Origin: a bacterium
GTDB lineage: Bacteria > Verrucomicrobiota > Verrucomicrobiia > Chthoniobacterales > UBA6821
Direction of reading: 5' to 3'
DNA: 64,000 nucleotides
Assembly (NCBI GenBank): GCA_021849805.1
Contig: JAJZSL010000009.1
Location: forward strand, 2,804-66,803
A program made the position numbers and the translations under genes. The notes beneath the pieces were generated by a model that was given only the letters and a program-made list of their open reading frames with translations, had not been told where the DNA came from and made no database searches. Below, in pieces: positions 1 through 64,000 of the stretch (positions within the stretch are counted from its first letter, which is position 1; each line of letters begins with the position of its first letter).

Positions 1-975
<975 letters not shown>

Positions 976-1033
976 CAACAAGAACATAGTTCACTCCTCT
1001 GCCACTCTTACGTTAATCTAAAATGAGACTATC

Positions 1034-1756
1034 ATGAGTAATCTTTTTCGCAATATAGTAGAACACAATGCAAGCTGGGATAGAAATTATGCAATCTCAA
1101 ACAGAGGGTTTTCTAGTGCATGCCGAGCTCTTGATTCTATCATCAATTTTTCAGAAGAGCATCAATCAAGGCAAATTAGCATGGAAAATGTTTGGCGAAC
1201 CAACGAAGCAGGATATAATACGTATCACCCTTATACCTACGTTCCAGGAGATCCAGCTCCCTCTCTCCTTGGACATGCTATCAATGCTTTTGCCATAACA
1301 CGCGATCAAAATCGTTCTGCTCGGGATACACTTCATCAGCTACGATTTGATATCCAAACAGCTTTAGGAGACGAAGCTGCTCATCTTTTTAAGCGTCAAT
1401 TTTACTCTCACCTACTCACTAGCACAACACCAACACAACGAGAGTTAGTAGATTTTTTCCGGGAACATGGTTTCATCGAACATCTAACTACTCCTCCTAT
1501 TGGTACAGATGCCCAACTTGTGCCGGATGCTCAAGAAGTCCCCGTGAGTGCTGAAGTTACTGCCGTTCCCTCTTCCCCTCAACTTCATGATGATCCCATA
1601 ACTCTTACCGCCGATCCAATCGATCCCCCAGTCATCGCCCAACCTATTAATGATCAAACAAACCCTCACTTCACTCATCACATTTTTAGAGATGAAGAGG
1701 GATTAATTAATTTAGACGATGCTCGCAATCATCCACCACTAGTTCCAAGAGAGTAA
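1034..1756 (+). CDS. Hypothetical protein (orphan, Pro-rich C-terminal third)
   Basis: 240-aa ORF with no overlapping competitor of similar length and no motif I recognise. No signal peptide or TM segment. A hairpin repeat follows immediately. Confidence 0.55.
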   Translation: MSNLFRNIVEHNASWDRNYAISNRGFSSACRALDSIINFSEEHQSRQISMENVWRTNEAGYNTYHPYTYVPGDPAPSLLGHAINAFAITRDQNRSARDTLHQLRFDIQTALGDEAAHLFKRQFYSHLLTSTTPTQRELVDFFREHGFIEHLTTPPIGTDAQLVPDAQEVPVSAEVTAVPSSPQLHDDPITLTADPIDPPVIAQPINDQTNPHFTHHIFRDEEGLINLDDARNHPPLVPRE

Positions 1757-1780
1757 CAAGAAGGATCATGAATATTCCTT

Positions 1781-1923
1781 AGAGAGCTCTAGGCATATTC
1801 ACTAACGTTCTAGCCGTGCATTGGCCGCGTCACTTCGGCGCTCAAATCCTTCTACATGAGAATAAAAACTGGTTTTGAGCTTCTTGTTTTCGGCACGACA
1901 GTGGCTAGAACTTTAAGGCTCTC
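1781..1923 (+). repeat. Family C hairpin repeat, copy C1
   Basis: About 75-80% identical to the reverse complement of 32725-32863. Internal arms aacgttctagccgtgc / gcacgacagtggctagaac can pair. Confidence 0.8.
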
Positions 1924-2049
1924 AAAGATAACCCAACAAAAAAATCATGCTGCTTGAAAGCATGATAACAGCAAAAAAATCAGAAAGATTGCTATTTTAT
2001 AGAAATTACTTTTCTAGAAGAAAGAATAACCTTTCGCTATGATGCTGCC

Positions 2050-2421
2050 ATGAATTCTCCACGTGCTCATCAGCATCGCTCTCCCTCTCGAAGATTATCT
2101 CGAGAAGAGCAAGTGATTATTTTACCATTAGCTAATCGCTTTTTAATTTTACTCATCATTGCTGGAGTTCTAGCACTACTCTTGATGACCTTTTATCCAG
2201 AGTGGAGAAAACTTTCTCACATGCGCTCTGATTTAGCAAAAAAGCGAGCAGAACTTATCAAATTAGAAAAAGAAAATCATCGCAAAGAACGTGAACTCTA
2301 CCTTCTACAACATGATAAAACTTACTTAGAGCTCATTGCTAGAGATCGTCTTGATCTCATGAAACCTAATGAAACAATTTTTCGTTTGAGCCCTCCCCGT
2401 GGAAGCGAACATCAACAATAA
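2050..2421 (+). CDS. ftsB: Septum formation initiator FtsB/DivIC family
   Basis: Single TM helix (LILLIIAGVLALLLMTF), then a coiled coil (LAKKRAELIKLEKENHRKERELYLLQ) and a YLELIARDRLDLMKPNE motif typical of FtsB/DivIC. It lies downstream of eno, a common arrangement. Confidence 0.8.
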   Translation: MNSPRAHQHRSPSRRLSREEQVIILPLANRFLILLIIAGVLALLLMTFYPEWRKLSHMRSDLAKKRAELIKLEKENHRKERELYLLQHDKTYLELIARDRLDLMKPNETIFRLSPPRGSEHQQ

Positions 2422-2608
2422 TAACTCAGCATGAATTCTTTGCTTGAAGTTGAGCAGTTGATGAGAAAAGGTTTCTATTCTTCATCTCCTCGATCTAGAA
2501 AATTTACTATTTTGAGAAACTTATGAGGAGAACTTTTGAAACATCTCTATTGAGAAGAATTTCTTTTTTTCTCATTGATGAATCCCCTACTCCACAAAAC
2601 TCTTAACC

Positions 2609-3904
2609 ATGATTCAACGTTATAGTCGTCCAGAAATGCGCTCCCTTTGGTCAGAGCAACGAAAATTAGAACTCTGGCTTGAAATTGAAATCTTAGCCTG
2701 TGAAGCAATGGCTACATTTGGAATTATCCCTCAGAAAGATGCACAGATGATTCGAAGAAAAGGAGCCTTCTCTCAAGAGGCTATTGCTGAAATTGAAAAA
2801 CGAACAAATCATGATGTTATTGCATTTCTTGAAAATGTAGCTTCCTATGTTGGAGAGCCAGCACGTTGGATTCATCGTGGTCTTACTTCCTCGGATCTTC
2901 TGGACACCACACTTTCAGTACAGATGAAAGAATCGATTGATCTTCTACTCAATGATCTTCATTTGCTTCAACATGCCATTGCAAAGCGATCCAAAGAGCA
3001 TCAAGACACACCAACCATAGGACGCAGTCATGGAATTCATGCTGAGCCCATCACCTTTGGTCTGAAACTAGGAGTTATGTATGATGAATTTAGCCGTGCT
3101 CGCGAGAGACTTTTACAAACACGTAGTCGTGTAGCAGTGGGGATGCTCAGCGGAGCAGTAGGTACTCATGCCCATCTAGATCCCAGAGTAGAAGCCTATG
3201 TTTGTGAAAAGCTAGGTTTGAAGCCTTCGCTGCTTTCCACACAGATTTTACAGCGTGATCGTCATGCAGAGTTCATCATGACCTTAGCCCTCATTGGTTG
3301 TAGTATTGAGCGTTGGGCTACGGAATTTCGTCATCTTCAACGTACGGAAGTTCTGGAAGTGGAAGAATACTTCGCTGAAGGTCAAAAAGGAAGTTCAGCG
3401 ATGCCTCACAAACGAAACCCCATTACCGGGGAACGTCTTTGTGGATTAGCCCGTGTACTCCGCGGCCACGCTTTAGCTGCCATGGAAAATGTCTCCCTTT
3501 GGCATGAACGCGATATCAGCCATAGCAGTGTAGAGCGCCTGATTTTTCCTGACTCTTCGACGTTAGCTGATTACATGCTCCACCAGTTAACAACATTGGT
3601 AGAAAATCTTCAGGTTTATCCCAAGAATATGATGCGCAACATGGATCTCACTCATGGACTTTATGGCAGTCAAGCGATCCTTCTGGAGCTGACTGATCGA
3701 GGAATGTCACGTCAAAAAGCTTATGAAGCTGTTCAACGAGCAGCCATGAAAACGTGGAAAGAGGCCCTACCTTTTCTCACTTCGCTTTGTCAAGAACCTG
3801 AAGTCATGGCTCGCCTCTCCAAGGAAGAGCTCGAGAAAATAACTTCTCCTCAGCGTCATTTTACTCATGTCCAAGAAAAGCTACATGCTGTGGGAGTTCT
3901 TTAA
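2609..3904 (+). CDS. purB: Adenylosuccinate lyase
   Basis: Fumarate-lyase signature GSSAMPHKRNP and full-length PurB-like organisation (431 aa). Confidence 0.93.
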   Translation: MIQRYSRPEMRSLWSEQRKLELWLEIEILACEAMATFGIIPQKDAQMIRRKGAFSQEAIAEIEKRTNHDVIAFLENVASYVGEPARWIHRGLTSSDLLDTTLSVQMKESIDLLLNDLHLLQHAIAKRSKEHQDTPTIGRSHGIHAEPITFGLKLGVMYDEFSRARERLLQTRSRVAVGMLSGAVGTHAHLDPRVEAYVCEKLGLKPSLLSTQILQRDRHAEFIMTLALIGCSIERWATEFRHLQRTEVLEVEEYFAEGQKGSSAMPHKRNPITGERLCGLARVLRGHALAAMENVSLWHERDISHSSVERLIFPDSSTLADYMLHQLTTLVENLQVYPKNMMRNMDLTHGLYGSQAILLELTDRGMSRQKAYEAVQRAAMKTWKEALPFLTSLCQEPEVMARLSKEELEKITSPQRHFTHVQEKLHAVGVL

Positions 3905-4214
3905 TAAATTATAAATGGCATCATTCAACTCTTGAACTTTCAGTCGTGAAGGGTGAAAGCAACTACACATTTTCCAAACAAAAGAAAATATTGCTGCTCC
4001 ACTTTGCTCACAAAACAACGATGACACTTTTTAAAAATTTTCTAGAACTCTAGAAAAAGAGGTTGCACCTACCTCAACTGAAGAAGAACTGCGTACAAAA
4101 GTATTTTTTAAAAAATCAAGACTAGTTTTTCTTTTAAAAGATAGTATATTCCTTCGTCAATTATCGAATATTTTTCTTCTCGACATTTTTTACCGCTTTT
4201 ACACGTTCAAATCA

Positions 4215-6347
4215 GTGACTAAAAAGAAAACTCTCTCCTCTTCAAAAAAGAAACTCATTGTACTACCAACAAAAATGGTATCAAAAAAAGTTAGTCTTAA
4301 AAAAGCGAACTCCAAAAAATCAAGTCTAACTCAAAAAAAAGTTGTTCCTAAAAAAAATAAAAAGACTTCTCCTCGTTCGAAAAAAATAATCTCATCTAAG
4401 CAAATCCCCTCTTCAGCTTCCCAAAAAAAGCGAACAGTAAAATCAAGCCTGACTCCAAAAAAAACTCTCTTAGCTTCAACGCCAATCAAAAAAGCAAAAA
4501 ACAAAACATCTAAAATTTCTCTTCAAGAAGATTCTGATACTTCGTCCGCATTAAAAGATCAAAAAAAACAAAAAGATACCTTTGTTACTTCTAAAAAGTT
4601 AACTCGCAAACCAGAAAAGAAAAAAGAAGTTCCTCAAGAGAATACTCCTCTTCCCAGTAGAAACGCTCTGTTTATTCAGAGTGATCTTCCTCCTAAAAGT
4701 CCTCGTGAAGCTAAAAAGTTGCTTCAAGAAAAAGTCCGTGAACTTTTAAAATTAGCTAAAGAACAAGGCTATATTACTTTTGAAGATTTGGAGGAACATC
4801 TTCCTGAGGGGATGAATAACCCTGAAACAATAGAGTCGATCCTCACTCAACTTCGCATTGTTGAAATCGATATTATTGATGCATCAGATGTTGACCGCGT
4901 TAAAGAAGTCAAAAAATTGGATGAAGAGGAGGAGAAAGATGAAAAGGATGAAAAAGCTGAAGGACGTCTTGATATCCTAGATGATCCCGTTCGTATGTAT
5001 CTCAAGCAAATGGGTCAAGTTCCTCTTTTAACACGTGAACAGGAAGTTGAGATCTCCAAGCGTATTGAAGAAGCGCAGCTAGAAATGCAGAACGTACTCT
5101 ATCGTTTTGGTCTTATTGCTCATGCCCATATCGATTTAGCCCAACGTCTCCTCGATTCTCGAGAGCGCTTTGATCGCGTTATTTTGGACAAAAAAATTGA
5201 GAGCCGTGAGCGCTATCTCAAAGCTCTTCCTCGTCTCTGCCAGCAGCTCCAGCGATTAGCCTCCGAAGTTTCCAGTCTTTATATTAAGAAAATCCTTTCT
5301 AAAAAAAATCCTCTCCCTAAGGACTACCAAGAAATTGAAAAGAAAATTGAGGAGATTATTAAGTTGTATCCTAAGTTTTATTTTAAACAGAAAATTACCG
5401 AAGATTTCGTTGCTTTAGTTGATGATCATATTCGCTTACTTCAAGAGCTACGTGCAGAGTATGAGAATCATTTAAAACATACTAACGCCACCTCAGATCG
5501 CCTCAAACAAGCCATTGTTGCTCAACGTAACGAGCATCATCATCGTAATTGGATGTCCACCGAACAGTCTGAGATAGCACATCGCACGCTCAAAAAACAT
5601 TTTCGCTCTGCTCTACGTGCAAAAACAGAAATGGTCGAAGCAAATTTGCGACTCGTGATCTCTATTGCTAAGAAATATACAAATCGCGGGCTCTCCTTTC
5701 TTGATTTGATTCAAGAAGGAAATATGGGATTGATGAAAGCTGTTGAAAAATTCGAGTATCGGCGTGGTTACAAATTTTCTACTTATGCAACCTGGTGGAT
5801 TCGTCAAGCAATTACACGTTCTATTGCTGATCAAGCACGCACCATTCGTATACCAGTTCACATGATTGAAACGATCAATAAATTGATTCGTGTTCAAAAA
5901 CAACTTGTTCAAGAGTATGGTCGAGAACCAACCCCGGAAGAAATTGCTGACGAAATTCAACTTCCTGTTGAACGTGTTCGAGCTGTTCTCAAAATGGCTC
6001 AACAGCCAATATCATTGCAAGCTCCCGTTGGTGACAGTGATGATACTAGTTTTGGTGATTTTATTGAAGATAAGTCTGCTGAAAATCCTGCTGACATGGC
6101 AGCTATTGTTTTGCTGAAAGACAAAATTAAAGATGTTCTTGAATCACTAACAGAACGAGAACGCCAAGTCTTAGAACAACGCTTTGGCTTGATAGATGGT
6201 TATTCTAGAACACTTGAAGAAGTTGGCAAGCAATTCAGAGTCACTCGTGAACGCATTCGTCAAATTGAAGCAAAAGCACTTCGAAAAATGCGTCATCCTA
6301 CTCGTTTGCGTCAATTAGAAGGTTTCCTAGAACCAAAAGATTTATAA
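4215..6347 (+). CDS. rpoD: RNA polymerase primary sigma factor (sigma-70) with Lys/Ser-rich N-terminal extension
   Basis: Region 2 ([29 protein letters not shown]), region 3 and region 4.2 ([30 protein letters not shown]) are present. GTG start. The first ~150 aa are KK/S repeats that precede region 1.1. Confidence 0.95.
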
Positions 6348-6567
6348 CTTTTTTTGATAAATCTTTTTTATTTAGGTGCGACTAAAAAATAAAATAAAAT
6401 TTGTAGTAAAGTTTATTTCTTAAGGAAATAGATTCTCTCTCATTCTATGACACTATTGTTGGATAGTGCTTGTTTCTTAGCTTTTCTTCAAAAAGTTTGA
6501 CGTTCAAAATCTTGAACTCCCTTCATCTCCTCTTGAAGTCACTCGACTGCATAGCTCCTCCTTTTTT

Positions 6568-8385
6568 ATGAACAAGCAGCTGGAAAATAAGCTAGATGGT
6601 TTTTTATTGATCAAATCTTCTAGGAAAAAAAATTTTCGTCGTTTTAGAAATATCTTTGCTCTTCTTTTTCTACTTCTCTTTGCGTTTTTTTACTACTCCT
6701 ACTACTACCGCTGTAGCCTCTACCCAGCAGGAGAAGGAGGTTGTGAGGGGGTAACTGCATTACGATTACTCTCCGGAAAAGTTCCTATTCGTGATGTTAC
6801 TCTCAATTACAACTTACTTTGGTTCTATCCAATTGTTCTTCTTTTTAAATTTTTTGGCCCAAGCTATACGGCCTTGCGAATCTATTTTTTTGCTATGGCG
6901 ACCCTCACTGGACTCCTTGCATTCTGGATAACAAGGAAAACAACGCACTGCTACTCTCTGGCACTCTTAGCTGGTATAGTAGCTCTCCTGTTACCAGGAC
7001 AGCTCTTTCGCAATTACATGGCTTTTTGTGTCATGCTCAACATGCTCTGTTTTCTGAAAACATTTGCTCTTCCTTGTAGTAGCGTGAAAAAACATTTTCT
7101 CTGGATGATTGCTACAGGTTGCTCGTTAGGAATGACATTTTTAATTCGTATCGATCTCGGTTTTTTTTTGAGTTCTCTTTTTGGGGGACTCCTTTGCCTT
7201 TATCCATGGTTCAAGAACCAGCAATCAAAAAAATATTCACTTAAGAAACGTCTTCTTTTTCTTTTTATTGCTCTTACGTCAGGACTTGGAGGATTTTTAT
7301 TATTTCATCTACCCACTTATTTTTATGCAGAGCAAAGAGGATTTGCTACTCCTTTTGCAGCTCAATATCAGCAATGGCCCCACATGATTATAGTTCAAGG
7401 AAATCATCTCTTGGAAACTGCACTGAACTACAAAAAATCACAGGCTCATCTCTCCTATGCTAGTGAAGCCCCTCCTCAGAAATCGACTGTTCCTTCGGAA
7501 AAAACAGAAAAAAGCAACCTTCGGCGTCCATCCTTCTTCTCTTCATCTGATTTGCGAGAGCGTATCATGACAATAGCGGTCTATTTACCACTCGTTTGTG
7601 CTTTTTTATTGCTATTGATAACATTACTTTTTTTCACATTAGGGTTTATTAAGAAAAAAAGCATCTTCACCTCTCTGGCTTGGATTTTCTTAATCATGCT
7701 GAGCTCCTCGTTAGTGCTCTTTCCTCAATATTTTTTCTGGAGGCCAGATATGGTTCATCTAAGTGAATTTATGGTTCCAATGACAACAACACTCATTGTA
7801 GCTTCCTCACTTCTTTGGAGGTTTCTAAGAGGGAGCAATGTGCTGCTGAAATTTCTCCTCTTGTTGTTTTTACTTTTTGCTCTTGCTAATCTTTCAATCT
7901 ATTTTTTGATTGGAATACAGTCTCAATCCACAGGAGGTATTGCTATTAGCCAAGGAAGAGACCAAGAATTCGTTGGAGCAAATGGGGTTCGTGTACACCT
8001 GACTCCTCATGAATTTGAAGAAACACAAGCAATTTATAAAAGCATTATTACACATTCTCTCCCAGGTGAATATGTTCTCTGCTATCCTTATAATCCAGAG
8101 ATCAATTTGATGACAGATCGACCTTCTTATCTCAAAAATCTTTACTGCGATGATATGACGGCAGGAACTAATTTTGATAAAGTCAGTATTGAGGAATTTG
8201 AAAAGTATCATCCTGCTGTTATTGTTGTTACCGATTGGCCAATTAATGGAACCGAACACTCTCGATTTAGTAACTGGGCTTCTCAAACCTATCACTACAT
8301 TCAAAGCCATTATAAAGCTGATTACCAAAAAGGTATTATTCACGTTTTTGTACGTGGTAGTGCAGCAACGTCAGGAAATGAATAG
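6568..8385 (+). CDS. Polytopic membrane protein, GT-C-fold (ArnT/PMT-like) glycosyltransferase candidate
   Basis: 605 aa with more than 10 predicted hydrophobic helices, an acidic first loop (AGEGGCEGV...GKVPIRD) and a soluble C-terminal domain. The family assignment is tentative. Confidence 0.45.
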   Translation: MNKQLENKLDGFLLIKSSRKKNFRRFRNIFALLFLLLFAFFYYSYYYRCSLYPAGEGGCEGVTALRLLSGKVPIRDVTLNYNLLWFYPIVLLFKFFGPSYTALRIYFFAMATLTGLLAFWITRKTTHCYSLALLAGIVALLLPGQLFRNYMAFCVMLNMLCFLKTFALPCSSVKKHFLWMIATGCSLGMTFLIRIDLGFFLSSLFGGLLCLYPWFKNQQSKKYSLKKRLLFLFIALTSGLGGFLLFHLPTYFYAEQRGFATPFAAQYQQWPHMIIVQGNHLLETALNYKKSQAHLSYASEAPPQKSTVPSEKTEKSNLRRPSFFSSSDLRERIMTIAVYLPLVCAFLLLLITLLFFTLGFIKKKSIFTSLAWIFLIMLSSSLVLFPQYFFWRPDMVHLSEFMVPMTTTLIVASSLLWRFLRGSNVLLKFLLLLFLLFALANLSIYFLIGIQSQSTGGIAISQGRDQEFVGANGVRVHLTPHEFEETQAIYKSIITHSLPGEYVLCYPYNPEINLMTDRPSYLKNLYCDDMTAGTNFDKVSIEEFEKYHPAVIVVTDWPINGTEHSRFSNWASQTYHYIQSHYKADYQKGIIHVFVRGSAATSGNE

Positions 8386-8392
8386 TAGCAGT

Positions 8393-9601
8393 TCAACTTC
8401 CAACAAGTTGGAAAATCTTCTCGTAAGCATCCATAGATTTTTCCCATTCAAATTCCTTTGCTTTTTGAAGAGAGGCCTGTTGCATTTTCTTTAATAATAC
8501 TCGTTGCTCTAATAGAGGACGCAGTGCCTTTGCCATGCCTAGCGGTCCTTCATTGAGATTAAAAAAGGAACCATTTTCATTTTCTACAATAATGTCTTGA
8601 AGACCTCCAATCCGACTTCCCACAATAGCAAGACCATGAAAAAGAGCTTCTATACCAACCATTGGAAGCCCCTCGGAAAGGGAAGGCAGTAACAGAATAT
8701 CCGACTGTTTCATAATTGCTGTAACTTCATTACTTCTAAGCCATCCTAAGAAACTAATTTTTTCTTCAAGACCTTTACTTTTGACTATTTCCGCAAGAGA
8801 AGGAAAAAGAGGGCCTTCTCCAACAATTTTTAAATTCCATGGAAGCCCTCTCAGTAGAGCAAGAGCTTGTATAGCAAAAATTGGATTTTTTTGAATACTC
8901 AAGCGTCCAACCATCAGCATTTGGACTGATTTTGCTCTTTCCAAGGAGTCTAATGGTTCCTTCTCTGCAGCAATCTCCTTTCCTTTTATGTACTGACTTG
9001 CGTAAGAGGGTTGAAGATCAAAAGTAGAAAATATTTTTTTAGAGCAAACACCATTCAGGATAACTGTTGGCTTGATATCATAGGCTTTTTCTCCCAATGC
9101 TGCTACAAAACGACTCACGGCAGTCACTGCAGCAGCAGAACGCCAAATGGGAACTGTTAAAAATTTGATCCATTTGAAAAGAAATGCGGTTTGCTCTGGA
9201 ACACCTCCCGGTACATCACCAAGGTGAATAGTTAAAACATAAGGGATAGAAGTGAGTTGATAGAGTACCCAAGCAAGAGCACCTGTTGGAACGGCAAAAT
9301 GTGCTTGCATGAGCTTAGGCTTCCAGCAATACACCTCTTTGAGCGCTACTGGTAGAGCTGTGATTAGCCAAAAAAACATTTCCAGAATCGTACAAGTATC
9401 CTCTGATTTTCGCCCGGAGCGCACACGTAGAACATGAACCCCCTCAATAATTGATCTCTTGGGCAAGGAAGCAATTCCTCCCGTCACACAATGAACTTCA
9501 TGACCACGATCTACTAGAGATGCTGCAATTTGAGCAGCAACCCTTCCACCTCCACCTCCTAGTGGTGGATATTCATAGCAAAGAAGAAGGATGCGCGACA
9601 T
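8393..9601 (-). CDS. Glycosyltransferase family 4 (group 1)
   Basis: N-terminal EYPPLGGGGGRVAAQIAASLVDRGHEVH and C-terminal LPSLSEGLPMVGIEALFHGLAIVGSRIGGLQDII (EX7E-type) motifs. Confidence 0.85.
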   Translation of the reverse strand: MSRILLLCYEYPPLGGGGGRVAAQIAASLVDRGHEVHCVTGGIASLPKRSIIEGVHVLRVRSGRKSEDTCTILEMFFWLITALPVALKEVYCWKPKLMQAHFAVPTGALAWVLYQLTSIPYVLTIHLGDVPGGVPEQTAFLFKWIKFLTVPIWRSAAAVTAVSRFVAALGEKAYDIKPTVILNGVCSKKIFSTFDLQPSYASQYIKGKEIAAEKEPLDSLERAKSVQMLMVGRLSIQKNPIFAIQALALLRGLPWNLKIVGEGPLFPSLAEIVKSKGLEEKISFLGWLRSNEVTAIMKQSDILLLPSLSEGLPMVGIEALFHGLAIVGSRIGGLQDIIVENENGSFFNLNEGPLGMAKALRPLLEQRVLLKKMQQASLQKAKEFEWEKSMDAYEKIFQLVGS

Positions 9602-9878
9602 TTTGAAAATATAAAAAAGAGCAGTCGCTTCTGTAAGGAAATTTTTTTAAGACAGAATTCTTGAATTCAACAAGAGAAATTTTGAAATTCATTTTATGCT
9701 CTCCTGCCTTGCAAGGGACACCTATTAGCAGGAGAATTATTTTTCCTCTAAAAGATGAGATAGAGAAACATAAACACCATAATGTGAGCATTGATTGCTT
9801 AGAGAAGAGAGAACTGTTATACAAAGATTCAAGTATGTCGACAACGCAATCCTATCGGAAAAAGAAAGTGCTTAGAGC

Positions 9879-10799
9879 ATGCTTGCCAGCATGGAGGAGA
9901 GCAACTGTTTTTCAGAAGTCTCTTTAGAATTTATGAATTCAAACCCCTCTCTCACGCTTTTAGAGGCGTTAAAAAAAGGCACTCTTTTTCTTCAGAAGCA
10001 TCATGTTGAAGAACCTCGACTTAATACAGAGTACCTCTTAGCTCATCAACTAGGACTTCAAAGGCTAGAGCTCTATTTACAATTTAATCGTCTTCTGGAG
10101 GAAGAAGAGTTAAATGCTTTGCGTCAGCTCCTTCTACAACGAAGCAGAGGAATTCCGCTACAATACTTACTGGGAACAGTAGAGTTTTTGGGTAGGATCT
10201 TTCTTTCTGATCAGCGTGCTTTAATACCACGACCAGAAACCGAGCAACTGCTTGAACATGTCTTGGCTCACCATCAATGCCAGCGTATTCTCGATGTTGG
10301 AACGGGGAGTGGTGTTATTGCCATCAGTATAGCTCTAGAAAAGCCAGTAGCAGAAGTAGAAGCTATCGACTGTTCTTTAGAAGCTCTAGAGCTGGCTCAA
10401 GAAAATGCAAAACGCTACCATATGACTAATATTCAATGGCACCATGGAAACCTTCTCTCAGCACTAGAAAAAAAAGAAATACTATCTTATTTCGATCTCA
10501 TTGTTGCTAATCTTCCCTATCTTCTTAGCAAGGAAATTTCCACTCTCAGCCGTGAGCTTTCTTATGAACCGATCATAGCATTAGATGGAGGGGAAGATGG
10601 CCTGTATTTAATTAAAAAACTCATTAGAGATGCTCCCAAGTATCTTCAATCTCCAGGAATACTCTTGTTAGAAATTGGAAGAGATCAAGAAGAAAAAGTA
10701 GTCTATGAGTTCAAAAAAAATGGATATCAGAACATTCTTACTTTTCCTGATCACCAAGGAATTCTACGCTTTGTTCAAGCAGTTTATACAAAGAAATAG
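9879..10799 (+). CDS. prmC: Release-factor glutamine N5-methyltransferase (HemK/PrmC); start may be ATG 9933
   Basis: SAM-binding ILDVGTGSGVIAISIA, conserved LIPRPETE, and the catalytic motif present as NLPY (LIVANLPYL) instead of NPPY. Confidence 0.85.
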   Translation: MLASMEESNCFSEVSLEFMNSNPSLTLLEALKKGTLFLQKHHVEEPRLNTEYLLAHQLGLQRLELYLQFNRLLEEEELNALRQLLLQRSRGIPLQYLLGTVEFLGRIFLSDQRALIPRPETEQLLEHVLAHHQCQRILDVGTGSGVIAISIALEKPVAEVEAIDCSLEALELAQENAKRYHMTNIQWHHGNLLSALEKKEILSYFDLIVANLPYLLSKEISTLSRELSYEPIIALDGGEDGLYLIKKLIRDAPKYLQSPGILLLEIGRDQEEKVVYEFKKNGYQNILTFPDHQGILRFVQAVYTKK

Positions 10800-10854
10800 C
10801 CTAAGCCTTTTGAGAAGCCAATGAGTTTAAAACAACAAAACGAAATAAGAACTT

Positions 10855-11187
10855 TTAGCAATTCTTCGGAGAACCTTCAAAACTAGAAGTATCAGCCGCA
10901 TGCTCTTGGTGTTGAGCAGAAGCTTCATGTTGCTCCATGATTTTTTGCTCGATTTTCTCAATGGAGGCAAGTCCTATTCTTAAATTATTGGCATTAACAG
11001 TGCCTGCAAGCAATTTATTTTCTAAAAATTGAAAAGCATGTTTGCTGAAATTTTCTGAAACTTCAGAAGTTGACTCCACAGCATCGGAAGAAATTGAATC
11101 TACTTTTTCTAAATTAGTTCCTGAATTAGAGGGAGAAGATTGAGGAAGAAATCTTTGATGAACAATGTTGGGAGAAGAAGAGTTCAT
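10855..11187 (-). CDS. Hypothetical small Ser/Glu-rich protein
   Basis: 110-aa ORF with a low-complexity acidic/Ser-rich N-terminal half and a predicted helical C-terminal half. No recognisable motif. Confidence 0.5.
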   Translation of the reverse strand: MNSSSPNIVHQRFLPQSSPSNSGTNLEKVDSISSDAVESTSEVSENFSKHAFQFLENKLLAGTVNANNLRIGLASIEKIEQKIMEQHEASAQHQEHAADTSSFEGSPKNC

Positions 11188-11212
11188 ATGCTTCTTTTAT
11201 TCTCTTGAGAGC

Positions 11213-11623
11213 TTACAATGCGGACTCTTTTTTCTCTACCAAATCCACTAAATTTCTTTTCTCTTGCGACTGAGTCGAGCGAATTTGACGATCCAAATTA
11301 TTTTGATTCCCAGCAACAAGCAAATTCAAAACAGAATCGCGCGAGTGTCCTTTTGGATTGGAACCGTCTGCCCCATCATTAGTTGCTTTCAAGCCCATAA
11401 TTCCCGCTTGAGCTGGCGGAATATATTGACTCACATAAACTGAGTTGGCGGCAAGGGAATTCTCTTGATTTGGATTGTCTGCAGGAATATTAGGGCGGGT
11501 GCTTCGATGAATACGATCGTCACTTGTTGGAGTCGTAGATAATGGAGCATTTCCTGTATAGTTAGTAGAGAGAGGACCAGCAGCTTCACGCGTAGGTGAG
11601 TGAGAGGTAGGCGAAATAGACAT
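11213..11623 (-). CDS. Hypothetical small Pro/Ser/Asn-rich protein (ORF track extends to a TTG at 11707)
   Basis: The first ATG gives MSISPTSHSPTREAAG.... The protein is largely low-complexity with a helical C-terminus (NLVDLVEKKESAL). No recognisable motif. Confidence 0.5.
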   Translation of the reverse strand: MSISPTSHSPTREAAGPLSTNYTGNAPLSTTPTSDDRIHRSTRPNIPADNPNQENSLAANSVYVSQYIPPAQAGIMGLKATNDGADGSNPKGHSRDSVLNLLVAGNQNNLDRQIRSTQSQEKRNLVDLVEKKESAL

Positions 11624-11813
11624 ATGGTTTTTAGAATTTAGAGTTTTAAAAGTTAGAATTAATTTAGGATACCCAAAAAAAGAAAACTCTTCAACTTTAT
11701 TACTCAACTTTTATTTATAAAAAAACTGGTTCAATCTATAGTCTTTATTTTTTCTATTGATCTATTATAGAGAAAAGTAAAACGAGAAGTAGGACGTAGC
11801 AGACTAAGTTACT

Positions 11814-12010
11814 CTATTGTCCAAAATAAAATTTGAGGACGTTTTCTCTCATGTCCTTGGTGAGCGCTTTTTCAAAAAGCAGAGATATTGTTTTTAGTCT
11901 TTTTAGCAACTTCACACAGTCTCCTTTTCCCTCAGACGTGGAAATCCAGAAGGCCTTCTGGAGGAGCATTGAAAACTCTTTTGTAAAAACTTCAGAAAGA
12001 TGACGGCATA
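11814..12010. repeat. Family D repeat, copy D1
   Basis: tccaaaataaaatttgaggac...cagagatat...atccagaaggccttctggaggagcattg is shared at about 70% identity with 63655-64000. Confidence 0.7.
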
Positions 12011-12191
12011 TATAGATGGAATATGCCTTCGAGACTAGTGCCCTTCTACTGATCATTTTTATTTTGAAAAGGGAGAGTAGTGGTACCTCCAATAAAAATC
12101 AATTGACTTTATCATCTTCCAATTTACATGATTGTTACTGGTGTTTTAGACAGTCAAATTCGCTATTTAATTCTTCATTTTTTCTTCCATT

Positions 12192-12680
12192 ATGTCCTCT
12201 CCTTACCGTTCACTGCTAGAAGCACTGCGAGTTCACTGCAACCTACCTGAGTTCCCTAACCCGCTTCCTTCAGAACAACTGGTTCTTGAATTAAAAAATG
12301 GCTCTTCTATTAGCATTGATTTCAACGAAGAAAGCTCCATGGTGGTTCTCTTTGCTGAAATTGCTACCTACAGTCCAGAAGATGAACTTGCCGTTCTATC
12401 TAAGATTGCAGAAGCTAACTTTCTTTGGGCTGCTACTTCTGGAAGTACGCTGAGTGCGCGTCCTGAGATACAAACTATTTACTTGGCGCAACAATTTGCA
12501 GTCAATCTCTTGGAAGGAGCTGCTTTTATCAAGCTGGTGGAAGAATTCGTACAAGTCGTTCAACAATGGAAAACGATTGTTGAAAAAACATTCTCATCCA
12601 ATAGTTCTTCCTCAGAGCAAGAAGAAACAAAGAACATAGTACAAGATGCTGAAATAATAAATCCCTCAGAACTCTCTTAG
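12192..12680 (+). CDS. Type III secretion chaperone-like protein (CesT/Tir-chaperone or YbjN fold)
   Basis: 162 aa and acidic. An N-terminal helix (LLEALRVHCNLPEF) is followed by a beta-rich segment (LVLELKNGSSISIDFNEESSMVVLFAEIA), then KIAEANFLWAATSGSTLS and a C-terminal helix, matching the pattern of class I T3S chaperones. Confidence 0.6.
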   Translation: MSSPYRSLLEALRVHCNLPEFPNPLPSEQLVLELKNGSSISIDFNEESSMVVLFAEIATYSPEDELAVLSKIAEANFLWAATSGSTLSARPEIQTIYLAQQFAVNLLEGAAFIKLVEEFVQVVQQWKTIVEKTFSSNSSSSEQEETKNIVQDAEIINPSELS

Positions 12681-12755
12681 TAGCATCGATGTTTTAGGAA
12701 TCTTTTCTTTAAATTATCTCCTCGATAGAAAAAACAGAAATAAGATTTTTTTCCA

Positions 12756-13400
12756 TTGTACTTCACTCTATTGCTTAAATTTCATTTTCCAACTTTCCTT
12801 TTTATTTTTTTCTGTGCACCATTTACCCTTTTAAACGCACGTTCGCCTCAGAGAGAGCCAGTTTTAATCGTTGAGCCTTCCTTTTATCATCGACCTCTTG
12901 AATGCTTGATTCCAGGTGCTAGAAAAACAGTTGTTACTGCCGCTTGGATGGATCCACTTCATCCCACTTCTTTTTTTTTTCTAAAACCGAGTTTACAAAC
13001 AATTCAGCCCTCTTGGATGGATTCTTTTTTCCAAAAAGGAAGAAATAGCCTCTCTGAGCATCTTGCTCTCTTAACCCCACGATTCGTGAGAGATGAACAT
13101 CAAATTATCCTAACGGCTATTCTTGAATCAAATGATCCGCTAGCAGCTTCAACAATTTTAGCTCCAAATTTTGGAGAAGAGTTCATCAAGATTTTTGGGC
13201 CACAGATGCTCATTGCCATCCCATCAGCTAGCAGAATCTATGTTTTCTCGAAACTCCTTTCTGCTCTTCCGCTACTTGCTCCCGTTATTAAGGATGATTA
13301 CCTACTTGCTACCATACCGCTGAGTTTAGAAATTTTTGAACTTGATTTTAAGCTTGGTGAAAGACAGCTCCATGCGATAGGTTCTCTGGAATCTTTATGA
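12756..13400 (+). CDS. Hypothetical exported protein (TTG start)
   Basis: N-terminal hydrophobic signal-like segment (FPTFLFIFFCAPFTLLNA/RS). A 4-nt overlap (ATGA) with hpt suggests co-translation. Confidence 0.55.
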   Translation: MYFTLLLKFHFPTFLFIFFCAPFTLLNARSPQREPVLIVEPSFYHRPLECLIPGARKTVVTAAWMDPLHPTSFFFLKPSLQTIQPSWMDSFFQKGRNSLSEHLALLTPRFVRDEHQIILTAILESNDPLAASTILAPNFGEEFIKIFGPQMLIAIPSASRIYVFSKLLSALPLLAPVIKDDYLLATIPLSLEIFELDFKLGERQLHAIGSLESL

Positions 13401-13933
13401 CGATTTGTACGGAAAAAATTTTAGTTTCACAAGAAGCCATTCAAGAACGTGTTCGTGCTCTAGCAGAGGAAATCACCCGAGATTACAAAGAGAAAGAACT
13501 CACGATCTTAGCACTCATGAAAGGAAGCGTGGTTTTTCTTGCTGATCTACTACGTCTAATTCCCATTCCATTACGACTCGAGGTACTTCCAGTTTCTAGT
13601 TACCATGGAGGAATTGAAACCTCTGGTGTTGTCTCTTTTGCACAGCACTTTTTACCTGATATCCTCGACCATCATGTTCTCCTCATTGATGATATTCTTG
13701 ATAGTGGTACAACGTTAAAAGCAATCAAAACCTGCATCTTAGAGCAGCATCCAGCCAGTTTGCGCTCTTGTGTTCTCTTGCATAAAAAAGTTAAAACGAT
13801 GCAAGGAATCCATGCAGAATATGTCGGCTTTGAAATTCCCGATGTTTTTGTTGTTGGTTACGGTCTGGACTATCAAGAGTACTATCGTAATCTCCCTGAA
13901 ATTAGGATTCTCTCTCAACGACCAGCTACATAA
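13397..13933 (+). CDS. hpt: Hypoxanthine(-guanine) phosphoribosyltransferase
   Basis: PRPP-binding motif VLLIDDILDSGTTL and the size (178 aa) are typical of Hpt. Confidence 0.9.
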   Translation: MTICTEKILVSQEAIQERVRALAEEITRDYKEKELTILALMKGSVVFLADLLRLIPIPLRLEVLPVSSYHGGIETSGVVSFAQHFLPDILDHHVLLIDDILDSGTTLKAIKTCILEQHPASLRSCVLLHKKVKTMQGIHAEYVGFEIPDVFVVGYGLDYQEYYRNLPEIRILSQRPAT

Positions 13934-13980
13934 GAAATTTCTTAGATAACTATCCACAAATTTAATCTGATTTTTATTAG

Positions 13981-15093
13981 ATGAGCTACTGCTCCTTTCC
14001 TCCTAAACAACCAAATACTGTTGTTACTAGTAGTGATGATACCCTATCACCAAAAACTCCTGAAGCTTTAAAACAACATGGAAACTTCCAAGAGAGAGTT
14101 GTTGATGCTAGGGAACCAAGCAGCAATCTCTTTCCTGAACATCCTGAAATTTCCTCGTTTTTTTCCTCTGATGCTCTTATTGCTAACACTCACTTCTTGA
14201 GATCTCAAGAAGATACTCAAAAATCTAGTCCTATAGAAAATAATTTCAAATCAGAGTTGGAGCATAGTGGCGAAGATAGAATCTTCTATTCGGAAGAAAA
14301 GGTAATCATTCCATACTATCGAGATCTTTTTCCTGATATCAACTCGATTGAAAATGACATCTCTATCCCAGCAGAAGGGCGTTTCATTGCAGGAAATGAA
14401 ACATTAAAAATGTTCAGCCAGCAGATTTTTGAGAATACATGCTCTCTCATTGAAAGAGAAAATCGATCAAACAATCCTTACGAGCAATTTAGAAGAGATA
14501 TTCAACGAGCGAACTACAAATTAGTCTCTCCAGAGGAGGAGCAATCTCTCACTGAGGAGAGTCATTCTTCTACAGCAGTAGATAGTACTTTCTTAGAAGA
14601 CCAAGCAGTAGCGAACTTGGAAGCCTTCATAGGAGATGTCAACATGGCTCGAGCAATTGGTGCTACTTTTCATCAAACACTCTTCACTTTTATGCCTGAC
14701 TTGAGAACTCATCCAAATATTGTAGGACTACCAAGGCCAGGTTCTCAAAAAAGTGATGGAAAGTCAGCACAAGTCAATTATCGAATAGAAAAAAAGGGGA
14801 ACTCTACTACGGAACCTCCTTATTTTATTATAACAGCAAGCAGCAGTACCAGGGCTGCTGCTTTTACGCTCAAAGATCCCAAAAATGGAGAAATTTTTAC
14901 ATTTCCCCTTGATGATATTCCTAAAGATTGTTTCCTCGATTTTCATCAAGAAGCTCTTATAGAAATAAGCATTGCCGTGAAACCTAATGAGGCATTTGAA
15001 AGCTCCCATCCATGGAGCAAGGAGAATTTTCCTTGTACTTTTCAATGCCTCAATTATGTCAATATTTATAATTCTACTCCGATCATTATTTAA
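13981..15093 (+). CDS. Hypothetical protein (orphan, Ser/Glu-rich N-terminal half)
   Basis: 370-aa ORF with no signal peptide or TM segment and no motif I recognise. A MITE follows directly. Confidence 0.55.
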   Translation: MSYCSFPPKQPNTVVTSSDDTLSPKTPEALKQHGNFQERVVDAREPSSNLFPEHPEISSFFSSDALIANTHFLRSQEDTQKSSPIENNFKSELEHSGEDRIFYSEEKVIIPYYRDLFPDINSIENDISIPAEGRFIAGNETLKMFSQQIFENTCSLIERENRSNNPYEQFRRDIQRANYKLVSPEEEQSLTEESHSSTAVDSTFLEDQAVANLEAFIGDVNMARAIGATFHQTLFTFMPDLRTHPNIVGLPRPGSQKSDGKSAQVNYRIEKKGNSTTEPPYFIITASSSTRAAAFTLKDPKNGEIFTFPLDDIPKDCFLDFHQEALIEISIAVKPNEAFESSHPWSKENFPCTFQCLNYVNIYNSTPIII

Positions 15094-15151
15094 TACACGA
15101 TCATTATCGTAGAGTAATTATGTGTCGCTTTATTACTAAAGGGGCCAATTG

Positions 15152-15317
15152 TATCATCAAATTACTTAGAAATGACAGGAAATTGACTTGATCTTTTTTA
15201 AAAGATGCAGCGTCCTCATCCCATCACCTTATCGTTGCGATAGCACTTGGTCTTCGGCTCTGCCTTTTTTAACAATCTCTGCACTCTTTCCTGTCATTTC
15301 TAAGTAATTTGACTATA
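15152..15317 (+). mobile_element. MITE subfamily A, copy A1 (166 bp, 28-bp TIR)
   Basis: Left end tatcatcaaattacttagaaatgacagg and right end cctgtcatttctaagtaatttgactata are inverted repeats. The element is bounded by TA and is near-identical to 19344-19509. Confidence 0.9.
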
Positions 15318-18072
15318 CAGAAAGAACAACCTGCCTGCATCGCCCACATAGCGTAGGATGATCGTCATGAATTCCTACTTCAAGGCGATGGCGCCAGCAA
15401 CGTTCGCATTTCTGAGCAGTTTGCTTTTCAATGAAAATTTGCTCTTGGTTGGAAGTGCTAGCTCTCACTTCAAGAGAACTGAGAATAAAAAGTTCTTCAA
15501 TTTGAGCTAACCCACCTGGAGTTGCTATGCTTTTTAAAATATCAGGATCATTGGTAACAAGAAGAACATGAGCTTCGAGTGGATTGGAGATGATTTGATC
15601 ATTTTGTGCTTGTTCTAGAACTTGTGCAATTCGGCTTCGAAGAGCAAAAAGTTTTTCATAACGTTGGAGTAGCTTCTCATCACAAGGAGCCTCTTGTGGA
15701 AAAAATTCTAGATGAATCGAGGAACCAGGGCGATGATATCTCCAAGCTTCCTCAGCAGTAAAAACCAAGATAGGGGCAAGTAAGCAAGCCAACGCTTCAA
15801 AAATCTTGACCATTGTATCCTCAGTAGAGCGGCGCTCTGGTGAATTCATCCCATCACAGTAGAGCCGATCTTTTGTAGCATCAATATAGTGGCTACTCAA
15901 ATCAACAGCACAAAAATGATTCAACGTGTGATAAACCTTCTGAAAAGCAAACTCATCATAAGCCCTGCGACACGTATTAATGACCTGCTGCAATCGAGCT
16001 AAAATCCATTGATCGACTTCAGAACGCTCAGAAAGGCCACCAAGAGAGGGTTCCAGTCCTTTTTTATATCCTGCTATATTGCCTAGTAAAATGCGAAGTG
16101 TATTGCGCAAACGACGATAGGAATCGATAACACGTGAAAAAATTTCCTCTGAAAATGGGACATCATCCGTTATTTGAATACTACTTGCCCATAAACGAAT
16201 GATATCAGCTCCATAGTTTTTAATAAAATGTTCAGCTTCTGTTGGCTTCTCATATCCAACATTTCCTTGGTTTGATTTAGAAATTTTCTGACGTGTATCC
16301 ACATCAACAACGTAACCATGAGTAAGAACGCTCTTATAAGGTGCGAGGCCATTGAGAGCAATAGAAGTCATTAAAGAAGATTGAAACCAACCACGATGCT
16401 GGTCGGTGGCTTCCAAGTAAAGATCAGCAGGAAATTGTAACTCTGGCCTCATTCTTAAAACCGCTTCATGACTGACTCCACTGTCAATCCAAACATCAAG
16501 AGTATCGAAGCGTCGCACGGAACCAGCAGGAGCTCCAACAAGAGTACACCATGTCGCATCATCTAGTGAAAACCAAGCATTAGAACCTTTCTCCTCAATA
16601 ACAGCAGCTACTTTACTAATGATCTTCGGATCCAAAAGAGGTTCTCCTTGCTCCTGCTGATAGAAAACTGGCAATGGTACACCCCAAGAACGCTGGCGTG
16701 AAATACACCAATCAGGACGACTTTCTACAGTGGTGCGAATACGATTGTAACCCCATTGAGGAATCCAAGAAACATTATCGATAGTAGCAAGAGCATGCTG
16801 ACGAAGTTTAGTCACATTGATGAAAAACTGCTCCACAGCACGGAAGATAATGGGAGTTTTTGAACGCCAGCAATGTGGATAGCTATGCAAATAATCATGG
16901 GCACCGAGTAATAATCCTTTTGAAGTTAGAAGATCCATCAGGAAAGCGTTGCTATGAAAAACTGGCTTGCCGATGAGTTCATCAACACCACACTCCTGCG
17001 TAAAACATCCCGCATCATCCACAGGAGATAAGATGGGCAACTCATGCTTAAGGCCTAAGATATAGTCATCTTCTCCATGACCGGGAGCCACATGAACAAG
17101 ACCGGTTCCTGTATCAAGAGTAACAAAATCAGCACAAAAAAGAGGAGCTTTGCGTAGCAGGAAAGGATGCGCTGCGATCATTCCTTCTAATTGAGTTCCT
17201 AGATAAGTACGAAGAACTTTTACTTCTTCTAACTGGCACTCCTGAACAACCTTTTCAAGAAGTGCTTGAGCAAGAAAATAGCAACCTTTAGGAATATCCT
17301 TTTGCTTAGCTTCTAGAAGAACGTAGGTAGCATCTGCCTTGAGCGCTATAGCAACGTTAGCTGGCAACGTCCAAGGAGTCGTTGTCCAAAGGAGAAAAGA
17401 GGTTTTAGCAGGAAGCTTTTCCCCTTCTTGCAGAGGGCTAAGGGGGAAAGCAACATAGATTGCTGTTGATGTTTTTTCTTGATACTCGATTTCAGCTTCT
17501 GCTAGAGCCGTTTGGGCTCCTGTACTCCAGAAAACTGGTTTTTTACTTCGATAGATGAGTCCTTTTTCAACCATTCTCCCAAAAGAGCGAATGATAGCTG
17601 CTTCATAAGCTGGATCAAGGGTAAGATAAGGATGTTCCCAGTCAGCAAAGACACCAAGACGCTTAAAATCTTCCCGTTGGAGGTCAATAAATTTTCGAGC
17701 ATAGGCTTCTGACTGCTGGCGAATCTGACTGGGGGTAAGGCCGCTGGTTGATTTGATGACTTTGAACTCGATGGGAAGACCGTGACAATCCCAACCAGGA
17801 ACATAGGGAGCTTGAAAGCCAGCCATCGTTTTGGATTTGATGATAAAATCCTTAAGAACCTTATTGAGTGCTGTTCCCATGTGCACTTTGCCGTTAGCAA
17901 AAGGAGGCCCATCATGGAGGATATAGCGTGGAAAGCCTTCACGAGCCTGCTGAATATGCCAGTAGAGCTGCTCTTTTTTCCAACATTCTAAAAGAGCTGG
18001 TTCACGCGTTGTAAGATTAGCACGCATTGGGAACTCCGTTTTAGGCAAGCGGACAGTGTCACGATAATTCAT
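15313..18072 (-). CDS. ileS: Isoleucyl-tRNA synthetase (type 1, C-terminal Zn finger)
   Basis: HIGH-type PFANGKVHMGTALNK, KMSKS-type KISKS, a CP1 editing region and C-terminal CERCWRH...CGRC. Confidence 0.96.
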   Translation of the reverse strand: MNYRDTVRLPKTEFPMRANLTTREPALLECWKKEQLYWHIQQAREGFPRYILHDGPPFANGKVHMGTALNKVLKDFIIKSKTMAGFQAPYVPGWDCHGLPIEFKVIKSTSGLTPSQIRQQSEAYARKFIDLQREDFKRLGVFADWEHPYLTLDPAYEAAIIRSFGRMVEKGLIYRSKKPVFWSTGAQTALAEAEIEYQEKTSTAIYVAFPLSPLQEGEKLPAKTSFLLWTTTPWTLPANVAIALKADATYVLLEAKQKDIPKGCYFLAQALLEKVVQECQLEEVKVLRTYLGTQLEGMIAAHPFLLRKAPLFCADFVTLDTGTGLVHVAPGHGEDDYILGLKHELPILSPVDDAGCFTQECGVDELIGKPVFHSNAFLMDLLTSKGLLLGAHDYLHSYPHCWRSKTPIIFRAVEQFFINVTKLRQHALATIDNVSWIPQWGYNRIRTTVESRPDWCISRQRSWGVPLPVFYQQEQGEPLLDPKIISKVAAVIEEKGSNAWFSLDDATWCTLVGAPAGSVRRFDTLDVWIDSGVSHEAVLRMRPELQFPADLYLEATDQHRGWFQSSLMTSIALNGLAPYKSVLTHGYVVDVDTRQKISKSNQGNVGYEKPTEAEHFIKNYGADIIRLWASSIQITDDVPFSEEIFSRVIDSYRRLRNTLRILLGNIAGYKKGLEPSLGGLSERSEVDQWILARLQQVINTCRRAYDEFAFQKVYHTLNHFCAVDLSSHYIDATKDRLYCDGMNSPERRSTEDTMVKIFEALACLLAPILVFTAEEAWRYHRPGSSIHLEFFPQEAPCDEKLLQRYEKLFALRSRIAQVLEQAQNDQIISNPLEAHVLLVTNDPDILKSIATPGGLAQIEELFILSSLEVRASTSNQEQIFIEKQTAQKCERCWRHRLEVGIHDDHPTLCGRCRQVVLSV

Positions 18073-18134
18073 AGAACAAGCTTAAAAAATAATGAGAGAA
18101 ATAAAAAATCTGGTTGATGAAGAGTAAGCTCTCT

Positions 18135-19208
18135 CTAAGAGAAGCAATCTTCTAACCAGTAGAGAAGCTGACTAATACTTTCCTCTGTTTCATCTCCCAT
18201 GTTGGAAATACGAAAAGTTTCTCCTTTAATCTTCCCGTAACCACCATCAATGATGCAAGAATACTTTGCTTTGAGACGTTCAATCCAAGCAGCAACATCA
18301 ATCCCTTTGTTATTTTTCACACAAGTTAGAGAAAGAGAGCGATAACCTTCTGGAGCAAAAAATTCAAAGCCATGCTTATGCACCCAATCATGAACTAATC
18401 TGTTCGTGCTAGCATGACGAGCATATCGATGCTCCAATCCTTCTTGGAAAATATCATCAAGCTTTGACTCCAAGGCATAGAGGTGACCAATCGAAGGGGT
18501 ACTTGGAGTCATCTGAGCCTGATGATTTTTATAGAACTCCAAAAAATCAAAGTAGTATCCCCTCCCCTTGATTTTAGAAGCACGCTGCATTGCTTTATCG
18601 GAAAGAGAGAAAAAAGCCATTCCTGGAGGAAGAGCTAATGCTTTTTGACTTCCAGTGATCATGACATCAATACCAAGATCATCCATGGAAATCGGTACTG
18701 TTGAAAAAGAAGAGACCGTATCAACAACAAAAAAAACATCAGGAAATTGTTTCATCACTTCGGCAAGCTCTTGCAGTGGACTAAGAACTCCAGTAGAAGT
18801 TTCGTTATGAATCAGGGTCACCAGATCAATATCACCTTGCTTCAAACGAGTTGCTAATAACTCAGGTAAAATAGGATTTCCCCAAGGAACTTGAAGTTTT
18901 TCAGCCTGAAAACCAGCACGTTCACTAACATCAAACCATTTGTCGGAAAAAGCGCCATTCATACAATTGAGTACTTTTCCTTGGACCAAATTCCGCAATG
19001 TCCCCTCCATCACTCCCCAGGCTGAGGAAGTTGATAAATAAACAGGAGATTGTGTCCCAAAAAGCTTTTGAAGCCTAGGCTGGCAAGAAGCATAAAGTTT
19101 TTTGAAATCATTACCTCGGTGCCCAATCATCGGGCGAGAGAAAGCATCTCTGGTTTTCTTGGAAACATTGATAGGACCAGGAATAAAAAGTGAAATCGAA
19201 GAAGGCAT
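18135..19208 (-). CDS. Class V PLP aminotransferase (alanine/serine-glyoxylate or phosphoserine aminotransferase type)
   Basis: PGP near the N-terminus, NETSTGV, and the PLP-lysine context TGSQKALALPPG. At 357 aa it fits the AGXT family. Confidence 0.8.
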   Translation of the reverse strand: MPSSISLFIPGPINVSKKTRDAFSRPMIGHRGNDFKKLYASCQPRLQKLFGTQSPVYLSTSSAWGVMEGTLRNLVQGKVLNCMNGAFSDKWFDVSERAGFQAEKLQVPWGNPILPELLATRLKQGDIDLVTLIHNETSTGVLSPLQELAEVMKQFPDVFFVVDTVSSFSTVPISMDDLGIDVMITGSQKALALPPGMAFFSLSDKAMQRASKIKGRGYYFDFLEFYKNHQAQMTPSTPSIGHLYALESKLDDIFQEGLEHRYARHASTNRLVHDWVHKHGFEFFAPEGYRSLSLTCVKNNKGIDVAAWIERLKAKYSCIIDGGYGKIKGETFRISNMGDETEESISQLLYWLEDCFS

Positions 19209-19343
19209 AAAATGGATTGGAATATTAAAACGTTGAGACTTCAGATAACAGTAAAAAATCCACAGGGATGAGGATCTATCATTTAGAAAGCCATCTCTTA
19301 TGTTCTAAAGAACTTATAACTCGCTCTTCCCTTTATTCCACTT

Positions 19344-19509
19344 TAGAGTCAAATTACTTAGAAATGACAGGACATTGACTTGATCTTTTTTAAAAAATGC
19401 AGCGTTCTCATCCCATCATCTTATCGTTGAGATAGCACTCGGTCCTCAGCCTTGCCTTTTTTAAAAATCTCTCCGTTCTCTCCTGTACTTTCTAAGTAAT
19501 TTGACTATA
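19344..19509 (+). mobile_element. MITE subfamily A, copy A2 (166 bp)
   Basis: Ends tagagtcaaattacttagaaatgacagg ... cctgtactttctaagtaatttgactata. Same orientation and roughly 85-90% identity to A1. Confidence 0.9.
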
Positions 19510-19658
19510 TTGTTTTTTGTAAATGGTCATTGATATTTTTTTCTTCATGAAATTTTCTTTACTCTTGAGTGTATCTTCTATTGTTAACTGCTTCTCTCTT
19601 GGGTCATCAAAATCAATAAGCCAGCTGAAAGAATGTTCTATGAAATTGAAAAAGAAGA

Positions 19659-21998
19659 TTACTTCTCCCAGAGAAAGTTTTCTAATCGGAGCTTATTGAT
19701 CCTATTTTTTGCTTCTGTAGCACGTGGTCCCCTCTCCTGGATGATCTGTTCATAAAGCTTGATAGCCTCATCCCACTGTTTTTGAGATTCTAGAAGAAGA
19801 GCTGCTTGAAAAGCAGCTTTATCATGCCAGAAGATTTCTGGCTCCTGCTGAAGAGGAGTTTTCAAAGCTTCATAGTAAGCAGCAAGAGCAGCATCATTTT
19901 CTCCTAACTTTTCATTCGTTAATCCTATTTTACAAAGCGCTTGATTTCGCCAATAAGGAGAAGAAGTTGGATCATTGGCTAATTGGCGCCATGCAATCAT
20001 TGCTTCTTTGTAGTTTGTTGGGTCTTTAGGTCCTAGCGAATTGAGCGTATCCCCTTTGGCCATTTGAGCAGTACGCTTGAGTTGAGCTGTAGCCTCTTGG
20101 GAGGAGAGGATTTGATCATAGATAGCGATCGCTTCTTCTGGTAGTGCTTGAGCATTCTTAAGAGAAGCCTGTTCTAATCTAGCTTGCCAAGCATCTAAAC
20201 CTGCATGAGGGTTCTGAGCAATTTGTTCTAAGAGCATCAGAGCATCATCAATAGATTTTGGATCCATACTTCGAGAAGCGGCTTGAGCAGCTAAGAAAAG
20301 AGCTGCTCTTCCCAGTGCTGAAGAAGATTCTAGTTTTCCAACTGTTTCAAGTTCTACACGTGCTTCTCGTACTTTGCCAGAAGCGAGGAGAGCTTCTCCT
20401 AGTTTCATGCGAACTTGGTTCGTGAGAGAAGATTGAGGATAGTTTCTTAGAAAATGGCGAGCAGCTTGGATAACAGCTGGAGCACTCTGGAGAGTTCCCT
20501 CATCAATTTGAAAAATGGATAAATACTCTTCACGTTCACGCACTCCTGGATCATTACTTTTTTTTGGAGAGAGAGAATCAGACTGATGAGAAGAAAAATC
20601 TTGGAGTATTCGTTGATTGTAGAGAGCATCCTCAGAAAGCTCTGGATCAAGAAGGGCAGCCTCTTCAAAGGCTTTTTCTGCTGCGTCATGATTTTTTAAT
20701 GTTGATTGAGCTAAACCACGTTCAAAAGCATAGCGAGCACGCATTTTAGTAGAGAGATCTGCTCGATCCATGAGGTAGGAGAGAGCTGATTGAGGATCAC
20801 CTTCTAGAAGCTTTAGCTGAGCTATTTCTAAGGTGACTTCATCTCTGAGAGGATGTTGGGGATAATCTTTTAAAAATAATATTCTCTTATCATTTGCCTT
20901 ATCAACATGCCCAAGACGCTCAAGCATTCGAGCATAAGCCGGAAGAGCATAGGAAGCTCTTAAAGAATGTTTACGATCATCTGACCATTGTTGAAAGAGG
21001 TTTGTAGCGTTGTTATTTTCTAAAAGATAGAGCTTTTCTAACTGAGAAATTAATTCCGCCATTCGAGGTGAATCTGGATTTTCCTGCAAATATTTCTCGA
21101 GGATAAGTTGTGCTTCAGCTGGTTTGTTAAGCAAAAGATGAGAGTCAATAATACCTGAAATAGAAGCCGAAGAAGCCCAGGGATCCTTGGCTCCAACTTG
21201 ATAAAATCTTCGAAGCGCTTCTTTGCTATCTCCACGTTGTGCTGCTGCAAGAGCAAGAAGATAGGAGAAGCGGGGTTGCTCCTTCAGGCGCTCTGGAGGA
21301 AGAGAGGAGAAGAGTTCTTCAAGCTCCTTACCTCTTTGGAGTGCTAGAAGGATTGATCCCTTTTCTTGAAGTGCTAGAGAAGCGATAGAACCATTTTCAG
21401 GAAGGGTTTGTGGAAGAGTTTCCAGAGTTTGAAGTGCTTGCTCAAACTGACCTTCAGCTCGATAAGCTCGTGCAAGTGCTATTTTCGAAATTTCAGTTTG
21501 AGTTTCATCAAGCTGATGAGAATCGATATTTTCCTCAAGTAAAAGTGCTGCCTCTTGAGGGCGTTTTAGTGCTAAGAGATCCTGGGCTTTCCAGAAGAGA
21601 ATCATAGAAGAAGCAGAACTCTTCTTCAGATCAGTTAGCTCTAAGGAATTGAGAATCGATAGTGATTCCTCAGGATGACCTTCTCGTAGGAGAATCTCAG
21701 CGAGCCGTAGGGCAATCATCGAGTGCTTAAGAGGATCCTTTTCCTCTTGAAGTTGAACTCGCAAAATAGCTGCTGAGACATGCGGCAGTTCTTCAGAAAA
21801 AGCTTTCTTTGCTAGATCATCTTCATCATTCTGAGCCTGAGCACTGGAGGAAGGGGTGGTAGCCGGCTTCAAGGCTAGGTCAGCATCTTGGGCATTTGTT
21901 GACTTACTACCTAGGAGAAGAAAGTAAAGAAAAAAGAGAGAAGTAATAAATAAACAGAATAGAAAACACTCTGTTTGTAATTTTTTATTTTCACTCAC
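19659..21998 (-). CDS. TPR-repeat protein with N-terminal membrane anchor or signal
   Basis: N-terminal hydrophobic segment (FLFCLFITSLFFLYFLLLG), followed by many 34-aa A/L/Y-rich TPR-like repeats (e.g. ALARAYRAEGQFEQALQTLE, AAYYEALK). Confidence 0.75.
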   Translation of the reverse strand: MSENKKLQTECFLFCLFITSLFFLYFLLLGSKSTNAQDADLALKPATTPSSSAQAQNDEDDLAKKAFSEELPHVSAAILRVQLQEEKDPLKHSMIALRLAEILLREGHPEESLSILNSLELTDLKKSSASSMILFWKAQDLLALKRPQEAALLLEENIDSHQLDETQTEISKIALARAYRAEGQFEQALQTLETLPQTLPENGSIASLALQEKGSILLALQRGKELEELFSSLPPERLKEQPRFSYLLALAAAQRGDSKEALRRFYQVGAKDPWASSASISGIIDSHLLLNKPAEAQLILEKYLQENPDSPRMAELISQLEKLYLLENNNATNLFQQWSDDRKHSLRASYALPAYARMLERLGHVDKANDKRILFLKDYPQHPLRDEVTLEIAQLKLLEGDPQSALSYLMDRADLSTKMRARYAFERGLAQSTLKNHDAAEKAFEEAALLDPELSEDALYNQRILQDFSSHQSDSLSPKKSNDPGVREREEYLSIFQIDEGTLQSAPAVIQAARHFLRNYPQSSLTNQVRMKLGEALLASGKVREARVELETVGKLESSSALGRAALFLAAQAASRSMDPKSIDDALMLLEQIAQNPHAGLDAWQARLEQASLKNAQALPEEAIAIYDQILSSQEATAQLKRTAQMAKGDTLNSLGPKDPTNYKEAMIAWRQLANDPTSSPYWRNQALCKIGLTNEKLGENDAALAAYYEALKTPLQQEPEIFWHDKAAFQAALLLESQKQWDEAIKLYEQIIQERGPRATEAKNRINKLRLENFLWEK

Positions 21999-22030
21999 TT
22001 TTTTAGTTTTGATGCAATAGCGATTTTTTT

Positions 22031-22066
22031 CAACCTTAAGCTCAACCTTAAGCTCAACCTTAAAAA
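22031..22066. repeat. 12-bp tandem repeat (caaccttaagct x about 3)
   Basis: caaccttaagct caaccttaagct caaccttaaaaa read directly. It is intergenic between the zwf 3' end and the TPR gene 5' end. Confidence 0.9.
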
Positions 22067-22138
22067 TTAAAAAGTAGAGAACTTTTATTGCGTTCCAATT
22101 TTTGAAGAATAACTCAATATACCATGGAGAGGAGGATA

Positions 22139-23677
22139 CTAAAAGTGCTCAGGAGCCGCCTCCCTCCAGCTTGCACCATGCTTCTGTAACAATAAATGAG
22201 CTGCTTCTGGTCCCCAAGTTCCACTAGGATAAGAAGTCAGGTCTTTACTAGAAGTAGACCATGCTCTTTGAATTCCATCAATAAAAGTCCATGCTTCCTC
22301 CACTTCATCACCACGAGCAAAGAGCGTTGGATCTCCATGGATGACATCGAAAAGTAAGCGTTCATAAGCTTCAGGATTGGGTTTTCTAAAAGAATGTTCG
22401 TAGTCAAAATCCATACTTACTGGTTGAATAGAAAATTTGGAAGCAGGATTCTTTACTAAGAAGTTTAAGGAAATTCCTTCATGAGGCTGCATTCTCATGA
22501 CCAGAGTATTGGCAGGGAAACAACCTCCTTGAGTAGAAAAAAGATGTGTGGATGATGATTTAAAAGTAATCACAATTTCTGTTAATGACTGTGGCATTCT
22601 TTTTCCTGAACGAATAAAAAAAGGAACTCCTCTCCATCGTTGATTCTCTAAAGAGAGGTGAAGAGCTACATATGTTTCTGTTAGAGAATCGGAGGCCACT
22701 GCGGATTCGTTTTTGTACCCAAGGAGTTTTTCATTGTTAAAAAAACCTTCGCCATATTGAGCTCTCACGACGTTGTTAAAAACATCTTGACCATGTAGAG
22801 GTCTCAGTGATTTGAGAACATTAACTTTTTCATTACGAATAGCATGATCGTCTATCCTCGCAGGAGGCTCCATGGCAATCAGAGTAAAGAGTTGAAGAAG
22901 ATGGTTCTGAACCATATCACGTAAGGCTCCTGCCTGATCATAATAACCAGCGCGACCTTCAACACCCATCGACTCAGCGGCAGTAATCTGAACATGGTGA
23001 ATATGCTGAGCATTCCAGAGTGACTCAAAAATAGGATTAGCAAATCTTAGCATCATAATATTTTGAGCTGTTTCTTTGCCTAAATAGTGATCAATACGAT
23101 AAGTCGAGGACTCTGGAAAAGAATCATGAACCAGCTTGTTGAGATCACGAGCTGTTTCTAAGTTTGTGCCAAATGGTTTTTCGAGCACAACGCGTGTCCA
23201 CCCTTTTTCTCGAGATCTGCTCAGCTTACTTTCTTTAAGATGCTTCAAAATAACTTCGAATTGATGTGGCGCTACAGCAAAGTAGAAGAGTCGATTAGCA
23301 GGCAGCTGGTGCGCTGATTCATATTCTTCTAATTTTTTGGCAAGTTGCAAGTAGCCCTCTAAATCATCAAATTCCATCCTATGGTAGGAAATCGTAGAAG
23401 AAAATTGCTCCCAAAGGAGTTCATCAACTCCAGAACGTGAAAATTTAGAAAGAGAATTCTTTAATTCCTCTCTAAACTCATGATTACTTTTATCACGACG
23501 CGCTACCCCGATCACTTTCAGTGAGGAAGAGGAGAAAGAATTCTCAAGAGCTAAGTGATAAAGAGCAGGAATCAATTTACGATGCGTGAGGTCACCAGTA
23601 GCTCCAAATATCACCAAAGAACAAGGTTCAAAAGCTCTCTTGCTCAATTCTTCTGTGGGGAGTGGAAAAGTAGACAT
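22139..23677 (-). CDS. zwf: Glucose-6-phosphate 1-dehydrogenase
   Basis: GATGDLTHRKL NADP site, active-site RIDHYLGKE and EKPFG. The start is taken at MSTFPLPTEE (23677) because the ORF-track start at 23707 overlaps glyA. Confidence 0.93.
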   Translation of the reverse strand: MSTFPLPTEELSKRAFEPCSLVIFGATGDLTHRKLIPALYHLALENSFSSSSLKVIGVARRDKSNHEFREELKNSLSKFSRSGVDELLWEQFSSTISYHRMEFDDLEGYLQLAKKLEEYESAHQLPANRLFYFAVAPHQFEVILKHLKESKLSRSREKGWTRVVLEKPFGTNLETARDLNKLVHDSFPESSTYRIDHYLGKETAQNIMMLRFANPIFESLWNAQHIHHVQITAAESMGVEGRAGYYDQAGALRDMVQNHLLQLFTLIAMEPPARIDDHAIRNEKVNVLKSLRPLHGQDVFNNVVRAQYGEGFFNNEKLLGYKNESAVASDSLTETYVALHLSLENQRWRGVPFFIRSGKRMPQSLTEIVITFKSSSTHLFSTQGGCFPANTLVMRMQPHEGISLNFLVKNPASKFSIQPVSMDFDYEHSFRKPNPEAYERLLFDVIHGDPTLFARGDEVEEAWTFIDGIQRAWSTSSKDLTSYPSGTWGPEAAHLLLQKHGASWREAAPEHF

Positions 23678-23681
23678 AGTA

Positions 23682-24947
23682 TTAAGGAAGTGGAAATTTG
23701 CTAGCAAAACGTGTGACTCGTTCTCTCAAAGAGTGAAGAGCTTGCTCCTCTCTTCGATTTCGCAGTGCCTCTTCAATAAAATTAGCAATTTCAACCATAT
23801 CAGCCTCCAGAAGCGACCGTGTTGTCATTGCAGGTGTCCCTAGTCGAATACCTCCTGTTTTCACAATAGGCTCCGTATCAAAGGGAATTGCATTTTTATT
23901 AACAGTAATGGCAACTTTATCCAAGATTTCTTGAGCTTCTAAGCCATGAATCCCATAAGGACGAAGGTCGACTAAAAGAAGATGATTGTCCGTTCCTTGG
24001 GACACAATAGAGAATCCTAATTCCCTCAATCGTGTAGCAAGAGCCTGCGCATTGCGAACAATTTGGCGTGCATAGTCCCGAAAAGAGGGTTGAAGAGCTT
24101 CTTGAAAACAGACTGCTTTTGCTGCAATGATGTGCATGAGAGGCCCCCCTTGTGTTCCTGGAAAAACTTGCGAATCGATTTTCTTAGCATACTCCTTACG
24201 ACAAATAATAAGACCTGATCGAGGACCACGAAGGCTCTTATGAGTTGTTGTTGTTACAAAATCTGCATAAGGAACAGGACTGGGATGCACCCCTCCAGCA
24301 ACAAGACCAGCAATATGAGCCATATCAACAAAGAGTAGAGCTCCAACTCCATTGGCAATGGCACGCAAGCGCTCATAGTCAATAATACGCGAATAAGCAG
24401 AAGCACCTGCTGTAATCATTCTAGGTTTCAGAAGATTAGTCTGTTCTTCTAGGGCATCATAATTGATCAGACCATCATCTTCTCCAACTCCATAGTGAAA
24501 AACTTCATAAAATCTTCCAGAAAAATTAGCACGATGTCCATGTGTGAGGTGTCCTCCATGAGCAAGATCCATGGTTAAGAGACGATCCCCCGGGTTAAGT
24601 ACTGAGAAATAAACAGCCATATTAGCTTGACTGCCACTATGAGGTTGAACATTGCAATGATCTCCACCAAAGAGCTCTCGGGAACGCTCTATGGCTAACC
24701 TTTCTATTTTATCGACTTGGTCACACCCTCCATACCAGCGCTGAGAAGGATATCCTTCAGCATATTTATTAGTTAGACAAGAGCCTTGAGCTTCCATCAC
24801 GGCTCGACTTGTGAAATTTTCAGAGGCAATCAGTTCAACATGTTCTTGCTGTCGATGTGCTTCAGCAGCAATAATGGAGGCTATTTGAGGATCAGTTTTA
24901 CTTAAAAATGAAGTCATGAGTTGGTCGTGAAGTGATTTTTTTAGCAA
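23682..24947 (-). CDS. glyA: Serine hydroxymethyltransferase
   Basis: PLP site [14 protein letters not shown] and ELIASENF near the N-terminus. Confidence 0.96.
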
Positions 24948-24960
24948 CGATTGTCATTTC

Positions 24961-25410
24961 TTAGATAAGATTTTTTTCTATAAAGAGGAGAATACGCTCA
25001 AGAGCTTCTTCAATAGCATGAGCACATTGTTCGTAAGCATCCAGTGTCCCTCCAATAGGATCATCAATGTCTTCTCGTGTTGTCCCTTCACTGAGCAAAA
25101 ATGTTTTTTCTCGAATATTGGGATAAAGAGTCAATATTTCTTGAAGATGAGATTTTGTCATTACAAAGATGTGAGTCGCTTCTTGGACTTTTTCTGCTCG
25201 CAGAGATTGGCTTCTAAATTTTGAAAAATCGATCCCTTGTTTTGCTAAAATAGCAACTGTTTTCTCACTAGCAGGAAGTCCATCTCTAGCATGAAGGCCA
25301 GCTGAAGAGATAGAAAAAGAATCCTTTGAAGCAATCATCTTTGTGAAAATTCCCTCGGCCAAGGGACTGCGACAAGTATTACCAGTACAAACAAAGAGTA
25401 TTGATTTCAT
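24961..25410 (-). CDS. Low-molecular-weight phosphatase, YwlE-like (protein arginine/tyrosine phosphatase)
   Basis: P-loop FVCTGNTCRSPLAEG (CX5R with the Thr seen in B. subtilis YwlE) and a DDPIGG acid loop. The glyA adjacency is also found in Bacillus. Confidence 0.8.
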   Translation of the reverse strand: MKSILFVCTGNTCRSPLAEGIFTKMIASKDSFSISSAGLHARDGLPASEKTVAILAKQGIDFSKFRSQSLRAEKVQEATHIFVMTKSHLQEILTLYPNIREKTFLLSEGTTREDIDDPIGGTLDAYEQCAHAIEEALERILLFIEKNLI

Positions 25411-25585
25411 GGAAAGAAGAGAGTAGTAAAAAATATTTTCTTAACGCAAGGCCTATTAGACTAGAAATTCTCAAAAAATAGCCGAGAACATATTCCAGAA
25501 AGAATATTCCATCAAGTAGCTCTCTATTCAGTGTTACCCTTCTGCTGACTAGCATCAGTTTAAAGAAAAAATGAAATCAATTGTT

Positions 25586-28357
25586 TCATCCTGTTGTTCG
25601 CAAACCACTGGCAATCGCATTGATAGAGAGTAGAACACTTGGCAGAAGCTTGACTGCTTGCGATGAATTTTCTTCTCGAGCTTGACGCCAGGTTTTTAAA
25701 ATCATGATTTGCTCATCATGAAGAAGGCTAAGAGCTTTGGCACGGAGCTCTAAGGTTTTTCCCATGCGTGGTCGACGTTCTTTGAGCGCACCTCCAAAAA
25801 TCTGATGTAAGTGATGCTTAGTTGTTTGAAACTCGAGCGCAATCATTGAAAAAAAATACTCCCTAATATTAACATCAGTTACTAACTCCGCATATTTCCG
25901 CATCATGGAAAGACTGGCACTAGCAAGATTGGTTTCAACATTGAGAAAAACATAGTTGAGAAAAGACCATTGACGATGCTTCTCTTTAAGAGCTTCAAAA
26001 AGATCTGGTTTTTCTTGTTCTAAAGCATGAAGAGCACTTCCAACACCAAACCATCCAGGAAGAAAATAACGAGCCTGATTCCAGCTAAAAACCCATGGAA
26101 TAGCTCTTAAATCGCTGAGTTGACGTTGTGCTGAACGCCGTTTGGGGCGTGAGCCAATTCGACTGACCTCCAGTGCGTCAATAGGAGTTGTCTGTTCATA
26201 GAATTTCAGAAAGTCATTGGCACCAATCAATGCTTGGTAAGCTTGACGACTGTAATTAGCTAAGAAAGCACTAATAGTTCTTTCCAGTGAGCAAGATTCT
26301 CTTCTCTTACTAGTACGCTGATTCAAGCACGAGAGTGTGGTCACTCCTGCTAAAAGCAATTCTAAGTGATAGGTTGCATTATTTTGTGTTCCATATTTTT
26401 GAGCGATTGTTTCTCCTTGTTCAGTCACTCTAAAATCTCCGCAGAGAGAACCAGGAGGTAAGGATTCTAAAAATAGATGTGTTGGTCCAGCACCTCGACT
26501 AATTGTTCCTCCGCGTCCGTGAAAAAACTGCATAACAATATTCATTTGGTGACCGATGTCGCTCATGGCCCTTTGAGACTCATGAAGAATCCACTGGCTT
26601 GCTAGGATGCCACAGTCTTTATTGCTATCACTATAACCAATCATGACTTGCTGTTTCTTAACATTTTCTTGCTGGTGATGAAGTGTTGCTATTCCTGCTG
26701 GTTCAGCAAAGTAGTCTGAGAGGACTTGAGCAGACTTTTCTAAGTCTTCATATGTCTCGAAGAGAGGAACCATGGGCAAGCGCAAATAATGAGTGCTCTG
26801 ATTCCAACCACTAAGACCTCCTTCTCGAGCAAGAAAAATAACAACGAGCAAATCAGAAAGACGATGCGTCATACTCACAATTAGCGATCCTAGAGAAGCT
26901 ACTCCGTAACGAGCAATTTGATGGCTTAGGAGTTGATACGTGCCTAAAAGGCTTTTTGCTTCTGGAGGTAGATCTTCTCTTGTTGTTAAGAGTGGTCGCT
27001 CCGTTGCTAACTCTTTTCTTAGAAAAGCGAGTCGTTTTGATTCATTCCACTCTAAAAAAGAGCTTGCATCGGGGAATTGAACAGCTTCCAAAATTTGTTT
27101 AACAACAAGATCATGCATTTGACTATTCTGACGAATGTCCAAACGAGCTAAATGAAACCCAAAAGTCTCTAGAGAGCGCAACAAAGGCCAGAGAGCATGC
27201 TTAAGAAGGTGGTTTGCATGAATATCTTGAAGACTCCTTAAAAGAATTTCTAAGAGTTCTTTGACTTCTTCTGGTTCCTTGAAACAAGTAGGAGCAGTAG
27301 AAGAGAAGGAAGTCTTTAATTTTTCTTTAATGAGCAGAACAAACTGTCGCCATGGTTCTTCAGGATAGCATTCTTGAATACTCTTTGATTCTCTCTCCAA
27401 CTCCATGCTTAATTGTTCAAGGGCTTGAGTAAACTCTGCTGATGTCGATTGAAAATGAATAGAAAGAGGAAGAGCTCTAGCTAATTCATCGAGTTGCTTT
27501 TCTAAAAGTCTAAAAGCTGCTAAACGTAATTCTTCCAAAGTTTCTCTAATCACCTCTGTTGTTACAAAAGGATGACCATCACAATCCCCTCCAACCCATG
27601 TTCCAAAGCGTAATTTAGGTCGAGATTGAGGAGAAGCAAGGAGGGTTTCTGAAAAGCCTAATCCTTGCCAAGCAAACTCTAAACGATGATCCAGCTGAGC
27701 AAGAGCCTCTGGTAAAATGTTACAAAAATAAAAAAGAATACCGCGCCTCTCTTCTTCAACTTTAGGCTGTTGGAGAAAAATTTCTCCACTTCTCCATAAT
27801 TTTTCAAGAACCACCTTGATTTTCTCACGACTAATTTTCTGCTCCAGTGGAGTCGTATTCTCTTGATCACGCTCTTCGAGCAGTTGATAGAGAAATCGAT
27901 GTTCATCTAATACAACTCCTCGTTTTGCTTCTGTAGGATGAGCTGTGAAAACTGGCTCTACACAAATAAGCTGAAGAGAAGCAGCAATCTCTTCTGCTCG
28001 AAGACCTGCTTCTCTGAGACGTTGTAACTGAGCTCCCCACAATCCTCTCTCGGAACTAAGACCATTGTTAATTTCACGAAGTCGACGAGTTCTCTGGGCC
28101 GTATTTGCCTCGACAATATTGAGCAGTTGAAAAGCGATAGAGTAGGCCTGATTCAGTTGATTAGCAGAGGAAGAAACTGACTTGCTCAGTGAAGTAATCC
28201 AAGGCAATTGTCCAGCAACTTGATCTTCTCCAAGTTCTTCTAAAACCTCTTGAAAACAAAGCATAAGAAAGCGAAGATCACGATCGATTTTTTTGAATCC
28301 ATCTAAGAGATAATTGTTTTCGTTTTGTGATTTTTTTTGTTTCAAACAATGCTTCAT
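25586..28357 (-). CDS. ppc: Phosphoenolpyruvate carboxylase
   Basis: VMIGYSDSNKDCG and FHGRGGTISRGAGP signatures, TAHPTE, and C-terminal GLRTTG. Confidence 0.95.
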   Translation of the reverse strand: MKHCLKQKKSQNENNYLLDGFKKIDRDLRFLMLCFQEVLEELGEDQVAGQLPWITSLSKSVSSSANQLNQAYSIAFQLLNIVEANTAQRTRRLREINNGLSSERGLWGAQLQRLREAGLRAEEIAASLQLICVEPVFTAHPTEAKRGVVLDEHRFLYQLLEERDQENTTPLEQKISREKIKVVLEKLWRSGEIFLQQPKVEEERRGILFYFCNILPEALAQLDHRLEFAWQGLGFSETLLASPQSRPKLRFGTWVGGDCDGHPFVTTEVIRETLEELRLAAFRLLEKQLDELARALPLSIHFQSTSAEFTQALEQLSMELERESKSIQECYPEEPWRQFVLLIKEKLKTSFSSTAPTCFKEPEEVKELLEILLRSLQDIHANHLLKHALWPLLRSLETFGFHLARLDIRQNSQMHDLVVKQILEAVQFPDASSFLEWNESKRLAFLRKELATERPLLTTREDLPPEAKSLLGTYQLLSHQIARYGVASLGSLIVSMTHRLSDLLVVIFLAREGGLSGWNQSTHYLRLPMVPLFETYEDLEKSAQVLSDYFAEPAGIATLHHQQENVKKQQVMIGYSDSNKDCGILASQWILHESQRAMSDIGHQMNIVMQFFHGRGGTISRGAGPTHLFLESLPPGSLCGDFRVTEQGETIAQKYGTQNNATYHLELLLAGVTTLSCLNQRTSKRRESCSLERTISAFLANYSRQAYQALIGANDFLKFYEQTTPIDALEVSRIGSRPKRRSAQRQLSDLRAIPWVFSWNQARYFLPGWFGVGSALHALEQEKPDLFEALKEKHRQWSFLNYVFLNVETNLASASLSMMRKYAELVTDVNIREYFFSMIALEFQTTKHHLHQIFGGALKERRPRMGKTLELRAKALSLLHDEQIMILKTWRQAREENSSQAVKLLPSVLLSINAIASGLRTTG

Positions 28358-28628
28358 GATTCACTTTAAAACTAACCTACAATCGATTAATTCCGGCTAC
28401 TCTCTTTACATCCGTATCTAACTTATCTGTATCTCCTTTTTAAGAATAAACTTTAGAAGAATTATACTCAGAAGCTTCTAGAGCTAGCAAGGCTTGAGCA
28501 TGGAGCAATATCAACCTAGCAGCAGTGATAAGAACGAACTTGAGAATAAGAAAGGCTTATAAAAATTTCTAACAATTATTTGTGAAAGCTATCATCATCA
28601 ACCTATTTCCTATTGAACCTTTATTAAA

Positions 28629-29861
28629 ATGATTTTCCTTTTACGAGTTTTATTTCAATCGTTGTTTATTATTTTTTGGGGAGGCATTTTTATTTATCTT
28701 GATACCTTTTTAGGAATAAAAAAAATTGAACCTAAAAAGTCAAAAGTCCTTTGTTTTAGAAAATTTATTTTTTGTTTTTCCGCTATTTTCATATTTTCTT
28801 TAGCAACAATTCTTGCAGGGAAAACCCTCGATCATTTTTTATCTTCTTTCCCTTGTTGGATACACTTTCCTATCCTGCTTCTAGCGGCGCTTCTTCTTAC
28901 GCTACTCATTATATTCGTTGGAATCATCATTCCCTATTTTATTGCAACAGCGAATAAATCGTCAGGATTATTCTTTTTGATTGGCAAGTTTACTGAATTT
29001 CTCTTAGCGATTCTTTCTCCTCTTCTCGACTTGTTCAGCAGCATTGAGTCCAAATATCAATCTTGCTCGATATTTTCCTTGTTAACTAATCATCCAACTT
29101 CTGAGAAGGATGTTATAGAAATAATGAATGAAGGACTTCATGCTGGAATTTTTAATGCTTCTGAAAAAGAAATGGTTGAGGGAGTTTTGGAGCTTGACGA
29201 ACAGAAAGCTACTTCACTAATGACACCACGTGCTCATGTTGTTTTTTTGGATATCGACGATGAAGAGGAGAAAAACTGGCGCCGCATTATTGCAAGTGGT
29301 CACTCGGAGTTTCCAGTTTTCCAAACAACACACGATAATATCGTTGGAATTGTTTCTATAAAGGCGTTGTGGGCCAACCTCTCTCTTGCTGGTAGCGCTA
29401 AACTTATTGATCTCATTACTCCCCCACTCTATGTTTTCTGTAACACAACTGCTTCAAAAATTATTGAAGAATTTCGAATTAAAAAAAATCATACAGCACT
29501 TGTTATCGACGAATTCGGAGTTGTTGAAGGTATTATTACGCTTAAAGATGTCATTGAATCGATTCTAGGAACACTTCCTGAACGCACCGTGAGGCGTCAC
29601 TACCCTGAGATTGAAGAACAGCCTGATGGCAGTTTTCTTGTAGATGCGATATTGCAATATCAAGAAATATCCCAAAAATTAAAACTTCCAATGCAAGAAG
29701 TAGAAAATCGCTATCAAACAATTGGAGGTTTTTTTCTCTATCACTTAGGTCACCTTCCTCGTGTAGGTGAAACAATTGTGATTGATCAATTGTCTTTTCA
29801 GGTTTTCTCCATGAATCGTCATCGAATCGATAAACTGCGTATTTTCAAAAACCAAGGATGA
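28629..29861 (+). CDS. CNNM/TlyC-family membrane protein (DUF21 + CBS pair + CorC_HlyC)
   Basis: Four N-terminal TM helices, a CBS-pair region (LMTPRAHVVFLDID...IVGIVSIKAL) and a C-terminal transporter-associated domain (GGFFLYHLGHLPRVGETIVI). Confidence 0.8.
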   Translation: MIFLLRVLFQSLFIIFWGGIFIYLDTFLGIKKIEPKKSKVLCFRKFIFCFSAIFIFSLATILAGKTLDHFLSSFPCWIHFPILLLAALLLTLLIIFVGIIIPYFIATANKSSGLFFLIGKFTEFLLAILSPLLDLFSSIESKYQSCSIFSLLTNHPTSEKDVIEIMNEGLHAGIFNASEKEMVEGVLELDEQKATSLMTPRAHVVFLDIDDEEEKNWRRIIASGHSEFPVFQTTHDNIVGIVSIKALWANLSLAGSAKLIDLITPPLYVFCNTTASKIIEEFRIKKNHTALVIDEFGVVEGIITLKDVIESILGTLPERTVRRHYPEIEEQPDGSFLVDAILQYQEISQKLKLPMQEVENRYQTIGGFFLYHLGHLPRVGETIVIDQLSFQVFSMNRHRIDKLRIFKNQG

Positions 29862-30426
29862 GACTCAACAGTGGTGTGAATGCAGTCAAAAGGCCACTTC
29901 CTAGCAATGTTATTCCATAAATAATACCCATAAAACAAAACGAATTCCAAATTTGATGATATCCTGGATTCGTAACTATTGAGATTGCTTTGAGCAGAAG
30001 ATAAGGAGCAGCAACAAAAATAAATCCAGCTACAATCCAAATATAAGCTAGAAGAGCAAGAAAGAAAGCACTCCAAGAAGTTTGTAAAAAAGTGATCTCC
30101 AAAAGCGAATGTGCGATTTCTAATACCAAAAATCCTAACGATCGTACTGCTAGAAAATCAGGAACAAGCCACCCAAAGAGAATCATGCCGATAAAAATAG
30201 CAATCAGAAAAATAGGGCGCATAGGTGAAAATTCACCTAAATCAACTGTTGCAACTAAAAGGAAAAAATAAACACTCGCAATAGCTAAAAGAATATTTCC
30301 GAAATATCGAGAACGTGGAAATTGTTGAAGAAATTTTTTGCTTACTGAAGGAACAAAAAATGCAAAAAAATGTTGCGCAAGAAGTATCGCTCCCAAAAAG
30401 ATTGTAGTGAATGGTAGTAGCCTCAT
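29845..30426 (-). CDS. Hypothetical integral membrane protein
   Basis: 193 aa with 5-6 hydrophobic helices. No family recognised. Confidence 0.55.
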   Translation of the reverse strand: MRLLPFTTIFLGAILLAQHFFAFFVPSVSKKFLQQFPRSRYFGNILLAIASVYFFLLVATVDLGEFSPMRPIFLIAIFIGMILFGWLVPDFLAVRSLGFLVLEIAHSLLEITFLQTSWSAFFLALLAYIWIVAGFIFVAAPYLLLKAISIVTNPGYHQIWNSFCFMGIIYGITLLGSGLLTAFTPLLSLILGF

Positions 30427-30453
30427 GAATAAATGAATTTGAACTATTGTTGC

Positions 30454-31191
30454 CTAATTTGCGATTTTTTTATTCTTTTGCTCAAAATGATGTAGTGCTT
30501 GAGTTGCAGCTGCTACTTCTGCTTTTTTCTTGCTATTGCCTTCACCAATACCAAGCGTTGTTCCATTAGAGGAAACACGACAGCGAAATTGCTTTAAGTG
30601 TGCGGCCCCTCGCTCTTCAAGTAATTCGTAGATTGGTCTCTCAGCGCTTAAAGATTGAAGTAGTTCTTGAAGTCGACCTTTGGGATTAATTTCTTCAGGC
30701 TCCATTAAAACATGCTGCAAATATTCTTGAGCCTGTTTGAGAATAAAGTTTCCTGATGCATCTAAACCCCCATCTAAGTAGATAGCACCAATGAGTGCTT
30801 CAAACGAATTCCCCAAAATAGAAGAACGCTCTCGCCCTCCACTAGCTTCTTCTCCTCGTCCCATCATCAAATATTTTCCAATTTGGAGATCGACCGCATA
30901 GTTTTTCAATGCTGTGCGAGAAACCAGGCGCGTACGAATTTTAGTGAGTCGTCCCTCTTTGAAATTAGGGAAAAGCTCAAAGAGATGAGCTGTAATAACA
31001 AGTTGTAGAACAGCATCACCTAGAAATTCAAGCCTCTCGTTATCAAAAGAATTCTTGCCTTGATCAAGAGTGATGCTTGAGTGAGTAAGAGCTTCTTGAA
31101 GCAAACTAGGATTCTTAAAACGATATCCAATTTTTTTCTCCAGTGCCGACGTCAAAGAAACAGTATCAATTTCTAATTTTTTTTTCGCCAT
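30454..31191 (-). CDS. rnc: Ribonuclease III
   Basis: Signature ERLEFLGDAVL, catalytic NSFEALIGAIYLD and a C-terminal dsRBD (GNSKKKAEVAAA). Confidence 0.95.
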   Translation of the reverse strand: MAKKKLEIDTVSLTSALEKKIGYRFKNPSLLQEALTHSSITLDQGKNSFDNERLEFLGDAVLQLVITAHLFELFPNFKEGRLTKIRTRLVSRTALKNYAVDLQIGKYLMMGRGEEASGGRERSSILGNSFEALIGAIYLDGGLDASGNFILKQAQEYLQHVLMEPEEINPKGRLQELLQSLSAERPIYELLEERGAAHLKQFRCRVSSNGTTLGIGEGNSKKKAEVAAATQALHHFEQKNKKIAN

Positions 31192-31345
31192 AAGCTAAGC
31201 CTAATGAAAGAAGAACTTAAATTCATTCTAAAACTTGCTTTCTCACTAATATATCATGGCTAGTGGAGCAAGAAAATTTTTTGATCATTAAAAACAGAAT
31301 TGCATAAACAAAAAATAAATTTAGATTTAACGAACTATAGTTTTG

Positions 31346-31420
<75 letters not shown>

Positions 31421-31560
31421 ACATCCATCTCATCCGTTTCATCATTTTCCCTTATTGAAGTAAAAGTCAGAAATAGCAGCAATCTATTTTCCTGTTAAAA
31501 GAATTGCTCAAAATCGCTGACTCAGTCAATTGAATACAAAAAATAGAATAAAAACGTACT

Positions 31561-32106
31561 ATGAAGAAAATAACAGCAACCCTAGCAGCACTTACACTCC
31601 TCTTCTTTGCTCAACAATCGATGGCCTGGAGCGCTCAGAAACTCGAAGAAAAGTCGGAAAAAGCACTGGCCAAACTCTATGCTCGTAATCCTCAAACTGC
31701 AGCCTTAGGCAAGAAGGCTGCTGCTGTATTGGTTTTTCCAGAGATTGTTAGAGCAGGCTTTATTATTGGAGGACAACGAGGAGATGGTGTTTTATTCCTT
31801 CATGGCAAAGTAGCAGGTTACTATAACACCACATCAGCATCCTACGGTCTCCAAGCAGGCATTCAACGCTTTGGATATGCTCTTTTCTTTATGAACGAAG
31901 AGTCTCTTAAATATTTCAAAAAGAGTGATGGTTTTGAATTAGGAGGAGCTCCAAGTTTAGTTGTTTTAGATATGGGAATCTCAGGATCACTTTCTACAAT
32001 GACTCTTCAAAAAGGGATCTACGCTCTCTTTTTTAATCAACAAGGACTTATGGCAGGACTTAGTTTGCAGGGAACAAAAATTACAGAGTACATCCCAAGT
32101 AAATAA
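31561..32106 (+). CDS. Exported SYLF (DUF500/Ysc84-like) lipid-binding domain protein
   Basis: Signal peptide (MKKITATLAALTLLFFAQQSMA). Gly-rich beta repeats (GFIIGGQRGDGVLF, SASYGLQAGIQRFGYALFFMN, GFELGGAPSLVV) are typical of the SYLF family. Confidence 0.6.
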   Translation: MKKITATLAALTLLFFAQQSMAWSAQKLEEKSEKALAKLYARNPQTAALGKKAAAVLVFPEIVRAGFIIGGQRGDGVLFLHGKVAGYYNTTSASYGLQAGIQRFGYALFFMNEESLKYFKKSDGFELGGAPSLVVLDMGISGSLSTMTLQKGIYALFFNQQGLMAGLSLQGTKITEYIPSK

Positions 32107-32290
32107 GCTAAATTTGCAGTCTATCCTTTAGTAAATCATTTTTTGCTAAAAAAGAACATTCTTGATGGCTCTTTCTGCTCCCCATGTTTCTTAAAGAAAA
32201 TGCCCTTTGATGAGAAGAAACTTCAAGAAAAACTTGAAGCAACGGTAAAGAGTAGAGGGCACTGATTACAAGACAACTCTAATTAAATAC

Positions 32291-32689
32291 ATGGGATTTT
32301 TCCAAAAGTGCATAGGATTTTATCCACCTAAAGAGAAGGAACAACTTCTTGGTATTTGGGAACGCAGAGGAGATGAATTCTCAGGCTGCCTCATTAAAGT
32401 TGAGAAAGAGGCGGAAGAACTGCTAGGAAAAATTATCGTTTCTACTCCTCAAATGCTTGAGGCTGGTTGGAAAATTGGAGAACGTAAGTGGCGGTATATT
32501 CAAAGTGACTCACAAGAGAGGTGGAAACTCCTAGATTTGCGCAAACAATACGATACGCAAAATAAAAAAGTTCTCTCCACTGACTATACCCACTATTGGG
32601 TTTCTCTAAATCACGAAGGAAGAAAAATGAGCTTACATCAATCACAAATTCCTCTCTTTGCAGCTCAAGTCTGGAGAAAAATTGGGTGA
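32291..32689 (+). CDS. Hypothetical protein
   Basis: 132-aa ORF with no recognisable motif. A family C repeat follows. Confidence 0.45.
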   Translation: MGFFQKCIGFYPPKEKEQLLGIWERRGDEFSGCLIKVEKEAEELLGKIIVSTPQMLEAGWKIGERKWRYIQSDSQERWKLLDLRKQYDTQNKKVLSTDYTHYWVSLNHEGRKMSLHQSQIPLFAAQVWRKIG

Positions 32690-32724
32690 AATCATCTCTC
32701 TTTTCTTTAGAGTATTTTATAAAT

Positions 32725-32863
32725 AAAGTTGTAGCTGATGTAGTGCCATAAACGAGGAGCGAAAAACTCGCCGTTTATTCTCAATCCTCGAGGACTCGAG
32801 CATCGAAGTGACGCTGCAATGCACGACTAGAACGTTAGTGAAAATGCTACGAGAGTCTCTCTG
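32725..32863 (-). repeat. Family C hairpin repeat, copy C2 (inverted relative to C1)
   Basis: The reverse complement aligns with 1781-1923 (cactaacgttctag[c/t]cgtgcattg...; aaagtt[c/g]tagcc...). Confidence 0.8.
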
Positions 32864-32994
32864 AAAAGAAATAATGGTCAGTAAATACTAAACTGAAAGG
32901 AGTGCATGAAAAAAGACCTCCTAAAAGAAAGGAAGTTTTTAGAAAAGAAATTTTTTTCTAAAAGTTTTTGAGAGTGATAATACGCTCAAATGAC

Positions 32995-33789
32995 TTATCG
33001 TGATTGAAGTTTTCCTAAACCTCCATCAATTCCTAGGACCTGACCAGTAACCCAAGATTGCATTGGATCTAAAAACCAAGCAATAGCTGAAGCAATATCG
33101 ATTGGTTCTCCAATGCGACCAAGGGGGTGCATCGCTTCTGATTTTTTGAGAATCGACTCATTAGAAGTCAATTTTTCAGTTAGTTCAGTACGAGTCAGTC
33201 CAGGAGCTACACAATTAACACGAATTTTATAAGGAGCATAGGTTGCTGCTGCTGCAAGAGCCATACCTTGCAGGCCAGCTTTAGCGGCAGAGATACCCTC
33301 ATGATTGATTAAACCTCGCTCTGCTGCAACAGAAGAACAGAAGAGAATACTGCCACCACTCGGTTGTTTCATCATGAGTCGTGTTGAGGAGCGCAAAAGA
33401 TAAAATGCTGTTTTTAAATTTAAAAGTAAGGCCTCTTCGAATTCTTCATCACTGATGAGATGGGCTGGTTTCAAGAGAATTGATCCAACAGAATGAACAA
33501 CTCCATCAAGATGTCCAAACTGAGTCATGATCGAATCCAGGCAGGAGTTCACTGAAAGACTACTCGTGGAATCAAGGGAGAAAATACTCAATTGTTCTCT
33601 AGGATATTCAAGGGGTAGTAGCATTGATCTTAGCTTCTCAGGTCGACGAGTAGCAGCAATGACGCTCCACCCTTTGGAGAGAAGCAAGGTTACTACCGCA
33701 GAACCAATTCCTCCAGATGCACCAACAACTAAGGCAACTGGAGAATTGCTTTCAGAAGGATGATTCCATGGTTGAGATTGACGATTCAT
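32995..33789 (-). CDS. Short-chain dehydrogenase/reductase family protein with atypical active site
   Basis: Rossmann VVGASGGIGSAV and IRVNCVAPG are present. The YxxxK position reads ISAAK, so Tyr is replaced by Ile. Confidence 0.8.
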   Translation of the reverse strand: MNRQSQPWNHPSESNSPVALVVGASGGIGSAVVTLLLSKGWSVIAATRRPEKLRSMLLPLEYPREQLSIFSLDSTSSLSVNSCLDSIMTQFGHLDGVVHSVGSILLKPAHLISDEEFEEALLLNLKTAFYLLRSSTRLMMKQPSGGSILFCSSVAAERGLINHEGISAAKAGLQGMALAAAATYAPYKIRVNCVAPGLTRTELTEKLTSNESILKKSEAMHPLGRIGEPIDIASAIAWFLDPMQSWVTGQVLGIDGGLGKLQSR

Positions 33790-33801
33790 AAAAAACGAAG
33801 A

Positions 33802-34347
33802 TTAATTCTGAAGAGCTTTTGAAATAACTTGATACTTAGCTTTGTCATAATCTCCTAGAACTTTTGCTAAAATCACTCCCTCTCTATTTACAACTAAAAG
33901 AACAACAGATTGAGTTCCTTGGAGATCAAGCTTTTTTAGAAAGAGTTCGCGATTAGTATAAACTGTCCAAACATGAGCTCGGCGATTTTCATGAGTAATG
34001 CCAAGCCTCATTCCATGATCAATCCAGAAAGAAACTAGTCTCCAGGGGTGCTTTAGCACTGGAACCTCAAGCCATGAAATTTGCTGTTCTTCTGCATTAA
34101 GTTTTAAAGCATGAAGCCAAGAGTTAATGGAAGTCTGTTGTTCCCTCTCAAAAGCGATGAAGAGGAGTGTTCTCGGCGATGAAAGATCATTGGGTAAAAG
34201 GTGACGTCTTCCATTAAGATCATGAGCTCGAAGTTCAGGAAACTGAAGTTTTGGAGATGAAAAAGAAAGAGACTGAGAGGAAAAAAACAGTAAAAAACCA
34301 ATAGCTAATTGGATCAGCATACCGCAATTTTTTTTATAGAATTTCAT
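33802..34347 (-). CDS. Hypothetical exported protein
   Basis: Signal-like N-terminus (LIQLAIGFLLFFSSQSLSFS). No confident family. Any thioredoxin-like or ATP10-like resemblance is only an impression. Confidence 0.5.
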   Translation of the reverse strand: MKFYKKNCGMLIQLAIGFLLFFSSQSLSFSSPKLQFPELRAHDLNGRRHLLPNDLSSPRTLLFIAFEREQQTSINSWLHALKLNAEEQQISWLEVPVLKHPWRLVSFWIDHGMRLGITHENRRAHVWTVYTNRELFLKKLDLQGTQSVVLLVVNREGVILAKVLGDYDKAKYQVISKALQN

Positions 34348-34743
34348 AGTGTTGAACTTTTTTATTTTTAAATCTTTTGACTGAGAAAAAACATACTGAA
34401 ATGAATTTCAAGTGAATGGACTACTATTGTATCGTCGCTTTGTTCTCCACCTTAGAATGCCCATGATGCTATGGATAGATGATATTGGAAAATTATATGC
34501 AGAAGCTATTGATCCTATCAAGATTGCAGATCGTTTTCTGCTGCTGACCTAATAGCGGTGATAAGCAAACTAGTACTACTAAGAAATAATAGAGAATTCC
34601 TAAACTCCTTTTCTGAAAGGTAGATTTTAAAATCACTTTTCCTAAGTAGACTAAGCAGATAAAATCAATATTCCTTCTTTCAAGGAGCATCCTTCTCCTC
34701 CTTATTCATAAACATTGGAGGATACTCATAAAATTTTTCTTCC

Positions 34744-35454
34744 ATGGACTCTTTTCTTTCAGTTGACGAACTTTCTGTTTCTTATGGAAAGGTGTGCGCT
34801 CTTCGTTCTATCTCCTTAAAAGTTCCAAGAGGAAGTATTGTTACCATGATTGGTGCTAATGGCGCTGGAAAGTCCTCAACACTTCGTGCTCTTGCTAGTG
34901 CTATTTGCTATCAAGGAAAAATTTTTTTTGATGGTATTCCTCTTAGGGAAGAAGAACCTTCGCAGCGAGCATCTCGCGGAATTAGTCTTGTTCCTGAAGG
35001 GCGTTCTATTTTCTCTAATCTTACTGTTGCTGAAAATTTGAGGCTAGGCGCTTGGAGCATAAGAAGCCTCTCTGAACGACAAGAAAACTTAGATCGTATA
35101 TTCTATTTCTTTCCAAAGCTTAGAGAGCGCTACTCTCAAATTGCTGGCACTCTCTCCGGAGGAGAACAACAAATGCTAGCTCTAGGGCGATCATTAGTGA
35201 GCAAACCTCGCTTGCTCCTTCTTGACGAGCCTTCCATGGGACTCTCCCCATTGCTGATCAAAGAAGTTTTCTCCATCATCAAGAAGATCAATGAAGAAGG
35301 GATAACAATTCTTCTTGTTGAACAAAATGCTACCATGGCTCTTCAGATTGCTCACTATGCTTATTTTCTTGAACTGGGAGCTATTACTCTGGAAGGGCTA
35401 GGAGAAGAGCTCTTGGGTCATCAGAAAATTTCTTCAGGATATCTTGGAAAATGA
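34744..35454 (+). CDS. livF: Branched-chain amino acid ABC transporter ATP-binding protein (LivF type)
   Basis: Walker A GANGAGKSS, VPEGRSIF, signature LSGGEQQMLALGRSL, Walker B LLLLDEPS and the C-terminal GYLG typical of LivF. Confidence 0.85.
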   Translation: MDSFLSVDELSVSYGKVCALRSISLKVPRGSIVTMIGANGAGKSSTLRALASAICYQGKIFFDGIPLREEEPSQRASRGISLVPEGRSIFSNLTVAENLRLGAWSIRSLSERQENLDRIFYFFPKLRERYSQIAGTLSGGEQQMLALGRSLVSKPRLLLLDEPSMGLSPLLIKEVFSIIKKINEEGITILLVEQNATMALQIAHYAYFLELGAITLEGLGEELLGHQKISSGYLGK

Positions 35455-36128
35455 CTCAACGAGCTCCTTGCTTTTCTTCTCCCTCATCTCCTTCGCGAAG
35501 TGCTAAAGTGCTCTTATTCGATTTTGATGGAACCATTGCCGACACACGGCCTCTTGCTTTTGAAATCCTCAATGAGCTTGCTGAAGAATTTCATTTTCGA
35601 ACTCTGCTTGAAAAAGAAATAGAAGAAGTCAGTCATATGAGCACTCGAGAATTTATTCGATTTTTGGGAATTAGCTACCTTCGGCTTCCTTTAATTACAC
35701 GCTCTGGCTTGATTAAGTTTCAAGCGGTTAGTGAAAAAGTTCAGCCTATTTTGAAAATTCTCCATGTACTTGAAGAGCTCAAAACTCGTGGTTTTCGTCT
35801 TGGTATTTTAACTTCTAATCTAGAGTCAAACGTTCTTACTTTCTTAGAGAAACATCAGTTTTACTCTTTTGATTTTATTTCTACTTCTTCCAAACTCTTT
35901 GGAAAATGCTCTCAAATACGCCGCCTTATGAAAAAACACCAATTAAAGGCTGATGAAATCATTTATATTGGTGATGAAACACGTGACATTGAAGCTACAA
36001 AAGCTGTTCCCATTCGTATTGCTGCTGTTACTTGGGGATACAACTCCGCTTCTACTCTTGCTTCCATGAAACCTGACTTTCTATTTCATCGGCCAGAAGA
36101 TTTACTGACCTTCGAGGTAGCTTCATGA
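35451..36128 (+). CDS. HAD-superfamily hydrolase (phosphoglycolate phosphatase-like)
   Basis: Motif I LLFDFDGTIADT, motif II LTSN and motif IV GDETRDIEA. It shares ATGA overlaps with both neighbours. Confidence 0.75.
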   Translation: MTQRAPCFSSPSSPSRSAKVLLFDFDGTIADTRPLAFEILNELAEEFHFRTLLEKEIEEVSHMSTREFIRFLGISYLRLPLITRSGLIKFQAVSEKVQPILKILHVLEELKTRGFRLGILTSNLESNVLTFLEKHQFYSFDFISTSSKLFGKCSQIRRLMKKHQLKADEIIYIGDETRDIEATKAVPIRIAAVTWGYNSASTLASMKPDFLFHRPEDLLTFEVAS

Positions 36129-36874
36129 AAAGTCCTGCACATCATCGTTCTCGATTAGATCAGCTCCTCTATGAAAAAGGACTATGTGCCTCACGAGAGA
36201 AAGCACAACGATCGATTTTAGCAGCTCAAGTCCTTGTCAACGGAGTCTGCATAACAAAAGCAGGAACAAAAGTTCCAGTCGATAGTGAGCTCATGCTCCT
36301 TGAATCTCAACGCTATGTAAGCCGTGGTGGTTATAAAATCCAAGGAGCTCTTGATGCTTTTTCTATCAACCCCCAGGGACTTCTCTGCTTGGATTTAGGA
36401 TCTTCAACAGGAGGTTTTACCGATTGCCTGCTTCAACGTGGAGCAAAAAAAGTTACTGGTATTGATGTTGGCGTTGGTCAGCTTGCTTGGTCCTTGAGAA
36501 AAGATCCACGAGTTGAGATTCGTGAGGGAATCAATGCTCGCTACCTTCAATCCTGTGATTTTGATGAACCCTTTGATCTTATTGTGGGTGATTTAAGTTT
36601 TATTTCTCTTCGATGCATTCTACCAGCTGCTTTTCCTTTGCTCAAACCAGAGGGATGTATGATTTTTTTGATCAAACCACAGTTTGAACTTTCACAAAAA
36701 GAAGTTGGTCGAGGGGGAATTGTGCGTGAACCACTCCTTCGAGAAAAAGCAGTAAATTCCATTAGGCAGTGGGTAGAGAGTAGAGGACATTATTTCGAAA
36801 AAGTCATGGAATCCCCTCTCCCCGGAGCAACGGGCAATAGAGAGTATCTAGCACTACTTCGTCCTAAAATTTAG
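36125..36874 (+). CDS. tlyA: TlyA-family rRNA (cytidine-2'-O)-methyltransferase
   Basis: N-terminal S4 domain (RLDQLLYEKGLCASREKAQRSI), YVSRGGYKI, and an FtsJ-type SAM site CLDLGSSTGGFTDCLL. Confidence 0.88.
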   Translation: MKSPAHHRSRLDQLLYEKGLCASREKAQRSILAAQVLVNGVCITKAGTKVPVDSELMLLESQRYVSRGGYKIQGALDAFSINPQGLLCLDLGSSTGGFTDCLLQRGAKKVTGIDVGVGQLAWSLRKDPRVEIREGINARYLQSCDFDEPFDLIVGDLSFISLRCILPAAFPLLKPEGCMIFLIKPQFELSQKEVGRGGIVREPLLREKAVNSIRQWVESRGHYFEKVMESPLPGATGNREYLALLRPKI

Positions 36875-36893
36875 TACCATTTTCAAGATTTCT

Positions 36894-38543
36894 CTAAGAA
36901 GAAGAGCCTCTTGTCGCTGATCTTCTTCTCTTTGCTCTGAAACGAGCAAAGAGTGCTGCTGCGGCTATGAGAACTTCCATTCCAACAAAAGCAAGCACAC
37001 AGGGGAGGCCTCCGCTTCCAAAACCGTAGCTATGTAGTCCTGCTCCTAAAACAAAATTCACTCCATACCAGGCCATCAGAATGCTGTTGAAAGCAAAGAG
37101 AGAGCCGATAGCAAGTCCAAAGCCCCCCCAATAACCTGCAAGACGACCATGGAGTAAAAAAAGATAACCAAGTAGCGCAATAAGCGCCCAAGTTTCTTTG
37201 GGATCCCAATCCCAAAAACGCCCCCAAGAGTAATTTGCCCAAACACCACCTAGGATTGTTCCTGTTGCCAAGAGCAAAACTCCTATTTGAAGCGTCCGGT
37301 AGAGATATTGATATAGGAGTGAAGCAATTTTTTTATCTAAAATGATTTGAGTTAAAATCACGTGTGCTACACCGAGGGAAAGTGCAAAAGCAGCATAGCT
37401 CAATGTAATGGTGAGTACATGAATGGTTAACCAAAAATTATCTCGTAGTACAGGAGTGAGCGGATGAATAGAAGGATCAAGAATGATGGGCTGAGTGTCA
37501 GCCAGAATAAGTGATAGAAGAGCTACTGGAATTGCTCCTAGAAGAAAGACACCAGCACGGTAGCGTGCTTCAAAAAGAAGAGCAAAAAAGATTGTCCCAA
37601 AGGCAACCCAAATCATGGATTCATACATGTTGGTTACTGGAGGACGCCCAGCAATGAGCATTCTGGAGAGCAAACCAAATGCTTGAATCAAAAATCCACT
37701 CCACGCACAAATCTGTCCCAAGCGATTAAAAAGCAAGGTTCTCCTGAAGAAAAAAAGAAAAATACCTGCTAGAGCATATCCCATCCATGCTAAGCGAAAA
37801 GGATGTAGTTTTTGTAACAAGACCTCCAGTTGCAGCCTCCAAGTTGGCACAACCTCCTCCGGATTTATAGAATTGAGTACTCCGCGAAACTGGATGACTC
37901 CTTCATTAAAGAGAACTTCATTATTAGACTTCCATCCCTCTTGCATGAGAGAAAAAGCCTGATGAGCCCTGGCAGCAGCAGGAGTAGAATCACTCTCCCA
38001 AGAGGAGAGAGTTTCCCAACGATTATTTGAAGCTTGCGAAGAAGGAATAATTCGGAAGAGAGAACCATCACTGAGCTCCTCAAAAAGTGATAATCGCATG
38101 CCAAGTTCAGAAACTTCTTTTAAGATTCCCTCAAGATGTTGACGAGGGTTACTTCTCCTGGCCTCAAGTGCTTCCGAGATGAGTTTTTGTAATCCTTCGT
38201 GATGAATTAATGTTTCATAACTAAAGAGAGATTGCGTTAGAGGAAGTTCTAATGTTTTTTTGAGAGAAACCGAAGAAAGAAAAATCAAAGGTTCTTGAGC
38301 ATAATTTTCTTGAGGATCTAACCAAAAAGAAGTAATTAGCTCGCCAGCTTCTTCCCTTCTGCCATGGAGAGAAAGAGCCGTTTTTCCAGAAAGAAAGCGG
38401 AGGGTTTCTTCGGCAAAAACAACATATGGCTTGCGTCGACCTCCTTCTTGAATAGGAAGTGTTTGAAGAGAATTCGGAAGAGTGCTGATATTCGCTTGCA
38501 GTAGAGAAATAGAAACAACCAAGCAAAGGAGAAAAAATTTCAT
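36894..38543 (-). CDS. ccsA: Cytochrome c biogenesis protein CcsA/ResC (system II) with large N-terminal periplasmic domain
   Basis: Signal peptide, multiple TM helices, the Trp-rich heme-handling motif WANYSWGRFWDWDPKETWAL, and conserved His residues. Confidence 0.85.
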   Translation of the reverse strand: MKFFLLCLVVSISLLQANISTLPNSLQTLPIQEGGRRKPYVVFAEETLRFLSGKTALSLHGRREEAGELITSFWLDPQENYAQEPLIFLSSVSLKKTLELPLTQSLFSYETLIHHEGLQKLISEALEARRSNPRQHLEGILKEVSELGMRLSLFEELSDGSLFRIIPSSQASNNRWETLSSWESDSTPAAARAHQAFSLMQEGWKSNNEVLFNEGVIQFRGVLNSINPEEVVPTWRLQLEVLLQKLHPFRLAWMGYALAGIFLFFFRRTLLFNRLGQICAWSGFLIQAFGLLSRMLIAGRPPVTNMYESMIWVAFGTIFFALLFEARYRAGVFLLGAIPVALLSLILADTQPIILDPSIHPLTPVLRDNFWLTIHVLTITLSYAAFALSLGVAHVILTQIILDKKIASLLYQYLYRTLQIGVLLLATGTILGGVWANYSWGRFWDWDPKETWALIALLGYLFLLHGRLAGYWGGFGLAIGSLFAFNSILMAWYGVNFVLGAGLHSYGFGSGGLPCVLAFVGMEVLIAAAALFARFRAKRRRSATRGSSS

Positions 38544-38556
38544 ACAAGAAGATTAT

Positions 38557-38721
38557 TACAGTGTATTAAATTGGAAAAGGCACATTAGGAGCAGAGAAAT
38601 TTTTTCTTAGGGCAAGGCCGAAAATCGAAGCGCTATCCAGCGATAACGCAAGATTTGAGAACGCAGTCCTAGGGAAAAAGAGCAAGCTGATGATGTGCCT
38701 TTTCCAATTTAATACACTATA
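38557..38721 (+). mobile_element. MITE subfamily B, copy B1 (165 bp, about 28-bp TIR)
   Basis: Left end tacagtgtattaaattggaaaaggcacat and right end atgtgccttttccaatttaatacactata are inverted repeats bounded by TA. The core is homologous, in reverse orientation, to the subfamily A core. Confidence 0.9.
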
Positions 38722-38797
38722 CATGCACATCTCTATTTGAAAAATTCTTTTTCTTCACCTGCGCTCTCTTCTTGAGCTTGCTGGAGAAGGGTAGGCC

Positions 38798-39472
38798 TTA
38801 TGAAGAAGGAATCATCTTTAAAAAAACAGCTACTGGAATAGAAGCATACCCTAGGAAAAAAAAGCAGGCAGCAAAACGGCCAAAGCATTGAAAATAATAG
38901 CGGAATTTCTGGTTGGTTAGCCCCAGTGTTTGAAATAGGCTTTCAATTCCATGAGCCAAATGCATGGCTAACAATCCAACACTCAGCAAGTAAAATCCAC
39001 TTACCCAAGGGTTGTGAAAAGCAGTTGTTACCATCCGATAAACATTATGTTGGCCGAGGGAATCCTGCCACTGCTGGTATTCTGGATTGGTCCACTTCCA
39101 AGTAAACTGAGCTAAGTGAAAGAGCAAAAAACCAAGAATAACCAGGCCAGAGAGCCTCATGGAACGTGCGTAGAGTGTTCTCTCCAGTATTTGGTCCCTA
39201 GCGTAGGCTCGAGGTGAAGCAGCACGATTTTCTTTCCAGAGAGTCAATGTAAAGAAAAGATGTAATCCTACTAAGGCTATTAATCCTAAACGGGCGATCC
39301 ATAAGAGAGCTCCGAGCTGATGCAACCGCGCTGCGTAGGCATTCATCACAACTGGCCCCAAGAAAATAGAAAGATTGCCTAACAAATGAATAGTTACAAA
39401 GAGCAGCAGGAAAAGCCCTGTAATAGCCACAATAAACTTACGCCCAATGGAGGAGTGGAAAAATTGCTTCAT
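38798..39472 (-). CDS. sdhC: Succinate dehydrogenase/fumarate reductase cytochrome b subunit (b558 family)
   Basis: N-terminal SSIGRKFIVAITGLFLLLFVTIHLLGNL, five TM helices and four spaced His residues (IHLLG, GLHLF, LFHLAQ, MHLAHG), as in Bacteroides/Bacillus-type SdhC/FrdC. Confidence 0.8.
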   Translation of the reverse strand: MKQFFHSSIGRKFIVAITGLFLLLFVTIHLLGNLSIFLGPVVMNAYAARLHQLGALLWIARLGLIALVGLHLFFTLTLWKENRAASPRAYARDQILERTLYARSMRLSGLVILGFLLFHLAQFTWKWTNPEYQQWQDSLGQHNVYRMVTTAFHNPWVSGFYLLSVGLLAMHLAHGIESLFQTLGLTNQKFRYYFQCFGRFAACFFFLGYASIPVAVFLKMIPSS

Positions 39473-40323
39473 TCTTCGATCGTTACTTCTGTATTCATTG
39501 GCGTTACTTCATAAATAACTTTTGCCATCTCCTCTGGCAAGCGAATGCAACCATGAGAAGCTGGATAACCAGGAAGAAGGCCTACATGCATACCGACTCC
39601 TCGATCGGTAAGCCTCATAAAGTAGAGCATAGGAGCTCCCTGAAAATGCGTACCACTTGGAGCAGAGTCCCTTCGAGCATCAACTCCTGAGCGAATAATT
39701 CGATTTTCTCGATCAACAAAATTGCCATAAAGATTGGAACGATGAGCCGGATCTTTTTCCAAGATTTTAAATTTTCCCACAGGAGTCCAACCAGAACGAC
39801 GCCCCGAAGAAATAGGGCTACTAATAGCAAGTTGATTCCCTAAGAAGAGAAATAATCGTTGTGCAGAAAGTGAAATACGAATGGAAACGGGCTCATTCGC
39901 ATTATTCTTGAGCACCTTTTGGAAAATTTTACCTTTTTCTTGAGACATTCCTAAATGAGCAGAAGACTGAAGAGGGCTTCTTGTTGTATTCCCATCTGCG
40001 TAGGCAGCAGGAAGGAAGAATATCATGGCAAGTGGAGAGAAAAAAAACACCCTTAATCCAAGTTGTAGAAGAGGCCTCCTCCAGGAGGATAGAAAAAAGA
40101 TAACATGAGCGATTTTATCCTCTTCCACAACAAAGAGTATTAAAGTCAATAGATGCTCTAGGTAATTTGGATATTGATTAAAAAAATAGGCAGCAACTTT
40201 ATTGGGATGGAGAGTAATACTACTTGCTAGGAGCATTCTCTTCTGCTCTATCTCATCAGCCTTTTTTGTATTCTCCGAATAACAATCAATATGAAATAGA
40301 CGTTCAAAAAAAGAGGGATTCAT
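39469..40323 (-). CDS. L,D-transpeptidase (YkuD domain); true start uncertain
   Basis: C-terminal catalytic motif GMHVGLLPGYPASHGCIRLPEE. A signal-like segment (LRVFFFSPLAMIFFLPAAYA) begins only at about residue 88 of the ORF. Confidence 0.8.
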   Translation of the reverse strand: MNPSFFERLFHIDCYSENTKKADEIEQKRMLLASSITLHPNKVAAYFFNQYPNYLEHLLTLILFVVEEDKIAHVIFFLSSWRRPLLQLGLRVFFFSPLAMIFFLPAAYADGNTTRSPLQSSAHLGMSQEKGKIFQKVLKNNANEPVSIRISLSAQRLFLFLGNQLAISSPISSGRRSGWTPVGKFKILEKDPAHRSNLYGNFVDRENRIIRSGVDARRDSAPSGTHFQGAPMLYFMRLTDRGVGMHVGLLPGYPASHGCIRLPEEMAKVIYEVTPMNTEVTIEE

Positions 40324-40450
40324 AAGGCTTGAGGTAGAAGATCGAAGGGACGATCAAGCTCAAATCGAATGCAACGATATCATAAGTTCAAGAAGAACAC
40401 CCAGACTAGAGCTACAACAATCGTGGCGGCATACTGAGGAAAGAAAAGAA

Positions 40451-41497
40451 CTAATATGTTTTAGGAGGGATCACACGTTTTAGGGAACTAAGCATCCGAG
40501 CAGCATAACGAGCTGATCCAAGAAGTGCAGCATTATCATTAAGAATCACGCTCAGAGGCATAGATTCGAGGAGAAGACGCATGCGACCTTTATTAAGAAA
40601 AGATTCCAAAAAGAGTGGGCCTCTCAGATGCTCTAAAATTCTAGGAGGAATACCTCCTCCGAGATAAACGCCACCCGTAGCCATTGTCTTAAGAGCTAAG
40701 TTACCTGCTTCTGCTCCTAAAATTCGAATAAAAATATCCATGGTATCACGACATAACCCACAAGAACCATTCCTAGAGTGCTCATCAATAATAGCATTGA
40801 CATCACCGGAGAGCATTTTTTTTGCAACCATTGGTTTTTCTTTTCCTCGACCTGTATCTCTCAAAAATCGATAAATATTCGCAATGCCAATTCCTGCAAT
40901 GACGCGCTCACAGCTGACTCGACCATATTCTTTGTGAAGAAATTCTAAAAGCGCTGCTTGAACATCATCAGTAGGAGCAAAGTCAGCATGACCACCTTCA
41001 CTTGCCCAAGGATGGTGATGATGTCCATCCCAGAAAAGACCTGCTTCCCCTAAGCCTGTGCCAGGTGCAATCACACACTGATTACCAGCACGTGAGCCAG
41101 CTCCAGCTTGTAACAAAAGAAAATCACTATGACACAATTCCCCAACACCAAATGCTGTAGCTTCCAAATCATTGAGAATTTCTACGCGAGGAATACCAAG
41201 TTGATTGGGGAGTTCATTCACATCGATAAGCCAATTTAAATTGGTAGCATGGACAACTCCAGCAATATTAGGTCCTGGAACACCAAAACATGCTGTCATG
41301 ATATTTCCTGGAATTGCTTCTTTCTCAAGAAAGGAGCGAACTGCTTCGGCAAGTGAATTAAATTGAATACTAACAAGACGCTCTGAACGAAGCTTTTTCA
41401 ATGCTCCATGAGGACCACTCATTACTCTAAAAAGCGCAATTCGAAAATTAGTGCCTCCAAGATCACCAGCAAGAATCAATTTATGATTTTTAGACAT
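40451..41497 (-). CDS. glk: Glucokinase
   Basis: ATP site LAGDLGGTNFRIALF, the glk-family GPG/GLGE motifs (IAPGTGLGEAGL) and GGVYLGGGI. Confidence 0.9.
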   Translation of the reverse strand: MSKNHKLILAGDLGGTNFRIALFRVMSGPHGALKKLRSERLVSIQFNSLAEAVRSFLEKEAIPGNIMTACFGVPGPNIAGVVHATNLNWLIDVNELPNQLGIPRVEILNDLEATAFGVGELCHSDFLLLQAGAGSRAGNQCVIAPGTGLGEAGLFWDGHHHHPWASEGGHADFAPTDDVQAALLEFLHKEYGRVSCERVIAGIGIANIYRFLRDTGRGKEKPMVAKKMLSGDVNAIIDEHSRNGSCGLCRDTMDIFIRILGAEAGNLALKTMATGGVYLGGGIPPRILEHLRGPLFLESFLNKGRMRLLLESMPLSVILNDNAALLGSARYAARMLSSLKRVIPPKTY

Positions 41498-41521
41498 ACA
41501 AGTATTATTAAATTTTTAAGT

Positions 41522-43120
41522 TTATAGAAAATGGATAACCTCTACCCAGAGGATATTTTCATCAGCACGTAGTTGCTCCAGCAGAGTTGCAGGAGGGAGG
41601 GAATCTAGATTCATTAAGATTAATGCTGTTCCTAGAGTTTCATTACGACTGAGCGACATATTGGCAATATTGAGATGACTCTTACCAAAAAGTGAGCCAA
41701 GGTCACCGACAATACCTGGCTGATCTTTGTTTTCTAACAAAAGCAGAACCCCATTGGGATGTCCTTCTACAAAGCGATTATTCACTGTTACGATGCGTGG
41801 TTTTGATCCGTAGAAAGTAGCACCAATACTCGACTTCTCTCCTCCAGCTTCAATGCTTATTTCCAGAAGATCCATAAAATCGCCAGCTTCACTCTTGCGT
41901 GATTCAGTAACTTGAAGGCCAGCCTGTTTTAGGAAACTAGAAACATTAACAGCATTCACTTCAGGGCCATGAATATGTTCTAGGAAACCGGTAAGGAACG
42001 ATCGTGAGACCGTACTCATATCATGTTCTGCAATGCGTCCACTATAGCAGATGGAAATTTTCTCTGTGCGCTTAGGACCAAGATGAGCCAAAAATTGTCC
42101 TAAACGACCAGCCAGTTCAATCCAGGGTCCAAGAATCTCTAGCGTCTTCTCATCGATATTGGGAATATTCAAGGCATTCCTAATTTCTCCTTTCAGAAGA
42201 GCAAGACGCACCGATTCGGCAATCTCAATACCAACCATTTCTTGAGCTTCGATGGTTGATGCGCCTAGATGAGGTGTTAGAATAAGGTTTTCCAACTGGG
42301 TGAGAGGAGAGCTCTGAGGCAGTGGTTCTACTTCAAAAACATCTAAGGCAGCTCCTGCTATAAGACCGCTGCTCAACCCTTCTACTAGAGCCTCTTCATC
42401 AATAAGACCTCCACGGGCACAGTTAATAAGACGCACGCCAGGTTTTAAAAAGGAGAGCTCCCTCCGACCAATCATATGCTTGGTCTCCTCAGTAAGTGGC
42501 ATATGAACAGTGATAAAATCAGCTCGCGGTAAAAGTTCATGAAGTTGGTCAACGACTTCTATTTGTAGAGAACGAGCTTTGCTTGTAGAGAGATAAGGGT
42601 CATAGACCAATACCCTCATTCCAAAAGCGACAGCACGACGAGCTACCTCGCTACCAATGCGTCCCATACCCAGAATAGCGAGTGTTTTTCCATGGACTTG
42701 AGCTCCTTCAAATTTTTTACGATCCCACTTTCCTATTTTCATACTTGCATGAGCTTGAGGAATCATTCGTGCTGTGCATAGTAGAAGACTCAAAGCATGC
42801 TCTGCTGTTGAGATAGTGTTCCCTCCAGGAGCATTCATTACCACAATACCACGAGCTGTTGCAGCTTCCAGATGAACATTGTCAATACCCACCCCAGCAC
42901 GACCGATGATTCTTAGCGAGGGAGAAGCCTCAATAACTGCTGCTGTAACCTTAGTTTGACTGCGTACAATGAGGGCTTCACAACCTTCAAGAGCTTCAAT
43001 CAATGCTGGCTCTTGGAGCCCTGTTTTAACAATAACCTCAAAAAGACCATCGGCACGTAATAATTCAATTCCTTTAGAGGAAATAGAATCAGCAATAAAT
43101 ATTTTAGGAAGAGGTTTCAT
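41522..43120 (-). CDS. serA: D-3-phosphoglycerate dehydrogenase (long form with ASB and ACT domains)
   Basis: NAD site LAILGMGRIGSEVARR, catalytic INCARGGLIDE...TPHLGAST, and a C-terminal ACT domain (LLLLENKDQPGIVGDLGSLFG). Confidence 0.93.
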   Translation of the reverse strand: MKPLPKIFIADSISSKGIELLRADGLFEVIVKTGLQEPALIEALEGCEALIVRSQTKVTAAVIEASPSLRIIGRAGVGIDNVHLEAATARGIVVMNAPGGNTISTAEHALSLLLCTARMIPQAHASMKIGKWDRKKFEGAQVHGKTLAILGMGRIGSEVARRAVAFGMRVLVYDPYLSTSKARSLQIEVVDQLHELLPRADFITVHMPLTEETKHMIGRRELSFLKPGVRLINCARGGLIDEEALVEGLSSGLIAGAALDVFEVEPLPQSSPLTQLENLILTPHLGASTIEAQEMVGIEIAESVRLALLKGEIRNALNIPNIDEKTLEILGPWIELAGRLGQFLAHLGPKRTEKISICYSGRIAEHDMSTVSRSFLTGFLEHIHGPEVNAVNVSSFLKQAGLQVTESRKSEAGDFMDLLEISIEAGGEKSSIGATFYGSKPRIVTVNNRFVEGHPNGVLLLLENKDQPGIVGDLGSLFGKSHLNIANMSLSRNETLGTALILMNLDSLPPATLLEQLRADENILWVEVIHFL

Positions 43121-43405
43121 AGTAGTGATGAATGATTTTTTGAGTTAAGAAAAGTAATGTTCGTAAGAAAAGGAGGACTCTGAGAGAGGATCAGGTTCAA
43201 GATTACCATGGCATCACAAGAGTAGAAAATTCAACATCCTCATCAATCATCAAGCAATAAGAAGCGATAGCTCAATAAGAACAACAATAGTTAAAGTCAT
43301 GGTGAAAAAATCAGTGAAAAATGGAGAGGTTAGATTTGTAGCTTAGACTTGCTCACAAGGGAATCCGTAAAATAGAAAAACCTACTTTTGAAATTTTTTA
43401 GTTGC

Positions 43406-44443
43406 TTACGACTTCAAACTAATCCACTGCGCAATGTTCTTGAGTACTCTACTAGCTTCACTTCCTTCATGCTGTAGGAAAAAAGGAACTCCTTGATCAC
43501 TGGAAGTTCGAATTTCTATTTCCAAGGGAACTTCCCCTAAAAAGGGAATAGCTAGATGATCAGCTTCCCGTCTACCGCCATCAGAGCCAAAGATAGCATG
43601 ACGAACTCCATCACTAGGAGAGAGAAAATAGCTCATATTTTCAATGATCCCAAGCAGAGGAACATTCGTTTTCTGAAACATCGAAGCTGCTTTGCGAACA
43701 TCCAAGAGGGCCACTTCTTGTGGAGTTGTTACTAAAATAGCACCGAAGAGAGGAACCGTTTGGACAATGGTCAGTTGGATATCACCCGTTCCTGGAGGCA
43801 AATCGAGTAGGAGATAGTCTAAGGTTCCCCAGGCAACTTGCTTTAAGAACTGTTGGGTATAACGACTCACCATAGGTCCACGAAGAACAGCAGGTGCCTC
43901 CTCTTGCAGGAGAAGTCCCATCGACATCAATGAAATACCATGAGCTTTTACAGGAATAATTTGACCATCATCGCGTGCATGAGGACGCTCTCTGGAGCCG
44001 CATAGAAAAGCTACACTAGGACCATACAAATCACAATCACACACCCCCACAGAAGCACCAGAGCGAGCTAATGCAATAGCCAAATTAACCGCAATGGTCG
44101 ATTTACCCACTCCCCCTTTTCCACTAGCAATAGCAATCACCTTGTTAACTCCAGGAATTTGATTCCCAGAAACAGAAGAAGCTAGAGGAGCTTGAATATC
44201 AATGAGGACAGTGATTTCTTCAATTCCAGGAATTGCTTGAAGCGATGTTTCAATCTCTTCTCGAAGTCTCTTGGGAATAGAACTCTCTGTTGTCGAGAGC
44301 TGCAGTTGAACAGTAACCTTGGCTCCCTCTACAATCACTTCTTTGACTAAACCAAAGGAGAGAATACTACGACGAAATCCAGGATAGGCCACTTGCTCAA
44401 GCGCCTGCTCAATTTGTTCTCTAGAAAAAGGGGAGGAACTCAT
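43406..44443 (-). CDS. apbC: Fe-S cluster carrier ATPase Mrp/ApbC/NBP35
   Basis: N-terminal DUF59-like domain, deviant Walker [13 protein letters not shown] and [10 protein letters not shown] 4-nt overlap with clpB. Confidence 0.9.
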
Positions 44444-47016
44444 GCTTTTTTAAAAACAAGTTTTCCCTCAATCATCTCTCCAAGAATCGTTGTCCCTTCT
44501 TGAAAATGTCCCTCCAAAATTTCCATACTCAAAGGATCCAAGATTTTTTGCTGGATCACTCGCTTCAGGGGACGAGCACCATAAGCTGGATCATATCCTT
44601 CTCTAGCAAGGTAGGCTTTGACTTGGCTAGAGAGCGCTAGGGAGAGTTTTTGTTTCTCAAGGCGATGGAGGAGTCGTTCTAACTGAATATCAATGATCTT
44701 GGTGATCTGATCATTGTTGAGGCGATCAAAGATCACGATTTCATCAACACGATTGAGAAACTCTGGTCGGAAGAACCCAGTAAGAGCCTCCATGACACGA
44801 TGACGACGCTCTTCCATGCTCAAATCTTCCATGATAAATTGACTGCCCAGATTACTGGTCATAATGATGACAGCATTATTGAAGTTAACCGTACGGCCTT
44901 GTCCATCAGTAATACGTCCATCATCGAGTACTTGGAGAAGCACATTGAATACATCGGCATGAGCTTTTTCAATTTCATCAAAGAGAATGACACAGTAAGG
45001 TCGACGTCTTACAGCCTCGCTCAGCTGCCCTCCTTCATCGTATCCAACATAACCAGGAGGAGCTCCAATCAACCGAGCTACTGTATGCTTCTCCATGTAT
45101 TCACTCATATCCAGACGGACCATGGCCTCTTCATCATCAAAGAGAAACTCAGCAAGGGCTTTGGAAAGCTCCGTTTTTCCTACTCCTGTAGGTCCTAAGA
45201 AGAGGAAGGATCCAATAGGACGATTTTCATCTTGTAACCCAGCACGGGCTCGACGCACGGCATTGGAAACAGCTTCAATAGCCTGATCCTGACCCACAAC
45301 ACGCTGCATGAGGCGCTCTTCCATGTTAAGAAGCTTCTCTCGTTCCCCTTCTTGAAGATTAGCTACAGGAATACCCGTCCAAACAGAAACAACCTTTGCA
45401 ACATCCTCCTCTCCCACTTCTTCTTGAAGCAGCGATTCTTGAGAGGTTGATTTTTGGGCCATACGCAGATTATGAGCTTCTAGTTCCGCAGTAAGTGCTG
45501 GTAGACGACCATATTGAATTTCACTTGCTCTACTAAAGTCTCCTTGGCGCTGAGCCACCTCCAGTTCATTTTTTAAGGATTCAATTTGCTCATTGAGCTT
45601 TTGAGATTTCCCAATTTCTTCTTTTTCTTGAAGCCATCGCGTCTTCAGTAGTGCTGCTTGTTCGTTAACTTCAGCCAATTCTTTTTCCAATTTCTCAAGA
45701 CGCTCTTTACTAGCTGCATCTTTTTCTTTCCGTAATGCTTGGCGTTCCATTTGAAGCATCATGATGTTGCGCTCACATTGGTCAATTTCCACAGGCATCG
45801 ATTCTAGTTCTATTTTTAAGCGCGATGCTGCTTCATCAATAAGGTCAACTGCTTTATCAGGCAAGAAACGATCAGTGATATAGCGATGAGAGAGCATAGC
45901 TGCTGCAATGAGCGCAGCATCTTGAATACGCACTCCATGATGAATCTCGTAGCGCTCTTTAAGCCCTCTTAAAATGGCAATCGTATCCTCAACAGTTGGT
46001 TCTTGAACCATGACTGGCTGAAAGCGACGCTCCAGAGCAGCATCTTTTTCGATATATTTTCGATATTCATCGAGCGTTGTAGCACCAATGGTACGCAGTT
46101 CTCCACGAGCAAGCTGCGGTTTGAGCAAGTTAGAAGCATCCATGGAACCTTCTGCAGCTCCTGCTCCCACGATCGTATGGAGTTCATCGATAAAGAGAAT
46201 AATTTCTCCCTCAGAACTACTGACTTCTTTTAGAAAAGCTTTCAAGCGATCTTCAAACTCTCCACGAAATTTTGCTCCTGCCACCATAGAGCCAATATCC
46301 ATAGCAATAAGACGTTTGTTTTTCAGTGATTCTGGCACATCACCACTAACAATACGGCGTGCGAGACCTTCGACAATAGCAGTTTTCCCAACTCCAGGCT
46401 CTCCAATGAGAACAGGATTATTTTTAGTACGACGAGAGAGTACTTGCATCGTACGACGAATTTCCTCATCCCTCCCAATAACAGGATCAATCTTCCCTTG
46501 GCGCGCTAGTAGAGTAAGATCACGACCATATTTCTCTAATGTTTGATACTTTGCTTCAGGATGTTGATCAACGACACGCTGTCTTCCTCGCACTTGAAGA
46601 AGTACTTTCATGAGCTGCTCCCGCGTCATCCCAGCTTTCTTAAGAAGTTCAGCAACACCCCCCCTCTCCTCGCTTAAGGCTAGGAGATAATGCTCGGAGC
46701 TTAAAAATTCATCCTTGAGTTTCTCCTGCTCTCTTTCTGAATGCTCCAGTGTTTGTCTCAACTCGTTTCCTAAAAATGGCTCTAGAGCTCCATGAACACG
46801 AGCTTGAGCTCTGATATGAGACTCAATTTGTTGAATCACAGAAAGAACGTCGATCCCTATTTTTTCGAGTAGAGGAAGTGTTAAGCCTTCAGGCTGCTCT
46901 AAGAGGGAAAGTAAAAAGTGGCCATTGCTAACTTCTTGTTGACTGAATTTAGAAGCAAGATCGAGAGCTCCTCGAAGAGCTTCTTGCATTTTAAGGGTAA
47001 ATTTATCTGGTCGCAT
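44440..47016 (-). CDS. clpB: ATP-dependent chaperone/disaggregase ClpB
   Basis: Clp_N repeats, two AAA+ modules (GEPGVGKTA; GPTGVGKTE) and a long coiled-coil M-domain between them. Confidence 0.96.
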
Positions 47017-47126
47017 AAGAATGAAGCTGGTGATTATTTTATCATGATAGAGTTTTTTAACGTGTTATTAATGTATCAAATTTTTATTATCGATTCTTTC
47101 TTCTGCTGAAGGACGATTCATCAAAT

Positions 47127-48506
47127 TTAAGAGCGATCGACTCCATGGAGCTTCAATCCTAACCTCAAGTAGGTTGGTGTATCAAGGTCCTCTCCTTCAA
47201 CAATGGTCGGCTCACTCTTATCAAAGCGCCCCCGCTGAAGAGGCTTTAAATCCAGTGACCCTTGTATTGATTTTCGTTGAGAGGAGGAAGAGAGTTTCTT
47301 CTTTGCAGTCGGAGCAAGTTCTGCTAGCTGCTCCTCATTGATTTCTCCAAAAAAATCGTTGATTTCTTGGGAAGCATCTTTCTTTTTCTCACTACTTGCT
47401 GTCGGCAATGCCCTCACTGCTGGAAGAGGAGCTCCTAAGTTCGTAGGAGCTAGACTTGAAGAAGAATTCACTGGAGAAGAAACAGCAGCCTCGCTCATGA
47501 AGGATGATGAATGGGAAGAGCGAGACTCCAATGGGCCTTCTGGAGCACTGATGCTCTCTTTCTGAAAAGTAGCAAAGAGAAAAATTTTCAGTGGAGCTCC
47601 TTCTACTTCTTCAGGCTGAAGGCTCAATTGAATATCACCCTCTTCTCCTACCAAGCGCTCTATTTCCTGCATAGCTGTTTGTACTTCAGCGAAGGAGATG
47701 TCCTTGGGACCACGGAGAAGAAGAAAAACAGTGCTTGCCTTAGCAAGAACACGACCACGCTGGAGAAGTGGACTCTTCAGTGTCCGCTCCAAAGCTTCAT
47801 GAAGGCGATTAGCTCCCTGAGCTTGGCCATAACCAAAACAATTTTTCTGGGGAGTATTCTTGAGTGCTTTTAAAAAATGACTCTTTGTAATACGCACTGG
47901 TCCTCTGTTGAGCATGATGGTTAGAAGAGCTGGAAGCAGAGCAACAAAAGCCTCATCAGAAGCTCTGAATGTTTCGGCCAGAGCCACCGTCGAAGATCTA
48001 GTCACACAAAGACGATTATTATCCAGGAGCAATACCCCATCGCACTCTCTCTCCAAAGCGAGAAGAGAAGTTGTAGCCATCGATTGAGTTTTCTTTCCTT
48101 CAAAAGCGAAAGGAAGACTCACGCAAGCAAGAGTCACTTTCTTTGCAGCTTTGCAAAAAGCGGCAAGAGCAGGAAGAAATGTTGATCCAAAATCGCCACC
48201 AAGCCCTCCAAGAAGAATCAGAAAAGAAGCTTTCTTGATTTCTTCAAAAAGACCTGGAAGAAGTACTCCCATCTTCTCAAGAGTCAGGGGCTGAGCAGCA
48301 GCGACACTAGCAGGAAGAGCAAGTTGATGAGGCACGACGGAAGCTCCTAGTGACTCTGCATCATTATTCAGAGCAATAAGTCCTGGAAAAGAGGGCGTGG
48401 AGAGTAACAAACGATCCAAAAAATTCACTCCTGCATTCCCAACCCCAATAATACGATAGGAAGGAGTTGAGAGCTGAGAGTTGGAAGAAGAGGAAAAGTG
48501 ACTCAT
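47127..48506 (-). CDS. ftsZ: FtsZ-like cell division protein with degenerate GTPase motifs
   Basis: Occupies the dcw position after ftsA. It has an FtsZ-like scaffold (YRIIGVGNAGVNFL, LPFAFEGKK, NNRL) and the C-terminal peptide EDLDTPTYLR, but the tubulin signature reads GGLGGDFGS. Confidence 0.75.
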   Translation of the reverse strand: MSHFSSSSNSQLSTPSYRIIGVGNAGVNFLDRLLLSTPSFPGLIALNNDAESLGASVVPHQLALPASVAAAQPLTLEKMGVLLPGLFEEIKKASFLILLGGLGGDFGSTFLPALAAFCKAAKKVTLACVSLPFAFEGKKTQSMATTSLLALERECDGVLLLDNNRLCVTRSSTVALAETFRASDEAFVALLPALLTIMLNRGPVRITKSHFLKALKNTPQKNCFGYGQAQGANRLHEALERTLKSPLLQRGRVLAKASTVFLLLRGPKDISFAEVQTAMQEIERLVGEEGDIQLSLQPEEVEGAPLKIFLFATFQKESISAPEGPLESRSSHSSSFMSEAAVSSPVNSSSSLAPTNLGAPLPAVRALPTASSEKKKDASQEINDFFGEINEEQLAELAPTAKKKLSSSSQRKSIQGSLDLKPLQRGRFDKSEPTIVEGEDLDTPTYLRLGLKLHGVDRS

Positions 48507-48514
48507 AGAACTGA

Positions 48515-49732
48515 TTACTTTTTTCCAAAAAAACCGCCAAAGACTCCTACAATCTTAGAGAGCAAATTCTCTTGTGGAATTTGGCAATAAACAGCATTAG
48601 CATATTTGGTAAGCCCGATTGCTGTAGAAAACTCAGGATTTTCAAAAGCAGAAGTAGGACCTGAAACATGAGTAGCAGCAGGAAGAAAAACGGGGAGTTG
48701 AAAAATATCTTCCGTTAATTTTTTAATTCCACGCAACTTTGAGCACCCTCCAGTGAGCATAATACCAGCACCAAGTAGATCCAAATGGCAAGCGCGTTCC
48801 ACATCACGGCGTAATAATTCCAAGAGCTCTTGCATACGAGCATTCATAATTGTATTGAGAGCATGACGCTCAATCTCACACCCGGAGAAACCAGCATCAT
48901 TTTTTAAGCTGATCTTCTCTCCGGGAAGCGAATCACTGAGCAGGAGTGATCCTTCTTCAATTTTTAAAAGCTCCGAGCGTACAATAGGAAGCCTCAGACC
49001 AATGGAGATATCGTTGGTGAGGTGATCTCCTCCAAGAGCTAAGACACCGCTATGCCGGACAGCTCCATCAAGATAGAGGAGAAAATCTGTTGTTCCTCCA
49101 CCAAGATCGATAACAAGTGCTCCTTGATCTTTTTGCTGCTGAGTGAGAACAACCTGAGCAGAAGCAAGAGAACTCATAACAATATCCTCGACATCAAGGT
49201 GGAGAGACTCCAGAGAGCGCAAGGTATTTTGGATTCGGTTCTTCACCCCATGAACAATATGGAAGTCAGCTTCTAAGCGTGAGGCGACCATCCCTAGAGG
49301 ATCAATAACATTACGATTTCCATCCACATGGTAGCTCTGAATAATTGTATGCAGAAAAGCATTAGCAGCAGGAAGAGTCACTTCTTTGGCATTCAACTCA
49401 ACCATACGAAGATCTTCCTCATTAATAGCCTCATGATCGTTAGGTAAAACCCACGTTCCACGATTATTGAAACTTTGCAAATGTCCTCCGGAAATCGCCA
49501 CCCAAACACTACGAATCTCAACATTACTCTTCTCCTCAGCATCAATAATGGCTTCCCTCACGCATTCTGTTGCTGAATTGAAGTCGATGATTTCCCCTTT
49601 GCGCACACCACGCGAAGGAGTTTCTCCCACTCCTAAAATATGAATCGAACCGTCGGGCAATCCTTCGGCAACGACTACACAAATTTTAGTAGTACCGATC
49701 TCCAAACCGACAAAGAGTTGTTCGCGTGGCAT
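48515..49732 (-). CDS. ftsA: Cell division protein FtsA
   Basis: Actin-fold phosphate motifs (GLEIGTTKICVVV, VIDLGGGTTDF, LTGGCSKLRGI) and a C-terminal amphipathic membrane-targeting helix (LLSKIVGVFGGFFGKK). Confidence 0.93.
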   Translation of the reverse strand: MPREQLFVGLEIGTTKICVVVAEGLPDGSIHILGVGETPSRGVRKGEIIDFNSATECVREAIIDAEEKSNVEIRSVWVAISGGHLQSFNNRGTWVLPNDHEAINEEDLRMVELNAKEVTLPAANAFLHTIIQSYHVDGNRNVIDPLGMVASRLEADFHIVHGVKNRIQNTLRSLESLHLDVEDIVMSSLASAQVVLTQQQKDQGALVIDLGGGTTDFLLYLDGAVRHSGVLALGGDHLTNDISIGLRLPIVRSELLKIEEGSLLLSDSLPGEKISLKNDAGFSGCEIERHALNTIMNARMQELLELLRRDVERACHLDLLGAGIMLTGGCSKLRGIKKLTEDIFQLPVFLPAATHVSGPTSAFENPEFSTAIGLTKYANAVYCQIPQENLLSKIVGVFGGFFGKK

Positions 49733-49799
49733 AAGATAAAAATTAGCAATAAAAAATGGGCATGGTTTTACTTATTCTTGAGGCCCTCTTCATGAGAGT

Positions 49800-64000: not shown

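What the first reader, a model, noticed from the sequence alone, without database searches (positions are those of the whole stretch)
47127..48506. FtsZ in the dcw slot has eroded GTP-binding and catalytic motifs but keeps the FtsA-binding tail
The 459-aa ORF directly follows ftsQ-ftsA, and its spacing matches FtsZ by eye. It keeps PFAFEGKK (the T5 PFxFEG motif) and a disordered Ser-rich linker. It also keeps the conserved C-terminal peptide EDLDTPTYLR (compare B. subtilis LDIPTFLR, E. coli LDIPAFLR). The nucleotide-contact loops are not canonical. T1 GGGGGN reads GNAGVN. The Gly-rich T3 loop (GLGAGANP) is replaced by PASVAAAQPL. The tubulin signature GGGTG(T/S)G reads LGGDFGS. The T7 synergy loop NxDxxD reads RITKSHF, with no acidic residues. 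A protein like this would be expected to bind FtsA but to hydrolyse GTP poorly or not at all. Chlamydiae and most Planctomycetes have lost FtsZ entirely, so this could be an intermediate or repurposed state of the divisome. Alternatively, a second canonical ftsZ may lie elsewhere in the genome.
Basis: partly seen in the sequence, partly recalled or inferred. Interest (0 to 1): 0.78.

Follow-up and report, generated by a model that had tools for sequence, protein, structure and literature searches.

The report
Conserved FtsZ variant lacking GTPase loops
The cell-division gene ftsZ of this uncultured freshwater verrucomicrobium belongs to a conserved variant, under purifying selection, that has lost one GTP-contacting loop (T3) and the catalytic residues of another (T7) but keeps the guanine pocket and the FtsA-binding tail. 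It is therefore a candidate for a division ring that works with little or no GTP hydrolysis.

Summary
It is the FtsZ homologue in the ddl-ftsQ-ftsA-ftsZ slot, and its T1, T3, T4 and T7 motifs are non-canonical. T5, a Ser-rich disordered linker and the C-terminal FtsA-binding peptide are kept.

"Eroded" is the wrong word. All 120 closest database proteins share T1 G-N-A-G, a deleted T3 loop and T7 GPV[KR]I. So do the 35 matched stretches (about 31 MAGs) among the species genomes, all uncultured Chthoniobacterales/"Spartobacteria" MAGs, always in the same gene order. dN/dS is about 0.10 for the core and 0.03 for the tail. The ribose and guanine contacts (E136, N163, F180, D184) are invariant. 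T1 copies alpha-tubulin's G-Q-A-G-V-Q.

The clade is monophyletic and nested among verrucomicrobial FtsZs with an intact T3. The window's subclade has additionally lost the last catalytic Asp (H210), the R142-equivalent and the T4 Thr.

Best reading: this is the lineage's orthologous FtsZ. It probably still binds nucleotide, hydrolyses poorly or not at all, and acts as an FtsA-tethered scaffold. I could not test for a second ftsZ elsewhere in the genome. I found no description of it in the searchable literature. I rate it a new variant of a known kind.

The parts
47127..48506 (-). ftsZ variant, 459 aa plus stop codon
   Evidence: ORF and translation. Pfam Tubulin and FtsZ_C, TIGR00065 at 89 bits. 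FtsZ fold.
47568..48458 (-). Globular FtsZ core, residues 17-313 (GTPase-type N domain plus C domain)
   Evidence: AF2 pLDDT mostly above 90 with FtsZ-like secondary structure. Foldseek TM 0.74-0.82 to FtsZ structures. Coordinates checked.
48423..48446 (-). T1 loop GVGNAGVN (canonical GVGGGGGN). G-N-A-G is invariant in the family and matches the alpha-tubulin pattern.
48354..48368 (-). T2 NNDAE (canonical NTDAQ). N47 and D49 are invariant.
48288..48314 (-). Remnant of the T3 region, PASVAAAQP. The Gly-rich gamma-phosphate loop GLGAGxxP is deleted.
   Evidence: Gap in the HMMER alignment to Mtb FtsZ. Deleted in all 120 homologues but intact in the sister groups.
48180..48200 (-). T4 / tubulin signature position, reading GGDFGST (canonical GGGTG[ST]G)
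   Evidence: This is the most variable motif in the window's subclade (entropy 1.01).
48096..48113 (-). T5 PFAFEG, with invariant ribose-contact E136
47955..48020 (-). T6 to H7: N163, F180 and D184, the guanine contacts of canonical FtsZ. All are invariant in the family.
   Evidence: The numbering coincides with M. tuberculosis FtsZ.
47874..47903 (-). T7 loop GPVRITKSHF (canonical GLxNxDFADV). The equivalents of N207, D209 and D212 are R205, T207 and H210.
47247..47531 (-). Disordered Ser-rich linker, residues 326-420
   Evidence: pLDDT below 50. 22 of 95 residues are Ser. Omega about 0.42 in the family.
47148..47264 (-). Conserved 39-residue C-terminal tail QGSLDLKPLQRGRFDKSEPTIVEGEDLDTPTYLRLGLKL. 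It includes the FtsA-binding-type peptide EDLDTPTYLR (47163-47192).
   Evidence: Invariant columns Q415 to K452. Omega about 0.03. Coordinates checked.
48515..49732 (-). ftsA, immediately upstream. It is canonical.
   Evidence: TIGR01174 scores 338 bits against a cut-off of 176. Omega about 0.04.
49800..50798 (-). ftsQ (POTRA_1)
50947..51879 (-). ddl
54839..57202 (-). murC-murB fusion gene
   Evidence: This fusion is described for Verrucomicrobia in PMC12283558.
44440..47016 (-). clpB, immediately downstream. This neighbour is conserved across the family's loci.

Best explanation
This is the orthologous FtsZ of an uncultured Chthoniobacterales ('Spartobacteria') lineage. It is a strongly derived but functional form.

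Shown:
- It has the FtsZ fold and sits in the ancestral ddl-ftsQ-ftsA-ftsZ slot.
- It belongs to a monophyletic clade nested inside verrucomicrobial FtsZs.
- It is under purifying selection.
- It keeps invariant ribose and guanine contacts, a tubulin-like T1, a disordered linker and a very strongly conserved C-terminal tail that contains the FtsA-binding-type peptide.

Inferred:
- It is still recruited to the membrane by FtsA and still polymerises head-to-tail, because the T7 loop is conserved in a new form.
- It probably still binds a guanine nucleotide.
- The gamma-phosphate-sensing T3 loop is gone. In the window's subclade every residue implicated in activating the hydrolytic water is replaced: the equivalents of N207, D209, D212 and R142, and the T4 Thr.
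- It therefore hydrolyses GTP very slowly or not at all, and acts as an FtsA-tethered scaffold whose turnover is not driven by the canonical GTPase cycle.
For: Identity and fold.

Synteny: murCB-ddl-ftsQ-ftsA-ftsZ-clpB is found in every locus that has enough flank. Intermediate-type and canonical-type relatives occupy the same slot in other organisms.

Clade-wide fixation of the variant motifs.

Phylogeny: in a neighbour-joining tree the T3-deleted clade is monophyletic on a long stem, inside the clade with G-N-A-G and an intact T3. TIGR00065 scores fall stepwise: 314 and 288, then 202-222, then 89-114.

Selection: core omega has a median of 0.10, tail 0.03 and linker 0.42, against FtsA 0.04. 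In the window's nearest relatives core omega is 0.15-0.18 and tail omega about 0. All ORFs are intact.

Pocket: E136, N163, F180 and D184 are invariant, and motif columns have half the entropy of the core average (0.58 against 1.30). T1 matches alpha-tubulin's GQAGVQ.

Loss of catalytic residues in two steps. Tier 3 (P0031-P0120, the 90 remoter members) keeps the D212-equivalent in 90/90 and K/R at the R142-equivalent in 89/90. The window's subclade (P0001-P0030) has H 19 / D 7 / N 2 / Q 1 / Y 1 at the first position and T/A/V at the second. T108 becomes F in the nearest relatives.
Against: No biochemistry was done. Nucleotide binding, hydrolysis and polymerisation are all inferred from sequence.

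I could not search the rest of the genome for a second ftsZ.

The core evolves about 3 times faster than FtsA at non-synonymous sites. FtsZ identity between relatives (36-59%) is far below FtsA (61-88%). Constraint is therefore relaxed relative to a typical FtsZ.

The new T7 motif (T207, R/K208) is itself conserved, so it could supply an alternative catalytic or binding chemistry.

The neighbour-joining tree is a simple distance tree without support values, and long-branch effects are known for verrucomicrobial FtsZ (PMC9871819).
Confidence: 0.65

Rival explanations
1. It is a fully competent GTPase. The pocket and the T7 loop have been rebuilt, with a tubulin-like T1 and new conserved T207 and R/K208, but GTP is still bound and hydrolysed at a useful rate, and Z-ring dynamics are ordinary.
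For: The pocket residues are invariant and the motif columns are more conserved than the rest of the core. The T1 pattern equals that of GTP-binding alpha-tubulin. Other verrucomicrobial FtsZs in the dcw slot already lack the N207 and D209 equivalents: GLIRIGMDDL and GPLGVGLPDL. FtsZ is essential in V. spinosum (PMC12283558). Tier 3 of the family (P0031-P0120) keeps the D212-equivalent in 90/90.
Against: The T3 loop, which contacts the gamma-phosphate, is wholly deleted. In the window's subclade the last acidic T7 residue varies freely (H/D/N/Q/Y). The R142-equivalent is T/A/V. T4 is the most variable motif, with entropy 1.01 against a core average of 0.69. That pattern suggests these positions are no longer constrained by catalysis.
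Confidence: 0.2
2. It is a redundant or repurposed paralogue. A canonical FtsZ elsewhere in the genome does the division work, and this copy is retained for another FtsA-linked role.
For: Core constraint is relaxed relative to FtsA. Second, divergent FtsZ copies are known in some bacteria, for example CPR (PMC9871819). Only 64 kb of this genome was available.
Against: It occupies the ancestral dcw slot in all of the roughly 30 species genomes examined. Relatives with intermediate and canonical motifs occupy the same slot in other lineages, so it is the ortholog and not an added copy. No second ftsZ lies in the window or in any fetched flank. The tail is under the strongest constraint in the protein.
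Confidence: 0.1
3. It is a decaying gene or a sequencing or assembly artefact.
For: The TIGR00065 score is very low. E. coli FtsZ does not detect the gene by tblastn.
Against: The identical protein is found on 6 independent contigs. ORFs are intact in all relatives. Omega is 0.10-0.18 in the core and about 0.03 or lower in the tail. The AF2 core is confident.
Confidence: 0.02

Closest known systems
Canonical bacterial FtsZ (E. coli, B. subtilis, M. tuberculosis; TIGR00065)
   Same: It has the two-domain FtsZ fold (TM 0.74-0.82). It sits after ftsA in the dcw cluster. T5, T6 and H7 nucleotide contacts are kept. It has a disordered linker and a C-terminal D-x-P-x-[FY]-L-R peptide.
   Different: Identity is about 22%. 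TIGR00065 scores 89 bits against a cut-off of 295. T1 is GNAG rather than GGGG. The T3 loop is deleted. The tubulin signature is broken (GGDFGST). T7 has no Asn or Asp. The conserved tail is about 40 residues long rather than about 10.
Verrucomicrobium spinosum FtsZ and other verrucomicrobial FtsZs (Yee 2007, PMC1845146; PMC12283558; PMC9871819)
   Same: Same phylum and same dcw slot. The group is already described as the most divergent bacterial FtsZ. The Glu/Asp-Leu-Asp-x-Pro-Thr-Phe-Leu-Arg tail type is shared.
   Different: V. spinosum has an intact GGGTGSG signature. The wider group found here has intact T3 and T4 and reaches the TIGR00065 cut-off (314 bits). The window's clade has lost T3 and changed T4. 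Nothing in the searchable literature describes this.
Verrucomicrobial FtsZ group with G-N-A-G and an intact T3 (found here; for example P0122, P0125, P0140)
   Same: It is the sister or paraphyletic group in the tree. It shares the T1 G-N-A-G, the Pro after the T7 Gly and the dcw slot. The N207 and D209 equivalents are already lost.
   Different: It keeps T3 GLGAGGDP, T4 GGGT[AG]SG and the D212-equivalent. TIGR00065 scores 202-222 bits.
Alpha/beta-tubulin
   Same: The T1 pattern G-x-A-G-V-x with an amide side chain (GQAGVQ in alpha-tubulin) matches GNAGVN. From memory: a basic residue in T7 in place of the catalytic acid is how beta-tubulin (Lys254) leaves the N-site GTP of alpha-tubulin unhydrolysed.
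   Different: It is not a tubulin by sequence or fold details. All best structural matches are FtsZ. Tubulins keep T3 and GGGTGSG.
Degenerate FtsZ-like proteins: FtsZl-1/FtsZl-2 of Makarova & Koonin 2010, and the plant ARC3 FtsZ-like domain (from memory, not tested here)
   Same: They are tubulin/FtsZ-superfamily members with incomplete GTPase or T7 motifs.
   Different: Those are extra paralogues outside the dcw cluster and lack the FtsA-binding tail. The present protein is the dcw ortholog.

Membership tests
FtsZ (cell-division tubulin homologue) | Tubulin/FtsZ GTPase-domain and FtsZ C-terminal-domain fold | tested here: met
   PF00091 scores 44.8 bits (cut-off 33, partial match). PF12327 scores 30.1 bits (cut-off 27). 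AF2 model plus Foldseek gives TM 0.74-0.82 to FtsZ structures.
FtsZ (cell-division tubulin homologue) | Score above the curated equivalog cut-off (TIGR00065, 295.2 bits) | tested here: not met
   89.1 bits. NCBI names family members 'hypothetical protein'.
FtsZ (cell-division tubulin homologue) | Tubulin signature [SAG]GGTG[SAT]G (T4, PROSITE PS00227) | tested here: not met
   It reads GGDFGST. The family consensus is GGETGSF.
FtsZ (cell-division tubulin homologue) | T3 loop G-x-G-A-G-x-x-P that contacts the gamma-phosphate | tested here: not met
   Deleted in the window protein and in all 120 closest homologues.
FtsZ (cell-division tubulin homologue) | T7 synergy loop N-x-D-x-x-D | tested here: not met
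   It reads R205-I-T207-K-S-H210.
FtsZ (cell-division tubulin homologue) | Ribose and guanine contacts (T5 Glu, T6 Asn, H7 Phe and Asp) | tested here: met
   E136, N163, F180 and D184 are present and invariant in the family.
FtsZ (cell-division tubulin homologue) | Position in the dcw cluster directly after ftsQ-ftsA, and orthology by descent | tested here: met
   The clade is nested in verrucomicrobial FtsZs. Relatives sit in the same slot.
FtsZ (cell-division tubulin homologue) | Disordered linker plus conserved C-terminal peptide that binds FtsA or ZipA | tested here: met
   The linker has pLDDT below 50. The peptide EDLDTPTYLR lies within an invariant tail with omega about 0.03. Actual binding to FtsA was not tested.
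FtsZ (cell-division tubulin homologue) | GTP binding, GTP-dependent polymerisation, GTP hydrolysis and Z-ring formation | not testable with these tools
   This needs purified protein or cell biology. No ligand docking or multimer prediction was available.
FtsZ (cell-division tubulin homologue) | Being the only, or the main, FtsZ of the genome | not testable with these tools
   Only 64 kb of the MAG and flanks of 10 kb or less in relatives could be read. No second copy lies there.

The most novel reading that the evidence does not exclude
A widespread free-living bacterial lineage divides with an FtsZ that is naturally GTPase-dead. Nucleotide, if bound at all, would serve only as a structural cofactor, as at the tubulin N-site. 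The Z-ring would then be a static or FtsA-driven scaffold rather than a treadmilling GTPase polymer. That would be a stable evolutionary half-way state between canonical FtsZ division and the FtsZ-less division of Chlamydiae and Planctomycetes.
Probability: 0.3. Interest if true: 0.8.

Novelty: new variant of a known kind. Interest (0 to 1): 0.6.

Why it matters
GTP hydrolysis by FtsZ powers treadmilling, which is thought to organise septal wall synthesis. Whether hydrolysis is truly indispensable is usually probed with laboratory mutants.

Here nature supplies a graded series in one phylum, all in the same genomic slot:
- canonical motifs;
- then loss of N207 and D209;
- then T3 deleted;
- then every catalytic residue replaced.

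The last stages are conserved across abundant freshwater bacteria. That makes the question directly testable with a few recombinant proteins. It also offers a concrete model for how the PVC superphylum could have moved towards FtsZ-independent division.

There is a practical point too. The equivalog model NCBI uses to name FtsZ scores this protein below its cut-off, and NCBI labels several family members 'hypothetical protein'. Surveys could therefore wrongly score these genomes as FtsZ-less.

Tried and rejected
1. Second ftsZ. Neither the MAG nor the relatives' genomes can be searched whole with these tools. tblastn of canonical, intermediate and variant FtsZs against the window and all fetched loci found only the one gene.

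2. Taxon names for the intermediate group. Cluster look-ups gave no organism names, and a second homologue search also returned none.

3. Pilhofer et al. 2008 (J Bacteriol; PMC2347405) is the paper most likely to have looked at Chthoniobacter ftsZ. It is not held. Prior description of related sequences cannot be fully excluded.

4. Foldseek against AFDB was unavailable.

5. Hypothesis that a T4 Glu pairs with the new T7 Lys/Arg to replace the nucleotide bridge. This fits tier 3 (P0031-P0120), where T4 is GGETGSF and T7 is GPVKITR. I dropped it as a general mechanism because the T4 acid is not conserved in the window's subclade, where that position is S/G/D/V/E/R.

6. The sub-threshold ZapD hit of the neighbouring 634-aa ORF (E 0.005, 17 bits against a cut-off of 27). 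I treated it as noise, since the protein is low-complexity.

7. dN/dS between the window gene and its nearest genome relative (59% identity) is saturated. I used closer pairs within the family instead.
Full report
**What is there.**

The ORF at 47127-48506 is real, but it lies on the minus strand. It encodes 459 aa.

On that strand the gene order is:
- a murC-murB fusion (54839-57202);
- ddl (50947-51879);
- ftsQ (49800-50798);
- ftsA (48515-49732);
- this gene;
- clpB (44440-47016).

The window is part of contig DAIECT010000039.1 of MAG GCA_027452665.1. Its GC content is 41%.

The protein is an FtsZ homologue, but a remote one:
- Pfam Tubulin scores 44.8 bits and matches only the second half of the profile.
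- FtsZ_C scores 30.1 bits.
- The NCBI equivalog model TIGR00065 gives 89 bits against a cut-off of 295.
- phmmer against PDB sequences gives about 85 bits to FtsZ chains.
- E. coli FtsZ does not find the gene by tblastn.
- An AlphaFold2 model built on a 25-sequence family alignment is confident for residues 17-313 and disordered for 326-420.
- All top Foldseek matches are FtsZ crystal structures, with TM 0.74-0.82 at about 22% identity.

**Check of the motifs.**

I used the HMMER alignment to M. tuberculosis FtsZ and MAFFT alignments to an E. coli reference. I verified that reference against PDB chains.

| Motif | Canonical | Window | Comment |
|---|---|---|---|
| T3 | GLGAGxxP | PASVAAAQP (remnant) | deletion of 5-8 residues, not a substitution |
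| T7 | N-x-D-x-x-D | R205-I-T207-K-S-H210 | no acidic residue |
| T5 | PFxFEG | PFAFEG | intact |

The linker is 23% Ser. The protein ends with EDLDTPTYLR-LGLKL.

**The changes are not erosion.**

The 120 best hits among 5.8 billion proteins have 36-59% identity, with a few local-only matches excluded. The named ones are MAGs labelled Chthoniobacterales or Verrucomicrobia. All share the same architecture:
- T1 G-N-A-G in 120/120;
- T3 deleted in all;
- T7 G-P-V-[KR]-I-[TN]-[RK];
- T4 GG-x-x-x-S-x.

A scan of one genome per GTDB species found 35 matching stretches, from about 31 MAGs. All are uncultured MAGs labelled Spartobacteria, Chthoniobacterales or 'Xiphi-', and most come from lakes.

Wherever the flank was long enough, the gene order is murCB-ddl-ftsQ-ftsA-ftsZ-clpB. 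All of these ORFs are intact.

Nei-Gojobori dN/dS on 11 unsaturated pairs gave these medians:

| Region | Median omega |
|---|---|
| Globular core | 0.10 |
| Linker | 0.42 |
| C-terminal tail | 0.03 |
| FtsA (same pairs) | 0.04 |

In the window's closest relatives (P0003-P0005), core omega is 0.15-0.18 and tail omega about 0.

So the gene is under purifying selection. Its core is clearly less constrained than FtsA. Non-synonymous divergence is about 3 times higher. FtsZ identity between relatives is 36-59%, against 61-88% for FtsA. From general knowledge, the usual expectation is that FtsZ is the more conserved of the two; I ran no control on other lineages.

**Where it comes from.**

An exhaustive HMMER search of 1.84 billion cluster representatives shows a continuum of scores. 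Motif extraction and a neighbour-joining tree of the core resolve this into a nested series:

1. A few relatives have fully canonical motifs. P0160 is one, and it sits in a ddl-ftsQ-ftsA-ftsZ slot.
2. A large PVC/verrucomicrobial group has T1 GGAG, T3 GLGAGGDP, T4 GGGTGSG and T7 GLIRIGMDDL. The N207 and D209 equivalents are already gone.
3. A group has T1 GNAG, T3 intact, T4 GGGT[AG]SG and T7 GPLGVGLPDL. P0140 is one, in an ftsW-murG-murCB-ddl-ftsQ-ftsA-ftsZ cluster.
4. The monophyletic T3-deleted clade sits on a long stem inside group 3.

TIGR00065 scores fall in step: 314 and 288, then 202-222, then 89-114.

Within the T3-deleted clade there are two tiers:

| Position (E. coli numbering) | Remoter members (P0031-P0120) | Window's subclade (P0001-P0030) |
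|---|---|---|
| D212-equivalent | D in 90/90 | H 19, D 7, N 2, Q 1, Y 1 |
| R142-equivalent | K/R in 89/90 | T/A/V |
| T108 (T4 Thr) | T or S in 63/90 | F in the nine nearest relatives |
| T4 variability | consensus GGETGSF | most variable motif (entropy 1.01 against core 0.69) |

The window protein is thus the far end of a stepwise loss of hydrolysis-related residues within an orthologous lineage.

**What is kept, and what that implies.**

In the 25-sequence alignment, nearly all invariant columns of the N-terminal domain lie in the nucleotide loops. They are G21, G23, N24, A25, G26, N47, D49, G101-G103, P132, F133, F135, E136, G137, N163, F180, D184, G202 and P203.

E136, N163, F180 and D184 align to the same-numbered residues of M. 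tuberculosis FtsZ. From established structural knowledge of FtsZ, these are the ribose and guanine contacts.

Motif columns have less than half the entropy of the core average (0.58 against 1.30).

T1 G-N-A-G-V-N has the same pattern as alpha-tubulin's G-Q-A-G-V-Q, which I verified in PDB chains. That loop is therefore compatible with GTP binding.

I infer that the pocket still binds a guanine nucleotide. The parts that sense the gamma-phosphate (T3), and that activate water from the neighbouring subunit (T7 acids and the R142-equivalent), are gone in this protein. The new T7 sequence is itself conserved, which argues that the longitudinal polymer contact is still used.

The about 40-residue tail QG-L-L---QRGRFDKSEPTIV-GEDLD-PT[FY]LR-G[IL]KL is the most constrained region. 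It contains the canonical FtsA-binding-type peptide. FtsA itself is canonical (338 bits on TIGR01174).

**Most likely mechanism.**

This is the lineage's FtsZ. FtsA tethers it to the membrane and it assembles head-to-tail. It probably holds nucleotide but has very low or no GTPase activity. The ring would then act as a scaffold whose turnover does not depend on the canonical hydrolysis cycle.

Shown: homology, fold, synteny, clade-wide conservation, selection, and the pattern of kept and lost residues. Inferred: nucleotide binding, lack of hydrolysis, polymerisation, FtsA binding, and being the only FtsZ. My confidence is 0.65.

**Rivals.**

- A rebuilt but active GTPase (0.2). The conserved pocket supports it, and so do other verrucomicrobial FtsZs that also lack N207 and D209; FtsZ is essential in V. 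spinosum (PMC12283558). The T3 deletion weakens it, and so does the free variation at the D212 position and in T4 within the window's subclade.
- A redundant paralogue with a canonical FtsZ elsewhere (0.1). This could not be tested genome-wide. It is disfavoured by the ancestral slot, the orthologous series and the strongly constrained tail.
- Decay or artefact (about 0.02). The evidence above refutes it.

**Comparison with what is known.**

Verrucomicrobial FtsZ is already described as the most divergent bacterial FtsZ (PMC9871819; PMC1845146). The V. spinosum protein keeps GGGTGSG, and recent work treats verrucomicrobial division as canonical.

In the searchable library, no paper combines FtsZ with Chthoniobacterales. 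The seven that mention both FtsZ and Spartobacteria do not discuss these motifs. Pilhofer et al. 2008 could not be read.

By descent and fold the protein is a member of the FtsZ family. It fails the family's sequence signatures: T3, the tubulin signature, T7 and the equivalog cut-off.

I rate it a new variant of a known kind, with interest 0.6. If the GTPase-dead reading is right (about 0.3), it would be a natural experiment on whether FtsZ needs GTP hydrolysis, and a plausible waypoint towards FtsZ-less division in the PVC superphylum.

Noticed in passing
window 52037-53941 (+): A 634-aa hydrophilic, low-complexity ORF (rich in S/T/N/Q/E/K) lies on the opposite strand, between murC/B and ddl inside the dcw cluster. 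It has no family match except a sub-threshold ZapD hit (E 0.005). Weak homologues (23-29% identity) lie in the same place in L006 and L007.
   Followed up: partly
L040:900-2942, L041:417-2054, L042:3-1043: In the window protein's closest relatives (P0003-P0005), an unknown 545-680-aa ORF with no Pfam hit is inserted between ftsA and the variant ftsZ. It is 83-93% identical among the three and unrelated to the window's 634-aa ORF.
   Followed up: partly
window 47148-47264 (-), and alignment A1: The conserved C-terminal region is about 40 residues long, not about 10. An invariant block QRGRFDKSEPTIV precedes the FtsA-binding-type peptide, and G-[IL]-K-L follows it. It is the slowest-evolving part of the protein (omega about 0.03). 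Its partner is unknown.
   Followed up: partly
window 54839-59266 (-) compared with L038: The dcw cluster is truncated here. Upstream of the murC-murB fusion there are a group-1 glycosyltransferase and an NAD epimerase instead of ftsW-murG. An intermediate-type relative (L038) has ftsW-murG-murCB-ddl-ftsQ-ftsA-ftsZ.
   Followed up: no
L022 compared with L013, L021 and L031: ClpB is 98% identical (dS about 0.19) between these genomes. The adjacent FtsZ, FtsA and FtsQ are only 67%, 72% and 60% identical (dS of 1 or more). This suggests recombination, or a chimeric contig, at the ftsZ/clpB junction.
   Followed up: no
P0193 (840 aa): This relative has canonical motifs. It aligns to the window ftsZ with two separate regions (residues 161-354 and 593-801), so it appears to carry two FtsZ cores in tandem in one polypeptide.
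   Followed up: no
P0002, P0010, P0018, P0021 and others: NCBI labels members of this family 'hypothetical protein', consistent with their falling below the TIGR00065 cut-off; JGI calls them FtsZ. Presence/absence surveys could score these genomes as lacking FtsZ.
   Followed up: partly
window 44440-47016 (-) and loci L002-L036: clpB directly follows ftsZ in most family loci whose downstream flank was fetched. The intermediate-type and canonical-type loci L038 and L043 have other genes downstream.
   Followed up: no
window 61670-62128 (+): A small PIN-domain ORF of 152 aa with a GTG start, possibly a toxin of a toxin-antitoxin pair.
   Followed up: no
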